Below are positions 1-64,000 of a stretch of 64,000 nucleotides of DNA, piece after piece. The stretch comes from an uncultured Chloroflexota bacterium (GTDB taxonomy: Bacteria > Chloroflexota > Limnocylindria > Limnocylindrales > CSP1-4): NCBI GenBank assembly GCA_947085195.1, contig CAMTVM010000026.1, positions 627-64,626 of the forward strand, written 5' to 3'. A model generated the notes under the pieces. The model made no database searches. It was not told the origin of the DNA and saw only the letters and a list, made by a program, of their open reading frames with translations. The translations under genes and the position numbers were made by a program. How positions within the stretch are numbered: position 1 is the stretch's first letter; every line of letters starts with the position of its first letter.

Positions 1-1
1 C

Positions 2-400
2 ACGGACTGGCTCGCTCCCAACGAGCACGAGTTCGCGCTCATCGGGGGCGGGACGCTCGCGGGCGACACGGCGGCGGAGGACGCGCTGATCTCCGCGCTG
101 TCCTCGAGGCTGGGCGTCTCGCTGGTGGTCACGCTGGGCGAGCGCGGCGCCGTGGTACGGCCGTTGGGCGGATCGCCCTCGCGGGTTCCGGCACCGGTCG
201 TGCGCGCCGTGGACACCACGGGCGCGGGCGATGCCTTCGTCGGGGCGTTCGCCGTCGGGCTGGCGCTGGGCCGGTCAGCGGTGGATGCGGCGCGGCTGGG
301 CTGCGCGTTCGCGGCGGACAGCGTCACGCGCCCGGGGACCCAGTCCTCGTTCGCGGACCGAAACGGCGCTGCGGCGCTTCTGGCGGGCGCGGCGGCCTGA
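2..400 (+). CDS. PfkB-family carbohydrate kinase (ribokinase-like), C-terminal part; 5' end outside window
   Basis: Frame of ORF 125..400 stays open back to base 2. It contains the PfkB signature VDTTGAGDAFVGAF near the C-terminus. Confidence 0.7.
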   Translation, partial: TDWLAPNEHEFALIGGGTLAGDTAAEDALISALSSRLGVSLVVTLGERGAVVRPLGGSPSRVPAPVVRAVDTTGAGDAFVGAFAVGLALGRSAVDAARLGCAFAADSVTRPGTQSSFADRNGAAALLAGAAA

Positions 401-473
401 CGGCCCGGTCGGCCATAGGGAGCGCCGGCGTTCCACGTTTGACCCCGGGCGCGCGGACCGGCAGGCTGGGACG

Positions 474-1748
474 GTGACACGGACGACGACGGTGACACGA
501 ACGACGCAGCGCTCGATCCCCGCGCGCTTGCTCGTTGCCCTCGTGCTGGCGGTCCTCCTGGGTACGGCGTGCAGCCCGACTCCACCGCCACCGCCCGCCG
601 CGACATCGCCCGAGGCGCCCGCGAACCTTGACGGCACCGGCCCCGGTGGTACCGCCTTGCCTCCCCCGGCTCCCGGTCGCGAGCTCTACGGCTACCTCCC
701 GTACTGGGAGATGGACGCCACGATTGCCGATCACCTGCGCACGACCCCGCTTACGACGCTCGGGCTGTTCAGCGTGACGGACACCGCGGGGGGTGGCCTC
801 GACACCCGGCGGACCGGGTACAAGCGCATCACCGGCGAGCCCGGGACCCGGATCATCCGCGAGGCTCGCGAGCGCGCTGTCCGCGTGGAGTTGGTGTTCA
901 CGAGCTTCGGCACAGCCCGCAACCGGGCGTTGTTCGCCGACGAGACCCGCCAGGACGCGACGATCGCCGCGCTGGTCGCGCTGGCCGGGGACCTGGGGTT
1001 GGACGGGATCAACGTGGACATCGAGGGGCTCGACCCGTTGTCGGTCGTCGACTACGGAGCCTTCGTCGGGCGACTCCGCGCGGCGGTGGTCGCAGTCGAT
1101 GCCCGCGACCGGGTCACCGTGGCGACCCAGGCCAACGTGCTCGGCGCGGCGATGGCTGCGGCCGCCGTGGCGGCGGGTGCGGACCGGGCATTCCTGATGG
1201 GCTATGACTACCGGGTGGCGGGCTCCTCGCCCGGCGCCACATCGCCCCTGGACCGCCGGGACGGGGACCGGGACCTGGCCTGGTCGATAGAGCTGTACGC
1301 GGCGGCCGCCGTCCCGCCGCAGCGGATCCTGTTGGGCCTCGCGCTGTACGGGATGACCTGGCCCGTGGTGGGACCCGTGGTGGGGGCGCCGGAGACGGGG
1401 AGGGGCGAGGCGTGGATCCCGCGCAGGAACCGGGACCTGTTGCTGGACGCGGCAATCGTCCCGCTGCGCGACGGACAGGAGCAGGTGGAGTTGTACCTGT
1501 TCGGCTCCGACGGCACGGTGGGCCCGCCGTCCCCGGGTGGATCGTCACCGGCGAACGACCGGACGTGGACCGCGGTGTACGTGGACTCTCCGGCGACCCT
1601 CGCGCCCAAGCTGGACCTGGCCAACGGGAACGGCTTCGCCGGGGCCGGGTTCTGGGCGATCGGGTACGAGCGCGGCCTGCCGGGCTACACGAAGCTGATG
1701 CAACGGTTCGTGGCGGGCGAGCCCCTCTCGACGGCAGCCGGCGGCTGA
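474..1748 (+). CDS. Lipoprotein, glycoside hydrolase family 18-like
   Basis: Tail of ORF 231..1748. GTG at 474 (or 492) precedes a signal peptide with lipobox LLGTAC. GH18-type motifs: LYGYLPYWE, GLDGINVDIEG, GFWAIGYE. The upstream part of the ORF overlaps the kinase gene and is Arg/Pro-rich. Confidence 0.6.
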   Translation: MTRTTTVTRTTQRSIPARLLVALVLAVLLGTACSPTPPPPPAATSPEAPANLDGTGPGGTALPPPAPGRELYGYLPYWEMDATIADHLRTTPLTTLGLFSVTDTAGGGLDTRRTGYKRITGEPGTRIIREARERAVRVELVFTSFGTARNRALFADETRQDATIAALVALAGDLGLDGINVDIEGLDPLSVVDYGAFVGRLRAAVVAVDARDRVTVATQANVLGAAMAAAAVAAGADRAFLMGYDYRVAGSSPGATSPLDRRDGDRDLAWSIELYAAAAVPPQRILLGLALYGMTWPVVGPVVGAPETGRGEAWIPRRNRDLLLDAAIVPLRDGQEQVELYLFGSDGTVGPPSPGGSSPANDRTWTAVYVDSPATLAPKLDLANGNGFAGAGFWAIGYERGLPGYTKLMQRFVAGEPLSTAAGG

Positions 1749-1865
1749 ACGTGGCGAGGGGAACCACCGGGCGCCCTGTCCCGTCTCGGCTGTGACGCTC
1801 GCGGCCCCGGGCGCGCCCGGACGAACGCCCGCACCATCCTCGGACCATCAACTTCGAACGCCAAG

Positions 1866-2663
1866 GTGACCGACATGCGCCTGCTACCCATCCTGACCGC
1901 CACCCTGGCGGCCGCCCTCGCTCTCGCCGCCTGCGGAGGCTCCGCCGCCTCGCCGTCCTCGTCACCTGCGCCCAGTGCCGACCCGCCCCCCGCCCTCGAC
2001 GGCCGGACGTTCCTCTCCACGGCCAGCACGGGCCACAGCCTGGTCGCGGGCTCACAGGTCCGGCTCTCGTTCCAGGGAGGCACGCTCGCCATGAACGCGG
2101 GGTGCAACTCGATGGGCGGCGCCTACCAGATCGTGGACGGCCGCCTGGTGACGGGCCAGATGAGCATGACCGAGATGGCGTGCGCCGAGCCGCTGATGGC
2201 CCAGGACCAGTGGATCTCCGCATTCGTCTCCGGGGCGGGGATCACGCTTGACGGCGACACCCTCACCCTGGACAAGGACGGGGTCACCCTCACCCTGGTG
2301 GATCGCGAGGTGGTGAACCCGGACCGGCCGCTGCTGGGCACCCGGTGGGTCGTGGACAGCGTGGTCGCGGGTGACACCGTCGGCACCCTTCCGGTCGGCG
2401 TCATCGCGGCGCTCACCTTCGCGGACGGCGCGGTGGCGGTCGAGCCCGGCTGCAACCGCGGCAGCGGCCAGGCCGCGGTGTCGGGCGGGACGATCACCTT
2501 CGGGCCGATCGCCATGACCAAGATGGCCTGCGCGGAGCCGGCGATGTCCGTGGAGGCCGCCGTCACGGCGGTGCTCGCGGGCGAGGTGGCCTACCAGATC
2601 GAGGCGGATACCCTGACGCTGACGGCAATCGGCAAGGGACTGATCCTGCGCGCCATGCCATGA
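1866..2663 (+). CDS. META-domain (HslJ-like) lipoprotein, two META repeats
   Basis: N-terminal lipoprotein signal LALAACGGS. Two repeats carry GCNSMGG / GCNRGSG and MTEMAC / MTKMAC motifs typical of META domains. Confidence 0.65.
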   Translation: MTDMRLLPILTATLAAALALAACGGSAASPSSSPAPSADPPPALDGRTFLSTASTGHSLVAGSQVRLSFQGGTLAMNAGCNSMGGAYQIVDGRLVTGQMSMTEMACAEPLMAQDQWISAFVSGAGITLDGDTLTLDKDGVTLTLVDREVVNPDRPLLGTRWVVDSVVAGDTVGTLPVGVIAALTFADGAVAVEPGCNRGSGQAAVSGGTITFGPIAMTKMACAEPAMSVEAAVTAVLAGEVAYQIEADTLTLTAIGKGLILRAMP

Positions 2664-2670
2664 TCCACGC

Positions 2671-4500
2671 ATGGACGCGCAGCCGCCCGTCGGGGCACAC
2701 GCTGGGGCACCGGGCGTGGGGCCGCCCGGTGTCGGCGATCTTGCGCGCCGGGCTCGCAACCTCGGCGGCATCCCGTGGCGTCGCCTGTTCGCCTATCTCC
2801 GTCCCCACCTTCGGCCGTTCTTCGTCGCCCTGGCCGGGCTGGTGCTCGGGTCCGGTCTCGCGCTCCTCGTGCCGCTGGTCGTCGCCGGGCTCGTCTCGGC
2901 GGTCGTGGTGGGGGGCGATGCGGCGGGCCTCGACCGGCTGATCGGCGGGCTGGTAGTCCTGTTCGTGGCCCAGGCGCTGGGCGGCTTCGTCCAGGGCTAC
3001 TTCCTTGGCGTGGTGGGGGAGCGCATGGTTGCACGCCTCCGCGGCGAGTTGTTCGAGCGCCTCGTCACCCTGTCGCTCGACTTCCACGGCGGCCATCGCG
3101 TCGGGGAGCTGATCTCCCGGCTCTCCAGCGACGTGACCCTCATCCGGACGATGCTCACCCAGACGACGACGACCCTGCTCTCGTCGCTCATCGGCCTCGT
3201 CGGAGCCGTGGTCATCCTGTTCATCCTGAGCCCGACGCTCCTCGCGGTCGTCCTCGTGCTCGCACCGGTCCTGATCGCCGTCGCGATCGTCTTCGGGCGC
3301 CCGCTCCAGCGCGTCAGCACCGAGGTCCAGGACGCCATCGCCAAGAGCACCGTCACCGCCGAGGAGGCGCTGTCCGGGATCCGCGTGGTGGAGAGCTACG
3401 TCCGCGAGGCCTTCGAGGTGGACCGGTACGGCAGGGACCTGGCAGGCGTGGTGGGCGCGGGCACGCGGCTGGCGCTGTGGCGGGCCGGTTTTGGTGCCGT
3501 GATGGGGTTCCTGGGGTTCTGCGCGGTCGCGGTGCTGCTCTGGTACACCGGGCACCAGGTGATCGATGGCACCCTGGGGATCGGGACTCTGACCGGGTTC
3601 CTGCTCTACGGCATCACGATCGGAGCCAGCCTGGCAACCATCGCCAGCCTCTACGGGCAGTTCCGGGAGGGGACGGGCGCGGTGACCCGGGTGTTCGAGC
3701 TCATCGACCTGCGTCCGACGATCGTCGATGCTCCGGACGCGGTTGCGATCGGCCGGGTGGACGGGCGGATCGAGCTGGACGCGGTCACCTTCGCCTACGA
3801 CGGGGCGAAGCCAGTCCTTACGGATGTCAGCCTGCGCATCGCGCCAGGCGAGGTCCTGGCGCTGGTCGGTCCCTCGGGCGCCGGCAAGACGACGCTGCTC
3901 GGGCTTCTTCCGCGCCTGTGGGACACGACCACGGGCGCCATCCGCATCGACGGCCGCGACGTGCGCGAGGTGACCAGCGCCAGCCTGCGCGAGCGTATCG
4001 GCCTCGTGCCCCAGGAGGCGGTCCTGTTCGGCGGCTCGGTCCGTGACAACATCCGGTACGGTCGCCTTGAGGCCACCGAGCAGGACATCGTGGGAGCGGC
4101 TCGCTCGGCCAACGCGCACGAGTTCATCACCGCGCTCCCGGACGGCTACGACACCCTGGTGGGGGACCGCGGGTCCCGCCTGTCGGGAGGCCAGCGGCAG
4201 CGGATCTCGATCGCCCGCGCGATCCTCAAGGACCCTCCGATCCTGCTCCTGGACGAGGCCACGAGCTCCCTCGACAACGAGTCGGAGCGCCTGGTCCAGG
4301 AGGCCCTCGATCGCCTCAAGGTCGGGCGCACCACGATCATCGTCGCGCACCGCCTGTCCACCATCCGGTTGGCCCACAGGATCGCCGTCCTGGACGACGG
4401 CTGGCTGGTTGAGCTGGGAACGCACGAGGAGCTGCTGGCGCGCGACGGCCTGTACGCCCGCCTGTACCGGCTGCAGTTCGCCGAGGCCGTGCGCGCCTGA
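2671..4500 (+). CDS. ABC exporter, fused permease/ATPase (MsbA/multidrug type)
   Basis: 609 aa. Six-TM N-terminal half, then Walker A GPSGAGKTT, ABC signature LSGGQRQR and Walker B ILLLDEATS. Confidence 0.85.
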   Translation: MDAQPPVGAHAGAPGVGPPGVGDLARRARNLGGIPWRRLFAYLRPHLRPFFVALAGLVLGSGLALLVPLVVAGLVSAVVVGGDAAGLDRLIGGLVVLFVAQALGGFVQGYFLGVVGERMVARLRGELFERLVTLSLDFHGGHRVGELISRLSSDVTLIRTMLTQTTTTLLSSLIGLVGAVVILFILSPTLLAVVLVLAPVLIAVAIVFGRPLQRVSTEVQDAIAKSTVTAEEALSGIRVVESYVREAFEVDRYGRDLAGVVGAGTRLALWRAGFGAVMGFLGFCAVAVLLWYTGHQVIDGTLGIGTLTGFLLYGITIGASLATIASLYGQFREGTGAVTRVFELIDLRPTIVDAPDAVAIGRVDGRIELDAVTFAYDGAKPVLTDVSLRIAPGEVLALVGPSGAGKTTLLGLLPRLWDTTTGAIRIDGRDVREVTSASLRERIGLVPQEAVLFGGSVRDNIRYGRLEATEQDIVGAARSANAHEFITALPDGYDTLVGDRGSRLSGGQRQRISIARAILKDPPILLLDEATSSLDNESERLVQEALDRLKVGRTTIIVAHRLSTIRLAHRIAVLDDGWLVELGTHEELLARDGLYARLYRLQFAEAVRA

Positions 4501-4542
4501 TCCCCCGCGCGGCCTGATCCACCGTCCGGCGGGTGGCTGGCG

Positions 4543-6438
4543 CTAGCGCCGGCGGCCGACCTCGATCACGCCGTTCCAGAGTACGTAATGCGAGACGAAG
4601 GTGTCCCGGCGGATCACCGTGCCCCCCGCGTTGCGCACCACCCTGGTCACCGACACGTCCATCGCGTTGGACGGGTACTCCGTCTGTTCCCGGACGCCGG
4701 GCGGCAGCGTGTCGACGATCACCTCCTTCGTGATCGCCTTGCGGACGTTCGTGACCACCGGCCGCCCGATCGCCACCGTGCGACCGTCGGAGACGCCCCA
4801 GATCTCGTAGGTCACGTAGCCGCGCCCGCCCGCGCCGCGGGTCCGGATCCCCCGGATGTAGACCGGGTGCTTCGTGTCGTTGGTGAACGACGTCGTCTGC
4901 ACGCTTCGGCCAATGATCGAGACCGTGGCATCGAGGCCCAGCGGATAGCGGTTGATGTAGTACCTGTGCTGGGCCCGGGCGTTGATCATGAGGCCCGCGC
5001 GGAGCGCCGCGTTGAACAACGTCGTCGAGCTGGAGCACATGCCGCCGCCGAGGGCACCGGTGGGATCCGTGTAGCTGCCCCGGATGATGCCGCCGGGCCC
5101 GAACCCGCGAGCGCTGCTCACCGGACCGATTCCGCTCCACCACTCGAAGCGCTGGCCAGGCTTGAGCACGGTGCCGTGGATGATCTGCGCAGGTCGCCAG
5201 ATGTTCGCGCCGAAGTAGTTCCTGTCGTTGATCGGGAACCAGGTGGTCCAGGTCCCGAGCTTCGTCATCAGCGGCGCCGTCCTGCCGGCATCCTCGGTCG
5301 TGAGCCTGGGCGGGACCTTGGCGTTGGCGACCCGAACCGGGGTGAAGATGCGGCCGTCGGCGCGACTCGCGAGCTCGGCAGCGATCCTCGCGGCCGTGCG
5401 CTCCACGTCCAGCCTTCGCCCGTCCTTCCCGGCGACGGCCCCGATGACCTTCCCGCTCCGGTCCTTGAGGAACGTCGCCGACACCGGCTTGCGCAGGACG
5501 GCCTTCGCCACGTCATCGAGGGTTCCGGTGATCTGCGAGGTGTCGACGACCGTCGAGAAGGAGCCGTCGGGCCGGCTCTCGAAGCGCACCCAGCTGCGGA
5601 CAGTCGCCGCGCCGATGGTCCAGGTCTTGTTGCCCCATACGATGACGATGTCGCCGACGATGCGTTCCGCTTGCAACCTCGCGAGCTCGACCGCGGTGTC
5701 GTCGTGCTGCGGCCGGACGGCGACCGCCTCGACCGGCACCACGACCTCGACTGGCGCGTCCATGGCCCGCACGGCCGCCAGCGCCGCGGCCAGCACCGGG
5801 CCTGCGTCCGCAGTCCGCCCCGGTGCCGCGGGCGTCGTGACCGGGCCGTCGGGCGTCATCAGGATGGTGGAATCGACCGGCGACCGCTCCAGGGTCTGCA
5901 GGGCCGCCGTGACCGCCGCGGTCAGCGCGGCTGCATCCAGGTCGAGCCTCGGCGCGATCGTGGTTCCCTGGAGGGCCTGGCGGACCTCGCCGATGGCGCG
6001 CTCGATGACGCCGCCAACGCGGCCCGCTCGCAACGCCTCGTCAGCCAGGGAATCGGCGTCCACGCGCCGGTCGAAGTCGGCAAAGGAGATCGCGATGTCG
6101 CCGTCCGGCGTGCGCAGCACGAGGCGGCCTGTGTCGAAGGGGAACGCCGTAGCCAGGGTCTTGGCGGCGCCCGGGCGGTCGAGCCCGGAGAGGTCCACGC
6201 TCCCGACATGGACACCGGGCAGGACTCGTCCGTCATAGCCGGCGTCCCACGCCGCGACTCCTGCCCCGGAGACCGCGACCACGGCCCCGAGGCCCAGGAC
6301 AAAGGCTGCGGTGAACACGCGGCGGTGCGGACGGCGGGTCTGGGGCACCGGCGGGTCGGTTTCGGGCGACAGCACGGAGTCACCGGTTTCGGGCGGCGCA
6401 GCAGGGCTCGATCCGATGACGTCCATGATTCGCAGCAT
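4543..6438 (-). CDS. VanW-family protein with N-terminal membrane anchor
   Basis: ORF 4543..6519. VanW core GGGMCSSSTTLFNAALRAGL...YPLGLDATV. Start set at MLRIMD (6438); MDVIG (6426) is also possible. Confidence 0.75.
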   Translation of the reverse strand: MLRIMDVIGSSPAAPPETGDSVLSPETDPPVPQTRRPHRRVFTAAFVLGLGAVVAVSGAGVAAWDAGYDGRVLPGVHVGSVDLSGLDRPGAAKTLATAFPFDTGRLVLRTPDGDIAISFADFDRRVDADSLADEALRAGRVGGVIERAIGEVRQALQGTTIAPRLDLDAAALTAAVTAALQTLERSPVDSTILMTPDGPVTTPAAPGRTADAGPVLAAALAAVRAMDAPVEVVVPVEAVAVRPQHDDTAVELARLQAERIVGDIVIVWGNKTWTIGAATVRSWVRFESRPDGSFSTVVDTSQITGTLDDVAKAVLRKPVSATFLKDRSGKVIGAVAGKDGRRLDVERTAARIAAELASRADGRIFTPVRVANAKVPPRLTTEDAGRTAPLMTKLGTWTTWFPINDRNYFGANIWRPAQIIHGTVLKPGQRFEWWSGIGPVSSARGFGPGGIIRGSYTDPTGALGGGMCSSSTTLFNAALRAGLMINARAQHRYYINRYPLGLDATVSIIGRSVQTTSFTNDTKHPVYIRGIRTRGAGGRGYVTYEIWGVSDGRTVAIGRPVVTNVRKAITKEVIVDTLPPGVREQTEYPSNAMDVSVTRVVRNAGGTVIRRDTFVSHYVLWNGVIEVGRRR

Positions 6439-6578
6439 AGCGGTCCGGCGGGCGAAGGCGCGGCGTGCTGCACGGGGACGGTGAGGCATGCGGACACACA
6501 GGGCATCATGGTCGTGCATCCTGTTCGAGCCGCGGCTCGACGACGACCGAGAGAGAGGACAACCGAGAGAGGGCGGAC

Positions 6579-6977
6579 ATGGCGGACTTCGAGCGGAGCA
6601 CGACCGTCGGCGTCGGCGCGGACAGCGCGTTCGCCTTCTTCGCGGATCCGCAGCACTTGCCGGAATACGTGACCACGATGCGACTCGAGGAAACGACGGT
6701 GGTCGACGGCGACCTGGAGGCCGGAGCCGAGGCCGAGACGCACGCCCGGAACCACGCCGGCGAGGCGCGCTTCTTCGCCGACAGGACTGCGCGCCGCGTC
6801 GAGTGGGGCCTTCCGGGTGGCGATTACGCGGGCTCGATCACGGTAGCGGCCGGGACGGCCAGCACGTCCGCGGTCACGATCCGGCTCCATATCGGCGACG
6901 ATGCCGCCACCGCCGAGGTCGACAAGGCCCTCGACCAGGCGGTCCGGAACATCGGGCGGCTGCTGTCCGGGCGCTGA
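6579..6977 (+). CDS. SRPBCC-superfamily (polyketide cyclase/dehydrase-like) small protein
   Basis: ATG at 6579 in ORF 6465..6977. N-terminus MADFERSTTVGVGADSAFAFFADPQHLPEYV is typical of SRPBCC proteins. Confidence 0.55.
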   Translation: MADFERSTTVGVGADSAFAFFADPQHLPEYVTTMRLEETTVVDGDLEAGAEAETHARNHAGEARFFADRTARRVEWGLPGGDYAGSITVAAGTASTSAVTIRLHIGDDAATAEVDKALDQAVRNIGRLLSGR

Positions 6978-7033
6978 CCGGTCCTCGCGACCGCTGGCCG
7001 CTCTTCCGGCCCCGACCAGCGGTCCCAGAGCAC

Positions 7034-8044
7034 ATGGAGGACGACATGGTCTCGATCTCGTTCGGTGGTGGCGGCTTCGGGTTCACGAGGTACCAGGGCC
7101 ACTGCCCGGAGCCCTTCGATGCGGCGAACGGCCCGCGTCTTGCCGGTGGCGAGGGCTCGCACCCACTCCACGGCATCGGGGCCGAGGATCTCCTGCGCCG
7201 CTCGTCCGGCAAGGTGGACGGGGAGTTCGTCCTGGACGGTCCGGTCCGGGTGGGGGAGGGGATCGAGGGGACCCTGCGCCTGGTGGTCCGGGAGGCGATC
7301 TCGGCACGGAAGGCCGCCCTGCGCCTGGTGGGACTGCGCCTTGTCGAGGAGCGGAAGAGCGTCACCCACGACACCGGCAACAACACCAGCCGTACCGAGA
7401 ACTGGGTGGAGGCCAACGGAAGCCTGTTCGTCGAGGACGCCTTCATGACCCCGGTCATCCCGGCAGTCCTGGCTGCCGGCCAGGCGTTCGAGACGCGGTT
7501 CCAGGTCCCGGCCCCGCGCCTGGGTCCGCCGAGCGCCCATCTTGGCGAGGCGATCGTCGCGTGGGCCCTGGAAGCGCGCTGGGACATCGCCATGGGCGAT
7601 GACGCGTTCGTGGCGATCCTCCTGCCCGTCGCCCAGCACCCGGACCTCATCCGGGCCGGCGTGGGCAGGCAGGGCGGCTTGGCCCTGCTGGGCAGCGTGG
7701 ACGTGAATGGCGCGACGCTGTCCGTCACGACGCCGCTGCCGGCGGCTCCTGGCTCCGCGCTCGGGATCCGTGCCGCGTGGCCCGGGGCTCCCAGCGGACC
7801 GGCACGAATCGAGCTGCACCGTCGCACGAACGCGCCCAACGGCGCCGAGAGCATCGTGGCCGTCGCCACCAGCGGCTCGGACGCCCTCCGGGCCGGCACC
7901 GCGGAGGTCACCCTCGCCCTCCCGTCCGGCATCGCCCCCTCGTTCGACGGCGCCGGCCTCGAGATCACCTACGTCATCAGGGTCCTCGTCGACCGGCGGT
8001 TCATGCCGGACGCCGCCATCGAACGTCCGGTCGCGGTGGCCTAG
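7034..8044 (+). CDS. Hypothetical protein, possible arrestin/Spo0M-like double beta-sandwich
   Basis: ATG at 7034 in ORF 6488..8044. Beta-rich sequence with two halves ending in patterns like GEGIEGTLRLVV and PSFDGAGLEITYVIRVLVD. The fold assignment is inference only. Confidence 0.4.
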   Translation: MEDDMVSISFGGGGFGFTRYQGHCPEPFDAANGPRLAGGEGSHPLHGIGAEDLLRRSSGKVDGEFVLDGPVRVGEGIEGTLRLVVREAISARKAALRLVGLRLVEERKSVTHDTGNNTSRTENWVEANGSLFVEDAFMTPVIPAVLAAGQAFETRFQVPAPRLGPPSAHLGEAIVAWALEARWDIAMGDDAFVAILLPVAQHPDLIRAGVGRQGGLALLGSVDVNGATLSVTTPLPAAPGSALGIRAAWPGAPSGPARIELHRRTNAPNGAESIVAVATSGSDALRAGTAEVTLALPSGIAPSFDGAGLEITYVIRVLVDRRFMPDAAIERPVAVA

Positions 8045-8048
8045 AGGC

Positions 8049-9239
8049 TCAGGACGCGAGCTCCTGGTGGAGCTGCTCGATCGCCCATTCGAGGTCAGCG
8101 CGCTCGATGACCAGCGGCGGCGCCAGCCGGATCGTCGCGCCATGGGTGTCCTTGGCGAGCACCCCCCGCCGCATCAGCCCCTCGCACACCTCGCGCCCCG
8201 TCCGGCCCACCACGTCGATCCCCGCCCACAGCCCGCGTGAGCGGACCGCCGAGATGCGATCGCGCGGCAGGGCGTCGAGGAGATCCCGAAGGACGGCCCC
8301 CAGCTCGCGGGCGCGCGCCTGGAATTCGCCGGTCTCGAGCATCCTCACGACCTCGATCCCGACCGCGCACGCGAGCGGGTTGCCGCCAAAGGTGCTGCCG
8401 TGCTCGCCCGGACGAAAGACCGCCATCACCTCGGCCCTGGCCACGACCGCCGAGACCGGCAGGATCCCGCCTCCCAGGGCCTTGCCCAGGATGTACGCGT
8501 CCGGCAGCACGCCCTCGTGGTCGCAGGCGAACGTCGCACCCGATCGGCCGAGGCCCGACTGGATCTCATCCGCGAGCATCAGCACGCGGTTCTCGGTGCA
8601 CTGCCGCCGGACGTCGCGGAGGAACCCGTCGGGCGGGATGATCACACCCGCCTCGCCCTGGATCGGCTCGAGCAGGACCGCGACCGTGTCCTCGTCCATC
8701 GCCTCGGCAAGGGCCGCGGCATCGCCGTAGGGAACCCTCACGAACCCCGGCGTGAACGGGCCGAAGCCGGCGCGCGCGACGGGGTCGTCCGAGAAGCTCA
8801 CGATCGTGATCGTGCGCCCGTGGAAGCCGCCGCCGAAGACGATGATCCGGGCCCTGTCCTCGGGCACGCCCTTCACCTCGTAGCCCCATTTGCGGGCCAT
8901 CTTGAGCGCGGTCTCGACCGCCTCGGCCCCCGTGTTCATCGGCAGGATCATGTCCATGCCGCACAGCGCTGAGAGCTCTGCCGCGAACGTCCCCAACAGG
9001 TCGTTGTGGAACGCACGGCTGGTGAGCGTGAGACGCCCCAGCTGCCGTTCCGCCGCCGCGACGAGGCGCGGATGGCGGTGCCCGAAGTTGAGCGCGCTAT
9101 AGCCGGCGAGCAGGTCGAGGTACCGGCGTCCGTCGGCATCCTCCACCCAGGCGCCTTCGCCGCGGGAGAGGACGACCGGCAGCGGGTGGTAGTTGTGGGC
9201 CGCGTGTGCCTCGACCTCAGTGATCGTCTGTGCCGTCAT
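8049..9239 (-). CDS. rocD: Ornithine--oxo-acid aminotransferase (class III PLP aminotransferase)
   Basis: MTAQTITEVEAHAAHNYHPLPVVLSRGEGAWVEDADGRRYLD... is the typical RocD N-terminus. ATG at 9239; the upstream 101 codons of ORF 8049..9542 look non-coding. Confidence 0.85.
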   Translation of the reverse strand: MTAQTITEVEAHAAHNYHPLPVVLSRGEGAWVEDADGRRYLDLLAGYSALNFGHRHPRLVAAAERQLGRLTLTSRAFHNDLLGTFAAELSALCGMDMILPMNTGAEAVETALKMARKWGYEVKGVPEDRARIIVFGGGFHGRTITIVSFSDDPVARAGFGPFTPGFVRVPYGDAAALAEAMDEDTVAVLLEPIQGEAGVIIPPDGFLRDVRRQCTENRVLMLADEIQSGLGRSGATFACDHEGVLPDAYILGKALGGGILPVSAVVARAEVMAVFRPGEHGSTFGGNPLACAVGIEVVRMLETGEFQARARELGAVLRDLLDALPRDRISAVRSRGLWAGIDVVGRTGREVCEGLMRRGVLAKDTHGATIRLAPPLVIERADLEWAIEQLHQELAS

Positions 9240-9378
9240 AGATCTCCGTCCTAAATCAGGCCCGAATGCGTGCTCCCAGGATGGTCGCACGAAGACCGCG
9301 GTTGCGGGGCCCGGCGCGGGAGTAACCTGACGCTGTCGACCCGAGTGGTCGCGCAACTGGTTGGAAGGAGCCACGGAC

Positions 9379-9585
9379 ATGTCGTCGGTCGGCCGAGTCA
9401 CGGAGATCACCAGCCGCTCGGAGACGAGCTTCGAGGACGCAATCCGGGTGGGAATCGAGCGCGCGAGCAAGACGCTCCGCGGGGTCAAGGGCGCCTGGGT
9501 CAAGGAGCAGCAGGTGGAGGTCGAGGGCGGCAAGATCGTCAACTACCGCGTCAACATGCTGGTGACGTTCGTCCTCGACGATTAG
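9379..9585 (+). CDS. Dodecin-family flavin-binding protein
   Basis: 68 aa. SSVGRVTEITSRSETSFEDAIRVGIERASKTLRGVKGAWVKEQ... matches the dodecin pattern. Confidence 0.75.
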   Translation: MSSVGRVTEITSRSETSFEDAIRVGIERASKTLRGVKGAWVKEQQVEVEGGKIVNYRVNMLVTFVLDD

Positions 9586-9635
9586 CGGCTACCGCGTCCC
9601 ACGGCCTCGCGGGCCGAGACGGACGACTGCCCAAC

Positions 9636-10796
9636 CTAGGCGGCGGACGCGCCGGCCGGCAGGAACGACTCGACCACCTGGCAGGGGATCGCGCGCTTGA
9701 GCAGGCGCTGGATGGCGCGCAGCGCCTGCACCTCCTCGGGGGAGACGAGCGAGATGGCCGTCCCCGATGCGCCGGCGCGGCCCGTCCGGCCGATGCGGTG
9801 GATGTAGTCCTGCGCCTCGAACGGAAGGTCGAAGTTCACGACGTGCGGCAGGGCGTCGATGTCGAGCCCGCGCGACGCAACGTCCGTGGCCACCAGCGCG
9901 ACCACCTCGCCCTGCTTGAAGGCCTCGAGGGCACGGGTGCGCTCTCCCTGCGTCCGGTCGGAGTGGATCGCGATTGCAGGCACGCCACGGCGGTCGAGAT
10001 ACGCGGCCAGCCGGCTGGCGCCGATCTTGGTCCGGGTGAAGACCAGCACCTGCTCGATCCCGTCGCGCTTGACGAGATGGATCAGCAGGTCCGCCTTGCG
10101 GTCCGCGTCCACGGGGTACAGGACCTGGGTCAGGTTGTCGGCGGTCGCGTTGCGCGGTGCCACCTGGACGATCTCCGGGTCCGTCTGGAACTCGCGGGCA
10201 AGCTTGCGGATCGCGTCCGAGAACGTGGCCGAGAACAGCAGCGTCTGCCGGCCGCGCGGGAGCAGGGCGATGGCCTTGCGCACGTCGTCGATGAAGCCCA
10301 TGTCCAGCATGCGATCGGCCTCGTCGAGCACGAGGATCTCGACCTGGTTGAGGTTGACGGCCTTCTGGCCGATCAGGTCGAACAGGCGGCCCGGCGTGGC
10401 GACGAGGATCTCGACGCCGCCCCACAGCGCCTTGACCTGCGGGCCCTGGGGCACGCCGCCGTACACGACGGTCGAGCGGAGGTTGGTGCCCTTGCCGAGC
10501 GTGGTCACGCTCTCGTCGATCTGCATCGCGAGCTCGCGGGTCGGCGTGAGCACGAGTGCGCGGATCGGGTGACGGGCCGGGCTGGGGCTGGAGCTCGCGT
10601 TCTTTGCGAGGAGCTCCAGAACCGGGAGGGTGAAGGCGGCCGTCTTGCCGGTGCCCGTCTGGGCTGCGGCGAGGACGTCGCGACCGGCGAGGACCAGCGG
10701 GATGGCCTGGGCCTGGACGGGGGTGGCCTCGGTGTAGCCCTCCCGCGCGACGGTGGCGAGAAGCTTGGCCGAGAGGCCGAGGTTCGAGAAGGTCAA
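9636..10796 (-). CDS. DEAD-box ATP-dependent RNA helicase
   Basis: Q motif TPVQ, Walker A AQTGTGKT, DEAD box LVLDEADRML, SAT, HRIGRTGR. The likely TTG start at 10796 gives MTFSNLGLS with GGAG 6 nt upstream. The track start at 10823 is an alternative. Confidence 0.85.
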   Translation of the reverse strand: MTFSNLGLSAKLLATVAREGYTEATPVQAQAIPLVLAGRDVLAAAQTGTGKTAAFTLPVLELLAKNASSSPSPARHPIRALVLTPTRELAMQIDESVTTLGKGTNLRSTVVYGGVPQGPQVKALWGGVEILVATPGRLFDLIGQKAVNLNQVEILVLDEADRMLDMGFIDDVRKAIALLPRGRQTLLFSATFSDAIRKLAREFQTDPEIVQVAPRNATADNLTQVLYPVDADRKADLLIHLVKRDGIEQVLVFTRTKIGASRLAAYLDRRGVPAIAIHSDRTQGERTRALEAFKQGEVVALVATDVASRGLDIDALPHVVNFDLPFEAQDYIHRIGRTGRAGASGTAISLVSPEEVQALRAIQRLLKRAIPCQVVESFLPAGASAA

Positions 10797-11147
10797 GGTG
10801 ACTCCAGGTGCGCCGGAGCGCACGCGTTCTGCCGGACCCGTGAGCTCCGGAGCGAAACGTGGTGAGTCTCGCGTTCGTCGGGCCCGGGACGGGCGTGGTA
10901 GGGGCTCGTGTCAGCACACGGAGCGTGGTCGCGGCGCCAGTGGCGGTCTACCGGTGGCCCGCGAAGTGCCGCGAGCTGTCGTTCCGTGCCGCCCGGCAAC
11001 GCTTCCTTACGCGTCCTCTGCCCGGCTGCGCCTGCCCCGATCATCGCACGTCCGGGGTTTCTCGGTCAGATTGCGGCCGCGACCTCCGGAAGATCGGCCC
11101 CGCGTTGGAGGACCGGTGCCCGCGTGGTCTCTCTCCGGTTGTCCGGG

Positions 11148-11582
11148 TCAGCTCGCGAGGCTGCTGTCCACGCGGATGACCGGCGGGTGCTCGAAGTGCT
11201 TCTTGACCGCGCACTGCTCGGCCGAGCGGACGACCGCGTCCGCGTACTTTTCCGGGAACCCCTTCGGCAGCTCGATCGTGACCTGCACGTCGCTCACCAG
11301 GTGGGTGGCCGGGTCGACCTGCATCCGCTGGACGAGGCGGATGCCCTCCGCCGAGATCCCGCGCTGCCGGCAGAAGCCCAGCACGTAGATGCCGGCGCAG
11401 GTCCCGATCGTCGACAGGAAGGTAGCGAACGGCGTCGGGGCCGAACTCTCGCCGCCACCCGACGCAGGTTGATCGGTCGGGACGACGAAGCTGCCGAAGT
11501 GCGCGTCCACACGCGCGCCTCCGGGGAAGTCGATGATCATCTCCACGGTTCGAACCTCGTCATGTCTGCGCTCGACGGTCAT
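11148..11582 (-). CDS. OsmC/Ohr-family peroxiredoxin-like protein
   Basis: In ORF 11148..11693. Motif PTPFATFLSTIGTCAGIYV...AEQCAVKKH. Start taken at MTVERR. Confidence 0.7.
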   Translation of the reverse strand: MTVERRHDEVRTVEMIIDFPGGARVDAHFGSFVVPTDQPASGGGESSAPTPFATFLSTIGTCAGIYVLGFCRQRGISAEGIRLVQRMQVDPATHLVSDVQVTIELPKGFPEKYADAVVRSAEQCAVKKHFEHPPVIRVDSSLAS

Positions 11583-11777
11583 CCCAGAAGGGTCGCGATT
11601 GCTCACGTCCATTGCCGGGGTCCGGTCGACCACAACGGATCGACCACGGCCCGGCATGTACGTAGAGTAGCGATGAATTGCGTACTTGCGCAAGGACGTA
11701 TCTACCGGAGTGCTGTGGATCTAGGAAAGACCACGTGATAGACTGTGGTCCACGCAAACTACTGCGGAGAACACGCG

Positions 11778-12020
11778 ATGGGCAAACGGAACCTCACCCT
11801 GCAACTCGATGATGCCGTCATCCGTCGCGCTCGCGTCGTTGCGGCGCGGCGGGGGACCTCCGTCAGCGCCATGGTGGCCCGCCAGCTGGACGCGCTGGTG
11901 GCACAGGACGAGCGTTATGAGGATGCCCGCCGGAGAGCGGGGGAGCTGCTCGACGGCGCCACCAGGCATGGCGGTCGTGCCTGGACCCGCGACGAGCTCT
12001 ATGACCGCTGGAAGGGATGA
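11778..12020 (+). CDS. Ribbon-helix-helix antitoxin (VapB-like)
   Basis: MGKRNLTLQLDDAVIRRARVVAARRGTSVSAMV is an RHH pattern. The stop overlaps the downstream PIN gene start (ATGA). Confidence 0.7.
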   Translation: MGKRNLTLQLDDAVIRRARVVAARRGTSVSAMVARQLDALVAQDERYEDARRRAGELLDGATRHGGRAWTRDELYDRWKG

Positions 12021-12454
12021 GCACGCCGGAGGTGACGTTCGTCGACACGAACGTCCTCCTCTACGCGCACGACGCCTCCGAGACGGTCAAGCGCCCGATC
12101 GCGCGGGACGCCCTGGAGCGACTGTGGGCCGACGGCACTGGGGCGATCAGCACGCAGGTCCTGCAGGAGTTCTACGTCGTCGCGACGCGCAAGCTGGCCG
12201 TCCCGATGTCACGCAGCGAGGCTCGTGAGGTCGTTGATGTCTACAGTGCGTGGCGGGTGATCACCATCGATCCGTCGATCATCGTCGCTGCCTCGGTCCT
12301 CGAGGAGGATCACACGCTTTCGTTCTGGGACGCGCTCATCGTCGAGGCAGCGAGGATCGCGGGTGCCGGCCTGCTCCTCAGCGAGGATCTCCAGGCCGGG
12401 CGCAAGATCGGTGGCGTCCGGATCCGGAACCCGTTCGCCGTCGAGCCGGGATGA
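12017..12454 (+). CDS. vapC: PIN-domain toxin VapC
   Basis: N-terminal FVDTNVLLYAHD, later FWDALIVEAA...LLSEDL, which are the PIN acidic residues. 4-nt overlap with the upstream RHH gene. Confidence 0.85.
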   Translation: MSTPEVTFVDTNVLLYAHDASETVKRPIARDALERLWADGTGAISTQVLQEFYVVATRKLAVPMSRSEAREVVDVYSAWRVITIDPSIIVAASVLEEDHTLSFWDALIVEAARIAGAGLLLSEDLQAGRKIGGVRIRNPFAVEPG

Positions 12455-12461
12455 GCGGCGG

Positions 12462-12811
12462 CTACAGACGGCGCGGTTGGCGCCACGACGCAAGCCGGTC
12501 GGCGATCGAGGTCACGTCGTGGAGGCGTCCGCCGGCGATGGATACGATCAGGTCGAACGCCTCGTCCGGCGCGGGGCGGATGTCGTGGCCGTTGACCCGG
12601 TAGAACAGCCGCACCGCGACCCAGCCGAGGCGCTCGATCGACACGTCCGCGTTGCTGGAGATCGTTGCCAATCGGCAAAGTTCCGCCGACCCAGGACTAC
12701 CGCTCGTGAGCGATGACATTCGCCCAGAAGACATAGAACTCGGCGAAGAACCTCAACGAACGATCTGAAACGGCGTTTCTCATCGTCGCGCGTCAAGGAG
12801 ACATAACTCAC
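12462..12811 (-). pseudogene. Decayed Doc (Fic-fold death-on-curing) toxin gene
   Basis: ORF 12462..12734 aligns by eye to the Doc C-terminus (RLFYRVNGHDI...AFDLIVSIAGGRLHDVTSIADRL). The HxFxDGNKR Fic motif is replaced by SSNADVSIER. The N-terminal YVSLTRDDE piece lies in another frame (GTG 12811). Locally low GC. Confidence 0.45.
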
Positions 12812-12935
12812 CTTATCGGAAGTGCCGCAGACAGCCCGTGAGCGGCCAGGAGACGCCCGCGATCGTCCGGCCGATGACGATGTTGCCGACGGAGACGATC
12901 ACGTCGGACACCGGGACCTGGGTCGTCGTGAAGTC

Positions 12936-13314
12936 TCAGGCGAGGATCTCGACCGGCAGACCCGCAGCGGTGGCCGCGGCGGCCTGACGCGCATCGAAGG
13001 TGACGAACGCGTCGAGGTCTGCAGCGACCGCCAGCGCCGATGCCACGTGGATCGTGTCCAGCGACCGAAGGGTCGGCGGCGGGAGGATGCCAGCCGGACG
13101 CTCATCGAGGATCGTCGGCACGCTCCCCCAGGAGCTCGGCCAGGGCCGATTGTCTCCCCACCCGCGGGCACGGGGTCCGGGAACGGAAGCCGCCGGATGG
13201 CCGGACGGGCGCGGCCCCCGGCGACCAGGCGGTCGATGGCGCAGGCCGGGACGTCCTCGCGATCGAACACGACGGTCTCATCCGGGTCGAGATGGTCGTC
13301 GACCTCGGCCACAT
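12936..13314 (-). pseudogene. Frameshifted PIN-domain toxin remnant
   Basis: Only the C-terminal 61 codons (12936..13121) are in frame: LRSLDTIHVASALAVAADLDAFVTFDARQAAAATAAGLPV. Plausible N-terminal pieces (VVFDRED..., ALAELLGE...) lie in the two other frames. The upstream boundary is approximate. Confidence 0.4.
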
Positions 13315-13346
13315 CGCCGGCACCGTATGCGGGCACAGTGGCAGGG

Positions 13347-13751
13347 TCAAGCGGCCGGAATGTCCGCCGGCCCCATGATCTGCACCATGCGTCCGGCGCC
13401 ACGGTGCAGCCTGTGGTCCAGGGTGACGACGGACGCCTCCGTCGCCATCGCGAGCGCCACGTACTCGGCGTCGTAGGTCTTCGCCCACCCGAGTGACTCG
13501 GCGATCTCGGCGGCACGCAGATGGTGGCCGTCGGGCACCAGGATCCGGATGGGGAGGGCAAGCAGGCGCACCAGGCTTGCGCGCGCGTGCTCGGGAGGGA
13601 TCGCGCCTCGCCAGCTCAGCTCGCGGATCACCGAGACGGACTCAGAGAGCAGCAGCGGCGGCCCGAGGAGCTCGTGCCCCGAGAGCGGACCAAGTCCCCC
13701 GCCGGCGAGACAGGCTTCCGTGGCAACGCTGGCGTCGACCACCAACCGCAC
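13347..13751 (-). CDS. PIN-domain toxin
   Basis: GTG at 13751 gives VRLVVDASVATEACL...; C-terminal YDAEYVALAMATEASVVTLDHRL. It starts 3 nt after the stop of the upstream HTH gene. Confidence 0.75.
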   Translation of the reverse strand: MRLVVDASVATEACLAGGGLGPLSGHELLGPPLLLSESVSVIRELSWRGAIPPEHARASLVRLLALPIRILVPDGHHLRAAEIAESLGWAKTYDAEYVALAMATEASVVTLDHRLHRGAGRMVQIMGPADIPAA

Positions 13752-13753
13752 GT

Positions 13754-14008
13754 CTAGTGTCCCTGCCGCGAGCGCCGCACGGCGACGACGACATTGGGCA
13801 TCGGGGCGCCCCAGAAGGTCGTCCGCCACTCGGCCGGCGTCCCAGCGGCTTCCGCAGCAACGCCGAGCAGCTCTCCCAGGTCACGCTCGTCGATCACGTG
13901 CTGCGTACCGACCTTCGATGCCCGAAGTCGACCCTCGCGAATCCAGCGCCGGATCGTCTCGGGGTGACGTCCCGTGCGTCGTGCAGCTTCCGGTACGGTG
14001 ATCATCAT
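13754..14008 (-). CDS. Excisionase/MerR-type HTH antitoxin partner of the PIN toxin
   Basis: MMITVPEAARRTGRHPETIRRWIREGRLRASKVG is an HTH_17-like motif. It sits directly upstream of PIN gene 13347..13751. Confidence 0.7.
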   Translation of the reverse strand: MMITVPEAARRTGRHPETIRRWIREGRLRASKVGTQHVIDERDLGELLGVAAEAAGTPAEWRTTFWGAPMPNVVVAVRRSRQGH

Positions 14009-14073
14009 CGGGCTGCTCCGTCATGCGTGGGTTGTAGTATGCAACAACATGTGTCGCAAGTGCAAGGCCTCCC

Positions 14074-14481
14074 CTACTCCGGGGCGATCAGCTCGAGAGT
14101 CGGGAAGTACGTGCGGTAGCGCGACGCGTCGCGCGTGAGCAGCCGGTAGCCGGCAACCGCGGCATGTGCGCCGATGTAGAAGTCCGGCAGCGGCGATCGC
14201 CTGCTTCCACCGCGGCGGCGGTAGTCCAGGTAGCAGTGGCCAGCGAGAAACGCCGCAGTGTACGGGAGGTCCTCCCGACGGAAGAGGCCTGGATCCAAGG
14301 CGTCGTCGAGTGCCTCAATGGTCAGGTAAGTCGCGGACACCTCGCCGTAGATGATGGGATTGATGACCAGTACGGCCTCCTCGGCTGCGTCCGCGATCGC
14401 GGCGGCTGACCACGGAGCCCACACCGGGTTTGACGTGAGGATGTCCACAAGGACGTTCGTGTCCACGAGGACCGGGGTCAT
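14074..14481 (-). CDS. vapC: PIN-domain toxin VapC
   Basis: MTPVLVDTNVLVDIL...; DFYIGAHAAVAGYRLLTRD. 4-nt overlap with the upstream AbrB-type antitoxin. Confidence 0.85.
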   Translation of the reverse strand: MTPVLVDTNVLVDILTSNPVWAPWSAAAIADAAEEAVLVINPIIYGEVSATYLTIEALDDALDPGLFRREDLPYTAAFLAGHCYLDYRRRGGSRRSPLPDFYIGAHAAVAGYRLLTRDASRYRTYFPTLELIAPE

Positions 14482-14717
14482 GTTTCACCCCGCATGAGGG
14501 CCATGAGTTCGTCCGTGGTCATGCGCGTCCGAGCCGGATGTGCCCGCAGGTGGCGGATGACGAGCTCGCCCCGGGTGGGCCGACGAGCCTCGGCCGCCTT
14601 CACGAGCATCACGAGGTCGCCGTCCACGATGAACTCGACCTCGGTGTTCGGCAGGAACCCTGCCAGCTCCCGGATGGCCTGCGGGATGGTCACCTGTCCC
14701 TTCGACGTGATGCGCAC
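14478..14717 (-). CDS. vapB: AbrB/MazE/SpoVT-family antitoxin VapB
   Basis: MRITSKGQVTIPQAIRELAG is the SpoVT-AbrB looped-hinge-helix signature. Confidence 0.85.
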   Translation of the reverse strand: MRITSKGQVTIPQAIRELAGFLPNTEVEFIVDGDLVMLVKAAEARRPTRGELVIRHLRAHPARTRMTTDELMALMRGET

Positions 14718-14771
14718 GGTCTCGCCTCCTGTTCTTACTGATAGAAGTAATACCGCGTTGACTTCAAGCCG

Positions 14772-15569
14772 TCAAGGTGTCGCCCGGCAGGCAAGCCCGA
14801 GGTACAGCGCGATGTCCGCCCCCACGTGGACGCCGATCGGGATCCACAGCGAGCCCAACCTCCACCGCGCGATACCAGCGGCGATGCCGACCGCGGAGAG
14901 CATGGCGATGTGCACCGGGAGCAGCGCGACGACCTCCGGGCCCGCATGGACGATCCCGAACACGAGCCCCTGGAACGCGATCGCCGCGGTCACCGGAACC
15001 AGCCTCCCCAGGACGGCCTGCAGGATGCCGCGGTAGGCCACCTCCTCCAGGACGCCATTCGCGATGCCGAACAGGAGGGCGGGCACGATGGCGCCGACGG
15101 GGATGGCGAACTCGATCCGGCCGAAGAAGGGCCCGGCGATGACCGGGCCGATAGCCGTGCCGCCGATGCCGAGGACGACGACGCCGCCGAGCGCCAGCGC
15201 GAGGTCCGCGCGCCCGGGGCGCCGGAGCCCCAGCTCCGCGACCCCCACGCGGTGCACGACCGTGACAAGCACGGCCAGCCCCAGGCCAGCGGCGGCGATG
15301 ACCAGCCGTCGCACCACGATCTCCGAGAACGGCGCGGCACACGCGGCCTCGCCCAGCGGGAGGTCCGAACCGAGGACCCAAGGCCAGACCAGCGGCACCG
15401 CCACGGGCAGCGTGGCGGCCCAAGCGAGGGCTTCCTGTCGGCCCAGGAGCCGCAACGCCACCCACCCAAGCGCGAGGGTGATCGCCACGATCGGGCGCAG
15501 CCCGGGGATCAGCGCGGCGAGCACTAGGAGGGCCGGTCCGCCGCCGGCCACCACCGTCGATGCCCGCAT
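14772..15569 (-). CDS. CPBP-family intramembrane glutamic endopeptidase (CAAX protease/Abi family)
   Basis: Polytopic membrane protein with EEVAYRG and FGIVH motifs. ATG at 15569 (MRASTVV) in ORF 14772..15695. Confidence 0.75.
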   Translation of the reverse strand: MRASTVVAGGGPALLVLAALIPGLRPIVAITLALGWVALRLLGRQEALAWAATLPVAVPLVWPWVLGSDLPLGEAACAAPFSEIVVRRLVIAAAGLGLAVLVTVVHRVGVAELGLRRPGRADLALALGGVVVLGIGGTAIGPVIAGPFFGRIEFAIPVGAIVPALLFGIANGVLEEVAYRGILQAVLGRLVPVTAAIAFQGLVFGIVHAGPEVVALLPVHIAMLSAVGIAAGIARWRLGSLWIPIGVHVGADIALYLGLACRATP

Positions 15570-15852
15570 CCCCTGTTCACTCTCCGGAGATGTTCGCGCC
15601 GTGATCGGCACGAGGGACGAGCCGGGGACGGCGGACCGGGCACAACAAAACGCCCGAAGGAACCGTTGGCTCCGTCCCCGTCCCCGTCGATGCAAGCACC
15701 AGCGAGTCCGCTTTCGGTTGAACCGCCCCTTCAGGCAATACGGATACTACGCTGCGACTGCGGGCGGCCACAACGAACTTGTCCACCAGAATCGGGGAGC
15801 CGAGCCGGAGTTGCCCCGGTTGTCCACACCGCGTCCACGCCGGGGCCCTCCC

Positions 15853-16467
15853 CTACGGCTCGGGCGCGAGATCCAGGGGCCACTCCCCGGCGGCATCTAG
15901 CCCCGTCGGCACGCCGTCGTCGTCCAGCTCCAGCAGCACGGACGGTCCCCCGTCGGCCGCCAGGAGGCGCCACCGCCGTGCGCCGGTCCGCGCGACCCGC
16001 CACGTCGCCTGGCGAATCGCCAGGGAATCGCTCACCTCGACCGCCGGCACCGAGATCCCCTCCCCCACCCCGAGCCGGCTTCCCAGCCGGGCCGCGGCCA
16101 CCGCACCCGTCACCGGCGACGCGTCGACCATCAGGATGTGCGCCGGCGACCACGGAAGCGCGACATGGGCGATCCCCGCCGCGCTCACGACGTTCCCGTG
16201 CAGCATCGAGGCGTCGGCCTCCGGGTGCAGCGTGATCAGGCCGCCGGGCGCCGCGACCTCCAGCTTCGCCAGCGTGCCGTCGGGCGCCACCTCGAGCAGC
16301 AGGCCGTGCAGCAGCCGGTCCCCGGACGTCGTGATCGCGCGCCATCGACGGCCGCGACGGCCGTCCGCCACGGTCCAGGTCAGGCGCCGGTCACCCGGAA
16401 GGCGGCCCGTCCCGGCGCGGCGCACGTATGGGAAGCGTTCGGCGCGGTCCACGGCGACGTGGTCCAC
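15853..16467 (-). CDS. Hypothetical protein
   Basis: Distal part of ORF 15853..16671. Trimmed to GTG 16467, just after the hflX stop (16470). No recognisable motif. Confidence 0.35.
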   Translation of the reverse strand: MDHVAVDRAERFPYVRRAGTGRLPGDRRLTWTVADGRRGRRWRAITTSGDRLLHGLLLEVAPDGTLAKLEVAAPGGLITLHPEADASMLHGNVVSAAGIAHVALPWSPAHILMVDASPVTGAVAAARLGSRLGVGEGISVPAVEVSDSLAIRQATWRVARTGARRWRLLAADGGPSVLLELDDDGVPTGLDAAGEWPLDLAPEP

Positions 16468-16469
16468 GG

Positions 16470-17786
16470 TCAGGTTGCCGAGCCGTCGCCCGCCAGAGCG
16501 ACCTGCCAGCGCTCGGCGACCGCACGCAGCTCGCCGGCCATCGCGGGGGCCATGCGCCCGGTCACCCGCACATCCCGGTTGCCGTATTCGAGCTCCACCG
16601 TCCCGCGCTCGCGCACGCGCGCCAGCAGCTCGCCCTCCGAGTACGGAACGGCGACGTCCACGTCCTCCCACAGCGACGCCAGCAGTGCGGCCACCTCCGC
16701 GCGGAGTGTGGCCAGCCCGAACCCGGTCACCGCGCTGATCAGGACGCTGCCGGAAACGGCCGGAGCGGGCTTGTCGCCGTCGGCACCCGGGTACAGCAGG
16801 TCCGCCTTGTTGAACGCGGCGAGGCGCGGTTTGTCACCCGCGCCCAGCTCTTCGAGGACCGTCCGGACCGTGGCGCGGTGCTCCGGCGCGTGGCCGTCGG
16901 AGGCGTCCACCACCTCGATCAGTACGTCGGCGCGGGTGACTTCCTCCAGGGTGGCGCGGAAGGCGTCGACCAGCTGGTGCGGCAGCTTGTGGATGAACCC
17001 CACGGTGTCGGTGACGATCGCCGTCTGGCCGTCGCCCAGCTTCACCTGGCGCGAGGTGGGATCAAGGGTCGCGAACAGCTTGTCCTCGGCCTTCGCGACC
17101 TCGCTGCCGACCAGGGCGTTGAGGAGCGTGGACTTGCCTGAGTTCGTGTAGCCGACAATGGCGACCGTCGGGTACAGGCGCCGGTCGCGACCACGAGCCG
17201 TGGTCTGGCGCTGCTGGCGAACGCCTTCGACGCGCTCCTTCATCTTCTTGATGCGCTCCCGGATGAGCCGCCGGTCCGTCTCGAGCTGGGACTCGCCAGG
17301 GCCCCGGGTGCCGATCCCGCCACCGGTGCGCGAGAGGTGCGTCCAGAGACGGGTCAGGCGCGGCAGCTGGTACTCGAGCTGCGCGAGCTCCACCTGGAGG
17401 CGGCCTTCGTGGGTCTGCGCATGCAGGGCGAAGATGTCCAGGATCAGCCGGCTGCGGTCGATGACCTTGACGTTGAGCAGGTTCTCCAGACTCTTCTGCT
17501 GGCCCGGGCTGAGCTCGTCATCGGCGATCAAAAGGTCGAATCCGGTCTCGGACCTGGCCTGGAGCAGCTCTTCGGCCTTGCCCTTACCCAGGTACCAGTT
17601 CGGATCGACGTGGCGGCGGTTCTGCCACTCGGCACCGACAACCTCCGCACCCGCGGTGGCGGCGAGGGCGGCAAGCTCGGCCAGGCTGTCCTCCGCGCCC
17701 CAGCCGGGATCGTCACCGGTATCGACGGCAACCAGGAACGCCTTCTCCACGGACGGCGCGAGGTCGATGGGTTCGCTTCGACTCAT
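16470..17786 (-). CDS. hflX: GTPase HflX
   Basis: HflX N-domain, then G-domain VAIVGYTNSGKSTLLNAL, DTVGF, NKAD. Confidence 0.9.
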   Translation of the reverse strand: MSRSEPIDLAPSVEKAFLVAVDTGDDPGWGAEDSLAELAALAATAGAEVVGAEWQNRRHVDPNWYLGKGKAEELLQARSETGFDLLIADDELSPGQQKSLENLLNVKVIDRSRLILDIFALHAQTHEGRLQVELAQLEYQLPRLTRLWTHLSRTGGGIGTRGPGESQLETDRRLIRERIKKMKERVEGVRQQRQTTARGRDRRLYPTVAIVGYTNSGKSTLLNALVGSEVAKAEDKLFATLDPTSRQVKLGDGQTAIVTDTVGFIHKLPHQLVDAFRATLEEVTRADVLIEVVDASDGHAPEHRATVRTVLEELGAGDKPRLAAFNKADLLYPGADGDKPAPAVSGSVLISAVTGFGLATLRAEVAALLASLWEDVDVAVPYSEGELLARVRERGTVELEYGNRDVRVTGRMAPAMAGELRAVAERWQVALAGDGSAT

Positions 17787-17836
17787 GGCGGCAAGGATAC
17801 CGGGTGGGTTGCCGCAGGCCGCCGGACCGGGAGGGC

Positions 17837-18775
17837 TCAGCCGCCCGAGACCCCGCCAAGGAACCGGGCGAGACGCGCGAGGGCGTCCGGGGTCGGATCA
17901 CCGGTGGCATCGAGAACCGCGAGCGTCCGCTCGGAGCGGAACCAGGTGCGCTGGCGCTTGGCGAACAGGACATTGCGGCGGGCGTCGAGCTCGATCGCCT
18001 GGTCCAGCGTGATCTCGCCGTCGAGAACCGCCCAGCTCTCGCGGTAGCCGATGGCGGAGAAGGCCGGCAGCGCGGGATCGAATCGCTCCCGCAAGGCGCG
18101 GGCCTCCTCGACGAGGCCGGCAGCGAACTGGTCGCGGGCGCGGGCGGCGATGCGGCGGATGTGCTCGGGCGTCTCCACGACGAGCTGCAGGCCCAGGACC
18201 TGCTCCGGGTAGCCGACGGGCTCCGGCAGCGGAGCGTCGCCCTGGAGCGTGGCGATCTCCAGGGCCCGCACGACGCGGCGCGGGTTGCGCAGGTCCGTCC
18301 GCCCCGACAGCGTGGGCGCGAGCGCCGCCAGGCGATCGGCCAGGGCCGCCACTCCGTCGCAAGCCAGGTCAGCCTCGATCGCGGCCCGGACGGCCGCGTC
18401 CGAGGGGAGCGCGTTCGTGTCGATGCCGAGGAAGACGGCCCGCAGCCAGAACCCGGTCCCGCCCGCGAGGATCCCGACCCCGCCACGCGCACCCAGGGCC
18501 TCCAGGGCGCCCAGGGCGTGCTCCCGGAAATCGGCAACGGAGTACGGCTGGTCGGCATCCACAAGGTCGATGCCGTGGTGGACGACCCGCGCCCGATCCT
18601 CGGCGGTCGCCTTGGCCGTGCCGATATCGAGACCGCGGTACACCTGCCGCGAATCCGCGGAGATCACCTCCGCGGGGGTGCCGAGGGCGATGAGCCGCTC
18701 CGCCAGCGCGATGGCAAGCCCCGTCTTGCCGCTGGCGGTTGGCCCGCCGATGACGACGAGCGGCGCGAGGCTCAG
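17837..18775 (-). CDS. miaA: tRNA dimethylallyltransferase
   Basis: ISADSRQVYRGLDIGTAK... is MiaA. The P-loop VVIGGPTASGKTGLAIALAE is encoded in frame upstream of the first ATG/GTG/TTG (18667). Start is therefore placed at CTG 18775, overlapping the miaB stop (CTGA). Confidence 0.8.
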   Translation of the reverse strand: MSLAPLVVIGGPTASGKTGLAIALAERLIALGTPAEVISADSRQVYRGLDIGTAKATAEDRARVVHHGIDLVDADQPYSVADFREHALGALEALGARGGVGILAGGTGFWLRAVFLGIDTNALPSDAAVRAAIEADLACDGVAALADRLAALAPTLSGRTDLRNPRRVVRALEIATLQGDAPLPEPVGYPEQVLGLQLVVETPEHIRRIAARARDQFAAGLVEEARALRERFDPALPAFSAIGYRESWAVLDGEITLDQAIELDARRNVLFAKRQRTWFRSERTLAVLDATGDPTPDALARLARFLGGVSGG

Positions 18776-20430
18776 GTGAGCGCCCCCCGGAGGGCATAGG
18801 GTCCGGCATGCTCGATCGCCACCCGGACCTCGTGCCCCAGCAGCTCCGGCGGCCCGGCGACGTGGACGAGCTTGCTCTCGCGCGAGCGCCCGAGCAGGTG
18901 GACGACTCCGCCGGGCAGGCGGGCGAAGGCATCCCGGGACGCGGATGTGCCGCCGGCCTCATCCTCGGCCTCGTGGTCGTGCGTCCGCGGCGGGACGATG
19001 GAGTCCACGAGGATCTCGGTCGTGCGCCCGAGCCACGCCCGGTTCCGCTCCAGGCCGATCCCCTCCTGCACGGCCAGCAGAGAGACGAGCCGCCGTCGCT
19101 TCTCGGCCGCGGGCACGTTGTCAGCGAGACGGGTCGCCGGGGTGCCCGGGCGCTCACTGTAGGCCGCAGAGAAGACCTGGTCGTACCGGATGGTCTCGAG
19201 CAGGCGCAGCGTGTCCTCGTACTCGGCCTCGGTCTCGCCACAGAAGCCCACGATGACGTCCGTGGACAGCGCGATCCCGGGCACGGCCTCTCGGATGCGG
19301 GCGAGGCGTTCGCGGTAGTGGCCAACGGTGTACTGGCGGCCCATGCGCCGGAGCATGGTGTCGCTACCGGACTGGACGGGCAGGTGCAGCGACTCGCAGA
19401 CCGAGGGACAGTCCCGCATCGCCTCGATCAGCCGATCGGAGAGGTCCCACGGGTGCGAGGTCACGAACCTCAGGCGCGGGATCGCCGGCGCACGGTCGTC
19501 ACCGACGGCCCGGAGGCTGTCGATTGCACGAATCAGCTCCGCGAGATCCGGTCGCGCCCCGCGATCCTGCTGCCGGCCGACCGTTCGCGCGGTGACGACG
19601 TGCGCAAAGCGCGCCTCGGCCGGCAGGTCGTGGCCGTAGCTGTTGACGTTCTGGCCGAGCAGCGTGACCTCGCGGTAGCCGGCGGCCGCGAGTATCCGCG
19701 CCTCGGCCACGATCTCGTCGAACGGGCGGCTCCGCTCCGGGCCGCGGCTGAACGGGACGATGCAGTAGGTGCAGGTCTTGTCGCAGCCGTAGATGATCGG
19801 CAGCCAGGCGCTGATCGCGGACCCCCGGCTCACCGCCCCACCGGCGACCGCATCGGCCCGCGCGCGCACCAGGTGCGACGCATCCGAGACCGCCGCACCC
19901 TTCACCAGCGTCGTGGCTGCGGTCATCACCGGCGCGCCCACCGGCGCCTGGGCGGACGCCAGTCCGAGCCGGTGGACCAGCTCCGGCTCCTCGTCCGGCC
20001 GGAGGAACAGGTCCACGGCGGGGTACCGGCGCGCGAGCCCTGTCCGGTTCGACTCCCGCACGGAACAGCCCGTCAGCACCACGCGCATGCCCGGGTTCGC
20101 CGCCTTCAGACGGCCCAGGTGCCCCTGGCGGCCCACCACCTTGGCCTCGGCCGCGTCACGGATGGCGCAGGTGTTGATGACGACCAGGTCTGCAGCGTCC
20201 ATCGAGGGCGCCTCGGGGCAGCCCGCGGCCAGCAGGCGGCCGGCCATCTCCTCGGAGTCGCTCCGGTTCATCTGGCAGCCGAGCGTCCAGACGAAGAACG
20301 ACGGGAGTGAGTGGAGCTCGGGACGGAACTCGGCCAGACGCTCGTCGTCGGGCGCGAACGGGTCGCGCGGACCGGCGTCAGGGATCGCGGGCGCCGCTAC
20401 GGCGAGGACGGGCAGCACTCTGGACGACAT
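18772..20430 (-). CDS. miaB: tRNA-i6A37 methylthiotransferase (radical SAM)
   Basis: FVWTLGCQMNRSDSE, radical-SAM CDKTCTYC, C-terminal TRAM. ATG at 20430 (MSSRVLP) in ORF 18772..20733. Confidence 0.9.
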   Translation of the reverse strand: MSSRVLPVLAVAAPAIPDAGPRDPFAPDDERLAEFRPELHSLPSFFVWTLGCQMNRSDSEEMAGRLLAAGCPEAPSMDAADLVVINTCAIRDAAEAKVVGRQGHLGRLKAANPGMRVVLTGCSVRESNRTGLARRYPAVDLFLRPDEEPELVHRLGLASAQAPVGAPVMTAATTLVKGAAVSDASHLVRARADAVAGGAVSRGSAISAWLPIIYGCDKTCTYCIVPFSRGPERSRPFDEIVAEARILAAAGYREVTLLGQNVNSYGHDLPAEARFAHVVTARTVGRQQDRGARPDLAELIRAIDSLRAVGDDRAPAIPRLRFVTSHPWDLSDRLIEAMRDCPSVCESLHLPVQSGSDTMLRRMGRQYTVGHYRERLARIREAVPGIALSTDVIVGFCGETEAEYEDTLRLLETIRYDQVFSAAYSERPGTPATRLADNVPAAEKRRRLVSLLAVQEGIGLERNRAWLGRTTEILVDSIVPPRTHDHEAEDEAGGTSASRDAFARLPGGVVHLLGRSRESKLVHVAGPPELLGHEVRVAIEHAGPYALRGALT

Positions 20431-20500
20431 GTGGGGTAATGGTAGTGCCTCGGGCTCCGAGGGCAGCGGAACCGCACCGGTTCGCCGTACTCTGGCGCCC

Positions 20501-21265
<765 letters not shown>

Positions 21266-22176
21266 GCAGAGCGGTCCGCAACGCCTCGACCAGCGCGTCG
21301 GGCATCACCAGGAGGGCGTGCGTCTCAGCGTACGGCCCCAGGTCACCGTGGTAGTCCGATCCGCCGGTTTCCACGAGGCCCAGGTGGATCGCCGCGGCCG
21401 ATGCCGCCGCGCGTGTCTCCGCCTCGAAGCTGCGGTGGTGCGTCTCAAGGCCGTCGAGGCCCTCGGCCATCAGGTCGCGCAACAGGGGCAGGCGATCCGG
21501 AGCTTCCGGGAAGTGCGCCAGCGACGCGAGACCCCCGGCGGCGCGGATCGCCCGGATCGCCTCGCTGGGGTTCAGGCCGGTGCGCGGCAGGTACCCGGGT
21601 CGACCATGACCCAGGACCCGCCGGAACGCGTCCTCCACGCTCTCCGCGAATCCGGCCGCGACGAGCGCGCGCGCGAGCGTCGGGCGGCCCAGCGCGTCAT
21701 CGCTCTCGAAAACGGCCGGGTCGAGGTGCGGCTCCACCGGCAGTCCGATCTCGCGCAGCCGGAGCACGGTCGCCGCGAACCGGGCCCGACGGGCGCCGCG
21801 CTGTGCCGCGATGGCGGCCTCGAACGCGTCGTCCAAGGGGTCCACGCCGATGCCCAGGACGTGCAGCTCACCGTCCGGCAGGTCCAGGCCCAAATCGCCG
21901 GTGACCGCGTTGATCTCCACGGCCGGGACGAGCTCCAGGCCGTCTGGTAGCGGCTCCGCGCCGGGCGAGGTGAGCTCACGGTACGCCGCCAGGTTGTCAT
22001 GATCGGCAATCGCCAACAGGCGGATGCCCGCCGCGTGCGCCTGGCGGACCAGCTCCGACGGCTCGAGGACACCGTCGGAGCGCCGCGTGTGGGTGTGGAG
22101 GTCAGCGACGGCCTCCCCGAGGGTGACCGGCCCGGGCGAGCTGGTCACCGGACGCACGCTCACGTCCGGATCTCGT

Positions 22177-23040
22177 CTAGATCTCGATGACGCGCTGGAT
22201 CCGCTCGATCTGCAGCGCGCGACCCGTGGCCGGATCCACGTCGACTTGGCAGGCGTTGAAGACGACGGGGCCGTCGCTCACCTCGAACCTCGTGGGAAGG
22301 GCGTTGATGAACCGCGGCAGGACGGTGGCCGGGTCGAACCCGATCACGCTCCACAGCGGCCCGGTCATGCCCAGGTCCGTCTGGTATGCGGTTCCCTTGG
22401 GCAGGATCCGCTCATCCCCCGTGACCACGTGCGTGTGCGTCCCGACGACGGCCGAGACCCTCCCGTCGAGGTACAGGCCCATGGCCGTCTTCTCGGACGA
22501 GATCTCGCAGTGGAAGTCCACGATGCGGATGGGCGGCAGCGGCTCCGAGGCCTCGTCCAGGAGCCGGTCCGCGTCCGTGAACGGGTTGTCGATCGGCTGC
22601 ATGTACGTCCGGCCCTGGAGGTTGACCACTGCGATCTCGCTGCCGTCGAGCGCGTGGTACGTGCCCCAACCGCGTCCGGGCACGCCGTGGGTCCCGTAGT
22701 TGAGCGGGCGCAGGACCCGGTCGTTCGTCTCGAGGAACGGGTAGATCTCACGCTTGTCCCAGATGTGGTTGCCGCTGGTGATCACGTCGACGCCCGCACC
22801 GAGGAGCGTCTCGGCGGTGGCGGGCGTGAGCCCCATGCCACCGGCCACGTTCTCCCCGTTGGCGGTGACGAAGTCGATCCCACGCTCGTCCCGGATGCCG
22901 GCGAGGACATGCTCGACGGCCACCCGGCCGGGTTTGCCGATGATGTCGCCGATCATCAGGATCCGGCACGCCCCGGGCGGGCGCGGCGCGTCGCCGTTCG
23001 GCGGGTTGCCGAGACCCGCGTGAGGGCTGCGGCCGATCAT
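22177..23040 (-). CDS. ymdB: YmdB-family (TIGR00282) metallophosphoesterase
   Basis: ILMIGDIIGKPGR, NGEN, GNH, FHCE, GTHTHV, GMTGP are collinear with B. subtilis YmdB. ATG 23040 has GGGGAG upstream. An internal ATG at 22956 is an alternative start. Confidence 0.8.
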   Translation of the reverse strand: MIGRSPHAGLGNPPNGDAPRPPGACRILMIGDIIGKPGRVAVEHVLAGIRDERGIDFVTANGENVAGGMGLTPATAETLLGAGVDVITSGNHIWDKREIYPFLETNDRVLRPLNYGTHGVPGRGWGTYHALDGSEIAVVNLQGRTYMQPIDNPFTDADRLLDEASEPLPPIRIVDFHCEISSEKTAMGLYLDGRVSAVVGTHTHVVTGDERILPKGTAYQTDLGMTGPLWSVIGFDPATVLPRFINALPTRFEVSDGPVVFNACQVDVDPATGRALQIERIQRVIEI

Positions 23041-23053
23041 CGGGGCCGCTCCC

Positions 23054-24580
23054 CTACTTCGCGTATTCGACGGACCGCGTCTCGCGGATGACCGTCACCT
23101 TGATCTGGCCCGGGTACGTGAGGCTGTCCTCGATCTTCTTGACGATGTCGCGGGCGAGCCGGCCGGCGGCCAGGTCGTCGATCTCCTCGGGGTGGACGAG
23201 GATGCGAACCTCGCGGCCGGCCTGGACGGCGAACGAGCGGTCGACGCCGGTGAAGCTCTCCGCGATGGCCTGGAGCTCCTCCAGGCGCTTGACGTAGGTC
23301 TCCATCGTCTCGCCCCGAGCGCCGGGGCGCGAGGCGGAGATTGCGTCCGCTACCTGGACGATCGGCGCCTCCAGGCAGGCGTACTCGACCTCCTGGTGGT
23401 GGGCGGCGATCCCGTTGACGATCTTGAACGGCAGGTTGTGCTTCTGTGCGATGGATGCGCCGATGGCCGCGTGGGGACCCTCCACCTCGTGGTCGACGGC
23501 CTTGCCTATGTCGTGCAGCAGGCCACCGATCTTGGCCGCCTGGACGTCCGCGCCCAGCTCGGCCGCGATGATCGCCGCGAGGTGGCTCGTCTCCACGGAG
23601 TGCACGAGCACGTTCTGCCCATAGGAGGTGCGGTACTTGAGTCGGCCGATGAGCTTGGTCAGCTCGGGCGGCAGGCCAGGGACGCCCGCATCGTAGGCGG
23701 CCTGCTCGCCCGCCTGGCGAATCACCAGATCCACCTCCGCGCGCGCCTTGGCGACGACCTCCTCGATGCGACCGGGGTGGATCCGGCCGTCGGCGATGAG
23801 CTTGGTCAGCGCGAGGCGGGCGACCTCGCGGCGGACGGGGTCGAAGCCCGACACGATGACGGTCTCGGGGGTGTCGTCGATGATCAGGTCCACGCCCGTC
23901 GCCTGCTCGAGGGCGCGGATGTTGCGTCCCTCGCGGCCGATGATCCGGCCCTTCATCTCGTCGCTGGGCAGGTGGACCGCGGTGACGGTGTGCTCGGCCG
24001 TGTGGTCCGCGGCCACGCGCTGCATGGCCGTCACGATGATCTCGCGCGCCTTGTCCTGCGCCTCGTCCCGCGCTCGGCGCTCGATGGACCGGGCGAGCTT
24101 GACGGCGTCGTGCTCGGCTTCGTCCCGGATGGTCTCGATGAGGAGACCCTTGGCGTCCTCGGCGGACAGGCCAGCCACCCGTTCGAGCGCCACGACTCGC
24201 TCCTGGTTCAGGCGCCCGAGCTCCTCACGCTGGCGCTCGATGTCCCGCTCCCGGTCGTTGATCTTGCGGCCCTTCTCCTCGAGCAGGTCCGCCCGCTGGT
24301 CGAGCTGCGCATCCCGGGCGAGGAGGCGTCGTTCGAGGATCTGGAGCTCGCCGCGCTTGGCGCGCGCCTCGTCCTCGGTCTCGCGCTGCTGGCGCAGCTT
24401 CTCGTCCTTCGCCTCGAGGATCAGGTCCTTCTGCTGCGCCCGGGCATCGGCCACGATGCGCGCCGCCTTGTCCTGGGCGGCCTTGACCGTCTGGCTCGCC
24501 CAGACACCGCGGGCGAAGAACCCCACGGCCACGCCGACGACAACGGCGATCAGGGCCGCGCCTGCGACGACAAGCTCCAT
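23054..24580 (-). CDS. rny: Ribonuclease Y
   Basis: N-terminal TM helix, coiled coil, KH domain and HD domain (LLHDIGKA). ATG 24580 is preceded by GGAGGGGAGGA. Confidence 0.9.
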
Positions 24581-24830
24581 CTTCAGTTCCTCCCCTCCGG
24601 CCTGGTGAATGGCAGGAGGCGCTGTCAAGAAACAGGATCGGGCTACGCGGTACCGGCGTTCGCTTGGGCTCGGGACGGGACGGACTACACGAACGCTCCG
24701 CCGGGTTCCGGCCGATGGCCGCGGCTCGCCCGGAGGCGGCCCTGAGGTCCGCATCCGGTTGACGGCACAGCCTACATCGTCTGCCCGGAACGCGGCGTCA
24801 CGGCGCGCTGGACGGGTTCGGCGGGTCGTG

Positions 24831-25466
24831 TCAGTCCTCGCCGGGCGCCCCGTCCTCGTCCCCGGGCTCAACCGATGCGTCGGTCACCCGCCGGGACACC
24901 GCCGAGCACACGTCCGGCGCGAAGCCGCTCCGGGCAAGGAGAGAGTAGGCCCGCTGCCGGCGGCGCCGGGGATCCGGCTCACGAAGCAGGGCCGGCAGCT
25001 TCCGCCGCAGGAGCCGCTCCGCCGCGGCGTCATCGGGCGTGGCCGGCTCCTCGTCCCCGCCCGCCGCGGCGTGCACGCGCGCCGTCTCGCGCCGGTCGGC
25101 GAGGACCGCGTCCACCAGCGCGCGGTCGACGCCCTTGATCCCGAGCTCTCGTCGGAGGGCGTGCTCCCCGCGGGGCTTCGCCCGGTCCCTGGACTCGACC
25201 CAGGCGCGCGCGAACGCGTCATCGTCGAGGTACCTGAGGTCCCCAAGCCGGGTCACGGCCGCCTCCACGAGGTCCGCGCGATAGCCAAGGCGGCCCAGCC
25301 TGCGCCGGACCTCATCGATTGACCGGGGCCTCGCCTCCAGGAAGCGGGCGCCGGCATCGAGCACCTCGGCGAGATCCTCGATCGTGCCGCGCCGCTCCCG
25401 GCGCTCCGACGGGGTAGGCTTGCGAGGCCGGGGACGCCTCCTGGACTCGCTCCGGTCCTCGGTCAT
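24831..25466 (-). CDS. recX: RecA regulator RecX
   Basis: RecX repeats ([15 protein letters not shown]...). Located immediately downstream of recA. Confidence 0.8.
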
Positions 25467-25482
25467 GCCCTGACCCCCGGCG

Positions 25483-26550
25483 CTACTCGGCCTCCTCGAT
25501 GCCCTCGACCGGCAGGGCCACGTCCGTCATCTTGGCCCGGATGCGGCGGTCGATCTCGGCCGCGAGATCAGCGTTGCCCTTGAGGAACTCCTTGGAGGCC
25601 TCCCGACCCTGGCCCAGGCGCGTGTCGCCGAACGTGAACCAGGCACCGGTCTTGGTGACGACGTCCATCGCCACGCCGACGTCCAGGAGCCCGCCCTCCG
25701 TGGAGATGCCTTCCCCGTACATCACGTCGAACTCGGCCACGCGGAACGGAGGCGAGACCTTGTTCTTCACGACCTTGACGCGGACCCGGTTGCCCACCGA
25801 CTCCGTGCCGGTCTTGATCGTCTCGACGCGGCGGATGTCCAGGCGGACGGACGCGTAGAACTTGAGCGCGCGACCGCCGGGCGTCGTCTCTGGGTTGCCG
25901 AACATGACGCCGATCTTCTCGCGGAGCTGGTTGGTGAAGATCAGGGCCGTGTTGGAGCGGCTCACCGCGCCCGTCAGCTTCCGCAGCGCCTGGCTCATCA
26001 GCCGGGCCTGGATGCCGACGAAGCTGTCGCCCATCTCGCCCTCGATCTCCGCCCGCGGCACGAGGGCCGCCACGGAGTCCACGACGACGATGTCCACTCC
26101 CCCGGAACGGATGAGCGTCTCGGTGATCTCCAGCGCCTGCTCGCCCGTATCAGGCTGGGAAACCAGCAGCTCGTCCACGTTGACACCGCAGGCCCGGGCG
26201 TAGGCGGGATCCAGTGCATGCTCGACGTCGATGAACGCCGCGATCCCGCCCTTGCGCTGCGCCTCCGCGATGACGTGCTGGCAGACCGTGGTCTTGCCGG
26301 AGGACTCGGGCCCGAAGATCTCGCAGATCCGGCCGCGGGGGATGCCGCCGACCCCGAGCGCGAGGTCCAGGGCGATGGATCCGGTGGGGATCGAATCGAC
26401 GGCCTGACGCTCCCGGGAGCCGAGCTTCATGATCGAGCCGCGGCCGAACTGCTTCTCGATGGCCAGGATCGCGGCGTCGACCGCACGCCCGCGCTCAGCG
26501 AGCGCCTTCTCCGTCACCTGCGGGACCGCGTCCCTGCCGTTGTTGGCCAT
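25483..26550 (-). CDS. recA: Recombinase RecA
   Basis: [14 protein letters not shown], Walker [22 protein letters not shown] at 26550. Confidence 0.95.
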
Positions 26551-26616
26551 CGTGTCCTCGCTCCTGGCGGCTTGGGCCGACCCGACGGAACGGGACACGA
26601 TTCCCGCCCGGCGACG

Positions 26617-26775
26617 TCAGCTCTCGTCGGACTCCGATTCCCGTCGTGGCTTGCGCGCCTTCTTGATGAGCTCCGCCTGCTGCGGAGCTTCGGAAAGCGG
26701 CGCCAGCCTCTGCTGGGTCGACTTGTCCTTGGGTTTCTTCTTGATCTCTTTCGCGGGGCGGTCTCGTGAGCCCAT
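26617..26775 (-). CDS. Small (52 aa) lysine-rich hydrophilic protein, function unknown
   Basis: Not in the track (<60 aa). ATG 26775 is preceded by GGAGG at 6-nt spacing. MGSRDRPAKEIKKKPKDKSTQQRLAPLSEAPQQAELIKKARKPRRESESDES. It fills the tgt-recA gap. Confidence 0.35.
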   Translation of the reverse strand: MGSRDRPAKEIKKKPKDKSTQQRLAPLSEAPQQAELIKKARKPRRESESDES

Positions 26776-26814
26776 CGCTCGCCTCCACGTGCACTGACGG
26801 TACCGACACGGACT

Positions 26815-27975
26815 TCACGCCGGCTTAGCGGCGGCTTCACCGCCACTCATCCGGACCGCGCGACGGCGCAACTCCGGCAGATCGACGGGGAAGGTCCCGG
26901 CGCGCAACGCGGACCGGATCCTGAGCATGAAGTCTAGGGTGAAGGTGAGGTTGTGACAAGTCGCGAGTCGGCAGGCGAGCATCTCCCGGGCCCTGAACAG
27001 GTGGCTCAGGTACGCCCGGGAGAAGCGAGTGCAGAGCGGGCATGGGCATCCGTCCTGCACGGGTTCCGGGTCGTCCCGGAACTGCTCGTTGCGCAGGTTG
27101 AGGCGTCCGCCCGGGATCCACAGCTGGCCGTTGCGTGCCACCCGGGCCGGGAGCACAGAGTCGAACAGGTCCACGCCGCGGTGGACCGCCTCGAGCAGGT
27201 CCAGCGGCGACCCCAGGCCCATCAGGTAGCGCGGCCGAGGGTCCCCGTCCAGGTGCGGGATCGTGTTGTCCAGCGCCTCGTTGCGCTGGTCGGGAGTCTC
27301 GTCGCCCGCGAGCCCGCCGATGTTGACCCCGTCGAACGGGAGTGACGCGACGAACTTCGCGGACTCCTCGCGCAGCTCCGGGTCCAGGCCGCCTTGGACG
27401 ATCCCGAACAGCGCCTGGTCCGTGCGGGTGTGCGCCTCGAGCGAGCGGACGGCCCAGCGATGGGTCCGGCGCATCGCATCCTCGACGACCGCGCGCGGCT
27501 CGCTGGGGAACACCGGCTGGTCCAGAACCACCGCAACGTCCGGTCCCAGCGCCTGCTGGACCGCGATCGAGAGCTCCGGCGTGAACCGGTGCGTGGACCC
27601 GTCGAGGTGGCTCCTGAAGGTGGCCCCGCCGTCGTCGATCGACCGCAGCTCACCCAGCGATACCACCTGGTAGCCCCCGGAGTCGGTGAGGATCGGCTTG
27701 TCCCAGCCCATGAACCGGTGGAGCCCGCCGAGGCGCTCGATCCGTTCGTGCCCTGGGCGCAGGTACAGGTGGTAGGTATTGGCGAGCAGGATGCTCGCTC
27801 CCGCGGCCTCGACCTCATCGGGGTGGAGCGCCTTCACGGTGGCGTTGGTCCCGACGGGCATGAACTGCGGCGTGTCCACGACGCCGTGCGGCAGCGTCAG
27901 GCGTCCCAGGCGGGCGCGCGTGGATCCGTCCGCGGGCGGCGGGACGAGCACCTCGAAGTCGGCGGCACCCGGCAT
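26815..27975 (-). CDS. tgt: Queuine tRNA-ribosyltransferase
   Basis: TPQFMPVGT, LTDSGGYQ and zinc site CxCxxC...H (CPCPLCTRFSRAYLSH). Confidence 0.9.
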   Translation of the reverse strand: MPGAADFEVLVPPPADGSTRARLGRLTLPHGVVDTPQFMPVGTNATVKALHPDEVEAAGASILLANTYHLYLRPGHERIERLGGLHRFMGWDKPILTDSGGYQVVSLGELRSIDDGGATFRSHLDGSTHRFTPELSIAVQQALGPDVAVVLDQPVFPSEPRAVVEDAMRRTHRWAVRSLEAHTRTDQALFGIVQGGLDPELREESAKFVASLPFDGVNIGGLAGDETPDQRNEALDNTIPHLDGDPRPRYLMGLGSPLDLLEAVHRGVDLFDSVLPARVARNGQLWIPGGRLNLRNEQFRDDPEPVQDGCPCPLCTRFSRAYLSHLFRAREMLACRLATCHNLTFTLDFMLRIRSALRAGTFPVDLPELRRRAVRMSGGEAAAKPA

Positions 27976-27988
27976 GGTGGGGCGGGGC

Positions 27989-29062
27989 TCAACGTGGCGT
28001 CAGGTCGTCCCACAGGGCCGGCATGTCCGGTTCCGCACGCCGAGGTACGGGGACGTCGAAGCCCAGGGACGCGAGATGGGAGCGGGCACCCTCGGTGGCG
28101 ATGCGGCCCTGCGGGGTGCGGTCCAGGAAGCCGAGACGAAGGAGGAACGGCTCGTAGACATCCTCGATGGTCTCGGTCTCCTCCGCGAGGACCGCGGCCA
28201 GCGCCTGGACGCCCACGGGGCCGGACTGGAACTTCTGGACGATCGCGGCCAGCAGCTTGCGGTCCGTCGTGTCCAGGCCGAGGTCGTCGATGTCCAGGAT
28301 CGTCATCGCCTCGGCGACCTGTTGCACGTGGACGGTGCCGTCACCGAAGACCTCGGCATGGTCCCGGACGCGGCGCAGGAGCCGGTTCACGATCCGGGGC
28401 GTCCCGCGGCCACGCTTTGCGATCAGGCGCGCGGCGTCGGCGTCCACCTCGACCCCTAGGATCCCGGCCGACCGGCGCACAATCGCCGTCAGATCGTCCT
28501 CGCCGTAGAAGTCCAGGCGGTAGGTCATGCCGAAGCGGTCCCGGAGCGGACCGCTGATCCGCCCCGCCCGGGTGGTGGCGCCGACGACCGTGAACGGCTT
28601 CAGGCTCAGGCGCAGGCTCCGCGCGCTGGGCCCCTTGCCGATCATCACGTCCAGCGCAAAGTCCTCCATCGCGGGATAGAGGATCTCCTCCACCGCGCGG
28701 TTGAGGCGGTGGATCTCGTCGATGAACAGGACGTCCCGTTCGTCGAGGGCCGTGAGGATGGCGGCCAGGTCCCCCGCCCGCTCGACCGCGGGTCCGCTGG
28801 TGTAGCGGACGTTCACGCCCAGCTCCCGCGCGACGATGGTGGCGAGCGTGGTCTTGCCGAGGCCGGGCGGACCGTAGAGCAGCACGTGATCCGCGGCCTC
28901 GCCCCGGGCCTTCGCCGCCTGGAGCAGCACCGACAGGCTCGCCTTGACCTCGCGCTGGCCGATGTACTCGTCCAGCGTCCGCGGGCGAAGCGACCCCTCG
29001 ACCGCCAGGTCGGCAGGGTCTGCCGAGGCGGCGGCGAGCAGGCTGAGGGCATCGTCGGTCAT
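27989..29062 (-). CDS. ruvB: Holliday junction helicase RuvB
   Basis: [29 protein letters not shown]. Confidence 0.95.
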
Positions 29063-29146
29063 CGGCGGGAGTCTAGCAGGTTTCGTGCGCGATTGGTACG
29101 GATGTTCGATCTTGTCCGGACGGCATCCCGCGCTGTGCCCGGACGT

Positions 29147-29928
29147 TCACAGGACGCCGTCCAGACCCGAGGCCGCCAGGCGCTCGAGGGCCGGCAGGAT
29201 GGCCCAGGGATGCGGCATGGTGGCGATCTCCGCTCCGACGCGGCCCGCGGCAGCACGATACCGGGGGTCGATCAGGACGGCCCGCGCCGCCGCGCGTATG
29301 GTCCCGGGGTCGCGATGCTTTCCGGTCAGGGCAGTCGCCACGCCGGCGGCGACGCACCGATCGGCGTTCTCGTGCTGGTCGGCCGCGATTGGCAGCATCA
29401 GCAGCGGTACGCCGGCGTCGTCGATGGCGACCGGCCGCAAGGGACGGCTCGTCGGGGGGTGTGGATCGTCCGGGTTCTGCAGGGAGGGCGGCCGCGTCGC
29501 CAGGTACCCGTGGCGGTGCCAGCGCGTGAGACCCGGATCTTCCAACAGGCCATGCGCGACCCGCAGCCGGTTCGGGAGCCCTGCTCGCTGTCGTCGTGGA
29601 CGACGAGGTCGGGGCGCCAGCCGGCCGCGAGATCGAGCAGCGCGTCCGCGAGCGCCTCAGCTGGGATGCCGGCGAAGCCACACGACCAGATGACAACCGC
29701 GTGGCGCCGTCCCGTCAGTCCGATCCGCTCCGGAATCTGCGAGAACACCCACGGCAGATCGGGCGGCCCGGCAGCCACGTGGAACAGACCGGCTCGCCCG
29801 ATAGCCCCCGCGAGGCTCGCCCCCGCGAGGACGCGCACGTCATGACCGGCGTCGCGCGCTGCGGTCGCGAGGGGGAGCAGCGGCAGCAGGTGGCCGACGG
29901 CCGGGTTGGTCGCGAAAGCGATCCGCAT
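29147..29928 (-). pseudogene. GT1-family (MGT/UDP-glycosyltransferase) gene, frameshifted and internally deleted
   Basis: The N-terminal GT1 half MRIAFATNPAVGHLLPLLPLATAARDAGHDVRV (ORF 29398..29928) and a C-terminal piece GVPLLMLPIAADQHENA...DPRYRAAAGRV (ORF 29147..29545) lie in different frames. Total span is ~260 codons versus ~400 expected. The HHGGxGT segment is missing. Confidence 0.6.
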
Positions 29929-30215
29929 CGGCGGACTCTACCCGCCCGTGGATCCGGGCGCCACGGGCACAGGTGATGGCGCGACTTCAGGCCCGTCAAC
30001 CAGCGCGAGTACCCGCCCCGCGTATGGATGCGAGGAGATGCCGCGCTGGCAAGGTGCGGGTACCCGCCATGTGGGTATTCGCCATGGACGCCCGGGCAAG
30101 TGCCCACGCCGTGGATGGATGCGCAGGTGTTTGACTTCCGCCGGGCAGCCGCGCCGGATCGCCGCAACGGGCCGCCCCACACGCGGACTGCCGCCCGGCG
30201 GCTCCGGATGCGGCG

Positions 30216-30809
30216 TCAGTCGCGGAGCAGCGTCCGGAGCGCCGCCTTGACGCGCTCTTCCAGCCCCGCGCCAACGGCAGCATCGTTGACCGCCAGCCGT
30301 GACGCCTCGCGGGCCTCGCCCAGTGAGTAACCCAGGGTCTGGAGGGCGGCGACGACATCGCCCTCCGACGCGGTGGAGATGGAGGCCGACGTTCCGGCGG
30401 CGAGACCCGCGGCGGAGACCTTCTCCTTGAGTTCGAAGATGATCCGCTCGGCGAGCTTCCTTCCGATGCCCGGGGTCGAGACGAGGACCGCCTGGTCCTG
30501 CTGGAGGATCGCCAACTGGAGATCCGCCGTCGCCCGCGACCCGACGATGGCCATCGCCACCTTCGGCCCGACGCCGGTCACGGTCAGCAACAAGTTGAAG
30601 AACCCGAGCTCCTCCGAGTTGCGGAACCCGAACAGCGCCTGCTGGTCCTCGCGGACGAGGTGGTAGGTGTGGAGCTTGAGCCTGCCGCCGGCGGTGGCGG
30701 TGGCCAGGACGGCGGGGGCTGCAAAGACCCTGTAGCCGATCCCGCCGGTCTCGATGACGAGCGAATCGACCGCAATGGCGCCGACGACACCTTCGACCGA
30801 GGCGATCAC
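30216..30809 (-). CDS. ruvA: Holliday junction DNA-binding protein RuvA
   Basis: GTG 30809 gives (M)IASVEGVVGAIAVDSLVIETGGIGYRV. HhH motifs GVGPKVA / PGIGRKLA. GTGA overlap with the ruvC stop. Confidence 0.9.
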   Translation of the reverse strand: MIASVEGVVGAIAVDSLVIETGGIGYRVFAAPAVLATATAGGRLKLHTYHLVREDQQALFGFRNSEELGFFNLLLTVTGVGPKVAMAIVGSRATADLQLAILQQDQAVLVSTPGIGRKLAERIIFELKEKVSAAGLAAGTSASISTASEGDVVAALQTLGYSLGEAREASRLAVNDAAVGAGLEERVKAALRTLLRD

Positions 30810-31477
30810 GGGCGTCGGCCTGCGCTCAGGAGCCGCGCCGCGCGAGTTGGCGCGGACGCCGGCACGGACGAGGCCGCGGTCTCGCGGGCGAGCGCCTCGC
30901 GCACCGAACGCTCGTACGGCGTCTCGCCCCGGGTGATGGGGTTGATGGCTGAACGATCCATGAGCGCGGCCTTGCCGGCGCCGGTGCCCGCGTTGAGCCG
31001 GTCGGCGGCCCGCTCGGCGTTGGCGATGCAGATCGCGGTCGCAAGGGCGTCGGCGGTGTCGTCCGGCGTGGGGATCTCTGCGAGCTGCAGGATCACGGTC
31101 ACCATCCGGCCGACCTGCTCCTTGTCGGCGCTGCCGTAGCCGGTGACGGCCATCTTGACCTCGTTGGGTGTCGCCTCGCGCACCGGCACCCCCGCCTGGG
31201 CGGCCGCGAGGAGCACGACGCCACGCGCCTGGCCAACGGCGAATGCGGTCTGGGCGTTCTTCGAGAAGAACAGGCGCTCCACGGCGACGAGGTCCGGGTT
31301 GTGGGTCTCGATCAGCTCCGCCACGTGCGCGTGGATGAGGCGCAGCCGGTCCGGAAGCGGCGAATCCGCGCTGGTCGTGAGGCATCCGTAGTCCACCGCG
31401 CGCAGCACGCTGCCGGTCCGGTCGACGATCCCATAGCCGAGGGAGGCGGTCCCGGGGTCGATTCCCAGGACGATCAT
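30806..31477 (-). CDS. ruvC: Crossover junction endodeoxyribonuclease RuvC (with ~40-50 aa C-terminal extension)
   Basis: MIVLGIDPGTASLGYGIVD..., ERLFFSKN, DTADALATAI. Confidence 0.9.
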   Translation of the reverse strand: MIVLGIDPGTASLGYGIVDRTGSVLRAVDYGCLTTSADSPLPDRLRLIHAHVAELIETHNPDLVAVERLFFSKNAQTAFAVGQARGVVLLAAAQAGVPVREATPNEVKMAVTGYGSADKEQVGRMVTVILQLAEIPTPDDTADALATAICIANAERAADRLNAGTGAGKAALMDRSAINPITRGETPYERSVREALARETAASSVPASAPTRAARLLSAGRRP

Positions 31478-32223
31478 CCGGCCATCTCGGCCAGGATCTC
31501 CTCGGGGATGTCCACGTTCGCGGTCACGCGCTGCACGTCATCGAGATCCTCGAGCAGCTCGACCAGCCGCAGCGCCTTGCGGACGTGGTCCGCGTCCAGG
31601 CTGACCGTCTGCTGCGGGATCATCGCGTTCTCCGCCGACTCGACCTTGATCCCCGCGGCATCGAGCGCCTTGCGGACAGCCTCGAGGGCCCCCGGCTCCG
31701 TGTAGATCTCGATCGGATCCGCCTCGGTGTCCACGTCGGAGGCGCCGGCGTCGATCGCGGCCAGCGCGACCTCGTCGGCGTCGGCGCCGTCCCTCGGGAC
31801 CGTGATCAGGCCGCGGGCCTCGAACTGCCAGGCCACGGCACCGCTGCCGGCCAGCTGGCCGCCGGTCTTGGCGAAGATCGACCGCACCTCGGCCGCCGTG
31901 CGGTTCCGGTTGTCCGTGGCCGCTTCGACGAGGAAGGCGACCCCGCCCGGGCCGTACCCCTCGTAGACGATCTCCTCGTACTGCTCGGCTTCCCCGCCCC
32001 CGGTCGCCTTCTCGATCGACCGCTTGATGTTGTCGGCGGGCATGTTGATCGAGCGGGCCTTGTCGATCGCCAGGCGCAGGCGGTAGTTGGCGTCCGGGTC
32101 ACCGCCGCCCGCGCGGGCCGCCACCGCGATCTCGCGCGCAACCTTCGTGAACATGGCGCTGCGCTTCGAGTCGTTGACGCCCTTCTGGCGCTTGATCGTG
32201 GACCATTTGGAATGTCCTGACAT
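31474..32223 (-). CDS. yebC: YebC/PmpR-family transcriptional regulator
   Basis: MSGHSKWSTIKRQKG... is the canonical YebC N-terminus. ATGA overlap with ruvC. Confidence 0.9.
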   Translation of the reverse strand: MSGHSKWSTIKRQKGVNDSKRSAMFTKVAREIAVAARAGGGDPDANYRLRLAIDKARSINMPADNIKRSIEKATGGGEAEQYEEIVYEGYGPGGVAFLVEAATDNRNRTAAEVRSIFAKTGGQLAGSGAVAWQFEARGLITVPRDGADADEVALAAIDAGASDVDTEADPIEIYTEPGALEAVRKALDAAGIKVESAENAMIPQQTVSLDADHVRKALRLVELLEDLDDVQRVTANVDIPEEILAEMAG

Positions 32224-32394
32224 CGGGCGCGAGTATACCGACTATCATCGGGACCACGGGTCCGTCGTCCGGTGCCAGGGGAACCCACCGTCCCATGGGT
32301 GTTCCCGCATCGCCCGCCAGCCACCCTGCGCCACCATCCTGCTCGCCGCCGGAATCCCGGCCGAGCGGCCGCATACCGAGAGGAACCGCGCGCG

Positions 32395-34473
32395 ATGACG
32401 TTGAAGAGTCACGACCTCGCCCACATCCGCAGCGTCGTGCTCGCCGGCCATGCCGGGAGCGGGAAGACGACGCTGGCCGAGCAGGTGCTGTTTCGCGCCG
32501 GGGCGATCCCGCGACTGGGCCGGGTTGACGACGGGACGGCGCACCTGGACCACGAACCCGAGGAGCAGCGGCAGCGCCGCTCCCTGAGCCTCGCGGTCGG
32601 GACCTTCGAGCACGGCGAGTACGAGATCACGCTTGTCGACACGCCCGGGTACCCGGACTTCGTGGCCGAGATGATCCAGGGCTTCCATGCGGCCGATGCG
32701 GCCCTGTACGTGGTCGATGCCTCGGGCGGCGTGGATTCGGGCCTGGAGACGGCGATCAAGGTCGGTCGCGCCACCGGCACAGCGGCCTGCTTCATCCTCA
32801 ACAAGTGCGACCGGGAGAACGCGGACCCCGCGGGCGCGCTCGACGAGCTGCGTCGGGTGTTCGGCAACAAGGTCGCGCCGCTCCACTTGGCCATCGGCGC
32901 AGCAGACACGTTCAGCGGCTACGTGGACCTCGTCCATCGCAAGGCCTACCGGTTCGAGGGCGGCAAGGAGGTCGAGATCCCCGTCCCGGCCGAGATGGCC
33001 GACGAGGTGGCGACCCGCCGGGACCAGCTGCTCGAGGCGGCGGCCGAGGCCGACGACGCGGTCTTCGAGAAGTACCTGGGCGAGGAGGACATCTCCGACG
33101 CCGAACTGGACGCGTGCCTCCACAAGGGCGTCCGCGAGTCCCTGCTGGCGCCGGTCCTCGTCGCCTCGGCCGCGAAGGGGATCGGCCTGGGTGCGCTCCT
33201 TGACGCGATCGTGCGCTACCTCCCCTCGCCGGAGGAGGAGGGTCCCTACGCGGCCCAGGACAAGGCCGGCAAGGATGTGGCGGTCGAGGCGTCGGCTTCC
33301 GGTCCGCTTCTCGTTCGGGTGTTCAAGACCGCCGCCGATCCGTACGTCGGACGGCTGACGTACCTGCGTGTCCTGTCCGGCACGCTCAAGAGCCAGGCCG
33401 GCGTGTTCAACGCCAGCAAGGGCGAGGACGAGCGCATCGGCCAGCTCCTCTACCTCCACGGCAAGGAGCAGGAGCCCACGCCGGAGCTCCGCGCCGGGGA
33501 GATCGGTGCGATTGCGAAGCTCGGCCTCACGGAGACCGGCGACACGCTCGGGTCGCGCGATCGAGCCCTGCGCCTGCCCGAGATCGTCTTCCCGAACCCG
33601 ATGCTCCAGGTGGCGATCGATCCGCTGTCCAAGGGCGACCTGGACAAGATGGGCCCCGCGCTCCAGCGGATGCTGGAGGAGGAACCATCCGCGCGCGTCG
33701 AGCGCAGCGAGACCGGCGAGCAGATCCTGCGGGCGATCGGCGAGGCCCATGTGGCCGTCATCTGCGACCGGCTGAAGCGCAAGTTCGGGGCCTCGATCGT
33801 CACCCGGACGCCCACGGTCCCCTACCGCGAGACCATTCGCGGCACCACCAAGGCGCACGGCCGCTACAAGAAGCAGACCGGCGGCCACGGCATGTTCGGC
33901 GACGTCTGGATCGAGCTTGAGCCCAACCCGGCAGCGGGCGTGGAGTTCGCCGACAGGGTGGTCGGCGGCTCCGTTCCCAAGGGCTTCTTCACGGGGATCG
34001 AGAAGGGCATCCGCGAGACGGCCGCCGACGGCGTGCTGGCGGGCTTCCCGCTGGTCGACTTCAAGGCCACGCTCTACGACGGCTCATTCCACCCTGTGGA
34101 CAGCAACGAGCTCTCGTTCAAGATCGCGGCCTCGATGGCGCTCAAGGAGGGCGTGCTCCAGGCCAGGCCCGTGCTTCTTGAGCCGATCATGACCGTCCAC
34201 GTCCTCGTCCCGGAGCAGTACCTGGGCGAGGTCAACCGGGACCTGAACGGCCGCCGCGGCCGCGTCCTGGGCATGGACACCGTGGAAGGGATGCAGGTCA
34301 TCTCCGCGCACGTCCCGCAGGCCGAACTGTTCTCGTACGCCACGGAACTGCGGTCCCTCACCGGTGGCCGGGGCACGTTCAGCGCGGAACTCGACCACTA
34401 CGAGGATGTGCCGTCGCACCTCGCCGAGAAGATCATCGAGACCCATAAGAAGGACCACGCCGAGGGTCACTGA
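32395..34473 (+). CDS. Elongation factor G-like paralog (FusA2/EF-G2 type)
   Basis: ATG 32395 with a GAGAGGAA RBS. G1 motif is AGHAGSGKTT rather than AHIDAGKTT. DTPGYPDF, NKCD, and EF-G domains II-V. Confidence 0.85.
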   Translation: MTLKSHDLAHIRSVVLAGHAGSGKTTLAEQVLFRAGAIPRLGRVDDGTAHLDHEPEEQRQRRSLSLAVGTFEHGEYEITLVDTPGYPDFVAEMIQGFHAADAALYVVDASGGVDSGLETAIKVGRATGTAACFILNKCDRENADPAGALDELRRVFGNKVAPLHLAIGAADTFSGYVDLVHRKAYRFEGGKEVEIPVPAEMADEVATRRDQLLEAAAEADDAVFEKYLGEEDISDAELDACLHKGVRESLLAPVLVASAAKGIGLGALLDAIVRYLPSPEEEGPYAAQDKAGKDVAVEASASGPLLVRVFKTAADPYVGRLTYLRVLSGTLKSQAGVFNASKGEDERIGQLLYLHGKEQEPTPELRAGEIGAIAKLGLTETGDTLGSRDRALRLPEIVFPNPMLQVAIDPLSKGDLDKMGPALQRMLEEEPSARVERSETGEQILRAIGEAHVAVICDRLKRKFGASIVTRTPTVPYRETIRGTTKAHGRYKKQTGGHGMFGDVWIELEPNPAAGVEFADRVVGGSVPKGFFTGIEKGIRETAADGVLAGFPLVDFKATLYDGSFHPVDSNELSFKIAASMALKEGVLQARPVLLEPIMTVHVLVPEQYLGEVNRDLNGRRGRVLGMDTVEGMQVISAHVPQAELFSYATELRSLTGGRGTFSAELDHYEDVPSHLAEKIIETHKKDHAEGH

Positions 34474-34522
34474 CCCGGGGCCGCCTGGACTCGCGCCGGG
34501 CGACGCGCCCGGTTGCCGGCTG

Positions 34523-35275
34523 TCAGAGCCCGTGCGGCCTGTCCCCCACCGCCCGCATCAGCTCCCCGATCTCGACCTGTCCCTCGTAGATGGCGCGACC
34601 GACGATCGCCCCGGAGCAGCCGGCCGCCTGGACCGCGAGGACATCCGCCAGCGAGGACACGCCGCCGGACGCGATGATCCGCCCCCGTCCGAGGGCCACG
34701 AGTGACCGCAGCAGCGCCAGGTCGGGGCCGCCGAGGAGCCCATCACGGTCGATCGCGGTGACCTCGAAGGTTTCGACGCCGGCCGACGCGAGCATCGCCA
34801 CCGCGTCCGCAGCGGCGATCCCGTTCGCGCCGGGTCGCCAGCCCTCTCCGAGCGCGAGTCCGTCGCGCACGTCGATCGAGGCGACGATCCGAAACGCCCC
34901 GTGCCGGGCGACGATCGAGACGGCGAACTCCGGGTCCCGCAGCGCTGCGGTGCCCACGGCGACGCGCGCGCACCCGGTGCCAAGGGCCCCGGCAACGGCT
35001 TCAGCCGTGCGGAGACCCCCGCCGAGCTCCACGCGGGCCTGGCCATGGACCTCGGTGACGATCGCGGCGACGAGCTCCAGCTGGCTGGGCTCCCCCACCC
35101 GGGCGCCGTCCAGGTCCACCACGTGGAGCCAGGTGGCGCCGGCCGCCGCAAAGGTGCGCGCGACCAGGACGGCATCGTGGGAGTAGGCGGTTTCGCGCGA
35201 GAAGTCCCCCTGCTGAAGGCGGACGACGCGGCCTCCACGGAGGTCGATGGCCGGCAGGAGTTCGAACGTTGACAC
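34523..35275 (-). CDS. hisA: ProFAR isomerase HisA (possibly PriA-type)
   Basis: LLPAIDLRGGRVVRLQQGDF..., GGGLRT, ASGGVSSLADV. Confidence 0.9.
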   Translation of the reverse strand: MSTFELLPAIDLRGGRVVRLQQGDFSRETAYSHDAVLVARTFAAAGATWLHVVDLDGARVGEPSQLELVAAIVTEVHGQARVELGGGLRTAEAVAGALGTGCARVAVGTAALRDPEFAVSIVARHGAFRIVASIDVRDGLALGEGWRPGANGIAAADAVAMLASAGVETFEVTAIDRDGLLGGPDLALLRSLVALGRGRIIASGGVSSLADVLAVQAAGCSGAIVGRAIYEGQVEIGELMRAVGDRPHGL

Positions 35276-35290
35276 GGTCTCCTGTCTCCA

Positions 35291-35318
35291 CTATCGTTGT
35301 AGCACGCTAATACGATAG
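35291..35318. promoter_or_regulatory. 28-bp near-palindrome in the hisA / regulator-hisG divergent promoter region (candidate operator)
   Basis: CTATCGTTGTAGCA|CGCTAATACGATAG has 11/14 symmetric positions, with perfect arms CTATCGT/ACGATAG. It sits in the only AT-rich patch of the 117-nt intergenic region. Confidence 0.4.
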
Positions 35319-35392
35319 CATGTAGGTAATCGAGCGCAGACGCTCGGGCGCACCCGCGCTCGGGCGCACAGTTCAGGAGGAACCTCGAACCC

Positions 35393-35719
35393 ATGGCCGA
35401 CGACTGGCGCACCCCGGACACCGAAGCGCTGGTGGATGCCATTCTGCGCCTCGACGACCGCGACGGTGCCACCCGGTTCCTGCGGGACCTGTGCACGCTC
35501 GGTGAGCTGCACGACATGGCCCAGCGCTGGGCGGTAGCGCGGCTGCTCGACGCCGGCATGCACTATGCCGAGATCTCACGACGCACGGGCGCCAGCACCG
35601 CCACCATCACCCGGATCGCGTCCTGGCTCAACCACGGCGAGGGCGGCTACCGGCGGATGCTGGATCGCCTCAAGGCCGCGGACGGCACGGCTCCCTCCCT
35701 GACCCGGGTCGAGCGGTGA
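35393..35719 (+). CDS. YerC/YecD-family TrpR-like DNA-binding protein (candidate histidine regulon repressor)
   Basis: LRDLCTLGELHDMAQRWAVARLLDAGMHYAEISRRTGASTATITRIASWL is the TrpR/YerC HTH pattern. The stop overlaps the hisG GTG (GTGA). Confidence 0.75.
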   Translation: MADDWRTPDTEALVDAILRLDDRDGATRFLRDLCTLGELHDMAQRWAVARLLDAGMHYAEISRRTGASTATITRIASWLNHGEGGYRRMLDRLKAADGTAPSLTRVER

Positions 35720-36576
35720 GGGAGCGCCTTCGCATCGCCATCCCGAACAAGGGCCGGCTCGTCGAGCCGACGCTCAGCCTGCTGCACGCTTCCGGGCTCA
35801 TGTTCGAGGAGCACGACCGGAGCCTCGTCGCCCGGGTCCAGAACCACCCCCTGGACATCCTTTTCGTCCGCACCGGCGACGTCATCGAGTTCGTCAACGA
35901 CGGCGTGGCCGATGTGGGCGTCACGGGCGGCGACATTCTCGCCGAATCCGGTGTGGACCTGCCCGTCATCCGCAGCCTCGGATACGGTCGCTGCCGGCTG
36001 GCCGCCGCCGTGTCCTCGGATTCCCCCTACGAGGCCATCGCGGACCTGGGCGGGGTCCGGATCGCGACGTCGCACCCGAACGTCACGCGCCGGTTCTTCG
36101 CGGACCAGGGAATCGCGGTGGAGGTCATCTCGCTCTCGGGCGCCGTGGAGGTCGCGCCGCGCCTGGGCCTGGCCGACGCGATCGTCGACCTCGTCTCCAC
36201 GGGCTCCACCCTGGCGATGAACGGCCTGCGCGCGATCGGTGACATCCTGGCCTCGGAGGCGATCCTCGTCGCCAGCCCCGACAGCATCCGCCAGCGGCCG
36301 GAGGAGATCGAAGGCATCGTCACAATGCTCGGCTCCGTGATCGCGGCCCGCGGCCGCAAGTACCTGATGATGAACGCGCCAGCGGCGAAGCTCGCTGAGC
36401 TCGATGCGCTGCTGCCCGGGCTCGAGTCGCCGTCGGTGATGCCGCTCGCCCACGCCGGCATGATTGCGATCCATGCCGTGGTCGGGGCGGATGAAGTCTG
36501 GGGTCTCCTCCCCCGCCTCAAGGCTGCGGGGGCCTCCGGGATCCTGGTCCTGCCGATCGAGAAGATCCTCCAGTGA
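35716..36576 (+). CDS. hisG: ATP phosphoribosyltransferase, long form
   Basis: LRIAIPNKGRL..., DLVSTGSTL, C-terminal regulatory domain (286 aa). Confidence 0.9.
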   Translation: MRERLRIAIPNKGRLVEPTLSLLHASGLMFEEHDRSLVARVQNHPLDILFVRTGDVIEFVNDGVADVGVTGGDILAESGVDLPVIRSLGYGRCRLAAAVSSDSPYEAIADLGGVRIATSHPNVTRRFFADQGIAVEVISLSGAVEVAPRLGLADAIVDLVSTGSTLAMNGLRAIGDILASEAILVASPDSIRQRPEEIEGIVTMLGSVIAARGRKYLMMNAPAAKLAELDALLPGLESPSVMPLAHAGMIAIHAVVGADEVWGLLPRLKAAGASGILVLPIEKILQ

Positions 36577-37916
36577 CGGCCGACCTCCGCCTCCGGCGCC
36601 TGGACCTTCGCACGCCCGGCGCCGCGGCCAGCGCCGCGCGCGACGCGTTGTTCCGGCGGGGCGCCGTGCCCGACGCCAGGGTCCGCGAAGCCGCCCGCGC
36701 GATCCTCGCCGATGTCCGCGCCCGCGGCGCGGCCGCCGTCCGCGAGGCCTCGGCCCGCTTCGGCGGCGGGCGTCCGGACGGCCGTCTGCTCCTGCGCCGC
36801 GCGGAGCTGGAAGTGGCCGTCTCCGCACTCACCCGCGAGGAGCGCGACGCCCTCGAGGCGGCCATCGCCAACGTCCGTCGGTTCGCGGAGGCACAGCGGC
36901 CGGCGACCACGCGGACCACGGTCCTCCCGGGTGTGGAGCTCGAGCGCCGGTGGCTCCCGCTCTCCCGCGTGGGAGCCTACGTGCCCGGCGGCTCGGCTCC
37001 GTATCCCTCGTCCCTCGTCATGACCGTGGTGCCGGCCCGGGTCGCCGGGGTGGACACGGTGGTGGTGGCGAGCCCGGCGGACCGCAACGGTCAGATCCAC
37101 CCGGTCCTCCTGGGCGCGGCCGGTCTGCTCGGCGTAGACGGCCTGCTGGTGGCCGGTGGGGCACAGGCGATCGGGGCGCTCACCTACGGCCTTCCCGAGG
37201 AGGGCCTGGAGCCCGTGGACCTGATCGTGGGGCCCGGGAGCGCCTGGGTGACCGCCGCCAAGATCGAGGTCGTCGGGGAGGTGGGGATCGACCTGCCCGC
37301 CGGCCCGTCCGAAGGTCTGGTCCTTGCCGACGCTGCCGCCGATGCCGCCACGGTGGCCGCGGATCTGATCACGCAGGCCGAGCACGGCGTGGACTCCCCT
37401 GCCCTGCTCGTCACGCCCGACGAGGCGCTCGCCGACGCCGTGGAAGCCGAGGTCCGCCGCCGTCTCGCGGGGGCCCTGCGGCATGACATCCTCACCCACG
37501 CCCTCGCCGACCACGGCCGGATCGTCCTCGTCGCGGATCTTGCCGCCGGCATCGACTTCGTCAACGGCTACGGCCCGGAGCACCTTTCGGTGGACGTGGA
37601 GGATCTCGAGGGCGTCGTGGCCAGGATCCGCAACGCCGGATCCATCTTCGTCGGCCGCTGGTCCCCCGAAGCCGCCGGCGACTACGCCTCGGGTGCCAAC
37701 CACGTCCTCCCGACCGGCGGCCTTGCCCGGAGCTGCGGCCCGCTCGCGGTCGAGACGTACGGCAAGTTCAACCAGATCCAGCGGATCACCCGCGAGGGAC
37801 TGGCGGCGCTGCGCCCGGCGATCCGCACCCTGGCGGAAGCCGAGGGCCTGCTGGCGCACCGAGATGCCGTGGAGGTGCGCTTCGAAGGCGACGCCGCATG
37901 GGAGGTTGTCCGATGA
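36573..37916 (+). CDS. hisD: Histidinol dehydrogenase
   Basis: YVPGGSAPYPSSLVM, TQAEHG, ANHVLPTGG. Confidence 0.95.
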   Translation: MTADLRLRRLDLRTPGAAASAARDALFRRGAVPDARVREAARAILADVRARGAAAVREASARFGGGRPDGRLLLRRAELEVAVSALTREERDALEAAIANVRRFAEAQRPATTRTTVLPGVELERRWLPLSRVGAYVPGGSAPYPSSLVMTVVPARVAGVDTVVVASPADRNGQIHPVLLGAAGLLGVDGLLVAGGAQAIGALTYGLPEEGLEPVDLIVGPGSAWVTAAKIEVVGEVGIDLPAGPSEGLVLADAAADAATVAADLITQAEHGVDSPALLVTPDEALADAVEAEVRRRLAGALRHDILTHALADHGRIVLVADLAAGIDFVNGYGPEHLSVDVEDLEGVVARIRNAGSIFVGRWSPEAAGDYASGANHVLPTGGLARSCGPLAVETYGKFNQIQRITREGLAALRPAIRTLAEAEGLLAHRDAVEVRFEGDAAWEVVR

Positions 37917-39058
37917 GCCCCAGTCCCGTCACCGCGTCGTCGCCCACGCAACCGGCCTCCTACAGCTGGGAGGCAACCGACGAAGGCGTGGCCGAGCGGT
38001 ACGGCCTCCCGATCGAGCAGGTGGTGCGGTTCGACCTCAACACGTCGCCGACGCCCCCGCGGTTCGTTGCGGGGCTGCTCGCGGGCGGCGTGTTCGAGAC
38101 GAGCCTGTCCGAGTACCCGCCCGGCGACTACCGCCGGCTGGTGGATGCGGCCGCCGCCCGCTACGGCGTGGGCACCGACGAGGTAGTGCCGGGAGCCGGC
38201 GCCGACGAGATCCTGGAGATGTGCGCGAAGGCGTTCCTGCCGCCCGGCCGGGCCGCGGTCATCCCCATCCCGAGCTACGCGATGTACCGCGTCGTCACCG
38301 AGCAGCGTGGCGGGACGGTCCTTGCGGTGCCGCGCCTGGGCCCGGACCAGGGGTTCGCCATGGACCTCGCCGCGGTCCGGGAGGCCGCCCGGGACGCCGC
38401 CATGGTCTGGGTGTGCAACCCGAACAACCCGTCCGGCAGCCTGGAGCCCGATGGAGCTGTCGAGGCGCTCCTGTCCGGCATCGCCGATGACGCCGCAGCG
38501 GCCGGACGGGCGCCGGCGGCGGTCGTCGTTGACGAGGCCTATGCCGAGTTCAGCGGCGTCAGCGTGATCCCGCTGCGGGCCCGCCACCCGAACCTCGTGG
38601 TCGTGCGGACGGCGTCCAAGGCGTATGCGCTCGCCGGCCTGCGGGTGGGCTTCGCCATCGCGGCGCCCGAGACCCTCGACCGGATCGGGCTGTACCGGCC
38701 ACCCGGCTCCATCGGCACGATCTCGGTGACGGTGGTCACCCGTGCCCTGCGGGACGCCGGAGAGATGCGGGAGAACGTGGCGCGGGTCGAGCGGGAACGG
38801 GTGCGGTTGGCCGACGGGCTGGCGGCCGCGGGCTGGCTCCCGTACCCGTCGGTGACCAACTTCGTCCTGGCGAACCTGGGCTCGCCGGAGCGGGCAGCGG
38901 CGGTCGCGGAGGGACTCCTGCGACGCGGCCTCGTGCCGCGGACGTTCGGCGCCGGCCACCCTTTCGCCCACTGCCTGCGGATTACCGTCCGCGATCCCCA
39001 CGAGAACGACCAGCTCCTGGCCGCCGCCCAGGAACTGGCCCCGGAGGTGCCCGCATGA
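37913..39058 (+). CDS. hisC: Histidinol-phosphate aminotransferase
   Basis: ATG 37913 overlaps the hisD stop (ATGA). NPNNPSG, RTASKAYALAGLRVGF (PLP lysine). Confidence 0.9.
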   Translation: MSPSPVTASSPTQPASYSWEATDEGVAERYGLPIEQVVRFDLNTSPTPPRFVAGLLAGGVFETSLSEYPPGDYRRLVDAAAARYGVGTDEVVPGAGADEILEMCAKAFLPPGRAAVIPIPSYAMYRVVTEQRGGTVLAVPRLGPDQGFAMDLAAVREAARDAAMVWVCNPNNPSGSLEPDGAVEALLSGIADDAAAAGRAPAAVVVDEAYAEFSGVSVIPLRARHPNLVVVRTASKAYALAGLRVGFAIAAPETLDRIGLYRPPGSIGTISVTVVTRALRDAGEMRENVARVERERVRLADGLAAAGWLPYPSVTNFVLANLGSPERAAAVAEGLLRRGLVPRTFGAGHPFAHCLRITVRDPHENDQLLAAAQELAPEVPA

Positions 39059-39681
39059 CCACGCCCCTGGGCTCGCTGGACCTGACCGTCCTCGGATCAC
39101 GCCACGTCCGCGTGACCCGCCGCACCCGCGAGACCGACATCTCGATCGAGCTCGCCCTCGACGGGACCGGGCGCGCGGAGGTCGTCACCGGCGTCGGCTT
39201 CTACGATCACCTGCTCTCGTCCCTGGCGCACCACGGGCTGTTCGACATCGAGATCCAGGCGACCGGCGACCTGGAGGTCGACGAGCACCACACGGTGGAG
39301 GACGTCGCCCTGGTCCTGGGCGCCGCGTTCGCCGGAGCCCTGGGCGACCGGGCCGGGATCCGCCGCTTCGGGGACAGCTCGGTGCCGATGGACGAGGCCG
39401 TCGCCACCGCCGTCATCGACATCGGGGGCCGCCCGTACGCGGTGATCGATCTGCCGTTCCGGGCGGAGCGCGCCGGGACGCTGCCGCTGCAGCTCGTCGA
39501 CCACGCGCTGGAGTCGTTCGCACGGACCGCCGGGGCCACGCTCCACCTCCGTGGCACCGGACGCAACGACCACCATCAGGCCGAGGCGGCCTTCAAGGCG
39601 CTCGGCCGTGCGCTCCGGGTTGCGTGCGAGCCTGATCCCCGACGGACGGGCGTCGCGTCCACCAAGGGTGCGCTGGGGTGA
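39055..39681 (+). CDS. hisB: Imidazoleglycerol-phosphate dehydratase
   Basis: RETDISIELALDG, DHHTVEDVALVLG, NDHHQAEAAFKALGRAL. Confidence 0.9.
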   Translation: MTTPLGSLDLTVLGSRHVRVTRRTRETDISIELALDGTGRAEVVTGVGFYDHLLSSLAHHGLFDIEIQATGDLEVDEHHTVEDVALVLGAAFAGALGDRAGIRRFGDSSVPMDEAVATAVIDIGGRPYAVIDLPFRAERAGTLPLQLVDHALESFARTAGATLHLRGTGRNDHHQAEAAFKALGRALRVACEPDPRRTGVASTKGALG

Positions 39682-40319
39682 GCCCCGGTGCGTCCGCGCC
39701 GCGCGTTGCCGTCGTGGACTACGGCGCGGGCAACCTCGTCTCGATCGAGCAGGCGCTCACGGCGGCCGGCGCTCGCGTCCACCGCGCACAGACGGCCGCG
39801 GAGATCGCGGATCCAGACCTGCTCGTGGTCCCGGGTGTCGGGGCAGCCGCGCCGGCGATGGACCGCCTCCGCGAGGGGGGCCTGGTCAAGCCCATCCGGG
39901 ACTGGGTCGCGGCGGATCGCCCGTTCCTGGGCATCTGTCTCGGGCTCCAGCTCCTGTTCGACGGCAGCGACGAGGACGGGGCGGAGACGCTGGGGATCCT
40001 GCCCGGACGGACCGTTCGCCTCGACGGCGCCCCCACGCTGCCGCACATCGGCTGGAACCAGGTCGAGCGGCGGCGGGACCACCCGGCCTTCTCCGGCATC
40101 GCGCCAGGAGCGGAGTTCTACTTCGTGCACGCGTACGTCGGCGCCCCGGCGCACGAGACAGGTGATGCGCTGATCCTCGCGGACACCGAGCACGGACCCC
40201 GCTTCGTCTCCGCGGCGTCCCGAGGACGGCTCCTGGGTGTCCAGTTCCACCCGGAACGGTCCGGCCGCAACGGGCTGCGGTTCATGGCCAACGTTGTGGC
40301 CTGGACAGGCGCCGCCTGA
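39678..40319 (+). CDS. hisH: Imidazole glycerol phosphate synthase, glutaminase subunit
   Basis: [32 protein letters not shown]. Confidence 0.9.
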
Positions 40320-41113
40320 TGCTCTGCCGGCGCGTCATCCCCTGCCTGGACGTGGCGGACGGCCGCGTCGTCAAGGGCACCCGGTTCGTGGACCTGCGCG
40401 ACGAAGGCGATCCGCCGGAGCTGGCCGAACGCTATGCCCGCGAAGGCGCCGACGAGCTGGTCTTCCTCGACATCACGGCCGCGCCGCAGGGTCGCGGAAC
40501 GCTGCTGGACGTCGTGGAGCGGACGGCGCGCCGCGCGTTCATCCCGCTCACGGTGGGCGGCGGAGTCCGGAGCGTGGAGGACATGCGCGACGTCCTGCGG
40601 GCCGGCGCCGACAAGGTGGGCCTCAACACGCGCGCGGTGGCGGACCCCGAGCTGGTCTCGCGCTGCGCCGCGCGATTCGGGAGCCAGGCTGTGGTCGTGG
40701 CGATCGACGCCCGGCGTGTGAGGCCAGGCGACGCCCTCCCCTCGGGCTTCCAGGTCGTCGTCAACGGCGGGCGCGAGCCGGTGGCCCTCGACGCGGTCGT
40801 CTGGGCGCTGCGCGCCGTGGAGCTCGGCGCCGGCGAGCTGCTCGTGACCAGTATCGACCGCGACGGCACCGGGTCCGGCTTCGACACGGACCTGCTACGG
40901 GCAATCTCGTCGCGCGTACCGGTCCCGGTCATCGCCTCGGGCGGCGCCGCCGTCCCGGACGACTTCGTGGCCGCCATCCGGGACGGCGGCGCAGACGCCG
41001 TCCTTGCGGCCGGCATCTTCCACCGTCGCGAGGTCTCGATCGCTGCCGCCAAGACGGCCATGGCGGCAGCGGGCTTCCGCGTGCGCGCCGTGGACACGGA
41101 GGTGGTGGCGTGA
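40319..41113 (+). CDS. hisF: Imidazole glycerol phosphate synthase, cyclase subunit
   Basis: [28 protein letters not shown]. Confidence 0.95.
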
Positions 41114-41841
41114 CGAAGAAGGCCGGCATCAGTGCGACGGATCCCGGGCCTGTGGAGCTGGCCGCCGGCCTGGATCCCACGACGATCGCCTGGGATGAGG
41201 CCGGCCTGGTTGCCGGAGTGGTCCAGGACGTCGCGGATGGCCGCGTGCTGATGGTGGGCTGGCTCGATGCGGAGGCGCTCGCGGCGACGCTGGGCACGGG
41301 CGACGTCCACTTCCACTCCCGCAGCCGGGACCGGCTCTGGCGCAAGGGCGAGAGTTCCGGCCACCTGCTCCGACTGCGCTCCCTCGCCCTCGACTGCGAC
41401 GGCGACGCCCTCCTGCTGGGGGTGGAGCCCGCGGGACCCACGTGTCATCGGGAGACCCGCAGCTGCTTCGACGCGGACGGCGCACCGGCGAGCAGTCGCG
41501 GATCCCAGGGCTTCGCGTGGCTCGAGTCCCTGTGGGCAACGATCGCGGACCGCGCTGTCTCCGGGACACCGGGCTCCTATACCGTCACGCTGCTGGCCGG
41601 TGGCGTGGACCTTGCCGGCCGGAAGGTCCTGGAGGAGGCCACCGAGGTTCTCCTGGCCGCCAAGAACGACGAGGCGGCCGAGGTCGCGGGCGCGGACCGA
41701 ACCGGCACCGGGGACCTCCTGGCCGGCGAGGCGGGCGACCTGCTGTATCACGCGCTGGTGCTGCTCGCGGAGCGCGGCCTGGAGCCTCGCTCGGTGCTGG
41801 ACGTCCTGCGTGCCCGCCACGGGCGCCCCGCCCGGGGCTGA
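41110..41841 (+). CDS. hisI: Bifunctional PR-AMP cyclohydrolase / PR-ATP pyrophosphatase
   Basis: GTG 41110 overlaps the hisF stop. [26 protein letters not shown] (HisI) then [10 protein letters not shown]...[13 protein letters not shown] (HisE). It is the tail of track ORF 40237..41841. Confidence 0.85.
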
Positions 41842-41854
41842 GCCGGCCTGTCGT

Positions 41855-43165
41855 TCAGTCCCGGGCGATCCTGACCACCGACCGGCTTCGCTTCCCGACA
41901 CGCATCTCGAACCACTCCCCGGCGATCGGCGGGGGCATCGGCGCCGCGGGATCCGCGATGCGCTCACCGTTGACCGTGATCGCCCCACCCTGGATCAGTC
42001 GCCGGGCCTCGCCACGAGACGGGGCGAGGCCGGCCTCCGCGAGCACCACGGCCACACCACCGCCGATCACTTCCGATGCGACCGACGGGCCGCGGGTGGC
42101 CGCATGGACGCTCGCCAGGAGGCCCGGCTCGGCGATTGGCTCGCGCTGGAAGAGCGCCAGCGAAACGGCCACCGCATCGGACGCGGCCGCCTCCCCGTGC
42201 ACGCGCGCCGTGACGTCGAACGCGAGTCGCTTCTGCGCCTCCCGCCCCTCCGGGCGGACGGCGATCTCGGCGTCCATCGCCGCGGTCTCCTCGCGACCCC
42301 AGAACGTGAACCAGCGCATGTACGTCGGGACGTCGCGGTCGTCCGCCTGCACCCAGTACTGGTAGAACGCGTACGGCGTCGTGCGGGCGGCGTCGAGCCA
42401 GACCGATTCGCCGCCTTCGCTCTTGCCGAACTTGGCGCCCGACGGCGACAGCAGCAGCTTGTACGCGATCCCGTGGGCCGGAGGCTCGTCCCCGCCGCGG
42501 CTCGTCCGCCGGATGAGCTCGAGACCCGCCGTGATGTTCCCCCACTGGTCCGCGCCCCCCATCTGCATCTCGACACCGTGCTCGCGGTAGAGCGTCGCGA
42601 AGTCAAACGCCTGGAGGGTCATGTAGCTGAACTCGGTGAAGGAGAGCCCGCGGTCGAGGCGTTGCTGGACCGAGTCCTTGGACAGCATGTAGGGCACGGT
42701 GAAGTGCTTGCCGACGTCTCGCAGGTAGTCGATGAGCGAGAGCTTGCCGAGCCACGCGAGGTTGTTGGCCATCACGGCCTGGGAGGGCCCGGGCGAGAAG
42801 TCGAGGAACCGCTCCAGCTGCGCGCCGATCGCGGCCACGTTGCGCTCCAGCGTCGTGACGTCCAGAAGGTTGCGCTCCGACGAGCGCCCGGACGGATCCC
42901 CGATCATCCCGGTCCCCCCACCGACCAGCGCAACCGGCCGTCCGCCGTGCCGCTGGAGCCGGAGCAGCCCGAACATCGGGACCAGGTGGCCGACGTGCAG
43001 GGAGTCGGCCGTCGGATCGAACCCGATGTACGCCGAGATCCGCCGCCCGGTCGCCAGGCGCTCCGGCAGGCCGGGCGTAATGGCGTGCAGGATCCCTCGC
43101 CACTCGAGATCGGCAAGGAGCCCGGCGAGGCCCGGGGCGTCGTCATGCCTGGGTACGGCACTCAT
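41855..43165 (-). CDS. tyrS: Tyrosine--tRNA ligase
   Basis: YIGFDPTADSLHVGHL (HIGH), KFGKS (KMSKS), C-terminal S4 domain. Confidence 0.9.
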   Translation of the reverse strand: MSAVPRHDDAPGLAGLLADLEWRGILHAITPGLPERLATGRRISAYIGFDPTADSLHVGHLVPMFGLLRLQRHGGRPVALVGGGTGMIGDPSGRSSERNLLDVTTLERNVAAIGAQLERFLDFSPGPSQAVMANNLAWLGKLSLIDYLRDVGKHFTVPYMLSKDSVQQRLDRGLSFTEFSYMTLQAFDFATLYREHGVEMQMGGADQWGNITAGLELIRRTSRGGDEPPAHGIAYKLLLSPSGAKFGKSEGGESVWLDAARTTPYAFYQYWVQADDRDVPTYMRWFTFWGREETAAMDAEIAVRPEGREAQKRLAFDVTARVHGEAAASDAVAVSLALFQREPIAEPGLLASVHAATRGPSVASEVIGGGVAVVLAEAGLAPSRGEARRLIQGGAITVNGERIADPAAPMPPPIAGEWFEMRVGKRSRSVVRIARD

Positions 43166-43260
43166 CCGCGCGTCACAGCCATCGAGTCGGAGTCGTCGCT
43201 GTTCTGGCCTGATTGGGGAGATCGGGTGTCCATTCCCTGCATGGTATCGTTCCGCCCGTC

Positions 43261-45981
43261 ATGCAAACCAGCCTCTCCCGGAGGCAGCGCCGTCGCAGAT
43301 CAGCAGACAGGCGCCGCCCGCGCGGAAGCGGTGCCGCCCGAGCGGCCGTCATTGCGCTTCCCATCTTCCTGTTCGCCACCCTGCTTCTGGTCGGGGCCGT
43401 CGGCGCAACAGCGTCGGTCGCGGCGTACTCGCATGTGGCCAAGGATCTCCCCGACCCGCAGAAGACCCTCGAGACCATCAGCTTTGCCCAGCAGACGGTC
43501 GTCTTCGATCGGACCGGCGATGTCCAGCTGGCCAAGCTCGGGACCGACCGCAGAGAGGTCGTGAAGTACGCCGAGATACCCCCGGAGCTGATCGATGCGA
43601 CCACCGCGATCGAGGACAAGACCTTCTGGGAGAACCCGGGGTTCGACCCGCTGGGCTTCGTCTCGGCTGCTATCGACACGCTCCAGGGCAACGACCGCGG
43701 CGGCTCGACGATCACCCAGCAGCTTGTCCGCAACCGGCTGCTCCCTGCCGCCGACGTCGCTGCCGGCGTGGACCGCTACTGGAGGAAGGCACGCGAGATC
43801 ATCCAGTCGATCCGCCTGACGGAGACCTACCCTGGTGTCGAGGGCAAGCGGACGATCATGGCCGCCTATCTCAACGACAACAACTACGGCAACCGCAGCT
43901 ACGGCGTGGCTGCCGCGGCCCGGAGCTACTGGCGCCAGGACCTCAAAGACCTGACGCTCGCCCAGTACGCGATCCTCGCGGGCATTCCCCAGGCACCGAC
44001 CACGTTCGACCTGGTCAAGAACGCCGTGGCGGAGACCTACACCGACGAGAACGGCGACGAGCAGGTCCGCCTCGTGGTCCCGATGAACAGCGAGATCGTC
44101 ATCCGCCGCAACTTCATCCTGGATCTCATGAAGACCCGCTCGGTCCTCACCGGCTTCAAGTACACCGATGCGGACTACGAGGCTGCCAAGCAGGAGCCCG
44201 TCATCCTGGCCTCCCAGGCGACGGACCAGTGGCGGGCCGCCCACTTCGTCTGGCAGGTTCGCGAGGAGCTGGCCCGGATCCTGTGCGGCGAGGCGCAGTG
44301 CGCGAAGATCGACACGGGCGGCTACCAGGTGTTCACGACCCTCGACTACCGCATGCAGCGCATCGTCGAGAAGTGGGTGTACGCGGCGGCCATCGCCCCC
44401 AACTCCAAGAGCCCTGACGCCATCCTGAAGGCCCGGGGCGTCCCCAGGTCCGAGTGGGCCTGGATCAAGGCCCTGCGTGGGCGAAACCTCCACAACGCTG
44501 CCTCCGGCGTCATGGACTACCGGAAGGGCGAAGTCCTGGCCTACATGGGCTCGGCCTCGTACACGGCCAAGGGCAACAAGCGACTCCAGCCACAGTTCGA
44601 CGTCCTCGCGGACGGCTGGCGCCAGCCCGGCTCGGCGATCAAGCCGCTGGTGTACCTCATCGGCCTCGAGGACCGCACGATGACGGCGTCCACCATGTTC
44701 ATGGATGTCGTGACCAACTTCTCACGGTCGGGCGCGAAGGCGTTCACGCCCACGCAGGCGGACGGCATGGAGCGCGGGCCAGTGCGCATGCGCAGTGCCC
44801 TCCAGTTCTCGCTCAACGTGCCGGCCATCAAGGCGGGCTTCATCAACGGCCTCAGTCACCAGTTCGAGCGGACGAAGGACTTCGGCATCGTCTTCCCCGG
44901 AACCGCGGCCCCGGTCGTGTCCCAGAGCATCGGCACGCTCGAGGTGCATCCCATCGACCTGATCGGGGCCTACGGGGCCATCGCCAACGGCGGGCTCCTC
45001 ATGCCGCGGCACACGATCCTCAAGGTCATCGACTCGGCCGGCACGCAGGTCTGGCCACCGGCCGGTGCGAAGGCCACCGGGAAGCGCGTGGTCTCAAGCC
45101 AGGCCGCGTACATCATGACGGACATCCTGGCCGGGAACACCGTCAAGTCGGTCAACCCCTTCTGGGCCAAGTGGCAGATCACCGACGGGATCAGCGGCTC
45201 CAGGGTCCGGCCCACCGCCTACAAGACCGGTACCACCAGCGACAACCGCGACGTGCTCGCGTTCGGATACCTTGCGCCGCCGTCCGACAAGAAGCTGCCC
45301 GCCCTGGTCGCGGGCGTCTGGATGGGCAACTCGGACAACTCCCCCAACGACGGAAAGCTGTCGCTCGACACCTCGGCGCCGCTGTGGAGCGCGATCCTGT
45401 CCGAGGTCGCCAAGGGCATGCCCATCGAAGGCTTCGCGCGGGTGAGGCCGAAGGGCCTGGTGAAGGCCAGGGTGGACGCGTTCACCGGCATGCTGCCCGG
45501 TCCCTCGACGAGGCGGACCGTCGAGGAGTTGTTCCTGCCCGGCACCGCCCCGACCAAGCAGGCCGACTTCGCGATCGCCGTCGACATCGACGAACCCAGC
45601 GGCCTCCTGTGGCAGGAGGGTTGCCTGGGCCCGATGGTCACCGGGACGTTCATCGACCTGAGCCTCGCGGAAGCGGGGTTCCCGGCCTGGCAGAAGGCGA
45701 ACAAGGCCTGGCAGGCGCGCGCGGCGCGTGGTCCGGGCGTCGCCGGCGGGCCGAAGAGGACCCGGACCAGCTACTTCTACGGCGGCGGCTTCTACCCGTA
45801 CGGCCGCTCATGGGGCGGCGAGTTCGCACCGACCAAGACGTGCAAGCTTGCCCCTCCATCGCCGACGATCTGCGTGTCCATCGACCCGCTCTCGCCGTGC
45901 CCGTCGATCGAGCCGACACCTTCGGAGCTGCCGCCCAACGGCGGGAAACCCTCGCCCCCGTCCAGGACCCCCAAGCCCTGA
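43261..45981 (+). CDS. Class A penicillin-binding protein (transglycosylase/transpeptidase)
   Basis: ATG 43261. TM helix, GT51 motifs EDKTFWENPG and GGSTITQQL, transpeptidase SAIKP, SLN, KTGTT. Pro-rich C-terminal tail. Confidence 0.85.
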   Translation: MQTSLSRRQRRRRSADRRRPRGSGAARAAVIALPIFLFATLLLVGAVGATASVAAYSHVAKDLPDPQKTLETISFAQQTVVFDRTGDVQLAKLGTDRREVVKYAEIPPELIDATTAIEDKTFWENPGFDPLGFVSAAIDTLQGNDRGGSTITQQLVRNRLLPAADVAAGVDRYWRKAREIIQSIRLTETYPGVEGKRTIMAAYLNDNNYGNRSYGVAAAARSYWRQDLKDLTLAQYAILAGIPQAPTTFDLVKNAVAETYTDENGDEQVRLVVPMNSEIVIRRNFILDLMKTRSVLTGFKYTDADYEAAKQEPVILASQATDQWRAAHFVWQVREELARILCGEAQCAKIDTGGYQVFTTLDYRMQRIVEKWVYAAAIAPNSKSPDAILKARGVPRSEWAWIKALRGRNLHNAASGVMDYRKGEVLAYMGSASYTAKGNKRLQPQFDVLADGWRQPGSAIKPLVYLIGLEDRTMTASTMFMDVVTNFSRSGAKAFTPTQADGMERGPVRMRSALQFSLNVPAIKAGFINGLSHQFERTKDFGIVFPGTAAPVVSQSIGTLEVHPIDLIGAYGAIANGGLLMPRHTILKVIDSAGTQVWPPAGAKATGKRVVSSQAAYIMTDILAGNTVKSVNPFWAKWQITDGISGSRVRPTAYKTGTTSDNRDVLAFGYLAPPSDKKLPALVAGVWMGNSDNSPNDGKLSLDTSAPLWSAILSEVAKGMPIEGFARVRPKGLVKARVDAFTGMLPGPSTRRTVEELFLPGTAPTKQADFAIAVDIDEPSGLLWQEGCLGPMVTGTFIDLSLAEAGFPAWQKANKAWQARAARGPGVAGGPKRTRTSYFYGGGFYPYGRSWGGEFAPTKTCKLAPPSPTICVSIDPLSPCPSIEPTPSELPPNGGKPSPPSRTPKP

Positions 45982-46005
45982 CTTCAGAGAGGGCGGGCGT
46001 CTCGA

Positions 46006-48423
46006 TCAGAGCTTGACGATCGTGGCGCCGTCGCCGCCGTCGCCCCGCTCTCCCGCACGGAGGCTCTTGACCAGCGGGTGTCCCGCCCCTTGGGCCCGGA
46101 CCGCGTCGCGGAGCGCCCCGGTGCCCAGGCCGTGGATGATGAGGACCTGGTCCAGGCCGGCGAGCGAGGCGTCGTCGAGGTAGCGGTCAAGCGCTTCGAG
46201 CGCTTCGTCCACCCGGGCGCCGCGGAGATCGAGCGAGGAAGAGACCGAGCGCGCCCGCGACAGGCGCAGCGTCGAGATCCCCGGGCCTTCACCGCGGCCG
46301 GGCGGCGCGGAGCCGGGGCCCCCGCCTGTCGGTCGCCCGGTGGACGAACCGCCGCCCCAGCCACCGCCGTCATGATCCCCGCCGGGCACGGAGACGGCCA
46401 GCTCCAGGTCATCCACGGCCACCGACACGCGCATCCCGCCCGCGTCGAGGGTGGCTCGGCTGCCGCCCTTCTCGATCGCCGCGATGCGGCCCTCCCAGCC
46501 GCCGCTCCGGCTCCTTGCCCGCTCGCCCAGGCGCCAGGTGTGCGGGACGACCGGCTCGCGACGCGGTTCCTCCTCCCGGACGGGCTCCGGCAGGCGCTCG
46601 AGGGTGCCCTCGGCGCGGGCCAGGGCGGCGTCGATGGCCGGTGCCGTCACGGTCTCGCGCTCCAGCCTGCGGCGTACACCCGCCACGTCGTTGCGCAGGC
46701 CCTCCACCAGTCGCTCCGCCTCATCGCGGGCGGCCCGGGCAACCTCGTCGCGCTCCCGGCGGGCGCGCCGGCGGTCGTCGTCGGCTGCTCGGAGCGCATC
46801 GGCGGCCTTCGCCTCCGCCACGCGCGCGCGCTCCACGGCCGTGGCGATCTCGCCTTCCTGGCGCCGGATCGATGCGAGGGTCGCCTCGAACGCGCGCTCG
46901 TTCTCCGACAGGCGGCCACGGGCGTCGGAGACGATGTCCTCGGGCAGCCCGAGCCGCTCCGCGATAGCGAACGCCTGGCTGCCGCCTGGCAGGCCGATCG
47001 TGAGCCGGTACGTCGGCGACAGCGTCTCGAGATCGAACTCCACGGACGCGTTGCGGGCTGCTGGCGTCTCGTGGGCGTAGACCTTGATCTCCGCGTAGTG
47101 CGTCGTCGCGGCGATCAGGGCGCCAGACCGGATGAAATGGTCCAGGAGCGCCTGCGCCAGCGCGGAGCCCTCCGTGGGATCCGTGCCCGCGCCCAGCTCG
47201 TCGAGCAGGACGAGGGTCCTGGGGCCGGCGTGCTCCACGATCCGGATGATCGAGCGCAGGTGGCCCGAGAACGTCGAGAGGGACTGGGCGATGGACTGCT
47301 CGTCGCCAATATCCGCGAACACGTCGCGGAACACGGGCAGCATCGAGCCGGTCGCTGCGGGAATGTGGAGCCCGGCCTGGTGCATCAGCGACAGCAGCCC
47401 GAGGGTGCGGAGCGCCACGGTCTTGCCGCCGGTGTTGGGCCCGGTGATGACGAGAGCCGTGTACCCGTCACCCAGGCGCACGTCGATCGGGACCACGCGA
47501 CCGGTGAGCCCTGGGTGGCGCGCCGAGAGGAGCACGACCTCGGTCCGTTCGGCCAGCGCCGGACGCACGCCGTCCATCTCGGCGGCCAGCTGGGCCTTGG
47601 CCGCCCAGAAGTCGAACTGGGCCATCGCCTCCAGGGTCTCCCGCAGGAGCGTCCCGTTGGCGGCGACCAGGGCCGAGAGCTCGTCGAGAATCCGGCCCAC
47701 CTCCTCGTCCACCGCAGCCTGGGCCTCTCGCCATGCGTTGCCCAGCTCCACCACGACCAGCGGCTCCACGAACAGCGTCTGGCCGCTGCCGGAGGCGTCG
47801 TGGACGATCCCCTTGACCCTGCTGCGGGCCTCCGCCCGAATCGGGACCACGTAGCGCCCGTTGCGCATCGTGATGATCGGCTCCTGCAGCGCTCCGCCCA
47901 GCTCCGAGCCCACGAGGCTGTCCAGGCGGCGTCGGAGGCGGTCGTAGGCGACGCGGACGGCGCCCCGCAGCCCGCCCAGGCGAGGCGAGGCGGTGTCGAG
48001 CAGCTCGCCGACGGGATCGAAGCTGCGGGTCAACGTGCTGCGCAGGGCGGGCAGGGGGTGGAGCCGGCGGCCCAGGTCGCGCAGCAGCCGCCGTCGCTCC
48101 TCGGCGAGGGAGGTCGCCAGCCGCGTGGCGGCATCGAGCGTCTCCACGATCTCCAGGAACTGGTTCGGGTCGAGGCGCCCGCCGCGCATGGCCCGGCCCA
48201 CCCATGGTTCGATATCGTGGGCGGCCCCGATCCCGACGCCCGGGCGCTCCTGGAGCAGGGACCGCGCCTGGTCGGTCTCGTCGAGCCCGCGGGCCACGAT
48301 GACGGGGTCCGCGGCAGGCACCAGGGCCTCCGCCAGGCGGCGGGACGGGTCGAAGGACGTCTTCTCGGCCAGGCGGGCGCGGACGGCCGGGAACTCCAGC
48401 AGCGCGATCGAACGTGCGTCCAC
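46006..48423 (-). CDS. mutS2: Endonuclease MutS2 (MutS domain + C-terminal Smr)
   Basis: GTG 48423 (VDARSIALLEFP). Walker A GPNTGGKT, LLDELGAGTDP, Smr LDLRGARVDEAL...IIHGLGTG. Confidence 0.9.
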   Translation of the reverse strand: MDARSIALLEFPAVRARLAEKTSFDPSRRLAEALVPAADPVIVARGLDETDQARSLLQERPGVGIGAAHDIEPWVGRAMRGGRLDPNQFLEIVETLDAATRLATSLAEERRRLLRDLGRRLHPLPALRSTLTRSFDPVGELLDTASPRLGGLRGAVRVAYDRLRRRLDSLVGSELGGALQEPIITMRNGRYVVPIRAEARSRVKGIVHDASGSGQTLFVEPLVVVELGNAWREAQAAVDEEVGRILDELSALVAANGTLLRETLEAMAQFDFWAAKAQLAAEMDGVRPALAERTEVVLLSARHPGLTGRVVPIDVRLGDGYTALVITGPNTGGKTVALRTLGLLSLMHQAGLHIPAATGSMLPVFRDVFADIGDEQSIAQSLSTFSGHLRSIIRIVEHAGPRTLVLLDELGAGTDPTEGSALAQALLDHFIRSGALIAATTHYAEIKVYAHETPAARNASVEFDLETLSPTYRLTIGLPGGSQAFAIAERLGLPEDIVSDARGRLSENERAFEATLASIRRQEGEIATAVERARVAEAKAADALRAADDDRRRARRERDEVARAARDEAERLVEGLRNDVAGVRRRLERETVTAPAIDAALARAEGTLERLPEPVREEEPRREPVVPHTWRLGERARSRSGGWEGRIAAIEKGGSRATLDAGGMRVSVAVDDLELAVSVPGGDHDGGGWGGGSSTGRPTGGGPGSAPPGRGEGPGISTLRLSRARSVSSSLDLRGARVDEALEALDRYLDDASLAGLDQVLIIHGLGTGALRDAVRAQGAGHPLVKSLRAGERGDGGDGATIVKL

Positions 48424-48424
48424 G

Positions 48425-49132
48425 TCAGGGCTGCCGGCTGAGGGACGGGCTGCCGGGCACGACGAAGCGCCACGGAACGCTCGCCCACGGCTCACCCGCG
48501 TACGCGACGCCGATCCGGGCCGTCGTGACGGAGTCGGGCGCGGGCTCCCCGGACGGGCGCGCCTCCAGACGGAGCGGCGACCTCGGGTCGCACAGATCGA
48601 GGCCGGTGTGCCGGCGGTCGATGCCGAACGCGGCGGCGACGAGGCCGGGGCCTGCGGCGAGGCGGGCATGCGCGATGGACCGCGGGACGGGGGCCCCAGG
48701 CCCGGGTCGCCGTGAGCGCAGCACCTCTCGGGCCACCCGCATCAGCTCGGCGCCTTCGACCGGTTCCACGGCACGAACGAGCAGCGCGGCGGGGCGCGAA
48801 GGGGCTTCGGTCACGACGTTCAGGCAGTGGTACATCCCGTAGACAAGGTACACGTAGGCGATGCCCGGCGGCCCGAACATGACCTGATTCCGTGCCGTCG
48901 GCCCCATGCGAGCGTGCGACGCGCGGTCGTCGAGGCCGGCGTACGCCTCGACCTCCACGATCCGCCCGACACGGCGTGCGCCCGTCTCGTGATCCGGGTC
49001 ACGGACGAGCCGGGCGCCCAACAGCGCGCGGGCCGCGCCGAGCGTGTCGCCGGCGAGGCTGTCGCGCGAGAACGAAAGGCCCACCCAGGTCGTCGTCGCG
49101 GACGACGGACCGCCCGGGCCGTCGCCGGTCAC
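48425..49132 (-). CDS. mpg: DNA-3-methyladenine glycosylase (Mpg/AAG family)
   Basis: IVEVEAY...DRASHA, GIAYVYLVYGMYHCLNVVT. Confidence 0.85.
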   Translation of the reverse strand: MTGDGPGGPSSATTTWVGLSFSRDSLAGDTLGAARALLGARLVRDPDHETGARRVGRIVEVEAYAGLDDRASHARMGPTARNQVMFGPPGIAYVYLVYGMYHCLNVVTEAPSRPAALLVRAVEPVEGAELMRVAREVLRSRRPGPGAPVPRSIAHARLAAGPGLVAAAFGIDRRHTGLDLCDPRSPLRLEARPSGEPAPDSVTTARIGVAYAGEPWASVPWRFVVPGSPSLSRQP

Positions 49133-49716
49133 GCGAGCCCGTAGAGGGCCAGCATGCTCCGAGGGATCAGGAACGAGACCAGGCTCAGGAAGTTGGGGAT
49201 CGCGATCCGGTGGAGGAAGTCCCCGATGGCCGAGCTGTCGATCGCCGTCCAGACGTCGCGCAGCAGCGGCAGCTCATCCGTGTCCGGTGCGATGTTGGTG
49301 TAGAGGAAGAACTGGCCCAGGATGATCGTGGCGAACATGAGCAGCAGCAGCCCCTGGACCAGGCCCAGGACACCGCCGGCAACCTCGTCGACGACCGGGT
49401 ACCTCGCGAACACATCGGTCTTGTTGTAGGTCCCCTGGATGACCAGCGTGAACGCGACCACCGCGGCGACGAACAGTGTCAGGAACCCGAGCATGACGCT
49501 GTACTCGCGCGGGAACTGCGTCCAGTTGTCGGCGAGGAACGTCCCGAACGGGACCGACAACTGCGCTGCGAGGAAGAACGAGAACGTCATGGACGCGATC
49601 CCTACCAGCCGCCGGATCGTCCCCTGGATGTAGCCCAGGACGAAGAACGCGAACAGGCCGATGACGATGAGCACGTCCACGACATTGATCGACTTCATGA
49701 ACTCGGTGATGTTCAC
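49129..49716 (-). CDS. cvpA: CvpA-family membrane protein
   Basis: Four TM helices, VDVLIVIGLFAFFVLGYIQG. GTG 49716 is preceded by GAGGGTGG. The track ORF runs to 49815. Confidence 0.7.
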   Translation of the reverse strand: MNITEFMKSINVVDVLIVIGLFAFFVLGYIQGTIRRLVGIASMTFSFFLAAQLSVPFGTFLADNWTQFPREYSVMLGFLTLFVAAVVAFTLVIQGTYNKTDVFARYPVVDEVAGGVLGLVQGLLLLMFATIILGQFFLYTNIAPDTDELPLLRDVWTAIDSSAIGDFLHRIAIPNFLSLVSFLIPRSMLALYGLA

Positions 49717-49881
49717 GCATCCACCCTCGTGCCGCCGCTCGACCCCAGGACCGGCCGAAACCCCGGGCGAAGGGTAGCAGCGCACATGGGCGGCCCGCAA
49801 CGGGCCGCGGTGCACGAGCGCGACACGAGTCGCGGTGTCACCGGGCGTTTCACGATGCCACCGGGCGAGACGAGTGCCGGA

Positions 49882-52386
49882 TCAGACCCTCAGGTGGCCC
49901 CCGATGTCCCCGAGTGCCCCGATGACCGCGGCCACGGCCTCTTCGACCTCGGGCTCCGTCAGGGTTCGGGCAGCGGCTCCGAACCGGAGCCGGAATGCGA
50001 GGCTCTTCTCCGCCGCGGCCAGCGGGGCGCCGCGGTAGATGTCGAACAGCCGGATGTCGAGCAGCAGGCCGCCCGCGTGCTCGCGCAGCAGCGCCTCGAC
50101 GGCGGCCGCCGGCGTGCCCTCGGCCACGACGATCGCGAGATCCCGATCCACCTCCGGGAAACGGCCGACGACCGGGGCTCGCTCTGGCGCCAGACGGCCC
50201 GCGGCGAGACCCTCGAGCGCGACCTCCGCGACGATCACGCGGCCGGCGGTCCGGAGCTCCCACGCCTCGACGACATCGGGGTGGATCTCGCCGACCAGGC
50301 CGTGGAGGCGATCTCCAGCGTCAGCACGAGCAGTCCGTCCGGGGTGGAACAGGCGCTCGTCCGTCTCCGCGGCGTAGAGGATCCGGCCGAAACCGAGCCG
50401 CTGCGCCAGCAACTCGAGGATCCCCTTCGCATCGTCGAGGTCGCAGGGGCGTGCGGCGCGGTTCCAGGCGGCGGGCTCGGCGGACCCGACGAGCGCGAAG
50501 CCCAGCCGCCACCACTCGCGGGGCGTGTCCCCGGTGCGCGCGTACCCCTTGCCGATCTCGAACACCGCGACGTCCTCGGTGCCGTGGCGCAGGTTGACAC
50601 CCACGACGTCCAGGAGGCTGCCCAGCAGGTTGCGGCGCAGGAGCGAGTGGTCCCGCGACAGCGGGTTGCCTACGCCGATCGGATCGCCGCCCGGCTGGTC
50701 CTCGGCACCGACCGACGGCACCTCGCGGGCGAGCACGAACGTCTCCACGTGGCGCGGCGAGACCAGCGCGGTGGTGACGACCTCGGTCAGACCGGCGCCG
50801 GCAAGCGTCTCGCGGATGAGCTCGCGCACCTCGAGGGGCGAGGGCCGGAACTCCGGCATCATCGTGTCCGGGGTGACCGACGGGATCAGCTCGTAGCCGC
50901 GGACGCGGGCGATCTCCTCGACCACGTCGGCCTCGATGACGATGTCGCGGCGCCACGTCGGGACGAGGGCGGCCAGGGCTTCCCCCGGTTCCGGGGCCAC
51001 GGTGAGCCTGTCCGGCAGCAGGGCGATGGTGACGGTCTCATCCGGCCTCGCGGGTTCCGTCGCAACACCGACCCGCCCGAGCAGATCACGCTGCTCGTCA
51101 GCAGGCAGATCCGTGCCGAGCAGGCGGTTGATGCGGGCGGGGCGGAAGGCCACGCGGGCGGGTGCCGTCTCCAGGGGCGCGGTGTCCACGACGCCGCCGA
51201 GGATCTCCCCGCCGGCCCAGGCGCGGATCAGCTGCGCCGTCCGGTCCGCACCCAACCGGGCGAGGCGGAACTCCTGACCCTTCTCGAAGCGCGACGACGC
51301 CTCCGAGCGCAGCCCCAGTCGCTGTGCGGTCCGGCGGATGCTGACGGGATCGAAGATCGCCGACTCGACGATGACGTCAACGGTCGTGCCCGATACCTCC
51401 GAGGTGGCGCCGCCCATCACGCCTGCGACGGCGAGGGGGCCCGCCGGATCCGCGATGAGAAGCGTGTCCGGGCTCAGGTCGCGCACGACGTGGTCGAGCG
51501 TCTCGAGGCGCTCGCCGGCGGTCGCCCGCCGGACGATGATCGCCGTCCGGCCGTCCACGCCGGGGTGGACGGCAGCTGCGTCGAAGGCGTGGACCGGCTT
51601 GCCAAGCTCGAGCATCACGTAATTTGACGCGTCCACGACGTTCGAGATGGGGCGCAGGCCAGCCGCGAGGAGGCGCATCTGGACCCGATCCGGCGAGGGA
51701 CGCACGGTGACGCCACTCACCCATCGCCCGGCGAATCGAGGGCACAGGTCCGGGTCCCGGACATCCACGGTCAGCCGGCTCTCGATGCCGGGGCCGCTCC
51801 CCTCCTCGACCGCGATCTCCGGCTGGCGGATGCGCTGCCGCGTGGACGCGGCGACCTCGCGCGCGAGGCCCAGGACCGAGAGGGCGTCGCCGCGGTTCGG
51901 CTTGACGTCCACGTCCAGGACCACGTCGCCGTACAGGTCGACCAGGGGGACGCCGAGGGGCGTGTCGCCGGGCAGGATCAGGATTCCCTCGCCGTCTCCG
52001 GTCAGGCGCAGCTCCTCGCCGGAGCAGAGCATGCCGTTGGAGATCACGCCCATCTTCTCGGCGCGCTCGATGCGGCGGTTGCCGGGCAGGACGGCGCCGG
52101 GCAGGGCCACGGGGATGCGCTGGCCGGGGGCGATGTTGGTCGCACCGCACACGATGGACAACGCCTCGCCGCCGTCGCCGAGGGTGACGGTGGCGAGCGA
52201 CAGCCGGTCCGCGCGGGGGTGCCGCTCCACCGTCAGCAACTCGCCGGTAACGACGCTGTCCCAGTCCGCACCCCAGCGCTCGATGTGCTTGACCTCCATC
52301 CCCAGGAGGGTCAGGCGCTCGGCCAGCTGTTCCGCGGTGAGGTCGATGTCGACGAACTCGCGCAGCCAGGCCAGCGGGACCCTCAT
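49882..52386 (-). CDS. pheT: Phenylalanine--tRNA ligase beta subunit
   Basis: MRVPLAWLREFVDI... with tRNA-binding, B3/4, B5 and FDX-ACB domains (834 aa). Confidence 0.95.
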   Translation of the reverse strand: MRVPLAWLREFVDIDLTAEQLAERLTLLGMEVKHIERWGADWDSVVTGELLTVERHPRADRLSLATVTLGDGGEALSIVCGATNIAPGQRIPVALPGAVLPGNRRIERAEKMGVISNGMLCSGEELRLTGDGEGILILPGDTPLGVPLVDLYGDVVLDVDVKPNRGDALSVLGLAREVAASTRQRIRQPEIAVEEGSGPGIESRLTVDVRDPDLCPRFAGRWVSGVTVRPSPDRVQMRLLAAGLRPISNVVDASNYVMLELGKPVHAFDAAAVHPGVDGRTAIIVRRATAGERLETLDHVVRDLSPDTLLIADPAGPLAVAGVMGGATSEVSGTTVDVIVESAIFDPVSIRRTAQRLGLRSEASSRFEKGQEFRLARLGADRTAQLIRAWAGGEILGGVVDTAPLETAPARVAFRPARINRLLGTDLPADEQRDLLGRVGVATEPARPDETVTIALLPDRLTVAPEPGEALAALVPTWRRDIVIEADVVEEIARVRGYELIPSVTPDTMMPEFRPSPLEVRELIRETLAGAGLTEVVTTALVSPRHVETFVLAREVPSVGAEDQPGGDPIGVGNPLSRDHSLLRRNLLGSLLDVVGVNLRHGTEDVAVFEIGKGYARTGDTPREWWRLGFALVGSAEPAAWNRAARPCDLDDAKGILELLAQRLGFGRILYAAETDERLFHPGRTARADAGDRLHGLVGEIHPDVVEAWELRTAGRVIVAEVALEGLAAGRLAPERAPVVGRFPEVDRDLAIVVAEGTPAAAVEALLREHAGGLLLDIRLFDIYRGAPLAAAEKSLAFRLRFGAAARTLTEPEVEEAVAAVIGALGDIGGHLRV

Positions 52387-53423
52387 CGGAACGCCCCCAG
52401 GAAGCGCAGGTCATCCTCCATGTACAGGCGCAGGTCGGCGACGGCGTGGCGCAGGTTCGCAATGCGTTCCACGCCCATGCCGAAGGCGAACCCCTGGTAT
52501 CGCTCCGGATCGATGCCGCCGTAGCGGAGGGTGACGGGGTGGACCATGCCGGCACCCAGGATCGTCATCCAGCCCGTCCAGGAGCAGGCGGGGCACTTCT
52601 CCCCGTTGCAGATGACGCACAGGATGTCGAAGGCGACGGACGGCTCGGTGAACGGGTAGTACCCCGGGCGGAATCGCGTGGCGCGACCGGCGCCGAACAT
52701 GGCGTGGGCGAACTGGTCCAGCAGGCCCCTGAGGTCCGCCAAGGACGTGCCCTCGTCGATCATGAGACCCTCGACCTGGAAGAACTCGGACGCGTGGCTG
52801 GCATCCACCGCCTCGTAGCGGAAACAGCGGCCGGGCAGAAGGGCACGGATCGGGGGGCGCTCCTGGTGCATCACGCGGATCTGGCCCGGGCTCGTGTGGG
52901 TCCGCAGCAAGCGGCCCTCCATGTCCAGGTACAGCGTGTCCCAGAGGTCCCGGGCGGGATGGTCCGGCGGGATGTTGAGCATCTGGAAGTTGGTGACGTC
53001 GTCCTCGATCTCTGGACCCTCGTAGACGACGAACCCGAACTGCGCGAAGACCTCCGCGATCTCGCGTGCGGTCTCGACGATCGGGTGGAGGCTGCCCCGG
53101 CGGATCGGGCGGCCCGGCGTCGTGACGTCGACGGTCTCGGCGCGCAGACGGGCCGCCAGCTCGGCGCCGCCGAGCTGGGCGCGGGCCTCGCCCAGCGCCG
53201 CCTCGACCGCCATGCGCACCTGGTTCGCGACGGCCCCGACCTGTGGGCGATCCGCCGCCGGCAGGGCGCCGATGCCGCGCAGGATCACGGTCAGCTCGCC
53301 CTTCTTGCCCAGGACCTCCACCTCGAGCGCGTCGAGCGCGCCGGTATCCGGGGCGGCCGCGGCGGCGCCCACCGCGCGGGCCCGCAGCCCCTCGAGGTCC
53401 GATGTGAGCTGAGCGAGATCCAT
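52383..53423 (-). CDS. pheS: Phenylalanine--tRNA ligase alpha subunit
   Basis: HPARDLWDT, RTHTSP, FRYEAVDASH, GFAFGMGVERI. ATGA overlap with pheT. Confidence 0.95.
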   Translation of the reverse strand: MDLAQLTSDLEGLRARAVGAAAAAPDTGALDALEVEVLGKKGELTVILRGIGALPAADRPQVGAVANQVRMAVEAALGEARAQLGGAELAARLRAETVDVTTPGRPIRRGSLHPIVETAREIAEVFAQFGFVVYEGPEIEDDVTNFQMLNIPPDHPARDLWDTLYLDMEGRLLRTHTSPGQIRVMHQERPPIRALLPGRCFRYEAVDASHASEFFQVEGLMIDEGTSLADLRGLLDQFAHAMFGAGRATRFRPGYYPFTEPSVAFDILCVICNGEKCPACSWTGWMTILGAGMVHPVTLRYGGIDPERYQGFAFGMGVERIANLRHAVADLRLYMEDDLRFLGAFR

Positions 53424-53530
53424 GGGCGAGGTCCGGGTCCGATGCAGTGCGGGCGGGGCCGGTCAGGCCCCGGGAATCACGAACCCCCGAGCGTCGGGGA
53501 CGTCGAGGGTCCGGCGGGCGACGGAGCCGG

Positions 53531-53881
53531 TCAGGCGCCGCGCGCGACCTCGGCGATCCGGCCGAAGGTCGCAGCGTCGCGGACGGCCAGGTCGGCGAGG
53601 ATCTTCCGATCGAGATCCACGTTGGCCTTCTTGAGACCATTGACCAGCTTGCCGTAGGTGATGCCGTTGATGCGCGCGGCAGCGTTGATCCGGATGATCC
53701 ACAGCTGGCGCATGTCGCGCTTCCGCTGCTTGCGGTCCCGGGTCGCGTAGGCGAGGGCGTGCAGCTGGGCCTCGTGCGCGGACTTGACCAGCTTGCGACG
53801 CGTGCCCTTGCGGCCCTCGGCCTCCTGCAGCAGCCGCTTGTGGCGCTTGTGGGACGTGACGCCCCGCTTGACGCGTGCCAT
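53531..53881 (-). CDS. rplT: 50S ribosomal protein L20
   Basis: [18 protein letters not shown]... Confidence 0.95.
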
Positions 53882-53890
53882 CGATCGCTC

Positions 53891-54088
53891 CTAGACGTTC
53901 GGCAGCAGGCGGCGCAGCTGGTCCTGGTGCTCAGGCCCGATGACCGACTTGCCCGCATACCGGCGCGTACGGCGCGACGACTTCAACTCCAGGTGATGTC
54001 CGCGCCAGGACTTCACCCGAATGAACTTCCCACTGCCGGTGACCCCGACTCGCTTCTGGGTCCCCTTGTGGGTCTTCATCTTCGGCAC
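53891..54088 (-). CDS. rpmI: 50S ribosomal protein L35
   Basis: GTG 54088 gives (M)PKMKTHKGTQKRV. The longer track ORF upstream is Arg/Pro-rich. Confidence 0.9.
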   Translation of the reverse strand: MPKMKTHKGTQKRVGVTGSGKFIRVKSWRGHHLELKSSRRTRRYAGKSVIGPEHQDQLRRLLPNV

Positions 54089-54095
54089 GCTGGCC

Positions 54096-54743
54096 TCACT
54101 CTCCTGCTGGCGGCGCCTCAGCCGCCGGCAAGGCGGAGGGCGTCGGATCTGACGGGGCTTCTGACGGAGCCTTGGACGTCGCGGTGGCGCCATCGGTCTT
54201 CGTCGCCGGATTGCGGTGCTCGTGGACCCTCGGCTTGTGGACCGAGAGCAGCGTCATGAACATCGATTTGCCTTCGAGCGCCGGGGTCCGGTCCACGGTC
54301 CCGTGGTCCTTCACCGCCTCCCCGAACTTGACGAGGAGCGCCCGGCCGATCTCCGGGTGCGTGAGCTCCCGGCCGCGGAAGCGGACGGTCACCTTGATCC
54401 GGTCGCCGTCCTCGAGGAACTCGATGGCGCGATGGACCTTGGTATCGAAATCGCCGATGCCGATCTTGGGCGTGAGGCGGACTTCCTTGAACTCCACCGA
54501 ACGCTGCTTGCGCTTCGCCTCTTTCTCGCGCTTGGTCAGTTCGTACTTGTACTGGCCAAAGTCGAGAAACTTGACGACCGGAGGCGCCGCGGTGGGTGCG
54601 ACCTCAACGAGATCGAGCCCCCGCTCCTGCGCCATCGCCATGGCCTGGTGCGTCGGCATCACGCCGAGCTGTGAGCCATCTTCGTCGAGGACCCGGACCT
54701 GGGGGACACGGATCATCTGGTTGATGCGCAGGTCTCGACTGAT
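54096..54743 (-). CDS. infC: Translation initiation factor IF-3
   Basis: The conserved N-terminal RINxxIRxxxVRV block begins upstream of the first ATG (54716). An in-frame ATC at 54743 follows AGAGGGA and lies after an in-frame TGA. Confidence 0.85.
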   Translation of the reverse strand: MSRDLRINQMIRVPQVRVLDEDGSQLGVMPTHQAMAMAQERGLDLVEVAPTAAPPVVKFLDFGQYKYELTKREKEAKRKQRSVEFKEVRLTPKIGIGDFDTKVHRAIEFLEDGDRIKVTVRFRGRELTHPEIGRALLVKFGEAVKDHGTVDRTPALEGKSMFMTLLSVHKPRVHEHRNPATKTDGATATSKAPSEAPSDPTPSALPAAEAPPAGE

Positions 54744-54890
54744 GGCGTGGTCCCTCTGCTCGAATGGGCTTGGGCATCACGGCGCGCACGGCAACGCCGT
54801 GCACGATCGCCGCGGGAGGATAGCACAGGGGTTCGATCAGCCGCAACGAACGGGAGGGCTCCGGCGCCTCTCAGGCAGCACCCCGGCCCC

Positions 54891-56750
54891 CTACCCCAGA
54901 CGGCGTTCCCGGACCTCGTCGCCGAGCCGCGCGGCCAGGTCACCCCAGGTCACGCCCTGCTCCTGCGAGCCGTCCCGGCGGCGCACGGACGCGGTGCGGC
55001 CCTCCACCTCACGGTCGCCCAGGATGAGCATGTACGGGACCTTCTGGCCTTGCGCCAGCCGGATCTTGTTCTGCATCCGGTTGTCGGAAGCATCCACCTC
55101 GACGAACCGCAGGCCGCCACGGCGCAATTCCGCAGCAAGGTCCTGCGCGGGCCCCACGTGCCGATCCGCGATGGGGATCACCACGGCCTGCACCGGCGCC
55201 AGCCAGAGCGGGAAGGCGCCTGCGAAATGCTCCACCAGGATGCCGATGAACCGCTCCAGCGACCCGTAGATTGCGCGGTGGATCGCCATCGGCCGCTTCG
55301 GCTGCCCATCCTCGTCGATGTAGGAGAGGTCGAACCGCTCCGGAAGCATCGTGAGGTCCACCTGGATCGTGGCCGTCTGCCACGAGCGGCCGAGGGCGTC
55401 CTCGACGTGGACGTCGATCTTGGGGGCGTAGAACGCGCCGTCGCCCGGCTTGAGCGTCCACTTGAGACCCGACCGGTCCAAAGCCTCGCGGATCAGCGTC
55501 TCGGCCTGATCCCACAGCGCCGGGTCGCCCAGCGCCTTGGCCGGCTTCGTCCCGAACTTGATCTCGGGCCGCAGGCCGAACCAGCCGTACGTCTCCTCGA
55601 CCTCACCCAGCAGGCCCGCGATCTCCTCGCCCAGCTGGTCCGGACGGACGAAGATGTGGGCATCGTCCTGGATGAACTGGCGGACGCGCGTGAGGCCTGA
55701 GAGCGTGCCGGATCGCTCGTTGCGGTGGAGCCGGCCGTACTCGCTGAAGCGGAGCGGCAGGTCCCGGTACGAGCGCAGGTGGGACTTGTAGATGACCGTG
55801 GATTCGGGGCAGTTCATCGGCTTGAGCGAGAAGGTCTGGCCCTCGCTCTCGATGAGGAACATGTTGTCCCGGTACAGCTCCCAGTGGCCGGATGCCTCCC
55901 AGAGCCGCTGGGAGACGATGACCGGCGTCGAGACCTCGTCGTAGCCGCGGCGATCCTGGACCTCGCGCATGGCCGCCTCGAGCGTGCGCCAGATCCGCTG
56001 ACCCTTCGGATGCCAGAAGGCGGCGCCGGGGCTGACGTCATGGAAGCTGAACAGGTCGAGCGCGATGCCGAGCTTGCGATGATCGCGCTTCTTCGCCTCC
56101 TCGCGCCGCCAGAGGTAGCGGTCCAGCTGCTCCTGCGTCTCCCAGACGGTGCCGTAGATCCGCTGGAGCATCGGGCGCTTCTCGTCACCACGCCAGTACG
56201 CACCGGCGACCGCCAGAAGCCTGAACGGGCCGATGTGACCGGTGGACTCCACGTGAGGACCCTTGCACAGGTCGCGGAAGGAACCGTGCTCGTAGAAGGT
56301 AACGGGCGGCAGGGGTGAGGCCGATTCGCTGGCCTTCAGGGCCAGGTCGTCGAGGATCTCGACCTTGAACGCCTGGTTGTCCGATTCAACGATCGAGCGG
56401 CCCGTGCCGAACTCCACCTCGCGACGGACGAAGGCATGGTCGGCGGCCACGCTCTCGTGCATGCGGGACTCGATGGCCACGAGGTCATCCGGCGTCAGCG
56501 GCCGCGGGAGTTCGAAGTCGTAGTAGAAGCCGTTGTCGATCGCGGGGCCGATGCCGAGCTTCCCGCCCGGGAACAGGGCCAGGACCGCCTCCGCCATCAC
56601 GTGCGCCGTGCTGTGGCGCATGGCGTCAATGGGCGCGTGGGCGCCGGCATCGAGCAGCTCATCCGCGGAGCCGCGCTCCGGCGCCTCGAACGCGATCTCG
56701 TCCTCGTCGGCGGCGACCGCCGCTCCCGCCTTGTCCTCAGCCATCGTCAT
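54891..56750 (-). CDS. thrS: Threonine--tRNA ligase (no N-terminal TGS domain)
   Basis: HSTAH editing motif near residue 46, class II motifs, anticodon-binding domain. ATG 56750 or 56744. Confidence 0.9.
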   Translation of the reverse strand: MTMAEDKAGAAVAADEDEIAFEAPERGSADELLDAGAHAPIDAMRHSTAHVMAEAVLALFPGGKLGIGPAIDNGFYYDFELPRPLTPDDLVAIESRMHESVAADHAFVRREVEFGTGRSIVESDNQAFKVEILDDLALKASESASPLPPVTFYEHGSFRDLCKGPHVESTGHIGPFRLLAVAGAYWRGDEKRPMLQRIYGTVWETQEQLDRYLWRREEAKKRDHRKLGIALDLFSFHDVSPGAAFWHPKGQRIWRTLEAAMREVQDRRGYDEVSTPVIVSQRLWEASGHWELYRDNMFLIESEGQTFSLKPMNCPESTVIYKSHLRSYRDLPLRFSEYGRLHRNERSGTLSGLTRVRQFIQDDAHIFVRPDQLGEEIAGLLGEVEETYGWFGLRPEIKFGTKPAKALGDPALWDQAETLIREALDRSGLKWTLKPGDGAFYAPKIDVHVEDALGRSWQTATIQVDLTMLPERFDLSYIDEDGQPKRPMAIHRAIYGSLERFIGILVEHFAGAFPLWLAPVQAVVIPIADRHVGPAQDLAAELRRGGLRFVEVDASDNRMQNKIRLAQGQKVPYMLILGDREVEGRTASVRRRDGSQEQGVTWGDLAARLGDEVRERRLG

Positions 56751-57000
56751 CGCTCCCGAGAAACACAAAACCTCCCGTCCCGACAGGACGAGAGGTTCAA
56801 CCTCCCGCGGTTCCACCCGCCTTCACGGCACCGGTGTCACGGTGACGTGCGCTCGTGCCGCGCTAACGGGCGGATCCCGGACCGGTTCGCCGGCCGCTCG
56901 CGGGTGGTGCCGGCACCGGTCGGGTCTGCGGGGCTTGCAGCCGATGGCTCCCGCTCTCTGGCGACGTCCCGGTGAGGCGCGTCCCGCTCGACGCGTTCGC
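56751..57000 (-). promoter_or_regulatory. T-box riboswitch leader of thrS
   Basis: The minus strand carries the T-box sequence GGCGGGUGGAACCGCGGGAGG (56804..56820 core) with a 7-nt UGGAACC bulge. There are alternative antiterminator/terminator helices, an AGAGAG bay (56954..56959) and ACC-ACC (56903..56908) as candidate Thr specifier. Confidence 0.75.
56761..56795 (-). terminator. Intrinsic terminator of the thrS T-box leader
   Basis: Minus strand CCUCUCGUCC-UGUCG-GGACGGGAGG (10 bp incl. one GU) followed by UUUUGUGUUU. It lies 10 nt upstream of the thrS RBS. Confidence 0.7.
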
Positions 57001-57034
57001 TCTTCGGCAGCCCCGAAGGGCCGCCAGCCGATGG

Positions 57035-57111
57035 TGGTGGGCGATACTGGACTCGAACCAGTGACCTCATGCATGTCAAGCATGCGCGCTAACCAACTGC
57101 GCCAATCGCCC
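57035..57111 (-). tRNA. tRNA-Val (anticodon GAC), CCA encoded
   Basis: Reverse complement GGGCGAT-TG-GCGC-AGTTGGTTA-GCGC-G-CATGC-TTGACAT-GCATG-AGGTC-ACTGG-TTCGAGT-CCAGT-ATCGCCC-A-CCA folds as a perfect cloverleaf. Confidence 0.9.
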
Positions 57112-57229
57112 TCGGTTTCGTGCTCACCAAGACCGCATGCCTTGGTGTTATTGCCATGGGCCCTTGACCTACACCGCTCGAATACCGCATGCTAGGCCGT
57201 GTAAGCGATCCCGCACGAGGACCCGACCG

Positions 57230-58192
57230 ATGCCAACCAAGGTCACCATGGCGGCCCATTCTACGGCAGACGCGCCCATCGGCGCGCCCGACAGCATCGC
57301 GGCGTTACTGCCCTCCTGGCGCCGGTCCCTGGCGGCCCGGCGGATCAGTCCCCGGACGATCGCGACCTACACCACGTCGGTCGAGCAGCTGGCCGCGTAC
57401 CTCGACGCTCACGGCATGCCGGCCAGAGTCGCCGCGATCCGCCGGGAGCATGTCGAGGCGTTCGTGGCCGACCTGCTCACCACCCGGGCCCCGGCGACCG
57501 CCCACAACCGGTACCGGGGCTGCCAGGCGTTCTTCGCCTGGTGCACCGAGGAAGGCGAAGTCAAGGCGAGCCCCATGGAGCGCATGAGGCCGCCCCGGCT
57601 GCAGGACGCTCCCCCGCCGGTCCTGCGCGAGCGAGACCTCCGGGCGATCCTCGCCGCGTGCGAGAAGGACCGGACGTACAACGGCGTCCGCGACACCGCG
57701 ATCCTGCGCCTGTTCGTTGACACCGGCGTCCGCCGGGGCGAGCTGCTGGGCATCGACACGGCGCACGTGGACCTTGACGAGGGTCTCGTCAAGGTGAGCG
57801 GCAAGACCGGGCCGCGCGTCGTGCCCGTCGGCGCGTCCACCGTCCGCGCCCTTGACCGCTACCTGCGCTCGCGGGCGAAGCGTCAGGACGCTGCGGACCC
57901 GGCCCTGTGGCTGGGGCGCAAGGGCCGGCTGCTGGAGACCGGGCTCGCCCAGCTGATCCGCACCCGGGCGGCCGCCGCTGGGCTCGATGGAGTCCACCCG
58001 CACCTGTTCCGCCACGCCTACGCCCATTCGATGCTCGCGGCCGGGATGCAGGAGACCGACCTGATGGAGGTGGCCGGCTGGCGGAGCCGGGAGATGGTCG
58101 CCCGGTACGCGCGGTCCACCCGGGCCGAGCGGGCGATCAAGGCCGCCCGCGCCCTGTCCCCCGGCGACCGGATGGACGAGGGGAAGCGATGA
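57230..58192 (+). CDS. Tyrosine recombinase / phage integrase family
   Basis: N-terminal SAM-like domain (TIATYTTSVEQL). Catalytic region GLRRGELLGI-type, HLFRHAYAHSML, final ARY. ATG 57230 in ORF 57137..58192. Confidence 0.85.
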   Translation: MPTKVTMAAHSTADAPIGAPDSIAALLPSWRRSLAARRISPRTIATYTTSVEQLAAYLDAHGMPARVAAIRREHVEAFVADLLTTRAPATAHNRYRGCQAFFAWCTEEGEVKASPMERMRPPRLQDAPPPVLRERDLRAILAACEKDRTYNGVRDTAILRLFVDTGVRRGELLGIDTAHVDLDEGLVKVSGKTGPRVVPVGASTVRALDRYLRSRAKRQDAADPALWLGRKGRLLETGLAQLIRTRAAAAGLDGVHPHLFRHAYAHSMLAAGMQETDLMEVAGWRSREMVARYARSTRAERAIKAARALSPGDRMDEGKR

Positions 58193-58476
58193 GCGACCCG
58201 TTCGACAGAGAGGGCATGCAGCGGCTCCGCGAGAAGATGGACTCCTACCTCCGCTCCTTTGATCCACCGGCGCCACCGGCCCGTCGATCGCGCGTGCTCG
58301 CCAATCCGCGGGACACCTGGGACAAGGCCGTGCGCGACCTGAAGGACCGCGATACCCGCCTGACCAAGACGGCGGTGGCAACGGAGATGGGGATCACCCG
58401 GGAAACGCTGAACACCCACATCGACGACAAGCTCATCCCCGCGTTCCCGTGGGAGGACGCGCTCCCCCGCCGTTGA
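58189..58476 (+). CDS. Small HTH protein (possible excisionase/regulator)
   Basis: ATGA overlap with the integrase stop. TKTAVATEMGITRETLNTHIDD is an HTH-like segment. It is the tail of track ORF 57907..58476. Confidence 0.5.
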   Translation: MSDPFDREGMQRLREKMDSYLRSFDPPAPPARRSRVLANPRDTWDKAVRDLKDRDTRLTKTAVATEMGITRETLNTHIDDKLIPAFPWEDALPRR

Positions 58477-58539
58477 TCCGACGGTAATCCGACGATCGCC
58501 CCGCGCTGGCAGGATCGCCACGGCCCGACCATATTCCTC

Positions 58540-58845
58540 GTGAGCGATGTAGACACGCAGCGAGCTTGGGGCCGGATCGGCGGCCTGACTGCCTGGTCCC
58601 GGCACGACGCCGAGACGATGACCCGTGCGGCCCACCTCGGGTTCCGGGCCCGGTTTGAGCGGCTCGTTGACCCGGGCGGCACGCTGGACCCGCGCGAGCG
58701 GGCGGCCCGCGCCGACCGCGCCCGCCGCGCCTACATGTTGACCCTGGCCGCGAAGTCCGCGGCGGCACGCAGGAAGCCCGCCCCCGTCAGCGGGAGCGGG
58801 CATGGAGGAACGGCGCGTGACCGCCGATCCCCGCACGCAGCGTAG
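58540..58845 (+). CDS. Hypothetical protein
   Basis: GTG start. WGRIGGLTAWSRHD...GFRARFERLVDP...RAYMLTLAAKSAAAR. Coding-like, no assignable family. Confidence 0.4.
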   Translation: MSDVDTQRAWGRIGGLTAWSRHDAETMTRAAHLGFRARFERLVDPGGTLDPRERAARADRARRAYMLTLAAKSAAARRKPAPVSGSGHGGTARDRRSPHAA

Positions 58846-59014
58846 CGCGTCGGCCGCTGCGAAGGAAGACCCTGCCGAGCTGGCGTGCCGCGTCGTCAAC
58901 GTGGCGAGGGCGGCCGAGCGACCCCGGCGCGACCCAGGCGCGCGGGCGCTCGTGCTCCTGGATAACATCGCGGCCAAGCTGGCGCGCCTGATCGCCGCCG
59001 AGGCCGGGTCGTGA
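58802..59014 (+). CDS. Hypothetical protein
   Basis: 70-aa ORF in the co-oriented chain. It overlaps the previous ORF by 44 nt, so the start is uncertain. Confidence 0.3.
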   Translation: MEERRVTADPRTQRSASAAAKEDPAELACRVVNVARAAERPRRDPGARALVLLDNIAAKLARLIAAEAGS

Positions 59015-59181
59015 GCGCCGAGCTGCTGGCCCCGGCGGTCATCGACCTCCCCATCCTCCGCCGCTGGGCGGAGGTTGTCGCGTTCGCCATCGACGCCACC
59101 GAACGCGAGCGGGTGGACGCCCTACTAGAGCTCGCCGAACAGATCGAGGCCGTGCTAGCCAAGTCGGAGCGCGCGGCATGA
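59011..59181 (+). CDS. Hypothetical small protein (56 aa)
   Basis: Not in the track. GTGA overlap with the previous stop and ATGA overlap with the next start. VSAELLAPAVIDLPILRRWAEVVAFAIDATERERVDALLELAEQIEAVLAKSERAA. Confidence 0.3.
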   Translation: MSAELLAPAVIDLPILRRWAEVVAFAIDATERERVDALLELAEQIEAVLAKSERAA

Positions 59182-60473
59182 CCGTCCCGGCCGCGCTGCT
59201 CTCGCCCACCGGACCCGATGGCGTCCGCGTGATCCTTCGCCGCTCGGGCCCGTCCTACGTGGTCGACGTGCCGGACCTGGACGCCCGCCTCACCTTCCGC
59301 GATGTGCGGGCGGACCGCGAGCTGTCGGCGGACGTGTCCGTCAACGTGGCCGACGTGCACGTCCTGCGGACGACCTCGAGCCTCGCCCTGGTGGGCCGGG
59401 ACCGGCTGGCGCGGACCATCCATGACCTCGCGCACAACGCATCGGCGGACCTCTGGCGCCGGGCCGTGTTCGCCGCGACTGAGGCCGTCCTGGAGGCCGA
59501 GGAACGGCTGGGCGGAGGCGTCGACCTCCGCACGGGATCGCTCGGCATGGACGGCCCCGGGTTCGTCCTGGACCCCCTGCAGTCGACCGGACCGGGCGCC
59601 ATCGTCGCCCCCGGCGAGTCCGGCAAGTCGACCATCGCCCGGGCGCTCGCGCTGTCGGTGGCGTCCGGCGCGGAGATCATCCCCGGCGTCCGCCCGACCG
59701 TCCAGGGACCCGTGCTCTACATCGCCGGCGAGGATCCGGTAGCGGCCTGGCACTCCCGGAGCATCGAGGCGATCGCCCGCGGTGCCGGCATCGATCGGCG
59801 GACGATCGCGCACCGGATCACGTTGCAGGACGTGCGCGGGCGGAAGCTGCACCGCATCGGCCGGACGATCGCGGAGATGGCCGCGGATCACGCGCTCGTG
59901 GTTCTCGACTCGCAGCAATCGCTCCTGCCGTCATCCGAGGCCGCCGGGGGCGGGGTCCGGGACCGCGACAGCCTGTTCTTCGATGCCGTCGACGCGATCG
60001 CGCGGCCGGTCCTGATCGTCGCCCACCCGAACCTGACCGGCGCCCGGCGCTGGGAGGAGGCCGATGGCCGCGTCGCCGGCTCCGAAGTCAACCGGGACCG
60101 GCTCCGCATGAGCTGGCGCCTGACCTGGAAGGACGAGCCCGCCGTCGTCGGTACCTCGTTCCGCCGGTTCACCGCCACGTGCACCAAGTACAACAACGGC
60201 CCACGCCCGGCGCCGGTGGCCTTCGCGGCCGCCTGGACGTTCGGCCTTGCCGGCGACCCCGGAACGCTGACGTTCACCGCATCGGCGCCCGTGCTCTCCG
60301 CCCGGGCCGGCCTGTCGCCGGAGCTGGCGGAGGCCCTCGAAGCCTACAAGGCCGGCGTCACGAGCCCGACCCCGCTGGCCCAGCGGCTCGGCGTGCCGGT
60401 CAATACCGCGAAGTCCCGCATCCGGCTCCTTCGGGACCGCGGGCTCCTGGAAGGGGTCACGGGCGATGTGTGA
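59178..60473 (+). CDS. RecA-fold P-loop ATPase, RepA/AAA_25-like, with C-terminal wHTH (candidate replication initiator/helicase)
   Basis: Walker A APGESGKST, Walker B HALVVLDS, C-terminal TPLAQRLGVPVNTAKSRIRLLRDRGLL. Confidence 0.6.
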   Translation: MTVPAALLSPTGPDGVRVILRRSGPSYVVDVPDLDARLTFRDVRADRELSADVSVNVADVHVLRTTSSLALVGRDRLARTIHDLAHNASADLWRRAVFAATEAVLEAEERLGGGVDLRTGSLGMDGPGFVLDPLQSTGPGAIVAPGESGKSTIARALALSVASGAEIIPGVRPTVQGPVLYIAGEDPVAAWHSRSIEAIARGAGIDRRTIAHRITLQDVRGRKLHRIGRTIAEMAADHALVVLDSQQSLLPSSEAAGGGVRDRDSLFFDAVDAIARPVLIVAHPNLTGARRWEEADGRVAGSEVNRDRLRMSWRLTWKDEPAVVGTSFRRFTATCTKYNNGPRPAPVAFAAAWTFGLAGDPGTLTFTASAPVLSARAGLSPELAEALEAYKAGVTSPTPLAQRLGVPVNTAKSRIRLLRDRGLLEGVTGDV

Positions 60474-60563
60474 CCCGGTCATGACCCTATACACCGGATC
60501 AGGTCACGGGTCACAACACCGTAGGTGTGACCCGGTGACCCGGTGGTTTCGTGGCCCGGTCAC
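60455..60563. repeat. Iteron-like cluster of GTGACC/GGTCAC hexamers
   Basis: Perfect copies: GGTCAC at 60455, 60502, 60509, 60558. GTGACC at 60470, 60527, 60535 (the last two as tandem GTGACCCG GTGACCCG), plus ATGACC at 60481. That makes 7-8 copies in 109 bp, straddling the ATPase stop. Confidence 0.6.
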
Positions 60564-60579
60564 GGAAGGAGACGCTGGC

Positions 60580-60765
60580 ATGAGCGCACCGTCCCTGTCC
60601 CGCCACCGATGGCTCGCGGGTCCGTCCGGCGTAGCCTGCACCGTGCCTGCCCGTGGCCGCGTGACCCGGACGGCCTGCGGACGGCCTGCGACTGACGAGC
60701 GGCTGGCCTGGCCGGAGCTGTCACGCTGCCCCCGGTGCCTGGCCGCGCTGGGGCTCGTCCTGTGA
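60580..60765 (+). CDS. Small Cys-containing protein (61 aa), possible zinc ribbon
   Basis: ATG 60580 with GGAGA upstream. Cys at ...GVACTV..., ...TACGRP... and ...RCPRC. Confidence 0.35.
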   Translation: MSAPSLSRHRWLAGPSGVACTVPARGRVTRTACGRPATDERLAWPELSRCPRCLAALGLVL

Positions 60766-60956
60766 CCTCGTTGCCCGGTCGCAGGCCGCTCTCGATTGGC
60801 GGTACCCATGTCCGGCAGACCTCCGGCAAAACCGGGGGCGCCGTGTTGAACCGCCCCTGCCGTGAGCCCGGGTGCCCTGCCGTCACCAGCGGCTCCCGGT
60901 GCCCAGCCCACCGCGGCCCGGCTCCGCGGCGGCCGGCGCGGGGAGCAGGATCGTGA
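60762..60956 (+). pseudogene. Truncated HNH-endonuclease-type ORF (N-terminal Cys cluster only)
   Basis: GTGA overlap with the previous stop. NRPCREPGCPAVTSGSRCPAH resembles the N-terminus of phage HNH endonucleases that precede P27 TerS genes. No intact HNH core was found in any frame in the 270 nt downstream. Confidence 0.3.
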
Positions 60957-60965
60957 CGTGCCGCT

Positions 60966-61003
60966 GGCCCTCCGCCCTGCTGCTGGCCCTCCGCCCTGCT
61001 GCT
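60966..61003. repeat. Perfect 19-bp tandem duplication
   Basis: GGCCCTCCGCCCTGCTGCT occurs at 60966..60984 and again at 60985..61003. Confidence 0.95.
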
Positions 61004-61074
61004 GCCGGCCCACGCGGGTGGAGCCGACGCGCGCGGCGACCCTTCGTGCCGTCCACGCGGAGCAGCGCCGCGAT

Positions 61075-61116
61075 GAAGTCGATCGTCGCCGCGAGGAAGT
61101 CGATCGAGGCCGCGAG
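61075..61116. repeat. Imperfect 21-bp tandem repeat (19/21)
   Basis: GAAGTCGATCGTCGCCGCGAG / GAAGTCGATCGAGGCCGCGAG, preceded by a partial unit ...GCCGCGAT. Confidence 0.9.
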
Positions 61117-61228
61117 GATTCGACCCCAGTGCCCGTCGGGATCTGGCCGGGCCTCACAGGGGCTGACCCAAGCCGAGGCTTACGCACACAAGCGTGGCGT
61201 CCGATGAAGCGATACTCCGGAGGCCCTG

Positions 61229-61555
61229 ATGCCTGAACGCCGACCGCCGCCCGCCCCGGCACACCTCACCGCAGAGGCGAAGGCCCTGTGGCGCTCCGTG
61301 CTCCGGGAGTACCAGCTTGAGGCGCACCACGTCCCGGTGCTCCAGGCCGCCTGCGAGGCCCAGGACCGCATGAACGAGGCCCGCTGCGCGATCGACCGCG
61401 ACGGCGCCTACGTCGAGGGTCGGTTCGGCCTGAAGGCCCACCCGGCGATCGCGGTCGAGCGTGACTCGCGCCTCGCGATGGTGCGGTGTCTCCGCGAGCT
61501 GGGGCTCGACCTCGAGTCCCCTGCAACGTCCCGTCCACCCACGCGCTGGAGGTAG
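61229..61555 (+). CDS. Phage terminase small subunit, P27 family
   Basis: PPPAPAHLTAEAKALWRSVLRE...LQAACEAQDRMNEARCAIDRDG...GLKAHPAIAVERDSRLAMVRCLRELGLDLESP follows the Terminase_4 (P27) pattern. Confidence 0.7.
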   Translation: MPERRPPPAPAHLTAEAKALWRSVLREYQLEAHHVPVLQAACEAQDRMNEARCAIDRDGAYVEGRFGLKAHPAIAVERDSRLAMVRCLRELGLDLESPATSRPPTRWR

Positions 61556-61559
61556 CCCG

Positions 61560-61781
61560 ATGCCGACAAGGATCCGACGACGCCGAACCCGGGATCGCGT
61601 CGAGGCAGCTCCCCCCGCCGCGCTCCTGGCCTACTGGCAGCGAGCCCACGTCCGCTTGCGCCTCCGGATGGCCGCTGGGGACGCCTCCCGCGAGTCGATG
61701 CGGCTCAGGCGGGAGCAGATCGACGACGACGAGTGGCTCGTCGCGGCCGGCCTGGACTGGCGCACGAGGGTGAGCGCATGA
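61560..61781 (+). CDS. Hypothetical protein (73 aa)
   Basis: ATG 61560 is preceded by GGAGG. Arg-rich N-terminus. Confidence 0.35.
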   Translation: MPTRIRRRRTRDRVEAAPPAALLAYWQRAHVRLRLRMAAGDASRESMRLRREQIDDDEWLVAAGLDWRTRVSA

Positions 61782-62020
61782 CGCGGGTGCGCGCTCGCCG
61801 GGCCCGCGATCGGCGCGACGAGTGGGCGTTTGAGCCCGCGGCGGACCTCGCCCGTGGCGTCGATCTCGACCGGTTCACGAGCCCGCTGGCGCGGATCCTG
61901 GCCTCGCAGGCGACCAGGCTGGCGGGCCACGGCGACCTGGCTGCTGCCGTCGCCCGCCTGACCAGCGCCCGCGCCACCGAAGCCGCCCGCCGGGCCCTGG
62001 CAAGCTCGGATCGCCTATGA
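61778..62020 (+). CDS. Hypothetical protein (80 aa)
   Basis: ATGA overlap with the previous ORF. Confidence 0.35.
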   Translation: MTRVRARRARDRRDEWAFEPAADLARGVDLDRFTSPLARILASQATRLAGHGDLAAAVARLTSARATEAARRALASSDRL

Positions 62021-62083
62021 CATGACCCGGACGGCCTGCGGGGCATCCCCCGCATCCCCCCCACCACAACGAGGACCTCAACC

Positions 62084-62527
62084 ATGGAAATCTCGACCGC
62101 CCCCACCTTTGCGAACCGCTCCACTGCGGCCGTCCGCGCGGATGGCTCAGTCGAGCGGCGCGCCGACGGCCTGTGCGGCTGCGGCAAGCCCGCCGCGGCA
62201 CGGGGCAGCCTGTGCGCCACCCACGCGGAGCTGCACCGCCGCAACAAAGCAGCCGAGGCGAAGCGCTTCGCGGCGCTACCGACACCGGCACCGGCAGTCC
62301 GCCGGTTGCGGACCCCGCCGGCCGTGGTGGCGCAGGCGGTCGACACGATCGTCGCCGCCGCCCGTCGCGCAGCCAGCGGCCGGCCATTGGCTGCGCGCAG
62401 CGTCGCGGCCCAGCGCGACCGCTTCCGGCGCCGGTGCGTGGCACCGGCGTGCACCCGGCGGACTGCGGTGAGCAGCCCCCTGCCGTTCTGCGGGCTTCAC
62501 GGCCCGCGCATCCCCTCGACCCAGTAA
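62084..62527 (+). CDS. Hypothetical protein with two Cys...Cys-x2-His clusters
   Basis: GLCGCGKPAAARGSLCATH and RCVAPACTRRTAVSSPLPFCGLH. Confidence 0.4.
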   Translation: MEISTAPTFANRSTAAVRADGSVERRADGLCGCGKPAAARGSLCATHAELHRRNKAAEAKRFAALPTPAPAVRRLRTPPAVVAQAVDTIVAAARRAASGRPLAARSVAAQRDRFRRRCVAPACTRRTAVSSPLPFCGLHGPRIPSTQ

Positions 62528-62540
62528 ACAAGGAGATCCG

Positions 62541-63074
62541 ATGAACCTTCCGAAGCTGCCGACCTGGACCATTGCGCTGCCGACCAACGTCGGCGTCATC
62601 AAGAAGCTGCACCCACCGACCGACAACCGGTCGGCGTACGACGCCCTCGTGGCCTCGGTCGCCGCCGCGAAGGCCGCGATCCCAGAGGCGAAAGCCGCCT
62701 TGGCCTCCGCCACCGCGGCCTACGAGGTCGCCGCCGAGCAGCGCGCGAAGATCTCCGGCCTGCAGGGTCGAGCCCGAGCGGAGGTCGTGGTCCTGCGCCG
62801 AGACCTCGGCCAGCAGCAGCTGGAGGCGTCGCTAGCCGGCACGCCGGGGCCCGACGCGGCGGGCGCCGTCGTGCGCATCGCGGGCCTCGAAGCCCTCGAC
62901 AAGGCGGCCGGCGAGATTCCCGACCGGACGCTGATCCTCCTGGGCGAAAAATCGGACGCCGAGGTGGCCCTGGCCCGAGCGGAGGGCCAGTACGCGCGCC
63001 TTCAGGCCCGGCTGGACGGGAAGTCCCAGCCCGCTGGGCCCGAGCGCGACGGCGAGCGCATTTACTGGGTTTGA
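62541..63074 (+). CDS. Hypothetical Ala-rich coiled-coil protein (177 aa)
   Basis: ATG start, lowest-GC N-terminus in the island. Followed by GC hairpin CCGCCC-CCGC-GGGCGG at 63076..63091. Confidence 0.45.
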   Translation: MNLPKLPTWTIALPTNVGVIKKLHPPTDNRSAYDALVASVAAAKAAIPEAKAALASATAAYEVAAEQRAKISGLQGRARAEVVVLRRDLGQQQLEASLAGTPGPDAAGAVVRIAGLEALDKAAGEIPDRTLILLGEKSDAEVALARAEGQYARLQARLDGKSQPAGPERDGERIYWV

Positions 63075-63254
63075 TCCGCCCCCGCGGGCGGGCCAGGTGG
63101 ACCCTTGACGACGCAGTTACGCTATGGGGGCTCGGTAGTAGACGAGCATCGCGGGAGACCGGCCACGCCGGCCAACCCGCACAGGTAGACTCCATCCGCC
63201 CCTGTCTGACCGCTACTACGGTCCGGCGGGGGCGATGTCTTGGAGGTGGTCACG

Positions 63255-63620
63255 ATGACCACAGCAACGGCAACCGAACGATCACTCGCCTGGCTGGCCA
63301 GGGACGCGGAGGGAGATGTGCCCAGCCGCGAGCGGGTCAAGCTCATCTACCGCGAGGTCGCCGACGGGGCGAACTACAAGACCGCGGCACGGCGGCACGG
63401 TGTCTCGCCGACGTACGTCTCGCTCCTCATGAAGACTCCCCGGCGTGGCCTCGAGGTGGAGTGCTTCGCCGCCCGCATCGCCATTGCCGAGCGCCGAGGC
63501 GATGCCCTGTACACGGTCCTCTCGGATCTCACGGTCCTCTGGCGACAGATCCGCGCCCAGCACCGCGAGATGAGGGACGAGATCGACAGCCTGTTGATCG
63601 ACCGCTGGGCCCTGGCCTGA
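63255..63620 (+). CDS. Hypothetical HTH-containing protein
   Basis: ATG 63255 with GGAGG 8 nt upstream (track start TTG 63240). YKTAARRHGVSPTYVSLLM is an HTH-like segment. Confidence 0.45.
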   Translation: MTTATATERSLAWLARDAEGDVPSRERVKLIYREVADGANYKTAARRHGVSPTYVSLLMKTPRRGLEVECFAARIAIAERRGDALYTVLSDLTVLWRQIRAQHREMRDEIDSLLIDRWALA

Positions 63621-63903
63621 CCGCCGTATCCTCACCCACGCGCCCCTGCTGGTATCCCCCCACCGGCGGGGGCGTCTCTGTGCCCGCGCAGGATGCCCCA
63701 GGACGCCCGCGGGCCCCGTCGGCGGGTCCGAATACCGGCAGATTGCCGCGGTCGCGGGCCTGACTCGCCAGCGGGTGTCGCAGGTGGCAGCTGCGCAAGT
63801 TTACACACCTGAGCGCGGCCCCGTCCTCGGGGCTGACAACAAGGTCTACGCCCCGCGCGTGGTGCAGGCCGTCGTCATCGACACGCCGCCGGTCGTGTCC
63901 ATC

Positions 63904-64000
63904 CGTGTCATCGCACAGGCGTGCCGGCCGTGGCGTCGTGGTCCCGCTGCTGGCCGAGACCAACTGGTCCAACCGGCAGATTGCCGCGGTCGCAGGGGTC
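63904..64000 (+). CDS. HTH protein, 5' part only (runs off window)
   Basis: GTG 63904 gives ...VVVPLLAETNWSNRQIAAVAGV, a typical HTH first helix-turn. Incomplete. Confidence 0.3.

Follow-up and report, generated by a model that had tools for sequence, protein, structure and literature searches.

A candidate PICI-like phage satellite with its own small terminase at a tRNA-Val gene of an uncultured Chloroflexota bacterium

Beside a tRNA-Val gene, the right-hand part of the 64-kb window (the whole stretch of DNA analysed, 64,000 nucleotides) carries 13 ORFs, all on the plus strand and spanning 57230 to 63620 (Table 1). ATGA or GTGA overlaps join genes at four junctions (58189, 59011, 59178 and 61778), which bears out the co-oriented, chained arrangement that a first-pass annotation of this DNA had described.

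Table 1. Features of the island and its borders.
Feature	Position	Strand	Remarks
tRNA-Val(GAC)	57035..57111	-	integration target; ARAGORN; Rfam RF00005 71 bits
Putative attL core, 45 bp	57071..57115		tRNA nt 1-41 plus 4 nt upstream
Xer-like tyrosine integrase, 320 aa	57230..58192	+	PF00589 1.4e-25; SAM_4; phrog_1 6e-43
HTH protein, 95 aa	58189..58476	+	ATGA overlap with int; strong codon-position signal; weak HTH matches
Conserved hypothetical protein, 101 aa	58540..58845	+	phmmer matches in L019/L020/L032 (3.6e-9) and L036
Two small ORFs chained to rep	70 aa 58802-59014; 56 aa 59011-59181	+	codon-position signal
Rep, RepA/DnaB-type helicase, 431 aa	59178..60473	+	AAA_25 2e-13; HTH_20 1.4e-6
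Replication origin	60455..60563		7 GGTCAC/GTGACC iterons, direct and inverted, around a less GC-rich spacer
Four-Cys protein, 61 aa	60580..60765	+	SD GGAAGGAG; weak codon-position signal
Apparently non-coding 460 bp	60766..61228		tandem duplications 60959-60996 and 61066-61107
Conserved cis motif CCGATGAAGCGATACTCC, core AAGCGRTA	61199..61216	+	15 nt upstream of terS start
P27-family small terminase (TerS), 108 aa	61229..61555	+	PF05119 36.3 bits; phrog_83 9.4e-14
ORF, 73 aa	61560-61781	+	coding signal, SD site; lineage-specific
ORF, 80 aa	61778-62020	+	coding signal, SD site; lineage-specific
ORF, 147 aa	62084-62527	+	coding signal, SD site; lineage-specific
ORF, 177 aa, helix-rich by eye	62541-63074	+	coding signal, SD site; lineage-specific
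ORF, 121 aa, weak HTH	63255-63620	+	coding signal, SD site; lineage-specific
Duplicated HTH segment, start	63700..64000	+	25-nt repeat at 63734 and 63972; extends past window
Putative attR, second copy of the 45-bp core	~2.3 kb beyond window end		via contig L006

The earlier call of a tyrosine integrase holds: alongside its Pfam and PHROGs matches, the protein is XerC/XerD-like in NCBIfam, with a score under the equivalog cut-off, and its homologues in the related loci L036 and L019 hold an equivalent position beside a tRNA 5′ end. The 95-aa HTH protein is translationally coupled to int and is a candidate excisionase or regulator; a Pfam search gave no HTH_17 or MerR match for it, and comparison of its HTH with the AlpA-like profile of the sister islands, which do have HTH_17 genes, gave a weak alignment (E 0.015, probability 3%). 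Homology to AlpA, MerR or Stl, the regulators looked for in PICIs, is not demonstrable for it. Neither the 101-aa protein nor the two small ORFs before rep gave a family match; ORFs of 56-76 aa also adjoin rep in L003, L004 and L005.

Rep had been described as a RecA-fold ATPase with Walker A (APGESGKS) and Walker B (LVVLDS) motifs and a winged HTH (wHTH), and besides the Pfam matches this is confirmed by a sequence match to the RSF1010 RepA helicase (1g8y, 1.9e-8) and by an AF2 model (pLDDT 89) whose best fold match is again RSF1010 RepA (1nlf, 5.6e-9). Its dN/dS is 0.26-0.30. The fold and the Walker motifs are common to RSF1010 RepA and the helicase core of Rep (approximately residues 129-370), whereas Rep is extended by a beta-rich domain at the N-terminus and a wHTH at the C-terminus and adjoins iterons of its own, and because of these additions it probably combines the initiator and helicase roles. 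SaPI Rep likewise unites both roles in one protein. The dense hexamer repeats noted at the 3′ end of rep correspond to seven GGTCAC iterons within 60455-60563, as compared to about 1.1 per kb across the remaining window, and the cluster begins 19 nt ahead of the rep stop codon. This origin region of about 110 bp is nearly identical to ~100% conserved in L003 and L007, although their Rep proteins are just 74-79% identical to that of the window. Elsewhere the iterons co-vary with the Rep lineage, such that GGGACAT, GGGGACA, GTGACA or GGGTGAA occupies the equivalent place. A primase domain is absent from the window element, and in L015 a Prim-Pol domain is fused to Rep.

Between rep and terS, the small Cys protein proposed in the first-pass annotation is real, with homologues following rep in L007 (5e-7) and L003 (1e-4), but its start had to be shifted to 60580. 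The truncated HNH-type ORF proposed after it is not supported, as none of the three frames across 60735-61236 has a Pfam match at E<=0.1, and tblastn with the genuine HNH genes of the sister islands L003 and L042 found nothing in this stretch. Where relatives carry HNH or other ORFs, the window element has apparently non-coding DNA with little codon-position signal and two tandem duplications, and this 460-bp stretch is a candidate packaging-site region.

For TerS, the assignment to the P27 family stands. The PF05119 score lies above the cut-off of 24.7 bits, and that against TIGR01558 (42.5 bits, 5e-11) falls slightly under the cut-off of 45.6. An AF2 model (pLDDT 89) finds best matches in BFVD that are nearly all TerS, with TM up to 0.77, and the top match in the PDB is the HK97 TerS 6z6e, a weak one (E 0.36). 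Both TerS and Rep are thus backed by HMM and structural matches, and a dN/dS of 0.27-0.34 indicates purifying selection on TerS similar to that on Rep. The motif upstream of terS occurs once in the window; of about 17 non-redundant loci of the close clade, 10 have it in the 60 nt preceding terS, as against an overall frequency of 2.5e-5 per nt. No large terminase (TerL) is encoded in the element or the window, and TerL adjoins terS in none of about 85 loci with TerS homologues, whereas genuine phages (RootBeer, L025) show terS followed by terL. A TerL-linked TerS with an identity above 44% was not found. More distant homologues have an HK97 capsid gene about 1 kb away but neither TerL nor portal, and two such elements assemble as circles of ~8.8 and 9.5 kb; in L042, TerS is paired with HNH.

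As had been proposed, the 2.4 kb past terS contain short ORFs only, all five of which drew a blank in Pfam, PHROGs, NCBIfam and PADLOC. The 147-aa and 177-aa proteins are orphans without relatives in libraries of 5.8e9 and 1.8e9 proteins. Helper interference, control of capsid size or a cargo function are candidate roles for the orphan genes; the searches of Pfam, PHROGs and NCBIfam yielded no recognisable cpm, ccm, rpp or Ppi/Pti-like gene among them.

All sequence beyond position 64000 comes from L006, a contig from a different sample that is 99.7% identical to the window and runs 2.3 kb beyond its end. Between positions 6640 and 9206, L006 adds two HTH ORFs, an IS1595 transposase (NF033547, 1.8e-59), a minus-strand lipoprotein ORF and attR. 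Like L001 and L002, it starts at the equivalent of 57086, and its final 30 nt are identical to 57071-57100. Since L006 thus terminates in a copy of the tRNA-Val 5′ half, we infer that the element measures ~9.2 kb (~7.7 kb minus the IS1595 insertion), the window holding its left three quarters, and that it is bracketed by two copies of a 45-bp sequence, the exact boundaries of which follow from k=31 assembly-graph logic. The tRNA gene lies on the minus strand, and therefore it is turned towards the island with its 5′ end rather than its 3′ end. The equivalent thrS/tRNA-Val site is empty in a related MAG, albeit a distant one (ThrRS 65% identical). Flanking repeats and an empty site were among the checks suggested in the first-pass annotation, as was annotation of the DNA past 64000: no ORF of the 9.2-kb element encodes a TerL, portal, capsid, tail, lysis, holin or connector protein (PF05065 matches and capsid homologues included), and there are no phage structural genes elsewhere in the window. 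The Pfam search also revealed no relaxase or FtsK/SpoIIIE-like Tra protein, the sole P-loop protein being the RepA-like helicase, and partition genes were not detected in the element.

Chloroflexota MAGs and soil metagenomes contain related islands, att-flanked, 8-9.5 kb long and free of TerL, in which int, an AlpA-like gene, Rep and TerS follow one another. In two sister islands, L003 (9.5 kb) and L015 (8.2 kb), 55-bp tRNA-Leu repeats form the borders, and the succession of int, HTH_17, Rep (alone or with Prim-Pol), TerS and small ORFs recurs in L005, L015/16, L018, L019/20 and many metagenome loci. The conserved kit consists of a Xer-like integrase, a RepA/DnaB helicase-wHTH protein, an iteron origin at the rep 3′ end and a P27 TerS with its cis motif.

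With HMM-backed TerS and Rep, the att repeat, the empty site and no structural module past the window end, the proposal that this is a PICI-like satellite is supported. We put the probability at roughly 0.6 that the island belongs to a Chloroflexota family of such satellites, in which the element's own TerS redirects the large terminase of a helper phage; the satellite label is read from the architecture of the gene content. In such a life cycle, a helper-phage signal would turn on the single rightward operon, and Int would excise the element, perhaps assisted by the coupled 95-aa HTH protein in the role of directionality factor. The wHTH of Rep would bind the GGTCAC iterons, a hexameric helicase would assemble on the spacer, and the circle would be amplified using host priming and polymerase. 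TerS would then bind the island DNA at a site that probably lies in the non-coding 460 bp or in the motif just before terS, and recruit the helper TerL (together with HNH in the case of an HK97-like cos helper), such that helper-made particles would take up island DNA in place of phage DNA.

An unlikely alternative is that the island is a small integrative replicon, i.e., an integrated plasmid or mobilisable island that does not parasitise phages, that relies on Int for excision and on Rep for replication, whose TerS-like protein serves as a DNA-binding regulator or partition factor and whose transfer, if any, uses other routes. A plasmid-type RepA helicase as Rep would fit this, as would the lack of recognisable capsid-remodelling or interference genes and the fact that no helper phage was identified. 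In the sister island L003, whose Rep is 79% identical, HNH is present but TerS is not, and TerS is therefore not universal across the Rep family. However, the bona fide P27 fold under purifying selection and the TerS position kept in many islands together with the upstream motif speak against a plasmid-like replicon, and so does the absence of detected relaxase, FtsK-like Tra and partition genes. Moreover, the pairing of TerS relatives with HNH (L042) or with HK97 capsid genes is indicative of virion packaging.

It is rather improbable that a once-mobile satellite or mini-prophage has become an immobile, decaying remnant fixed in this lineage. At the right end, the IS1595 insertion and a start-less duplicated HTH ORF are signs of some decay; the tandem duplications in the 460 bp where relatives have ORFs would agree with this, and the near-identical copies from four sequencing runs could mean a single host population. 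Yet int, rep, the iterons, cys61 and terS have remained intact, the origin has been conserved while Rep diverged, the att core copies are identical across the 30 nt available, and the site is empty in a relative, if a distant one. Even though the window ends at 64000 and a member of the Rep family adjoins TerL and a tape-measure gene in L012, the notion that the island is the left arm of an ordinary temperate tailed prophage is largely refuted and highly improbable, since L006, which spans the whole element, reaches an att copy 2.3 kb on without structural genes, the sister islands have borders on both sides and span 8.2 and 9.5 kb, and terS is not followed by terL.

Returning to the satellite reading, a broader proposal, to which we would give somewhat less than even odds, is that soil Chloroflexota harbor a widespread, unrecognised family of minimal 8-9.5 kb satellites. 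Their conserved hijack kit would comprise only the P27 TerS and its upstream cis motif, accompanied by a RepA-helicase/wHTH initiator, a lineage-specific iteron origin and fast-turnover orphans, and one branch would use Xer-like integrases at tRNA 5′ halves. If so, insertion at the tRNA 5′ half implies that the island must supply the tRNA promoter.

Among known elements, an actinomycete-type integrative conjugative or mobilisable element can be set aside, given that neither an FtsK/SpoIIIE-like Tra nor a relaxase turned up in the Pfam search. The cf-PICIs, whose left half (int, alpA, pri-rep) resembles that of the island, encode capsid, protease, portal, head-tail connectors, HNH and TerL, and their helpers package with HNH, TerS and TerL (bioRxiv 10.1101/2022.09.08.507074). 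The island is not a cf-PICI, as no capsid, protease, portal, head-tail connector, HNH or TerL gene of its own was detected.

With PICIs of the SaPI1/SaPIbov1 type (PMC6092414, PMC10085698), the island has in common a left-terminal, site-specific integrase, a helicase-type Rep with an iteron origin directly 3′ of rep, and its own TerS in the absence of a large terminase and of tail, lysis and portal genes. Of the features that define PICIs, the integrase with a specific attachment site is represented by the PF00589 protein and the tRNA-Val direct repeat deduced from L006, the primase-replicase module with an adjacent conserved origin by the helicase-type Rep with its 3′ iterons and no primase domain, and the TerS without TerL by the P27 protein. 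At ~9 kb, against a PICI median of 9.5 kb, its size and core set fit the PICI definition (PMC10085698). Unlike SaPIs, however, the island has no divergent Stl-type repressor, all its genes being co-oriented, and has no primase, and cpm, pti or ppi genes are not recognisable in it. A component for capsid morphogenesis or packaging redirection is not mandatory for PICIs according to De Sousa et al. (PMC10085698). Its TerS is of the P27 (HNH-cos-associated) family, its host belongs to the phylum Chloroflexota and is not an actinobacterium, and sequence homology does not extend past broad superfamilies.

PICI-like elements have been predicted in high-GC Actinobacteria by SatelliteFinder and the Hatfull laboratory, e.g., phiRv1 and phiRv2 (PMC10085698, PMC10654092). 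Like the island, phiRv1/phiRv2 and the actinobacterial candidate PICIs reside in high-GC hosts and measure 9-12 kb; their genes include an integrase, a terminase, a primase or replication gene and in many cases HNH, and phiRv2 is listed at a tRNA-Val, as is the island (PMC3986857, PMC10654092, PMC10085698). These elements, too, are proposed satellites only. The phiRv-type elements differ in having a major capsid gene and usually a protease, both of which are missing from the island and its close clade; more distant homologues of the window TerS share the phiRv-type layout of TerS plus HK97 capsid. The Hatfull laboratory looks for an integrase together with a major capsid protein gene in candidates like phiRv1/phiRv2 (PMC10654092), a combination that the island lacks, capsid genes lying only beside the more distant TerS homologues. 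As candidate PICIs had already been predicted in Actinobacteria (PMC10085698, PMC10654092), the novelty suggested by the first-pass annotation narrows to the phylum: among Chloroflexota elements, the island is so far the strongest candidate for a satellite that parasitises phages, and it would be the first to be described in this phylum.

Directly after thrS, infC and rpmI and their adjoining tRNA-Val(GAC) gene, the window (GC content 66-76%) carries 13 ORFs between 57230 and 63620, every one of them on the plus strand, most preceded by SD-like sequences and with ATGA/GTGA overlaps at four junctions. This is the co-oriented layout of integrase, HTH protein, Rep and small terminase (TerS) that the first-pass annotation had described, and profile searches bear out its integrase, Rep and P27-family TerS calls (table). 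The integrase scores far under the equivalog cut-offs of the XerC/XerD models. Rep, a 431-aa helicase, has the RSF1010 RepA helicase as its sole sequence relative in the PDB (1.9e-8), and in fold its AlphaFold model (pLDDT 89) is closest to RepA (1nlf, 5.6e-9), followed by DnaB. For TerS, the TIGR01558 score lies below the cut-off (42.5 versus 45.6 bits); the BFVD matches of its model (pLDDT 89) are almost all small terminases (TM up to 0.77), and HK97 TerS tops its PDB matches, the match being weak.

Features of the element, its continuation past the window and its relatives
Feature	Location or extent	Strand	Details
tRNA-Val(GAC)	57035-57111	-	directly after thrS, infC, rpmI
Integrase, Xer-like tyrosine recombinase	57230-58192	+	PF00589 1.4e-25; N-terminal SAM_4; phrog_1 6e-43
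Rep	59178-60473	+	AAA_25 2e-13; C-terminal HTH_20 1.4e-6; Walker A APGESGKS; Walker B LVVLDS
Small Cys protein	starts 60580		61 aa, four Cys; good SD; kept after rep in related loci L007 and L003
Motif upstream of terS	61199-61216 (core 61207-61214)		conserved 8-mer AAGCGRTA
TerS, P27-family	61229-61555	+	PF05119 36.3 bits (cut-off 24.7); phrog_83 9.4e-14
Five ORFs	3′ of terS	+	73, 80, 147, 177, 121 aa; no family match
Duplicated HTH ORF	L006 continuation		copy 1 without start codon
IS1595 transposase	L006 continuation		NF033547, 1.8e-59
Lipoprotein ORF	L006 continuation	-	LAGC lipobox
Non-coding DNA	L006 continuation, ~370 bp
Repeat of related locus L005	same position relative to rep		GGGACAT, 10 copies
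Repeat of related locus L008	same position relative to rep		GGGGACA, 7 copies
Repeat of related locus L011	same position relative to rep		GTGACA, 8 copies
Repeat of related locus L012	same position relative to rep		GGGTGAA, 8 copies
Sister island L003	9.5 kb		Rep 79% identical; between 55-bp repeats of tRNA-Leu 3′ half
Sister island L015	8.2 kb		between 55-bp tRNA-Leu(TAA) repeats
Relative L059			serine recombinase, D5-type primase-helicase, TerS, HK97 capsid gene
Relative L074			TerS and capsid gene only, among genes identified
Arthrobacter phage RootBeer			order terS, terL, portal, protease, capsid
IMG/VR contig L025			terS, then ORFs of 553 and 472 aa

The ORFs 3′ of terS had been described as free of ATPase or nuclease features, and they gave no match at all in Pfam, PHROGs, NCBIfam or PADLOC. 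None of the accessory ORFs matched any ORF of ~100 related loci (phmmer), and the two largest post-terS proteins are orphans when compared with protein libraries of 5.8e9 and 1.8e9 entries. A profile comparison of the 95-aa HTH protein and a 70-aa protein with AlpA was not significant, and a search of the island for RNA families recovered the tRNA alone. The island ORFs have a coding signal in a GC3 frame plot, except in 60474-61228 and, more weakly, 62000-62500. The small Cys protein stands as a gene, its start having been corrected. The "truncated HNH-type ORF" placed behind it had to be given up: Pfam found no HNH model match in any of the three frames of 60735-61236, and tblastn with two genuine HNH genes, from L003 (5703-6143; phrog_589, 1e-12) and from a further related locus, L042 (directly upstream of its terS), was likewise blank. 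Coding periodicity is absent from this stretch. The 460 bp that separate the Cys-protein gene from terS are apparently non-coding and contain two tandem duplications (60959-60996, 19 nt x2, and 61066-61107, 21 nt x2).

A 9206-bp contig from another sample, L006, matches window positions 57086-64000 at 99.7% and then runs on for 2.29 kb; four sequencing runs have short Logan contigs that encode identical Rep and 177-aa proteins. As anticipated, no TerL (large terminase), portal or capsid gene follows past 64000: across the window and the L006 continuation the element has no TerL, portal, capsid, tail or lysis gene, and 11 TerL, portal, protease, capsid and TMP queries against the whole window (phmmer) gave no match and hence no helper prophage. 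The IS1595 transposase and the lipoprotein ORF lie inside the island just beyond the window (L006 7404-8837, ~window-equivalent 64489-65922), and the contig from which the window was taken, 65,004 bp long, probably breaks inside IS1595. A 25-nt direct repeat (63734-63758 and 63972-63996) is part of the tandem HTH ORF duplication (RQIAAVAG...GADxKVYAPR; L006 6640-7252), the first copy of which, for want of a start codon, is pseudogene-like.

A search for att direct repeats was successful as well, since the final 30 nt of L006 repeat window positions 57071-57100 exactly, i.e., nt 12-41 of tRNA-Val, while L006 and two other related contigs (L001, L002) share a common start at 57086. Logan contigs are assembled at k=31. 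At that k, L006 would open on the final 30 nt of a collapsed repeat and close on its first 30 nt, which places this repeat at 57071-57115; from this we infer an att repeat of 45 bp that comprises tRNA nt 1-41 and 4 nt upstream. The size of the element would then be about 9.2 kb, or about 7.7 kb minus the IS. An empty site could also be found, in a Chloroflexia MAG that has the same thrS/tRNA-Val arrangement (ThrRS 65% identical) and no island.

As the island adjoins tRNA-Val(GAC) at its 5′ end, the displaced piece is a 5′ fragment situated upstream of the gene. This configuration is probably the rarer one among islands. It is explicitly allowed by the Islander algorithm (PMC4383910). Homologous Xer-like integrases with the same geometry are found at tRNA-Val(GAC) in L036 and at tRNA-Arg(TCT) in L019 and L020, all related loci. 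Within this subfamily (window 57035-57230; L036 779-1909; L019 5950-7065) the integrase always adjoins the 5′ end of a minus-strand tRNA, namely Val-GAC, Val-GAC and Arg-TCT, respectively, the window and L019 integrases being 45% identical. Such islands therefore duplicate the 5′ half and must provide the promoter of the regenerated gene. A CTTGACCTACRCCGC...CATGCTA element between tRNA and int is common to the window and L036.

The hexamer repeats reported at the 3′ end of rep are a genuine iteron cluster that behaves like an origin. GGTCAC occurs seven times in 60455-60563, as opposed to ~1.1 times per kb across the remaining window, and the cluster starts within the final codons of rep. The ~110-bp iteron region is near-identical in L003 and L007, even though Rep identity to these two is no more than 74-79%. 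Other Rep lineages have repeats of their own (table), which in L005, L008, L011 and L012 alike are arranged around a less GC-rich spacer. The repeat thus co-varies with the Rep lineage, as expected of an initiator-origin pair, and we regard this comparative result as decisive.

Rep has 85 homologues (40-80% identity), almost all metagenomic, and the named genomes among them are all Chloroflexota MAGs (Chloroflexia, Ca. Limnocylindrales). Beside the bounded island of L015, a third, partial tRNA-Leu att copy 1.7 kb past attR (13115-14846) points to a tandem remnant left there by a second element. The closest sister island, L003 (4997-6889), is without TerS; it has an intact HNH endonuclease between two ORFs, 199 and 249 aa long, that are paralogous and Cys-rich at the C-terminus. 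These genes make up a different packaging or accessory module on the same type of Int-Rep-ori backbone. In L005 (7400-15900), a sister island with Rep, iterons and TerS lies between pheT and pheS; no integrase was called and no flanking repeat detected there, and the thrS/tRNA-Val site of that contig is empty. L012 (10001-17492), from a Ca. Limnocylindrales MAG, has a Rep homologue (52% identical) with its iterons and, only 2.2 kb beyond Rep, TerL (phrog_9, 3e-46) and a tape-measure-like gene. Either the context is phage-like or this is another reduced element carrying the Rep family, and the gene neighbourhood in L012 indicates that Rep modules move between phages and islands.

TerS has 106 homologues at 48-83% identity, and wherever the sequence suffices the genes follow one another as int, HTH_17 (AlpA/Xis-like), Rep (fused to a Prim-Pol in some loci), TerS, 5-7 small ORFs and host genes. 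A TerL-sized or TerL-like ORF stands beside terS in 0 of 80 further metagenome loci and also not in the IMG/VR locus L024, whereas phages with a TerS 34-35% identical, such as RootBeer, do pair terS with terL. The IMG/VR search returned only four TerS and two Rep relatives, three of the TerS matches at just 35% identity, so that no virion association is evident for the close clade. Of ~17 non-redundant loci in the close clade, 10 have the AAGCGRTA core 12-25 nt 5′ of where terS starts. The background rate of the core is 2.5e-5 per nt, and the 64-kb window has it a single time, at 61207. It could be part of a packaging (cos/pac) site or else a regulatory site. Apart from this short motif, rep-terS intergenic DNA does not align across islands. 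In more distant islands, the equivalent place upstream of terS is taken by a GTACCCRGTTSAAAAAC-like motif.

Remoter TerS homologues (44-53%) have an HK97-type capsid gene (PF05065) ~1 kb away, with TerL and portal absent. Two of these loci, L059 (1-9627) and L074 (1-8924), with TerS 50% and 45% identical, have neither TerL nor portal, and their 127-nt terminal overlaps show that they were assembled as circles of ~9.5 and ~8.8 kb. These circles may be extrachromosomal or packaged satellite forms.

The best-supported reading, to which we assign a probability of roughly 0.6, is that the element is a PICI-like satellite. The integrase would insert it and replication would proceed from its own Rep/iteron origin, while its private TerS would divert the TerL (and HNH) of a helper onto a putative packaging site on the island DNA. 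A helper phage would induce the element, the 95-aa HTH protein coupled to int may have a role in this cycle, and any capsid-size control would fall to the orphan ORFs. Both TerS (dN/dS 0.27-0.34) and Rep (0.26-0.30) are under purifying selection. Several points count against the satellite reading: no helper was found in the window, no capsid-morphogenesis gene is recognisable among the island ORFs, no regulator could be identified by the AlpA comparison, a primase is absent from the element, the right end has decayed to some degree, and a sister as close as L003 has HNH without TerS. An integrative replicon that is no satellite we consider unlikely, and an immobile remnant slightly less probable still. 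That the island is one arm of a prophage is highly improbable, and prophage, AICE and cf-PICI readings were rejected from the gene content.

Phage satellites influence phage defence and gene transfer, and those characterised experimentally come almost entirely from Proteobacteria and Firmicutes, with predictions only for Actinobacteria. The searches found >100 TerS homologues, several MAGs with att-flanked islands, and circular relatives of ~9 kb. If the satellite reading is true, a coherent Chloroflexota family would carry the phenomenon into a major phylum of soils, most of it uncultured. Such a family would likewise provide a "minimal kit" of very small size (Int, Rep/ori, TerS) with which to ask what suffices to parasitise an HNH-cos phage, and many small "cryptic prophage" calls in MAGs would be flagged as something else.

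With respect to known satellites, the PICI set consists of int, a regulator, pri-rep, an optional capsid-morphogenesis gene and terS, with a median size of 9.5 kb; Proteobacteria and Firmicutes account for >99.9% of the predicted PICIs, and some are known from Mycobacterium and Rhodococcus (PMC10085698). The behaviour that defines a PICI is transfer dependent on a helper. The element shares integrase/att, Rep/ori, TerS, the absence of structural genes and size with this set, but has no recognisable counterpart of the optional capsid-morphogenesis gene. Its relatives with TerS and capsid (e.g., L059) have a layout like that of the mycobacterial phiRv1/phiRv2-like elements (PMC3986857), which are proposed rather than demonstrated PICIs (PMC10085698, PMC10654092). 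As our literature search found no paper pairing "phage satellite" with Chloroflexi, we file the element as a candidate PICI-like member in a new phylum, the unusual features of which are its minimal kit, its targeting of a tRNA 5′ half and the conserved motif 5′ of terS.
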